Shown here piece after piece: positions 1 to 12,196 of a DNA stretch of 12,196 nt (the stretch's first letter is position 1; the number at the start of each line of letters is the position of its first letter). Below the pieces are notes generated by a model. That model searched no databases and had not been told where the DNA came from. It was given only the letters and a program-made list of their open reading frames with translations. Source of the stretch: an uncultured Deferribacteres bacterium (GTDB taxonomy: Bacteria > Zhuqueibacterota > Zhuqueibacteria > Zhuqueibacterales > Geothermadaptataceae); contig CAXHAT010000217.1 of NCBI GenBank assembly GCA_964014485.1, forward strand, positions 1 through 12,196. The letters run 5' to 3'. Both the position numbers and the translations under genes were made by a program.

Positions 1-38
1 AAGATTCAAAGCGACGGCGCTCAACCTGCCTAATAATT

Positions 39-162
39 CTCGCTCCCAATCTCTGAATTGGGAGCGCAATTGCACTTGAAACTCCAGTTTCGAGTGAATT
101 CCTTGACTCGAAACTGGAGTTTCTCCCTCATTTTCATTCCCAAACCGGAGTTTGGGAACGAG
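39..162. repeat. REP/REPIN- or MITE-like palindromic element with three hairpins and terminal inverted repeats
   Basis: Perfect IRs: CGCTCCCAAT 41-50/57-66, GAAACTCCAGTTTCGAGT 78-95/106-123 (18 bp) and TTCCCAAAC 137-145/150-158. The ends CTCGCTCCCAAT (39-50) and TTTGGGAACGAG (151-162) are near-perfect inverted repeats. Confidence 0.8.
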
Positions 163-230
163 CCGTAAAACATCAGCAAGATGGCTTCACCCAACCTTTT
201 TGAAGCCCTGTAAGTTTCCTCCGCATCACT

Positions 231-305
231 TGAAAAAAATTTTACCCTTTAAATTTTTTTCACCCGCAAATTCTTCAAAAACAACATTCGATGAAATTTT
301 TTTCA
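231..305. promoter_or_regulatory. Three copies of the 12-mer AAATTTTTTTCA, candidate activator binding sites
   Basis: Inverted copy at 231-242 and direct copies at 251-262 and 294-305. The first two form a perfect 12-bp IR with an 8-nt spacer. The function is inferred, and the region is AT-rich and low-complexity. Confidence 0.4.
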
Positions 306-409
306 AAATCTTCAATTGGGGGGCAATTCCTGCACTTCAGTAGCACAAATCCACATAAACTCTTTTTTATAAATACTTTAGAACTTCTTGTATTCGCGTG
401 TTTAAATTT

Positions 410-426
410 TTGGCGCCGAAGTTGAC
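410..426 (+). promoter_or_regulatory. Candidate sigma54 (-24/-12) promoter
   Basis: TTGGCGCCGAAGTTGAC versus consensus YTGGCACGRNNNTTGCW: the spacing is correct, but the -12 element reads GA instead of GC. It lies about 65 nt before the start codon at 490. Confidence 0.4.
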
Positions 427-489
427 TTAAAGCGGGTCAAGATTACGAAATCACACGCTTTTTATTTGAACTTTCGAGGAGGCAACTCG

Positions 490-1248
490 ATGAAACGCAT
501 TACTTTTTTTGCTTACGGCGTTATTTGTTACGCCATCTTTTTTGCGACTTTTCTTTACGCTATCGGATTTATCGGCAACGTCTTTGTACCTAAATCAATG
601 GATTCCGGCCCCGTCGGCCCAATGCTGCCGGCGCTCTTGATTAACGCCGCACTGCTCGGCATTTTTGCCGTTCAACACAGCGTCATGGCGCGACCCGCCT
701 TCAAAAAGTGGTGGACGCGTTTTGTTCCTGAACCTGTTGAGCGCAGCACCTACGTCTTGCTTTCAAGCGTCGCTTTGATCGTCATGTTTGCTTTTTGGCA
801 GCCGCTTGGCGGAACTATCTGGAATGTTGAATCCCCGGCAGGCGTCATCGTTTTGCGGACATTGTACGCTTTCGGCTGGCTCCTCGTTTTGGTCGCAACA
901 TTCTTGATCAATCATTTCGACCTTTTCGGCCTGCGGCAAGTTTGGTACTACCTGCGCGGCAAAGAATACAAGCCGCTTGGTTTTCAGAAACCCTGGTTGT
1001 ACAAATATGTACGCCACCCGCTTTATGTAGGCTGGCTCTTTGCCTTCTGGGCGACGCCGACAATGACGATTGCGCATCTCGTTTTTGCTCTCGCGACAAC
1101 CGGTTACATCTTGATCGCTATCCAGTTGGAAGAGCGCGATTTGGAAGAAGCTCTCGGTGAAGATTACGCAAAGTATCGCCGGGAAGTGCCGATGCTCGTG
1201 CCAGGTGTGAGCAAACAACCGCAAACGCAAGAAGCCTTGGGTTCATAA
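490..1248 (+). CDS. mddA: Methanethiol S-methyltransferase MddA-like protein (isoprenylcysteine carboxyl methyltransferase/NnrU-like membrane family), 252 aa
   Basis: Multi-TM protein with characteristic motifs FAVQHSVMARPAFKKWW, VERSTYVL, INHFDLFGLRQV, YKYVRHPLYVG, WATPTMT and LEERDL. RBS GAGGAGG at 476-482 supports the ATG at 490 over the TTG at 466. Confidence 0.85.
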   Translation: MKRITFFAYGVICYAIFFATFLYAIGFIGNVFVPKSMDSGPVGPMLPALLINAALLGIFAVQHSVMARPAFKKWWTRFVPEPVERSTYVLLSSVALIVMFAFWQPLGGTIWNVESPAGVIVLRTLYAFGWLLVLVATFLINHFDLFGLRQVWYYLRGKEYKPLGFQKPWLYKYVRHPLYVGWLFAFWATPTMTIAHLVFALATTGYILIAIQLEERDLEEALGEDYAKYRREVPMLVPGVSKQPQTQEALGS

Positions 1249-1295
1249 CTTCAAAGAATTCCGCTCAAATTCAAACGCCGTTTCGCAGGGCGCAG

Positions 1296-1330
1296 AAAAA
1301 TCCTCAGCGGTTTGACCGTTGGGGATTTTT
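1296..1330 (+). terminator. Rho-independent terminator-like hairpin after mddA (possibly bidirectional)
   Basis: AAAAATCCTCAGCGG-TTTGA-CCGTTGGGGATTTTT: a 15-bp stem with 2 G-U pairs, flanked by A5 and T5. Confidence 0.7.
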
Positions 1331-1369
1331 CATAAGAACACAAACTTTTCAAAATATTGAGAATCAAGC

Positions 1370-1927
1370 ATGCCGCCAATTAAGGAAATATTTGAACGGA
1401 AGCAAAAAGCGGTGAAATTACGCCCGTCTGTCGGACAAGGCACTGCAGTGACCAAAGTCCGTTTTCGCGACGGTTTAACATGCGAAATTGAAGACGGCGA
1501 GTGGAAATTGGTCGCAGATATGGCCTCGAAAATCGGCGGCTCGAACCTCGGCCCAAACCCCGGCGTTCTTGGACGCAGCGCGTTAGGCAGTTGTCTCGCG
1601 ATCACTTACTTGCTCTGGGCCGCAAAACTGGATGTGAAGATTGATCATCTTGAAGTCGAAGTTCAGGCGGACTATGACGCTCGCGGAGAGCTTGGCGTTG
1701 ACGACATTTCTCCAGACTATCGCGAAATTCGATACTCGGTCAACATAGAAAGTCCGGCGCCACAAAAAGACGTGCTTGAAATGATCGAAACGGCGGAAGC
1801 GCATTGCTGCTTTCTTTATGTTTTTCGAGACCCGCATCAAATCAAAAGAAAAATCAATATTGAAAATACAGGAGTCAAGAATGGACGCCAGATTACAGCG
1901 CCGCATTCAGCGGTACGGCTGGGATAA
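1370..1927 (+). CDS. OsmC/Ohr family protein
   Basis: Motif D...GG...GPNPGVLGRSALGSCLA (first Cys), then IDHLEVEVQADYDARG, IRYSVNIES and a second Cys region AEAHCCFL. The 3' end overlaps the next gene by 47 nt. Confidence 0.85.
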   Translation: MPPIKEIFERKQKAVKLRPSVGQGTAVTKVRFRDGLTCEIEDGEWKLVADMASKIGGSNLGPNPGVLGRSALGSCLAITYLLWAAKLDVKIDHLEVEVQADYDARGELGVDDISPDYREIRYSVNIESPAPQKDVLEMIETAEAHCCFLYVFRDPHQIKRKINIENTGVKNGRQITAPHSAVRLG

Positions 1928-2699
1928 AGCCGTCCGGTATTACGAGCAATCGTGGCAATCGCAATTAGAACCGGCGCAGTCGCTCATGCTTGAAATGGCC
2001 GATTTGAACGCAGGAGATCGCGTATTGGATACGGCCTGCGGCACAGGCTTGGTCACGTTTCGCGCCGCGAAAACCGTGGGCGGAACCGGCTTTGTTTTCG
2101 GAACGGATATTTCCGACGGCATGGTGCAAACTGCAACGGAAGCAGCAGAAAATCGCGGCTTCCAGAACGTCGCATTTCAACAAATGGATGCGGAAAAGCT
2201 CAAATGCGATCCTGAAGAATTTGACGCAGCGCTCTGCGCCTTGGGCATGATGTACTACCCCGACCCCGTGCAATCGCTGCGTGAATTGCATCGCACCTTG
2301 AAAAGCGGCGCACAAGCTTCGGCGGCGGTTTGGGGACGACGCAGTTATTGCGGCTGGGCGGAAATTTTCCCGATTGTTGACGCGCGCGTAGAAACCGACG
2401 TTTGCCCGCTGTTTTTCCAATTGGGAGCAGGAAACTCCCTGCGCTTCGCTTTTGAGCAAGCGGGGTTCGGGCAAATCGAACAAGAGAGAATTTCCACAAA
2501 ATTAGTTTACGACTCGGCGGAAGAAGCGAGCATGGCGGTCTTTGCAGGAGGCCCCGTCGCACTGGCTTACGAACGATTCGACGAACAAACGCGCGCGGAA
2601 ACGCACGAAGAATACTTGGATTCCATCGCGCCTTATCGCTCCGGCGACGGTTATGAAGTTCCTGGAGAATTCGTTGTCGTTCGCGGCAGAAAGACATGA
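1881..2699 (+). CDS. Class I SAM-dependent methyltransferase (UbiE-like), 272 aa
   Basis: Motif I VLDTACGTG, acidic GTDIS, MDAE, FDAALC and LRELHRTLKSG. RBS AGGAG at 1870-1874 precedes ATG 1881. Confidence 0.9.
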   Translation: MDARLQRRIQRYGWDKAVRYYEQSWQSQLEPAQSLMLEMADLNAGDRVLDTACGTGLVTFRAAKTVGGTGFVFGTDISDGMVQTATEAAENRGFQNVAFQQMDAEKLKCDPEEFDAALCALGMMYYPDPVQSLRELHRTLKSGAQASAAVWGRRSYCGWAEIFPIVDARVETDVCPLFFQLGAGNSLRFAFEQAGFGQIEQERISTKLVYDSAEEASMAVFAGGPVALAYERFDEQTRAETHEEYLDSIAPYRSGDGYEVPGEFVVVRGRKT

Positions 2700-2751
2700 C
2701 AATTTTTCTCAAATGCTGCAGAAAACCAAATCTAAACCATATGAAACGGCC

Positions 2752-3303
2752 ATGAAAACGACCAAAATTTTGATGATCGCGGGTTTGCTCGCTCTGGCGG
2801 CGAACCTCAGCGCCGAAGACAATCAGCCAATGATCGGCAAGCTAGCGCCTGATTTTGCATTGCAAACGACCAGTGGCGACACTGTATCTTCGCAAGCATT
2901 GCGCGGCAAATTTGTCGTCATCCACTTCGCCGCAAGTTGGTGACCTTTCTGCAATGCGGATGCTCCGCATCTGGAAGCGTTACACAAAGAATATCGCGAC
3001 AAAAACGTTCAGGTTTTGATTATCAATGTAAAAGAAAATTTGCAGACGACACAATCCTGGGCGATAGACCGTCACGGTTTTACCTTTCCCGTTCTTTTGG
3101 ATCTCGACGGTCAGGTTGCGACCAGCTTTGCGCCAGGAAACATTCTGCCGGCACTGCCGAGACACGAGGTGCCGATCGCGTCCAACCTGATCATCGACCC
3201 GCAGGGAAAAATTCAATTTTACACGCTGCTCGACAGCCGCAATTTTGACGCGGAACTGATCGAGCTGACCCAAAAACTCAAACAGTTGAGAGGTGAAAAA
3301 TGA
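2752..3303 (+). CDS. Exported TlpA/peroxiredoxin-like (AhpC/TSA, redoxin) thioredoxin-fold selenoprotein, UxxC motif, 183 aa with Sec64
   Basis: ORFs 2542-2943 and 3016-3303 share one frame separated only by TGA 2941-2943. Read-through gives GKLAPDFAL...LRGKFVVIHFAASW-U-PFCNADAPHLEALHKEYRDKNVQVLIINV...FTFPVLLD...LIIDPQGKI, a complete redoxin domain. N-terminal signal peptide MKTTKILMIAGLLALAANLSA. An alternative in-frame ATG exists at 2713. Confidence 0.88.
2945..2977 (+). promoter_or_regulatory. Bacterial SECIS-like stem-loop
   Basis: Perfect upper stem ATGCGGA(2954-2960)-TGC-TCCGCAT(2964-2970) starts at the 11th nt after the UGA and has a G in the apical loop. Lower stem CTTTC(2945-2949)/GGAAG(2973-2977). 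Confidence 0.75.
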
Positions 3304-3782
3304 TACGTGCTATCACATTTCTCACTTTGATTATAATCTTTGGAGCGAGCAACAGCGCTCTGTTTCAAAAAGAAATCGTAGTGATAAAAACCCAGGAAGT
3401 TCAACGCATAGAAATTGGAAAATCCAGCGAAATCGTTATCAAAAGCGTCGTGAAAAACGGCTACCATATTCAAGCAAATCCGGTCGCCGATGAATTCTTG
3501 ATTCCAACACGCGTCACGATAAAATCTGCGGATGGTTTTCGAATTGGCGAACCGGTTTATCCGGTTGGTAAGCCGTTCTCATTTCAAGGCATGGGAGATA
3601 AATTCTCCGTTTACGGCGGCGAATTTATGGTAAAGCTGCCCATCACGCTTGCTTCATCAGTTGCGCCAAAAGAATATTTACTTGAAGGCGAACTTCATTA
3701 CCAGGCTTGCGATTCCGCCACATGCCTGGCGCCGAGAACGATCCCATTTGAGCTCAAAATACAGGCGGCGGCAGCAAAATGA
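3300..3782 (+). CDS. Stand-alone exported DsbD N-terminal (alpha) domain protein
   Basis: Signal peptide and motifs NGYHIQANP, GEPVYP, SVYGGE and LHYQACDSATCLAP (the nDsbD Cys pair). ATGA overlap with the upstream stop codon. Confidence 0.85.
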   Translation: MIRAITFLTLIIIFGASNSALFQKEIVVIKTQEVQRIEIGKSSEIVIKSVVKNGYHIQANPVADEFLIPTRVTIKSADGFRIGEPVYPVGKPFSFQGMGDKFSVYGGEFMVKLPITLASSVAPKEYLLEGELHYQACDSATCLAPRTIPFELKIQAAAAK

Positions 3783-3793
3783 TAGTGAAATGC

Positions 3794-3855
3794 TGATGGA
3801 TTGTTGGAGTTATAGAATATTGGATTGATGGAATTTCGCTCATAGTTTTCCATCA
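3794..3855. repeat. Degenerate octamer tandem repeat with an inverted partner between convergent genes (possible terminator)
   Basis: TGATGGAT TGTTGGAG TTATAGAA TATTGGAT TGATGGAA (3794-3833), then TTCCATCA (3848-3855), the exact reverse complement of the last unit. Confidence 0.55.
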
Positions 3856-4716
3856 CTCTAAACCAAATTTCGCGGCGGCAACGGCTCCCATCAAGGCCGT
3901 GTCGTAGCCGAGGCGACTCAGGCGAACTTTCGGAGCGCGGACAACATTGAGGCGGCCTTGCATCGCTTTTACAGCATTGTCTATAAAAGCTTCCCCGCCG
4001 CCAATCGCAACGCCGCCGCCCAAAACAATCTCATCCGGTGTATAAAAGCTGGCAATATTCCGCAATCCCAACCCCAAATGAAACGAGACTTCACCCCATT
4101 CTTCCGAGGCAAGCGCTTCGCCAGGCTTGCCGTAGATGCGCCGAATCGCGCTGCCGGAAATCAGCGCTTCCAGGCAGTCCGGCGCGCCGCAATTACAGCG
4201 AATTTTGTCGGCGTACTTGCCCAGAAACGGAATTCCGTGATGCCCGACTTCCGGGTGACCATCGTTGGCTCCACGATAAATCTTACCGTTTTCCAGAAAT
4301 CCGCCGCCAACCCCGGTGCTGATCGTCATGTAAAACAATTTGTCTACATGATGGCCGCCGAAGAAATACTCTCCCAGCGCCGCCACGTTTGTGTCAACGT
4401 CCAAATGCACGGGACAAGAGAATTTTTCGGAAAGAATTTTTTTGAGAGGAACCTCACGCCACTCCGGCTGGTGCAGAGGTGAAACGACGCCGGTTCGCCA
4501 ATCCAACGGCCCGCCAATCGCAGCGCCGATCCCTGAGATTTTTCGATCACCCGCCAACTCCGAAACCAACTTTTGCAACATGACGAGACCGGTTTCAAGT
4601 GCACGGGGCGTATCGCGGCGCATTCGAAGTTCGATTTTGCCTTGGGCGTTCGCACTGGCGGCCATAATTTTAGTGCCGCCAATGTCCAGACCGATAAAAA
4701 GCTTCTGGTCGATCAT
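3853..4716 (-). CDS. ROK family sugar kinase (glucokinase-like, no HTH)
   Basis: GLDIGGTK, DTNVAALGE, STGVGGG, EVGH, Zn motif CNCGAPDCLE, IVLGGG and ALMGA. Confidence 0.9.
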   Translation of the reverse strand: MIDQKLFIGLDIGGTKIMAASANAQGKIELRMRRDTPRALETGLVMLQKLVSELAGDRKISGIGAAIGGPLDWRTGVVSPLHQPEWREVPLKKILSEKFSCPVHLDVDTNVAALGEYFFGGHHVDKLFYMTISTGVGGGFLENGKIYRGANDGHPEVGHHGIPFLGKYADKIRCNCGAPDCLEALISGSAIRRIYGKPGEALASEEWGEVSFHLGLGLRNIASFYTPDEIVLGGGVAIGGGEAFIDNAVKAMQGRLNVVRAPKVRLSRLGYDTALMGAVAAAKFGLE

Positions 4717-5843
4717 TATTTTCGTTGAGCGATCTTTTGAGCGTCAGGCGAGAGTAAACGACGCAAAAAAGCTTCCGTGCGCGGCAGACTGGTAACCGCA
4801 GGCAGGTGGCCGACGTTGGCGTAAAGGTACGATTCAAATTCCGGCGCCGTCCGACCGAGCCCCTCCATGACTGCAATAATCCGCTCCGCTTCACCGACGG
4901 GAACGATGGTGTCCGACATGCCGTGATGCACTTGGACTTGCGGCAGGCTTTCCGCAAAATATACCGGTGAACGGCGCAACAATTCGAGACGAGCTTGTTC
5001 CATGGAGATTTCGCCGTTTTTCAAAGGATCGACGATGTGCTCCTGGGCGAAGTCTGCGCCAGGCAGTTGACTGACAATGCCTTCCAGTGCGTCCTCGGTC
5101 AAATCCATCACAAATTCGCCAAAAAAATCTGTTGGGCCAAAGTACTCCACCACCAGCTCAATGCGCGGGTCGCGAATCGCTGCAAGCAACGCAACGGCGG
5201 CTCCGCGACTCAAGCCAATCGCGCCGATAGACTCGCCGTTTGCCTCGGGCGTGTTTTCCAGCGCGGCATTGAGCAGCGCCAAAGTGTCGTCAACGTCGCG
5301 ATCCCACGGGCTTGCCGGGCCGTCGGAGCGGTAAGTTGCCGCGTCCGTGCGCAACGGCTCGTCCCGATACGACGGGGCAACCACCACAAATTCTCCAGCC
5401 AATGCCGGGAACAATTGCAAAATCAAAGTGAGCTCGTTTGCGCTCAGGCCATTGTCTCCGCCGTGCGTATAAATGACCACGGGCAAGCTGCCGGGCGCAG
5501 CGCCGTTGGGAACGGCAATGAGGCCGTAATGCTTCACGCCGTCAATTGTGTGTGAAACCACGCGAACCGTCGCCGGCGTGTTCCCGAATGTTTCTGATTG
5601 CGTCTGAACAACTTCAAAATTTTCTACGGGCGTGGAGCGGGCTTGCCACTCCGCACGAATGGCGTTTATTTCGGAATCAGTCGGCGGTTCAAAAAGTTGA
5701 GTGACATTGACGCCGCCAACAAATTTGTCGTCGGACTGGACTTCCGGCTCGGCGGGATTGTCGGAGCAGGCGGTAAGGAAAAATAGGCAAGCAGTTATCG
5801 AAATCGTTAGAAAACGTCTTTTGTTGAGTTCAATCAAATTCAT
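4716..5843 (-). CDS. Lipoprotein alpha/beta hydrolase (S9 peptidase/esterase-like)
   Basis: Lipobox LTAC, YTHGG oxyanion motif, nucleophile GLSRG, acid HGMSDTIVP and His in NVGH. 1-nt TAATG overlap with the ROK gene. Confidence 0.85.
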   Translation of the reverse strand: MNLIELNKRRFLTISITACLFFLTACSDNPAEPEVQSDDKFVGGVNVTQLFEPPTDSEINAIRAEWQARSTPVENFEVVQTQSETFGNTPATVRVVSHTIDGVKHYGLIAVPNGAAPGSLPVVIYTHGGDNGLSANELTLILQLFPALAGEFVVVAPSYRDEPLRTDAATYRSDGPASPWDRDVDDTLALLNAALENTPEANGESIGAIGLSRGAAVALLAAIRDPRIELVVEYFGPTDFFGEFVMDLTEDALEGIVSQLPGADFAQEHIVDPLKNGEISMEQARLELLRRSPVYFAESLPQVQVHHGMSDTIVPVGEAERIIAVMEGLGRTAPEFESYLYANVGHLPAVTSLPRTEAFLRRLLSPDAQKIAQRK

Positions 5844-5859
5844 TCGTTCAGTCCTTTTG

Positions 5860-6732
5860 TCAAAAGCTAAATTTCTCCGTTCCTTTCAGCGCAAAGCGTG
5901 CATTTGGAAAGGCGGTTTTCATATCGCGCAGCATTTTGTCCCAACCGCCCCAACGTTTGACCCACGACACGTCGCTGCCGTACGGCGACAAGTGCATCAC
6001 AAGAATTTCCGCCGGTTGAATTGCTTCGCGCAGCGCTTTCTTGTACTTGGGATATTGCAAATACCACGACGGAATCAGGCCAATATCGATTTTTTGTTCC
6101 AACAAGTCGTAAAGGCGAAAATCTTCCGCGTTTGCTTCGGTATCGCCGATATGCAGGATTTTCCGTCCGCCGATTTTGAGCAAAAAGCCAAGATTTTGCA
6201 CTGTCCGGCCTCTGCCGTGATGCAGGAAGAACACCTCCAACTCAAAATCTGAAAAGGCGTGCTTTATTATTTTTCCTTCCGGCGGCGTGCCGCACTTGAC
6301 GCGGGAGGCAATTTCTTCGTAACGCCCAAAAGCGTTCGCAAGTCGATCGCCCGCCTGAGCGGTTGAAATAAAAACCGCCTTCGTGTTATGCAACAAATAT
6401 CGGCCAACGGAACGGGGATTAAAATGATCACCGTGATAGTGCGTGGCGAGCACCAAGTCCACGTCATCGAACGGCGGCAGCGCTTTTTCAAGAGAGTCGC
6501 GCCGGGCTTTGGGTACGACCATGTAGCCTTGCAGCCCCGGGCCGTAAAGCGCATCGATCAGAATTTTCGAACGGCCGTCGGAAATGAGAAAGCCTTCGTT
6601 GCCGATGTAGGTGATTTCGATTTGAGAAGACGTCTGGGCAAAAAGTGCGTTGGGAAAAAAGAAAAGCCCCAGAAAAAAGTAAGCGGCAATCCTAAAACTT
6701 CGCGAACAAAAAGCTGACATAGGCGCTTCCAT
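5860..6732 (-). CDS. Exported metallo-beta-lactamase fold hydrolase
   Basis: ITYIGNEGFLI, ILIDA, THYHGDH (HxHxDH), LHHG, LHIGD and VMH. Signal peptide ends at LFA-Q. The start could be 6720. Confidence 0.85.
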   Translation of the reverse strand: MEAPMSAFCSRSFRIAAYFFLGLFFFPNALFAQTSSQIEITYIGNEGFLISDGRSKILIDALYGPGLQGYMVVPKARRDSLEKALPPFDDVDLVLATHYHGDHFNPRSVGRYLLHNTKAVFISTAQAGDRLANAFGRYEEIASRVKCGTPPEGKIIKHAFSDFELEVFFLHHGRGRTVQNLGFLLKIGGRKILHIGDTEANAEDFRLYDLLEQKIDIGLIPSWYLQYPKYKKALREAIQPAEILVMHLSPYGSDVSWVKRWGGWDKMLRDMKTAFPNARFALKGTEKFSF

Positions 6733-6824
6733 TCAAGTGAGTGTCGAAACGTTCAACAGCGATAGCTCGAGGCTTGGAAAGTTGATCAAGTCTCTTTCTA
6801 GCTTTTGGCAAATGAATTTGGAAT

Positions 6825-6858
6825 CGTCGGCGTCTCAAGTAACGCTGCCGTTTTTTTT
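6825..6858 (+). terminator. Terminator-like hairpin with T8 tail
   Basis: CGTCGGCGT(6825-6833)/ACGCTGCCG(6842-6850) stem with one mismatch and one G-U pair, followed by TTTTTTTT. Confidence 0.45.
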
Positions 6859-6940
6859 ATCGACTTGATAGTACCTGGCGCGTTTAACCAGTAAAGCATT
6901 GATGATCCTGCATCAACTTAAAGGGAACCTGAGAAATCTA

Positions 6941-6969
6941 TTGTTTCGAAAAACGTTCCGTATTACATT
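6941..6969 (+). promoter_or_regulatory. Candidate sigma70 promoter of the TA operon
   Basis: TTGTTT-17 nt-TACATT. A palindrome TTGATG-N6-CATCAA lies just upstream at 6899-6916. Confidence 0.4.
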
Positions 6970-7001
6970 TTTTCATAGCAAAATATTTGCGGAGACATAA
7001 A

Positions 7002-7295
7002 ATGAAATATACGGTTTTGCTGACAAAATCAAACGGCAGCTTTCGTGCAACGGTCGCCGGGCTGCCCGATTGCAATGTAACTGCGCGAACGCGTAGTGAA
7101 GCGCTCAAAACCGTGCGCGAAGCAATTTCCGACTTAGTGCATCACAGTGAAGTCGTCGAAGTCGATGTTCCAGAGAAGCCAAAATCAGGTAATCTAAAGG
7201 AAACGACGCCCTGGGAGTGGGCTGGCGCTTTTAAAAACGATTCGACCTGGGGCGAGCTTTTTGATGAAATCGAAGCTCAGAGAAATTCTGCTTAA
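7002..7295 (+). CDS. HicB-family-like antitoxin, 97 aa
   Basis: MKYTVLL...FRATVAGLPDCNVTARTRSEALKTVREAI matches the HicB partial RNase H fold pattern. It has an acidic/aromatic C-terminal tail and RBS GGAG at 6991-6994. Confidence 0.75.
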   Translation: MKYTVLLTKSNGSFRATVAGLPDCNVTARTRSEALKTVREAISDLVHHSEVVEVDVPEKPKSGNLKETTPWEWAGAFKNDSTWGELFDEIEAQRNSA

Positions 7296-7310
7296 AACAA
7301 TTCTTTCCAA

Positions 7311-7730
7311 ATGTACTTGTGGGATTCAAACATTGTTAGGCATTTCGGAGAAGGGCACAAAAATCTTGTTACTCGTCTCCGAAAAATCCCGTGGATGGAA
7401 ATCGCATTGCCTTCCGTTGTTGTCGCTGAAATATTACGCGGACGATGCGATTATGCTTTGAAAGCGCCTCCAGAGCAACTCCCGCAAGCGCACGCCCTTC
7501 TTCTGGAAACAAAGCTGCTTTTGAACCAATTCAATGTTGTCGTTTTCGATGAAGATTGCCTGAAAGCGCTCGAAAGCTTGAAGCAAAAACACAAAATGCA
7601 TAAACGCTACGCCGACCTTGTTATTGCCGCAATTGCAAAATCCGGAGATCATATTATTGTTACGCGAAATGAAAAGGATTTTAAACGACTGCTTCCAAAA
7701 GCCCAAATTGTGAACTGGATCGACAATTGA
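7311..7730 (+). CDS. vapC: PIN-domain (VapC family) toxin
   Basis: YLWDSN, SVVVAEI, ADLVIAAIA and IVTRNEKDF carry the conserved PIN acidic residues. 139 aa, 15 nt downstream of the antitoxin. Confidence 0.9.
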   Translation: MYLWDSNIVRHFGEGHKNLVTRLRKIPWMEIALPSVVVAEILRGRCDYALKAPPEQLPQAHALLLETKLLLNQFNVVVFDEDCLKALESLKQKHKMHKRYADLVIAAIAKSGDHIIVTRNEKDFKRLLPKAQIVNWIDN

Positions 7731-7805
7731 CGTTGCTGGAAAAGCGTTGAGCATATCCAGCTTTTGTTCAAGGATACATTTTCTAACAATCCAAAATGAA
7801 CTTTT

Positions 7806-8378
7806 TCATTGATCAATTTCTCCGTCGTTTTCTTTTTTGCGCGCTCTAAAACTCCCGCCTTCCGCAAAACCGAGCCACTTAAAAGTCCATCGTTGCTTGC
7901 TGAAGGTTTCACGGTTGTGCCGCATAAACCCCTTCTTTTCGTGAAACCACAAAGCTGGACCCGCTGCGAAGAAATTGCTCTTCTTTTCGTTGCCGTATTC
8001 TCTGCCCAGGCCAAACTCTAAAATCTGCGCCATCCCGTCAATTTGGATTGTCTCATTTTCCGGAATACTGTCCAGATGTGAAAAGTGATTGTACCCGGCT
8101 AGCCCGGCATAACCCAATTTCAGAAAAAACCTGGGCTTTTCCTTTTTCATGTGGTAATTGACCGCCGCACCCCAGTTCACATAATGCGGCGCTCCGCCAA
8201 AACTCAACTCAGCGGAAAATTGATTGGAAACATAATAGCGGGCGCTAAAGACGACCAGACGAGGAATATGTCCGCTGACGCCAAACAAAAAAGCGCCTTT
8301 ATTTTGCGCGTACATTTCTCCGGCGGTTCCCATAAGCGCGGAAATAATCAAGGTCAAAAAAGTCTTTTTAAGCGGCAT
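7806..8378 (-). CDS. Hypothetical exported protein, possibly outer-membrane beta-strand rich
   Basis: Signal peptide (ending YA-Q) and RBS GGGGGTG upstream. Alternating Gly/aromatic strands: FSAELSFGG, WGAAVNYH, FFLKLGY, LEFGLG. Confidence 0.65.
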   Translation of the reverse strand: MPLKKTFLTLIISALMGTAGEMYAQNKGAFLFGVSGHIPRLVVFSARYYVSNQFSAELSFGGAPHYVNWGAAVNYHMKKEKPRFFLKLGYAGLAGYNHFSHLDSIPENETIQIDGMAQILEFGLGREYGNEKKSNFFAAGPALWFHEKKGFMRHNRETFSKQRWTFKWLGFAEGGSFRARKKENDGEIDQ

Positions 8379-8516
8379 GTTTCACCCCCATTGGATGAAT
8401 GAGCGTTCGCGAGGCTTGCCTGTTTTCCGCCTTTTTTTAATTGCGGTTGCGTCGCGCTTCGCGTAATCTTTGTTCCGAAAATAAGAAATCTGATTCGCAA
8501 AGCAACGACTAAAAAT

Positions 8517-9311
8517 ATGCAGCAATATCTTGATCTTCTGCGCCATGTTCGCGAGAACGGCGTTCAAAAAGGCGACCGAACGGGAACGGGCACGTTAAGC
8601 GTTTTTGGCTATCAAATGCGCTTCAAGCTGGCGGACGGTTTCCCGGCGGTGACGACGAAGAAACTCCACTTGCGCTCCATTATTCACGAACTGCTGTGGT
8701 TTTTGAAGGGCGACACCAACATCAAATATTTGAACGATAACGGCGTGACGATTTGGGACGAATGGGCGGATGAAAACGGCGAGTTGGGTCCAATTTACGG
8801 CTACCAGTGGCGTTCATGGCCAGCGCCGAACGGCGAAAGCATCGACCAAATTTCCTGGCTTATCAATGAAATCAAAAACAACCCCAATTCGCGGCGTTTG
8901 ATCGTTAGCGGGTGGAACGTGGCGGATATTGAAAAAATGGCCTTGCCGCCTTGCCACACGCTTTTTCAGTACTACGTCTCCGAAGGCAAGCTTTCCTGTC
9001 AGCTTTACCAGCGCAGCGCGGACGTTTTTCTCGGCGTGCCTTTTAACATTGCGTCCTACGCGTTGATGACGATGATGATCGCTCAAGCCGCCGATTTGGA
9101 GCCCGGCGATTTTGTCCACACGTTCGGCGATACGCATTTGTATTTAAATCATTTAGAGCAGGCTGACCTGCAACTCTCGCGAACGCCCTACCCCCTGCCC
9201 CGCATGCGCATCAATCCTGAAGTCAAAAATATTTTTGACTTTCGTTTTGAAGATTTTGAGTTGGAAGGCTACAAGTGCCACCCGGCCATCAAAGCTCCGA
9301 TCGCAGTTTAA
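8517..9311 (+). CDS. thyA: Thymidylate synthase
   Basis: 264 aa with [68 protein letters not shown] and C-terminal PIAV. Confidence 0.99.
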
Positions 9312-9370
9312 TTACTGATGTTACGCAACTGGCCAATGATACGACATTTGACAAAAAACTTTGCTCTACG

Positions 9371-9444
9371 CGTCATTCCTCTGGAGACAGGAATCCAGGG
9401 GGCAGTGCACCATTTCCTGGATTCCTGCCTCCGCAGGAATGACG
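9371..9444. repeat. REP-like palindromic doublet (GTCATTCC...GGAATCCAG family)
   Basis: 29-nt arms 9371-9399 and 9416-9444 are inverted repeats with 3 mismatches and a 16-nt spacer. Each arm is itself an ATTCCT...AGGAAT hairpin. Confidence 0.85.
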
Positions 9445-9568
9445 TTGAAAAATGTTTTTGGGGCCAAACAGCCCTATTTCCAATTGCAACATTCGACTTG
9501 GCTGGAAACCAATCTACAACAGGCATTATTGGTGAGCGCGTAACATCAGTTAACAATTGGGGGAAGAA

Positions 9569-10057
9569 ATGCGACTCGCGCTGATTGCTGCAATGGATAG
9601 AAACCGCCTGATCGGCAAGAACAACGATTTGCCCTGGCGCTTGCCGGCGGACTTGCGTTGGTTCAAATCAACGACGATGGGCAAGCCGATTATCATGGGG
9701 CGTAAAACGCATGAATCGATTGGAAAAGCGCTGCCTGGACGGAAAAATATCGTCGTCACCAGAAACTCTGCGTTTGAAGCTGAAGGATGTGAAGTCGTTC
9801 ATTCGCTGAATGACGCTTTGGCCGCTTCAAAAGAGGCTGAAGAAGCTGTTGTTATCGGCGGGGCGGCGCTGTACCAAGAGGCGCTGCCAAAAGCGGAGAG
9901 GCTTTATCTCACTTTTGTCGACGCCGAGCTTGACGGCGACGTCTGGTTTCCTGAAATTAATTTTGACGAGTGGGTCGAAACGAAAAGAGACGCCTTTGCG
10001 CCTGATGAAAAGAATAAATTTCCGTATGCATTTGCTGTGTTCGACAGGAAAAAGTAA
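9569..10057 (+). CDS. folA: Dihydrofolate reductase, 162 aa
   Basis: LIAAM...IGKNNDLPWRLPADLRWFK, IIMGRKTHESIG, LPGRKNIVVT, VIGG, LYLT and GDVWFP. Downstream of thyA. Confidence 0.98.
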   Translation: MRLALIAAMDRNRLIGKNNDLPWRLPADLRWFKSTTMGKPIIMGRKTHESIGKALPGRKNIVVTRNSAFEAEGCEVVHSLNDALAASKEAEEAVVIGGAALYQEALPKAERLYLTFVDAELDGDVWFPEINFDEWVETKRDAFAPDEKNKFPYAFAVFDRKK

Positions 10058-10191
10058 ACTCAGCGCTTCGTAACAAAAGGCTATACATTTTATAGTCTGC
10101 ATTTTAGCTTCGAACGCTTCGATTCTTTCAAATTATTGTGACAAGACAAGGAACTAAAATAAATCGCCTATTCACGAAACGGGCGTTTATC

Positions 10192-11433
10192 ATGAAAAAA
10201 GCACCTCGGAGTTTGCGCTCCGGAAAAATCGTTGTTTCAATTCTCTCGTTGTTATGCTGCCTTTTGGCCGTGCATACGCAAGCACAAAACCAGACGGAGA
10301 ATCCGCCGGAATTTAACCCGCTTTTTGTCGATCCCGCTTCCAGAGATTTTTCCAGGAATCCCCCCTTGCTCGACCGCATCAAATCTAGCCCGCACGGTTA
10401 TTTTCGTTTTATTAATGCTCAATTCAGCAGTGAAGTTTGTGCGCGTCTTGAAGACATTTTGCACCGCTCATCGGCGTTCAACTTACACGGCGATGCACAC
10501 ATGGAGCAATACGCCATAACATCGCTCGGGCGCGGCATGACCGATTTCGACGATTCTTCAACCGGCCCGGCCGTGCTCGATCTTATTCGATTCGGCGTTT
10601 CCTTGCACCTGACCTGCCTCGCCAACAACTGGCAAGATTATTACGAAGAATTATTTGACGATTTTCTTTTCGGCTACCGCCGCGCGCTCGAAGACACAAG
10701 CTTCAAGCCGATTGAACCGACGCTTTCAAAAAAGATTCGCCAGGGATTCACAAGCAATCCAAAAGCTTTCTATGCCTGGGCCGATTCGAAGATGGAGCCT
10801 ATTCCGGAAACGGACAAAGCGGAACTCATCGAAGCGATGAAACCGTTCATCGAAATGATGCATCTGGAAGACCCGCGACGGTCGCCGGGTTACTTTCAAA
10901 TCGAAAAAATCGGCGCTCTGAAAATGGGCATCGGCAGCGCGCTGGACTTAAAATATTTAGTCCGATTTCGCGGCAACAGCGAAAAGCCGTTTGACGACGT
11001 CATCATCGAGATCAAGGAATTGCGCGACATCTCAGGCATCGATTGTATTATCAGTTGTCGGACGACGGACCCGTTTCGCGTTTTGCTGGGCAGCTCCCGC
11101 ATCGCCTACCAACCCTTTAAGCACCTGGGGTATTTTTTCTTTCGCGACAAATTCTTCTGGACGCACTCATGGGTTGAAAACTACAAGGAACTCGATGTTA
11201 GAGAATCCTTCGAAAGCGTCGAAATGTTGCGTGAAGTCGTCGCGGACGTTGGCGCGCAGTTGGGCAAAGGGCATGTCAAGCACATCGCTTCGCCCCTCGA
11301 CGTTCAGTTGAGACGCTTCCAACTGCTTTTTTTAACCAAGCACGAGCAGCGCATAAAACGCGTTTGTCGAGACTTGACGAATCTTACGATTGCCGGGTGG
11401 GAGCAATTTAAGAACGAGCTAATGAGCGAGTGA
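10192..11433 (+). CDS. DUF2252-like (kinase-like fold) protein with N-terminal signal peptide, 413 aa
   Basis: SSPHGYFR, LHGDAHMEQY, DFDDS, DLIRFGVSL, GIGS, IEIKE and GAQLGKGH resemble DUF2252 motifs. Hydrophobic leader ends at TQA-Q. Confidence 0.7.
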   Translation: MKKAPRSLRSGKIVVSILSLLCCLLAVHTQAQNQTENPPEFNPLFVDPASRDFSRNPPLLDRIKSSPHGYFRFINAQFSSEVCARLEDILHRSSAFNLHGDAHMEQYAITSLGRGMTDFDDSSTGPAVLDLIRFGVSLHLTCLANNWQDYYEELFDDFLFGYRRALEDTSFKPIEPTLSKKIRQGFTSNPKAFYAWADSKMEPIPETDKAELIEAMKPFIEMMHLEDPRRSPGYFQIEKIGALKMGIGSALDLKYLVRFRGNSEKPFDDVIIEIKELRDISGIDCIISCRTTDPFRVLLGSSRIAYQPFKHLGYFFFRDKFFWTHSWVENYKELDVRESFESVEMLREVVADVGAQLGKGHVKHIASPLDVQLRRFQLLFLTKHEQRIKRVCRDLTNLTIAGWEQFKNELMSE

Positions 11434-11436
11434 TCC

Positions 11437-12072
11437 ATGGGCGTATCGATACATTACCGCGGGGCGCTGCAGGAGCCGTTGCAGGTTTTCGCACTTTGCG
11501 AAGATTTAGAAGACGTCGCCGCAAGCATGGGGTGGGATTGCACAAAGCTCAACGAAGATTGGACGAGGCCGAATACCGCTCAACTTGAGCATAACGAAAC
11601 AGGCCCCGAAATTACCGGCCACCTCCCCCTTAAAGGCGTTTCACTAAACGTCCATCCGGAATGTGAATCCGTCTCGTTTTTTTTCGATTCTGAAGGCAAA
11701 CTGCAAGACGTGATGACGATGATGATGGTTCGGGACGGCGCAATTGACCCGGAGCACGCCTACGTCCACGTCAAGACCCAATTTGCCTCGCCCGAAACGC
11801 ACATCACGATTGTGAAACTCCTGCGTTACTTGAAGAAAAAGTATATTCCGGATTTGGAAGTTATGGACGAAGGCGAGTATTGGGAAACGGGCGATCAGGA
11901 AAACCTTTATAAAAAAATGCAATTCATCGCCGATAAGATCGACATGGTCGCCAACGCTCTCTCTGAAAGCGATCTCATTGACGCATCGGAAATGACTGAC
12001 GAAGAAGTCGCCGAAAAAATCGAAAAAGTACTCAAGGAAAAGCTCGGGACGGGCAATCAACCGGAAAAATGA
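11437..12072 (+). CDS. Hypothetical protein (acidic, 211 aa)
   Basis: Long ORF starting 3 nt after the previous stop, with protein-like composition and motif-like segments MGVSIHYRG, HPECES, VKTQFA and DEGEYWETGD. No function recognised. Confidence 0.75.
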   Translation: MGVSIHYRGALQEPLQVFALCEDLEDVAASMGWDCTKLNEDWTRPNTAQLEHNETGPEITGHLPLKGVSLNVHPECESVSFFFDSEGKLQDVMTMMMVRDGAIDPEHAYVHVKTQFASPETHITIVKLLRYLKKKYIPDLEVMDEGEYWETGDQENLYKKMQFIADKIDMVANALSESDLIDASEMTDEEVAEKIEKVLKEKLGTGNQPEK

Positions 12073-12090
12073 AAATGGAGTGGCGGGGTG

Positions 12091-12196
12091 ATGGAGTAAT
12101 GGAGTAATGGAGTAATGGAGTAATGGAGTAATGGATTTATGTTCCATCATTCCATCATTCCATCATTCCATCATTCCATCATTCCATCATTCCATC
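12091..12196. repeat. Inverted octamer tandem repeats (ATGGAGTA)x5 then (TTCCATCA)x6+, running to the window end
   Basis: Five exact ATGGAGTA at 12091-12130 plus a partial copy, and six exact TTCCATCA at 12142-12189 plus a partial copy. The two units are imperfect reverse complements. Confidence 0.95.

Follow-up and report, generated by a model that had tools for sequence, protein, structure and literature searches.

The window, the whole stretch of DNA that was analysed, comprises 12,196 nt from an uncultured Deferribacteres bacterium (GCA_964014485.1 CAXHAT010000217.1:1-12196). According to the ORF list and the sequence, the region studied, positions 490–3782, carries in one orientation mddA, a strong hairpin, an OsmC-like gene, a class I SAM-dependent methyltransferase (MTase) gene, a gene for a TlpA/Prx-like selenoprotein and a gene for a stand-alone nDsbD protein. 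The features are as follows.

490–1248, + strand: mddA, predicted membrane methanethiol/H2S S-methyltransferase (NCBIfam NF045656 equivalog; GGAGG 5' of the ATG)
1295–1331, + strand: terminator-like 17-bp hairpin with an A-run and a U-run at its flanks, between mddA and the OsmC-like gene (fold)
1370–1927, + strand: OsmC-superfamily gene, atypical partner of the MTase (Pfam OsmC)
1881–2699, + strand: class I SAM-dependent MTase of 272 aa, from an uncharacterised widespread family (Pfam Methyltransf_31, 25, 11)
2752–3303, + strand: TlpA/ResA/AhpC-TSA (Prx)-like secreted thiol:disulfide oxidoreductase, predicted selenoprotein with the motif W-U-P-F-C (translation with TGA as U)
2941–2943, + strand: in-frame TGA, probable selenocysteine codon (opposite the TGT, Cys, of the ortholog in locus L008; sequence conserved past the TGA)
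2954–2970, extended structure 2937–2987, + strand: SECIS-like hairpin with a 7-bp stem and the loop UGC, starting 10 nt 3' of the UGA (fold)
3300–3782, + strand: nDsbD, stand-alone secreted DsbD N-terminal-domain protein (Pfam DsbD_N)

The MTase gene, with an AGGAG at 1871–1875, overlaps the OsmC-like gene by 47 nt; it is followed after a gap of 52 nt by the TlpA-like gene, which in turn overlaps the nDsbD gene by 4 nt. An earlier note on this DNA had described five co-oriented genes, the last four of them overlapping or no more than 52 nt apart, and this layout was confirmed by the ORF list and the sequence; all five gene identities that it gave were upheld by Pfam and NCBIfam profile matches. 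The co-orientation of five genes is unremarkable by itself. What stands above chance is the adjacency of the OsmC-like and MTase genes, which recurs in 75 of 80 related loci.

The mddA product reaches 364.6 bits against NF045656 (cut-off 270), and its residues 2–238 correspond to positions 2–238 of the 238 in the profile. It is thus a full-length member above the curated cut-off, the gene itself showing no unusual feature, and as judged from the profile the product is a bona fide membrane methanethiol/H2S S-methyltransferase. The intergenic stretch 1249–1369 folds at -35.5 kcal/mol (z = -4.4), a stability attained by none of 200 shuffles. The terminator that had been proposed between mddA and the other genes corresponds to the hairpin at 1295–1331, which is terminator-like in its stem and flanking runs; it is absent from the output of a simple consensus terminator scan. 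mddA in the window would form a unit of its own, ended by its own terminator-like hairpin.

The neighbourhood was followed in 80 public loci around orthologs of the MTase. They rank highest among at least 589 tblastn matches and form neither a random nor a complete sample. An OsmC-like gene on the same strand as the MTase gene was found in 75 of the loci, upstream in 68 and downstream in seven. Where the upstream ORF was intact (67 loci), the median gap between the two genes was 3 nt; 14 pairs overlapped, and 38 lay 1–50 nt apart. The loci come from Balneolota, Bacteroidota, Calditrichota, Ignavibacteriota, Gemmatimonadota, Acidobacteriota, Pseudomonadota, Verrucomicrobiota, Latescibacterota and other phyla. 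By contrast, TlpA-like and nDsbD genes stand beside the pair in only one of the 80, locus L008 from a Melioribacter roseus MAG, and because of these two counts the OsmC-like and MTase genes are regarded as the conserved unit. Apart from this, the genes that directly flank the pair are varied, with peptidases, dehydrogenases, regulators and many proteins without a family among the 74 upstream and 76 downstream neighbours scanned. A weak search among longer proteins found no fusion of OsmC and MTase.

Within these varied contexts, the pair is recurrently linked to methanethiol genes. mddA lies no more than 6 kb from it in six of the 80 loci, all six products scoring above the NCBIfam MddA cut-off (300.9–360.6 bits), and in L022 and L057 the gap between mddA and the OsmC gene is below 30 nt. 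A gene of the SBP56 (methanethiol-oxidase) family adjoins the pair in five of the 80. Two of the products were scanned and gave about 632 bits each against Pfam SBP56, the remaining ones being assigned by clustering; an SBP56 protein checked against the NCBIfam MtoX equivalog scored 113.9 bits, the cut-off being 650. In L068 the order SBP56-SCO1-MTase-OsmC is tightly packed. The MddA and SBP56 families are unrelated, and the 11 loci linked to one or the other belong to several phyla and show different arrangements. On the tree of the MTase the linked rows are scattered, with 10 state changes among the 12 rows labelled, and both families are among the five most recurrent of 173 neighbour clusters when shadow ORFs are set aside. 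Since mddA and SBP56 recur beside the pair, the theme of sulfur or selenium methylation raised in the earlier note is reasonable, but not in the form of a five-gene system. The accessible parts of the Mdd literature searched made no mention of a recurrent placement of mddA beside an OsmC-MTase pair.

The MTase has 6683 database relatives, of which the best 120 are 57–66% identical over the full length. The earlier note had named a quinone methyltransferase as the outcome that would speak against its proposal; by the NCBIfam cut-offs the enzyme is not one, with 68.4 bits against 216 for UbiE (NF001244) and 64.7 against 158.35 for MenG/UbiE (TIGR01934), both matching only the SAM core at residues ~37–146. 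No MddH model was among the NCBIfam matches. The AF2 model (pLDDT 88.3) shows a conserved N-terminal helix and a Cys-bearing C-terminal lid, and the two family-invariant cysteines, C157 and C175, lie in this lid between the strand 140–151 and the helix 186–194. The top Foldseek matches to the model were OxaG, GtmA/TmtA and RoqN, at 17–20% identity. GtmA/TmtA are fungal gliotoxin thiol S-methyltransferases (PDB 5jgk, 5egp) with a near fold (query-normalised TM 0.72, E ~1e-18). However, they share 17–18% identity with the window MTase and act on large dithiol natural products, and OxaG, RoqN and other O-/N-methyltransferases score similarly.

The window MTase can also be compared with MddH, MddM1 and MddM2, which, according to the accessible text of their reports (PMC11445057; PMC12904073), are likewise class I SAM enzymes and carry GxGxG as it does. 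It would share with them the proposed type of substrate and the part played in detoxification, and its family shares the genomic theme with methanethiol genes. The known enzymes are compact single domains of ~204–220 aa (MlMddH, 24.24 kDa; MddM1, 210 aa; MddM2, 204 aa), whereas the window MTase, at 272 aa, has the extra conserved N-terminal helix and the Cys lid. No OsmC partner is described in the accessible parts of those papers, and the window MTase is set apart from their enzymes by size and architecture. An identity of >45% to MddH is the criterion used in published work on class I Mdd enzymes, as far as its available text goes.

The OsmC-like protein matches PF02566 with 57.7 bits (cut-off 27.5; 1.6e-15). 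Its best NCBIfam match is 'OsmC-related (seleno)protein', at 67.8 bits against a cut-off of 95. With the OsmC/Ohr thiol peroxidases it shares the OsmC domain, the first Cys (C75) and an Arg (R69), both residues being invariant in 73 of 73 partners. Partners of this type usually lack the canonical second (resolving) Cys, the position being Cys in eight of the 73 and Ser in 60, and another Cys, C38, is found in 64. The window protein has both cysteines, C75 and C146/C147, and its C-terminal ~20 residues, which run into the MTase gene, are found in no other partner. Against canonical OsmC/Ohr structures its profile scores weakly (E 1e-5 to 3e-4), and 2opl, an uncharacterised structural-genomics entry, ranks first.

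The explanation to which we give a probability of about one half is that the region is a mosaic of three units, mddA, the OsmC-MTase pair and the selenocysteine-containing TlpA-like protein with nDsbD, in which the pair methylates a chalcogen or thiol with a Cys-based helper. The 272-aa enzyme would catalyse the SAM-dependent methylation of a small reduced chalcogen nucleophile, which we infer to be H2S or methanethiol and possibly selenide or methaneselenol, and the substrate would be bound under the lid with the two invariant cysteines. The OsmC-like partner, with one invariant Cys, one invariant Arg and usually no resolving Cys, would be the helper; it might remove peroxide formed alongside thiol oxidation, or it might reduce disulfides or polysulfides to a thiol that can be methylated. 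Methanethiol oxidase yields H2O2 and H2S, according to the accessible part of PMC6548844, and the known Mdd enzymes relieve MeSH, H2S or oxidative stress, according to that of PMC11445057 and PMC12904073. The pair may complement MddA, or methanethiol oxidase, in the detoxification of methanethiol and sulfide.

As the pair occurs across many phyla, often by methanethiol-handling genes, it is a candidate new module for the methylation of volatile sulfur (or selenium). A bolder and tentative proposal, which we consider rather doubtful at present, is that the OsmC-like protein and the 272-aa MTase form a fifth, phylogenetically very broad system for the methylation of H2S or methanethiol (possibly selenide) that, unlike MddA, MddH and MddM1/2, needs or is tuned by a dedicated one-Cys OsmC-type partner. 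If true, it could explain part of the 'unknown Mdd enzymes' that PMC13360808, in its accessible text, infers for Bacteroidota, and it would join methanethiol oxidase, MddA and DMS formation in one detoxification network.

The OsmC family are classically peroxidases, and it is possible, though we do not favour it, that the pair is instead a module for general stress or for the methylation of small molecules, such as peroxide defence with O- or N-methylation, that is not tied specifically to sulfur or selenium and stands next to mddA incidentally. Neither MddA nor SBP56 occurs in the fetched flanks of 69 of the 80 loci, and the neighbours of the pair are heterogeneous; many O-, N- and C-methyltransferases are among the Foldseek matches, with scores similar to those of the thiol enzymes; and the databases hold only generic names for the MTase family. 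Such a module would, however, leave aside that two unrelated families of methanethiol enzymes stand beside the pair in 11 loci of several phyla and in varied arrangements, and that most OsmC partners lack the canonical resolving Cys. Further class I methyltransferases also adjoin the pair in several loci, L002, L047, L048, L056, L060, L067 and L076 by Pfam and L013 by clustering.

It is unlikely that all five genes form one pathway, as the earlier note had suggested, in which three thiol-redox proteins reduce oxidised sulfur or selenium species and two methyltransferases volatilise the products. The genes are indeed co-oriented and closely spaced, and L008 has all five in the same order, with a DUF4395 gene inserted, in spite of protein identities of only 43–58%. 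A tlpA-like gene is also included in the mtoX clusters of Methylophaga, according to the part of PMC6548844 that was accessible. Nevertheless, the claim of a conserved five-gene neighbourhood survives only for its parts, the OsmC-MTase pair (75 of 80 loci) and mddA (six of 80), and the claim of one conserved system fails, the TlpA-like and nDsbD genes accompanying the pair in L008 alone among heterogeneous neighbours. A redoxin is found once among the 76 downstream neighbours, and one thioredoxin and one SCO1 among the 74 upstream. The terminator-like hairpin between mddA and the rest also argues against a single pathway. In addition, the TlpA-like and nDsbD proteins have N-terminal sequences like signal peptides, read by eye rather than by a predictor, whereas no such sequence is seen in the OsmC-like protein or the MTase, and a direct relay between the two sets would for this reason be topologically awkward. 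Cross-talk among the three units is conceivable.

It is very unlikely that the MTase is an ArsM-like enzyme in which the conserved cysteines hold a metalloid (As, Sb or Te) for methylation while the OsmC-like protein recycles a catalytic disulfide. The invariant C157 and C175 and the motif-I Cys, C53, are consistent with it, as are the weak scores against NCBIfam models of the ArsM type, those for ArsM fused to AhpD-type selenoprotein domains among them, and the ArsR-HTH-methyltransferase fusion that adjoins the pair in L048. However, a motif-I Cys is common in class I methyltransferases, the ArsM subfamily model (NF008823) is matched at 66.7 bits (cut-off 263) over the SAM-binding core only, and no arsenic-resistance Pfam family (arsenate reductase, arsenite pump) was present among the 150 immediate neighbours scanned.

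In the mosaic of three units, the TlpA-like protein is assigned by matches to AhpC-TSA (93.3 bits), Redoxin (78.7 bits) and the ResA subfamily (80.7 bits). Reading the TGA at 2941 as selenocysteine is well supported by the aligned sequences, and the protein would be a selenoprotein of an already known kind. The position of the TGA is Cys in 17 of 17 aligned homologs, and the ortholog in L008 has TGT there; W63, P65 and C67 are invariant, and conservation reaches the C-terminus. The stretch 2935–3005 folds at -20.3 kcal/mol (z = -2.2), with five of 200 shuffles as stable. A local 30-nt segment folds at -10.6 kcal/mol; the corresponding segment of the L008 ortholog, which has Cys (TGT) and lacks the SECIS-like hairpin with its G in the apical loop, folds at -3.6 kcal/mol. 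Rfam gave no match at the gathering score for this hairpin, and no tRNA gene was found in the 12-kb window. That the TGA is a true stop, arising from a nonsense mutation or sequencing error and leaving a pseudogene, is highly improbable, for while a single base change from TGT or TGC suffices, the z value of the hairpin is modest and no Sec machinery is visible in the 12-kb window, the TGA falls exactly on the first position of the redox motif, the downstream conservation and the 4-nt coupling to nDsbD are intact, the hairpin has a G in its loop and begins 10 nt past the UGA, and redoxins with UxxC are established as selenoproteins (PMC1088965).

Both UxxC Prx-like and thiol-disulfide-isomerase-like proteins are listed as bacterial selenoprotein families in the accessible text of PMC1088965. 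The window protein shares with the UxxC Prx-like and ResA/TlpA proteins the thioredoxin fold and the W-U-x-x-C motif, ResA being the best solved relative, but the other members of its ortholog group, 17 as aligned, contain Cys. nDsbD scores 38.5 bits against PF11412 (cut-off 25); it keeps the DsbD_N domain and both cysteines of DsbD and lacks the membrane and C-terminal domains. Exchange with a thioredoxin-fold protein is classic for nDsbD, and the combination of the two mirrors the established DsbD relay. The two proteins may form a periplasmic thiol-reductant relay that is only occasionally linked to the OsmC-MTase pair; a membrane electron donor for it is absent from the window. The two cysteines of nDsbD, C137 and C142 (spacing C-x4-C), are kept by all 16 aligned relatives, and stand-alone forms of ~155–170 aa dominate its top 150 matches.

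The earlier note had proposed that mddA, an OsmC-like gene, a class I SAM-dependent methyltransferase gene (MTase), a selenoprotein gene and a gene for the N-terminal domain of DsbD (nDsbD) form a single sulfur/selenium methylation and redox system. As a description of the DNA this holds: coordinates and family scans bear out five co-oriented genes on the + strand between 490 and 3782 and, since the scans back every gene name, the observation itself is confirmed. The features of this region are as follows.

490–1248, + strand: mddA; passes the NCBI equivalog cut-off (364.6 bits vs. 270)
1295–1331: hairpin of 17 bp with an A-run and a U-run at its flanks, within the 121-nt mddA/OsmC-like spacer
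1370–1927, + strand: OsmC-like gene; Pfam OsmC above threshold
1881–2699, + strand: class I SAM methyltransferase (MTase); generic class I models only
2752–3303, + strand: TlpA/ResA/AhpC-TSA-like gene; Pfam AhpC-TSA/Redoxin above threshold, in-frame TGA at 2941–2943
3300–3782, + strand: nDsbD; Pfam DsbD_N above threshold

The MTase gene is preceded by AGGAG and overlaps the OsmC-like gene by 47 nt; 52 nt separate it from the TlpA-like gene, which nDsbD overlaps by 4 nt. The caveat that a terminator stands between mddA and the remaining genes was well placed, as the spacer folds at −35.5 kcal/mol (z = −4.4) and none of 200 shuffles was equally stable. A consensus terminator scan of the window missed this hairpin, and a consensus promoter scan was uninformative (three promoter-like sites vs. 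3.2 expected). The Rfam scan of the window gave no family at gathering score and thus no riboswitch or curated SECIS match, and a search for tRNA genes found none.

The MTase belongs to a large family, with 6683 relatives among the scored candidates, of which the 120 best are 57–66% identical, full length and 270–297 aa long. An alignment of 34 family members was used to scan genome contigs, and the 80 highest-ranking of at least 589 confirmed loci (designated here by L numbers) were compared; these are top tblastn matches rather than a random sample, and they span more than 10 phyla. When they were searched by tblastn with the window proteins (E ≤ 1e-5), an OsmC-like gene was found on the MTase strand in 75 of the 80, upstream in 68 and downstream in seven, the latter being mostly proteobacterial and including one partial match (L018). 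Two of the five loci without a match (L050 and L063) have at most about 100 nt of upstream DNA, while L011, L033 and L076 have no OsmC-like gene. By the same search, mddA is present in six loci and the TlpA-like and nDsbD genes in one each, both in the same Melioribacter roseus MAG locus (L008); the ROK, hydrolase and MBL genes that follow further downstream here have a counterpart in 0 of 80. The difference between 75 loci for the OsmC-like gene and one to six for the others indicates that the conserved unit is OsmC plus MTase, not five genes. The proposed system therefore stands in part, with the pair general and mddA recurrent, but the TlpA-like and nDsbD genes accompany it in one locus only. 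All five genes occur together only in L008, where the order is mddA, DUF4395, osmC, MTase, TlpA-like (in Cys form) and nDsbD. The DUF4395 membrane protein of L008 (4984–5469, 56.7 bits) lies between mddA and the OsmC-like gene, where the window has the hairpin spacer.

In the 67 loci where the partner is upstream, the two genes, measured between ORFs, stand a median of 3 nt apart; an overlap of 1 or 4 nt occurs in 14 of these, and a gap of 1–50 nt in 38. Alignments by tblastn extending to residue 185 made the 47-nt overlap look conserved too, but this proved to be an artefact: the N-terminus of the MTase is conserved and was picked up in a different frame. In the other loci, the ORF-level partners end at or just before the MTase start. 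The overlap in the window comes from a C-terminal tail of about 20 residues on the OsmC-like protein (1868–1927), absent from the other partners, the stop of which lies 47 nt inside the MTase gene. A Solibacteraceae MAG locus (L047, 5400–6000) has its OsmC-like gene split; a Sec codon hidden in the short ORF was ruled out, the interruption being a frameshift and not a TGA, and the split gene is either a pseudogene or the product of an assembly error. Proteins of more than 324 aa were also searched for OsmC fusions, with no hit, though this search is rated as weak. The predicted complex of an OsmC-like dimer with the MTase scored 0.00 against a mark of 0.32 in a run without controls, which speaks neither for nor against such a complex. 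On plasmids, tblastn with the MTase gave only matches of about 32% identity in Ensifer and Sinorhizobium, in records unannotated at that place.

One alternative for the MTase, already named in the earlier note, is a quinone methyltransferase. The MTase does match the UbiE and MenG models, but only over the SAM-binding core and far below their NCBIfam cut-offs (68.4 vs. 216 and 64.7 vs. 158.35 bits), which argues against this assignment. The same is true of ArsM (66.7 vs. 263 bits, SAM-binding core only), and the ESM Atlas names are limited to the generic "class I SAM-dependent methyltransferase". The family is marked by a strongly conserved N-terminal helix, Q-R-x-x-Q-R-Y-G-W, and by a segment C-G-W-A ... 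V-C-P-x-F-F; C157, C175 and C53 of motif I are invariant in the 34-member alignment. In the AlphaFold2 model (pLDDT 88.3, pTM 0.86), C157 and C175 lie in a less confident segment between the strand 140–151 and the helix 186–194. A Foldseek search of the PDB placed OxaG, GtmA/TmtA and RoqN on top at 17–20% identity. GtmA/TmtA, which are gliotoxin thiol S-methyltransferases, resemble the model with a TM of 0.72, with other natural-product O- and N-methyltransferases close behind. Compared by published size, the class I Mdd enzymes MddH, MddM1 and MddM2 are smaller than the window MTase: MlMddH is given as 24.24 kDa (PMC11445057), and MddM1 and MddM2 as 210 and 204 aa (PMC12904073).

The partner was compared through residue counts over 73 sequences and an alignment of 36 rows. 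C75 and R69 are invariant in the 73, and C38 is found in 64. At the position of the canonical second cysteine, 60 partners have Ser and only eight have Cys; C146 and C147 are found in the window protein. Against structures of canonical OsmC and Ohr proteins the partner profile gives weak matches, and its best match is the uncharacterised entry 2opl. Judged by these residues, the partner would count as an atypical OsmC-superfamily protein with, in effect, a single Cys.

To describe the surroundings of the pair, the complete set of ORFs from the window and the 80 loci was clustered, and the clusters were mostly named from one scanned representative each. Leaving aside the pair itself and antisense shadow ORFs, the commonest neighbour is a TPR protein (10 loci), followed by a Ser/Thr-kinase-TPR protein (eight loci), both mostly in Balneolota and Rhodothermota. 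The MddA cluster covers six loci and the window, and an NmrA-like protein six loci. All six MddA neighbours exceed the NCBIfam cut-off, and in L022 and L057 mddA lies less than 30 nt from the OsmC-like gene. In five further loci (L031, L047, L055, L068 and L073) the neighbour is SBP56, the family to which the Cu-dependent methanethiol oxidase belongs (PMC5739008). Two SBP56 genes were scanned, each giving about 632 bits on Pfam, and the one protein checked against the MtoX equivalog scored 113.9 bits vs. a cut-off of 650. L068 is tightly packed in the order SBP56, SCO1, MTase, OsmC, and L026 carries SCO1, MTase and OsmC at a contig edge. In a quick maximum-likelihood tree of 81 MTases with weak backbone support, the 12 MddA- or SBP56-linked rows are scattered (10 state changes), so the linkage does not stem from one recent inheritance.

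Directly after SBP56, a polytopic membrane protein of about 212–240 aa is encoded in L031 (3928–4632), L047 (8258–8980) and L055 (4824–5462). It has a conserved motif, G-A-F-H-G-x-N-P-G-M-G-W, in all three loci and no match in Pfam or NCBIfam, and its role may be to transport a metal (Cu?) that the oxidase needs. In L068, its place is taken by the SCO1/SenC-like protein, with about 90% of residues identical, by eye, to the Pfam-confirmed SCO1 of L026.

Immediate neighbours are otherwise heterogeneous (74 upstream and 76 downstream scanned), and the thiol-redox proteins among them are limited to a thioredoxin (L053), SCO1 (L026) and a redoxin (L008). A second class I methyltransferase of about 217 aa is found directly upstream in L060 (3–548), L067 (4681–5334) and L076 (51–635), in the last of which it stands where the OsmC-like gene would be; it was considered as a candidate MddH, but matches UbiE models only weakly (50–55 bits) and, across the SAM core, shares 24% identity with the window MTase. 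Further methyltransferases lie beside the pair in L002, L047, L048 and L056 (by Pfam) and L013 (by clustering), and FMO-like flavoproteins near it in L021, L051 and L063. An ECF sigma factor, a Ser/Thr kinase-TPR protein and a TPR protein of about 550 aa are encoded upstream of the pair in L057, L067, L073 and L038; this set recurs mainly in Balneolota and Rhodothermota loci and may be a dedicated regulatory module.

On the reading considered most likely, the MTase would methylate a small thiol or chalcogenide, namely H2S or MeSH, or possibly selenide or methaneselenol. Four lines point to this reading: the near-obligate, translationally coupled pairing of the two genes, the cysteine pattern in both proteins, the fold likeness to thiol S-methyltransferases, and the repeated adjacency to two unrelated methanethiol enzymes. 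The OsmC-like protein would then act as a Cys-based helper of the MTase. It could dispose of peroxide; methanethiol oxidase is described as yielding H2O2 and H2S (PMC6548844). Alternatively, it could reduce a disulfide or polysulfide to a methylatable thiol. The role proposed for known Mdd enzymes is detoxification of MeSH and H2S (PMC11445057) and, in the case of MddM1/2, relief of oxidative stress (PMC12904073). In the window, the Sec-TlpA-like protein and nDsbD might form a periplasmic reductant relay, the membrane electron donor of which is absent from the window. Methylophaga mtoX clusters are reported to include a tlpA-like gene (PMC6548844), which keeps a looser connection of these two proteins possible.

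Read with TGA as U, the fourth gene encodes a protein of 183 aa that begins like a signal peptide and carries the motif W-U-P-F-C. The TGA at 2941–2943 is accepted as a putative Sec codon: its position is Cys in 17 of 17 aligned homologs (48–61% identical), and the ortholog in L008 has TGT there. A nonsense mutation, another way to account for the TGA, is unlikely; W63, P65 and C67 are invariant in the alignment and conservation reaches the C-terminus. A hairpin with a 7-bp stem and the loop UGC begins 10 nt past the UGA. The 71-nt region at the UGA folds at −20.3 kcal/mol (z = −2.2; five of 200 shuffles equally stable), and a local stretch of 30 nt at −10.6 kcal/mol, vs. −3.6 for its counterpart in the Cys ortholog. 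Established bacterial selenoprotein families include UxxC "Prx-like" and "thiol-disulfide isomerase-like" proteins (PMC1088965). As for nDsbD, both redox cysteines are invariant in 16 of 16 aligned relatives, and it falls in a large group of stand-alone proteins of about 155–170 aa (3223 representative clusters at E ≤ 0.001). Both the selenoprotein and nDsbD are unremarkable examples of kinds already known.

When microbes methylate H2S and methanethiol to DMS, they influence both the cycling of sulfur and how much of a climate-active gas is supplied; new enzyme families for this reaction were reported in 2024 and 2025. A 2026 review considers that further unknown Mdd enzymes probably exist, Bacteroidota included (PMC13360808). 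With thousands of relatives in more than 10 phyla, a near-obligate OsmC-like partner and recurrence beside mddA and SBP56, the MTase family is a concrete Mdd-type candidate that is directly testable by a GC assay. A search of the open-access literature found no paper describing an OsmC-methyltransferase pair; a loose parallel is the osmC of SAR11, reported beside bhmT under SAM riboswitch control (PMC5069961). As far as can be seen, the conserved pair and its context are undescribed, while the single genes belong to known superfamilies. Should the function differ, the pair remains a widespread, unannotated two-gene module that deserves a name.

Several other features of the window were noted. 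Upstream of mddA, at 39–162, three successive short palindromic hairpins, among them a perfect 17-nt arm pair around 78–125, lie in an imperfect 60-nt inverted repeat (75% complementary). They could serve as terminator for a gene lying upstream, or represent a REP-like element. The long non-coding mddA leader also contains three copies of an A/T-rich palindromic motif (TGAAAAAAATTT / AAATTTTTTTCA) at 230–306, which may be a regulatory site. At 6987–7730, a small 102-aa ORF that matches nothing in Pfam lies 15 nt ahead of a gene for a PIN domain (PF01850, 8.3e-11), the customary layout of VapBC-type toxin-antitoxin systems. Finally, the stretch 8517–10057 contains thyA (thymidylate synthase, 423.8 bits) and, on the same strand across a 245-nt spacer, folA (DHFR, 215.8 bits).

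Follow-up and report, generated by a model that had tools for sequence, protein, structure and literature searches.

A predicted TlpA/ResA-like selenoprotein gene with a selenocysteine-specific RNA hairpin and a putative DsbD-alpha-like partner in an uncultured Deferribacteres bacterium

Results

The window, meaning the whole stretch of 12,196 nucleotides analysed here, is judged from its sequence to harbor a genuine, unannotated selenoprotein gene at positions 2752-3303 of the + strand, in which an in-frame TGA almost certainly encodes selenocysteine (Sec) at the active site of a predicted exported thioredoxin-like enzyme. The account that very probably explains the locus is that of one exported oxidoreductase of the TlpA/ResA/DsbE type, with Sec64 in the place of the nucleophilic cysteine, a SECIS hairpin at 2954-2970 and, most likely, a DsbD-alpha-like protein as its partner. 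The gene structure, the alternation of Cys and Sec, the RNA constraint that is specific to the Sec forms, the Sec machinery of the genome, and the conserved adjacency of the partner gene, with its fusions, were all observed. Four independent lines concur in the selenocysteine reading: the machinery, the Cys/Sec alternation, the RNA signal, and selection taken together with sequence quality.

Reading frame and the recoded TGA

Translation of positions 2752-3303 exposed a single frame, 183 codons long and closed by a stop, with a sole internal TGA at 2941-2943, which corresponds to residue 64 in the context HFAASW-U-PFCNADAP and gives the motif W-U-P-F-C. The observed features of the gene are as follows.

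2752..3303, + strand: coding sequence of the predicted TlpA/ResA-like selenoprotein, 183 aa, with the TGA stop at 3301-3303 (translation, Pfam, alignment)
2752..2814, + strand: probable Sec-type signal peptide, MKTTKILMIAGLLALAANLSA (by inspection; the N-termini of the homologues are equivalently hydrophobic)
2941..2943, + strand: in-frame UGA, predicted to be read as selenocysteine (Sec64), at the N-terminal nucleophile position of CxxC
2950..2952, + strand: probable resolving cysteine Cys67 of U-P-F-C, invariant in the alignments

The AhpC-TSA (1.3e-26, residues 28-156) and Redoxin (5e-22, residues 29-162) models of Pfam both span the TGA, the Thioredoxin model matches as well (3.2e-9), and no stop or frameshift occurs in the 119 codons downstream of the TGA. 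The N-terminus and the full length of the product align with full-length Cys homologues, the family-invariant residues after position 64 are all kept, and the hydrophobic N-terminal stretch ends in A-N-L-S-A, a type that is kept among the homologues as judged by inspection. Under translation table 11 the locus appears as two ORF pieces, 2542-2943 and 3016-3303, so a gene caller would split the gene. The initial annotation of this DNA had proposed a single in-frame TGA at the first cysteine of a W-C-x-x-C motif, a domain continuing intact to 3303, one protein of 183 aa with Sec64 and Cys67, and a gene missed by the ORF track, all of which the translation, the domain matches and the ORF pieces bear out. 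The UxxC class of bacterial selenoproteins has been known for about twenty years.

Cys and Sec forms among the homologues

A search of 5.8 billion proteins recovered 425 relatives, the best 120 of the 425 being full length and 49-65% identical, and cysteine occupies the Sec64 column in all 18 aligned relatives. At the level of genomic loci, 80 were taken and the active-site motif was found in 79, where the codon of the Sec64 column is TGT in 41, TGC in 37 and TGA in one; this sole TGA belongs to a Calditrichia MAG (locus L025), whose protein is 63% identical. Scanning of metagenomes with a degenerate pattern that required TGA matched at least 120 stretches, and the 80 metagenomic loci that were fetched contain 81 matches, every one of them a homologue of the query, with Sec-form proteins approximately 45-65% identical. 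Most of these TGA forms (59 of the 81) run in frame for 116-128 codons to a stop, three run on for 263-286 codons, 14 end at the end of their contig, and five end early, 44-108 codons past U. Recurrence of the same TGA column in L025 and in the 81 metagenomic matches, all homologues of the query, is more than chance would give. The alternation of Cys and TGA at this column, which the initial annotation had proposed to look for, was thus seen as 78 Cys forms and one TGA form among the 79 genomic loci, together with the metagenomic TGA forms.

Protein class and closest known systems

The product is predicted to belong to the TlpA/ResA/DsbE superfamily of thiol:disulfide oxidoreductases. Among PDB sequences, the nearest to a Cys homologue of the query (P0002) are those of ResA (4nmu, 6.5e-22; 1st9, 4.6e-16) and of further exported members of the thioredoxin family, among them TlpA (1jfu, 7.4e-6). 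The protein is placed at the superfamily level and in no named equivalog (ResA, TlpA or DsbE), because no NCBIfam cut-off was reached: the best model, the ResA subfamily NF002854, scored 80.6 against a cut-off of 170 bits, TlpA NF047696 scored 35.5 against 230, and DsbE TIGR00385 scored 33.6 against 123 bits. Assignment to the peroxiredoxins was rejected, the T/S-x-x-C signature being absent from F59-A60-A61-S62-W63-U64, with Ala61 at -3; PrxU was likewise rejected (23.2 bits against a cut-off of 270), and the curated selenoprotein redoxin models WAxxUGC, TUGYCR and PrxU represent different families.

Like Bacillus ResA, Bradyrhizobium TlpA and E. coli CcmG (DsbE), the protein combines a predicted exported thioredoxin fold with a W-C-x-x-C type of motif, and it differs from them in the Sec that would serve as its nucleophile and in the lack of a cytochrome c maturation context. 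Two predicted selenoprotein families, both rated high-confidence in the consulted passages of a 2026 review (PMC13188914), come close by description: the 'Prx-like thiol:disulfide oxidoreductase' (PF00578, UxxC/UxxU) and the 'thiol-disulfide isomerase-like' family (cd02966, TlpA-like, UxxC), the latter likened through its TlpA-like thioredoxin fold and UxxC by description only. For the 'Prx-like 1' family of the GOS data, the corresponding passages of PMC2398784 count 225 sequences with Sec and 2,740 homologues with Cys. With the 'Prx-like thiol:disulfide oxidoreductase' and 'Prx-like 1' families, as these passages describe them, the present family shares AhpC-TSA, a UxxC with Sec first, Cys homologues that far outnumber the Sec forms, and an origin in predictions on metagenomic data, whereas W-U-P-F-C-N-A-E-A-P, the AAUGCGGAGGCUCCGCAU hairpin and the constant DsbD_N-like partner set it apart from the catalogue descriptions, as far as table passages alone allow the comparison. 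In the consulted text of the two sources, 'DsbD' has no occurrence in PMC2398784 and one in PMC13188914, in another context. The initial annotation took it as established that Sec replaces the nucleophilic cysteine in bacterial TlpA/Prx-like selenoproteins; the UxxC class is a long-known, abundant and predicted one (PMC13188914, PMC2398784). The selenoprotein is a further member of this known predicted class, its subfamily being likened by description only.

A coupled DsbD-alpha-like gene as the probable partner

The ATG of the next gene overlaps the TGA stop of the selenoprotein gene (ATGA), an arrangement from which the two genes are predicted to be translationally coupled.

3300..3782, + strand: putative exported DsbD-alpha (nDsbD)-like protein with an Ig fold, 160 aa (Pfam DsbD_N, fold search, synteny)

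This gene is intact, and its product carries an N-terminal hydrophobic helix and matches Pfam DsbD_N at 1.4e-9 (38.5 bits against a cut-off of 25). Its two cysteines, C137 (3708-3710) and C142 (3723-3725), lie in YQACDSATCLAP and are invariant in 31 of 31 sequences, where the motif reads Y-Q-A-C-x4-C-x-x-P. Searching PDB sequences with a profile made from the partner alignment gave nothing at E <=0.01, so a fold search was needed; the AF2 model, a beta-sandwich with a pLDDT of 89.7, has as its top Foldseek matches the nDsbD structures 3pfu, 1l6p, 1jpe, 1vrs and 1z5y, with TMt of 0.66-0.71. The sequence identity to nDsbD is 16-17%, and the spacing of the cysteines is C-x4-C in the partner and C103-x5-C109 in E. 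coli nDsbD. On the strength of the domain match and the model, the partner is assigned to the family of the DsbD N-terminal (alpha) domain, with a putative redox activity.

Of the 79 genomic loci, of which 74 leave space for such a gene, 71, from several phyla, have a DsbD_N-like gene immediately downstream in the same orientation, as do 31 of the 44 metagenomic Sec loci where the space amounts to 500 nt or more. Moreover, in the metagenomic loci L122 and L160 Pfam finds AhpC-TSA/Redoxin and DsbD_N in one frame, making at least two fusions. The arrangement resembles the E. coli DsbD relay, represented by the nDsbD-gamma (1vrs) and nDsbD-CcmG (1z5y) complexes, in that the partner model matches the nDsbD chains of both complexes, its Cys pair is near the C-terminus, and it adjoins or is fused to a thioredoxin-fold CxxC/UxxC protein; it is unlike E. 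coli DsbD in that the alpha-like domain stands alone or is fused to a TlpA-like domain and not to a membrane domain. No such pairing of DsbD-alpha with a TlpA-like protein was found in the titles or abstract openings of the papers that a literature search listed, which is weak evidence of absence.

From the conserved adjacency and the fusions, the selenoprotein and the DsbD-alpha-like protein are suggested to constitute a periplasmic selenosulfide/disulfide relay. That the protein is exported, in which direction electrons flow and which final substrate they reach are putative parts of this account. After export, Sec64 would attack a disulfide of the partner to give a selenenylsulfide, which Cys67 would resolve. 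The most likely partner would be the product of the coupled gene 3300-3782 with its conserved C-x4-C pair, and the alpha-like and the Sec-TlpA-like protein would exchange electrons through a mixed selenosulfide at Sec64, in a relay comparable to that of nDsbD with CcmG or with the gamma domain of DsbD. Genes for a DsbD-like membrane protein and for CcdA-like proteins lie elsewhere in the genome, and it is through such a DsbD/CcdA membrane protein that the reducing power would presumably enter.

The neighboring genes give the context of the pair.

1370..1927, + strand: OsmC-like gene with Cys (OsmC, 1.6e-15), present also in the cluster of locus L026
1818..2699, + strand: predicted SAM-dependent methyltransferase, class I, Methyltransf_31 (Pfam), a recurrent and not a universal neighbor of the pair

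In both the window and a Melioribacter MAG with the Cys form (L026), the pair comes after genes for a membrane protein, an OsmC-like protein and a SAM methyltransferase, and a Methyltransf_31 gene is the upstream neighbor in 10 of 39 sampled genomic loci as well as in L026. Genes of the rhodanese, DsrE, YeeE and OsmC types recur near the pair in the sampled loci, and these recurrent neighbors hint at sulfur or metalloid chemistry; no cytochrome c maturation genes were found within the window. The OsmC-like gene was rejected as a selenoprotein itself, having no in-frame TGA; the OsmC-related (seleno)protein model scored 67.8 bits on it, below the cut-off of 95. Read-through of the methyltransferase stop TGA (2697-2699) as 'UXPK-star' was also rejected, the motif being absent and the next 12 codons ending in TAA.

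A genuine selenoprotein that does not act with its DsbD-alpha-like neighbor, being a ResA/CcmG-type reductase or a lone thiol peroxidase whose adjacency reflects co-regulation only, is a possible though rather unlikely alternative for this locus. The ResA structures 4nmu and 1st9 as the closest solved relatives (by way of the Cys homologue P0002), the match of the domain to AhpC-TSA and the OsmC-like gene in the cluster all speak for it. However, the window contains no cytochrome c maturation genes, and Ala61 stands three residues before Sec64, where the T/S-x-x-C signature is absent. The DsbD_N-like adjacency across several phyla and the fusions in L122 and L160 argue further against it, as conserved adjacency together with fusion is the usual signature of direct functional coupling.

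A SECIS-like hairpin constrained in the Sec forms

Downstream of the UGA, a hairpin that had no place among the claims of the initial annotation was observed.

2954..2970, + strand: SECIS-like apical hairpin, with the 5' arm AUGCGGA (2954-2960), the loop UGC (2961-2963) and the 3' arm UCCGCAU (2964-2970)
2941..2982, + strand: possible extended lower stem, 2941-2949 with 2973-2982, folding so in the window and in L025

The hairpin comprises 7 bp and begins 10 nt after the UGA, and its loop begins at nt 21 from the U of UGA, a start that is common to this hairpin and to those of selD and of a second redoxin candidate on contig C40 of the same genome. Over 50 nt the minimum free energy is -15.3 kcal/mol for the window (z -2.6) and -16.6 kcal/mol for L025, whereas the 78 Cys homologues average -7.4 kcal/mol and none of them reaches -15.3. 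In the 67 distinct sequences of the Sec form, AAUGCGGAGGCUCCGCAU hardly varies, even at synonymous third positions: the codons after C-N are GCG in 67 of 67, GAG in 66 of 67, GCT in 67 of 67 and CCG in 67 of 67, while for the same peptide in 74 Cys homologues all synonymous codons are used. The scan pattern had left the synonymous positions of the hairpin zone free, or the positions lay outside the pattern. The 7-bp helix is 99.1% paired across the 67 Sec sequences, and between the window and L025 the dS of the hairpin zone is 0.125, against about 1.1 upstream, with the remainder of the downstream part too saturated to compute. The SECIS-like hairpin is, on this sequence evidence, specific to the Sec forms. 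SelB with Sec-tRNA(Sec) would be recruited by the hairpin at 2954-2970, and the UGA at 2941-2943 would be decoded as Sec64 and not as a stop, Sec insertion likewise being a predicted part of the account.

In a covariation test over the 67 Sec sequences, none of the seven hairpin pairs was changed on both sides, so the support at the RNA level comes from the invariance of the synonymous sites. An alternative consensus from RNAalifold over the 67 Sec segments is weak (-7.99 kcal/mol), has no compensatory pairs and does not account for the invariant wobble bases U27 and G30; both are explained by the 7-bp hairpin, which was therefore kept. The lower stem lacks conservation in the family as a whole, with 59.5% pairing in the 67 sequences. 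When the entire window was scanned against Rfam with E values up to 1, no SECIS or other relevant family came up, and sub-threshold matches to miRNA models were seen in it at 9364-9452 and 12067-12196.

The loop of the window is UGC, and in the other 66 of the 67 distinct Sec sequences it is GGC. The U at the first loop position arises because Asp (GAT) replaces Glu (GAG), and owing to this atypical base the SECIS of the window could be weakened; the second loop base G, common to the four hairpins examined in the genome, is retained.

Selection downstream of the TGA and sequence quality

Between the window and L025, the downstream part of the gene shows a dN of 0.18-0.28 with dS saturated, from which the codons downstream of the TGA are judged to be under purifying selection; the relaxed selection that the initial annotation had named as telling against a selenoprotein was not seen. 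These values bear directly on the explanation of the locus as a pseudogene, in which a Cys-type TlpA-like gene would have suffered a nonsense mutation from TGC or TGT to TGA and would yield a fragment of 63 residues only. The nearest Cys forms are indeed one base from TGA, the loop of the window departs from that of the other 66 of 67 Sec sequences, and five of the 81 metagenomic TGA forms end early. Against this, L025 and the 81 metagenomic matches have the same TGA, with 59 keeping 116-128 in-frame codons, the window has kept the Sec-specific hairpin, the 119 codons after the TGA are free of stops and frameshifts at the dN and dS given above, the family-invariant residues after position 64 are all in place, and the coupled downstream gene is intact. 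A pseudogene is consequently considered very improbable.

An error of sequencing or assembly, with TGC or TGT as the true codon, was another concern of the initial annotation. The genome is a MAG in 465 contigs and the depth at the site is low, 2.3-4.4, which would leave room for an error. However, the TGA at 2941-2943 is covered by separately assembled contigs from three runs with zero differences, the three read sets coming from one study and possibly including the source sample; an error would furthermore leave unexplained the codons GCG, GCT and CCG of the Sec forms, which the window shares without change with 66 further TGA forms. Hence an error is given next to no credence. Among the runs listed for the locus there is no RNA run.

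Selenocysteine machinery of the genome

The genome, a MAG of 8.4 Mb in 465 contigs that is 97% complete, was found to encode all four of the components that the initial annotation had suggested searching for: selA (488.8 bits); selB, through the SelB-specific winged-helix (wing) domain at 59.1 bits within a frame of 662 codons; selC, as a tRNA-Sec of 68.8 bits against the Rfam cut-off of 47, which ARAGORN reads as tRNA-SeC with the anticodon tca; and selD (377 bits). In selD, too, a TGA stands in frame, at the catalytic position (TCG-U-AAK), and a hairpin with a GGUC loop comes after it; this in-frame TGA indicates that UGA recoding is in use in the organism. The second UxxC redoxin candidate of the genome, on C40, is associated with a hairpin of 7 bp whose loop is GGC.

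A deviant genetic code that made TGA a sense codon for Trp or Gly, without any Sec, would equally leave the frame open and is nevertheless barely conceivable, as TGA terminates this same gene (3301-3303) and the methyltransferase gene (2697-2699), most Pfam matches in the genome are without internal stops (17 of 20 for AhpC-TSA), the column aligns with Cys and not with Trp or Gly, and the Sec machinery is complete.

Significance and evolutionary history

A broader reading of the data would join the Sec-TlpA-like protein to its stand-alone DsbD-alpha-like neighbor in a distinct and widespread two-component periplasmic relay, sometimes fused, in whose Trx-fold member lineages would have switched between Cys and Sec at least three times, whose envelope task would be tied to sulfur or metalloid handling and not to cytochrome c maturation, and whose SECIS of 18 nt would be near base-invariant across phyla; with all of its parts taken jointly, it is tentative and unlikely to hold in full. 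The sulfur or metalloid task enters this reading because SAM-methyltransferase, rhodanese, DsrE, YeeE and OsmC neighbors recur, which is a hint. If it is true, the UGC-loop variant of the window would let nature itself show which base of the loop is required by SelB.

Because gene callers split the gene, the protein and the whole Sec-type subfamily are likely to be missing or shortened in databases, and such missed genes would lead to an undercount of how far bacteria of sediments and the sea use selenium. Within one scaffold, the family also offers a clean natural comparison of Cys with Sec, and with a strongly conserved, searchable SECIS and a candidate redox partner, the advantage of Sec in envelope thiol exchange becomes testable. 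What is modestly new is the near base-invariant SECIS of the subfamily, the constant and sometimes fused nDsbD-like partner, and the atypical loop base of the window; the established picture of bacterial selenoproteomes is unchanged.

Among 60 relatives of the window genome, a count that includes the unpublished genomes G016 and G023 and is the only one here to rest on them, no close orthologue was found, the best match being 42% identical along a part of the protein. For a quick maximum-likelihood tree, 141 rows were used (63 Sec and 78 Cys), the Sec column being masked and 20 shortened or interrupted rows left out; the tree requires at least three changes between Sec and Cys. The nearest relatives of the selenoprotein gene come from other lineages, the rows nearest to the window in the tree being the Sec forms L178 and L025 and, after these, Cys forms of Thermodesulfobacteriota and Melioribacter MAGs.

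Gene neighbourhood of the TlpA/DsbD_N pair

The gene pair formed by the Sec (or Cys) TlpA-like gene and its downstream DsbD-alpha-like gene was observed in a recurrent setting, with genes for rhodanese/ArsR, DsrE, YeeE-type, DUF4395, TehB-like and OsmC proteins nearby, and in the window the following two genes lie upstream of it:

1370-1927, (+), OsmC-like ORF
1818-2699, (+), Methyltransf_31 SAM methyltransferase of about 260 aa, the upstream neighbour of the pair

A Methyltransf_31 gene was likewise found upstream of the pair in 10 of the 39 loci sampled (L029, L030, L032, L033, L037, L038, L043, L052, L073 and L086, all genomic), as well as in the Melioribacter MAG that carries the Cys form (L026). 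As listed, the two window ORFs overlap by 110 nt, and the real start of the methyltransferase probably lies further downstream than 1818, because its similarity to the L026 homologue begins at residue 22 and the Pfam domain begins only near residue 41-64.

Fused and broken Sec forms in metagenomes

The Sec-TlpA-like and DsbD_N-like domains were found in one reading frame in two metagenomic genes, which represent a natural fusion of the two genes adjoining each other in the window, and a third, truncated fusion was observed in L132:

L122, 1190-2440, (-), fused gene
L160, 1-894, (+), fused gene

Among the metagenome matches listed, five Sec-form homologues (L107, L117, L136, L144 and L177) exhibit a premature stop 44-108 codons past the U, and L105, one of three long run-on frames, displays an apparent frameshift in mid-gene; errors of assembly, or copies undergoing decay, may account for these six.

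Other selenoprotein candidates in the genome

Three further genes with an in-frame TGA were detected in the window's own genome:

Contig C68, 143-1069, (-), selD, TGA at the catalytic position (TCG-U-AAK)
Contig C40, 8272-8565, (-), AhpC-TSA-type gene with UxxC, single TGA (FFGSY-U-GPC)
Contig C371, 2204-2647, (-), AhpC-TSA-type gene with UxxC, single TGA (FFRGRW-U-PYC)

The selD gene, with a stem AGCCC/GGGCU and loop GGUC 12 nt past its TGA, is a candidate selenoprotein itself. The C40 candidate, whose product is an exported protein, harbors a 7-bp stem with loop GGC, and its geometry matches that of the hairpin in the window.

Remaining features of the window

7311-7730, (+), PIN-domain protein (8.3e-11)
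8517-9311, (+), thyA (2.9e-127)
9557-10057, (+), folA (3.3e-64)

The small ORF upstream of the PIN-domain gene (6987-7295, +) returned no match in the family search, and the two may constitute a VapBC-type toxin-antitoxin pair. The thyA and folA genes are an ordinary pair. Long stretches able to form hairpins occur at 9364-9452 and 12067-12196; their Rfam matches were all sub-threshold and fell on unrelated miRNA models from plants and animals (best 36.7 bits versus a gathering threshold of 100). Both stretches probably represent inverted repeats or terminators.
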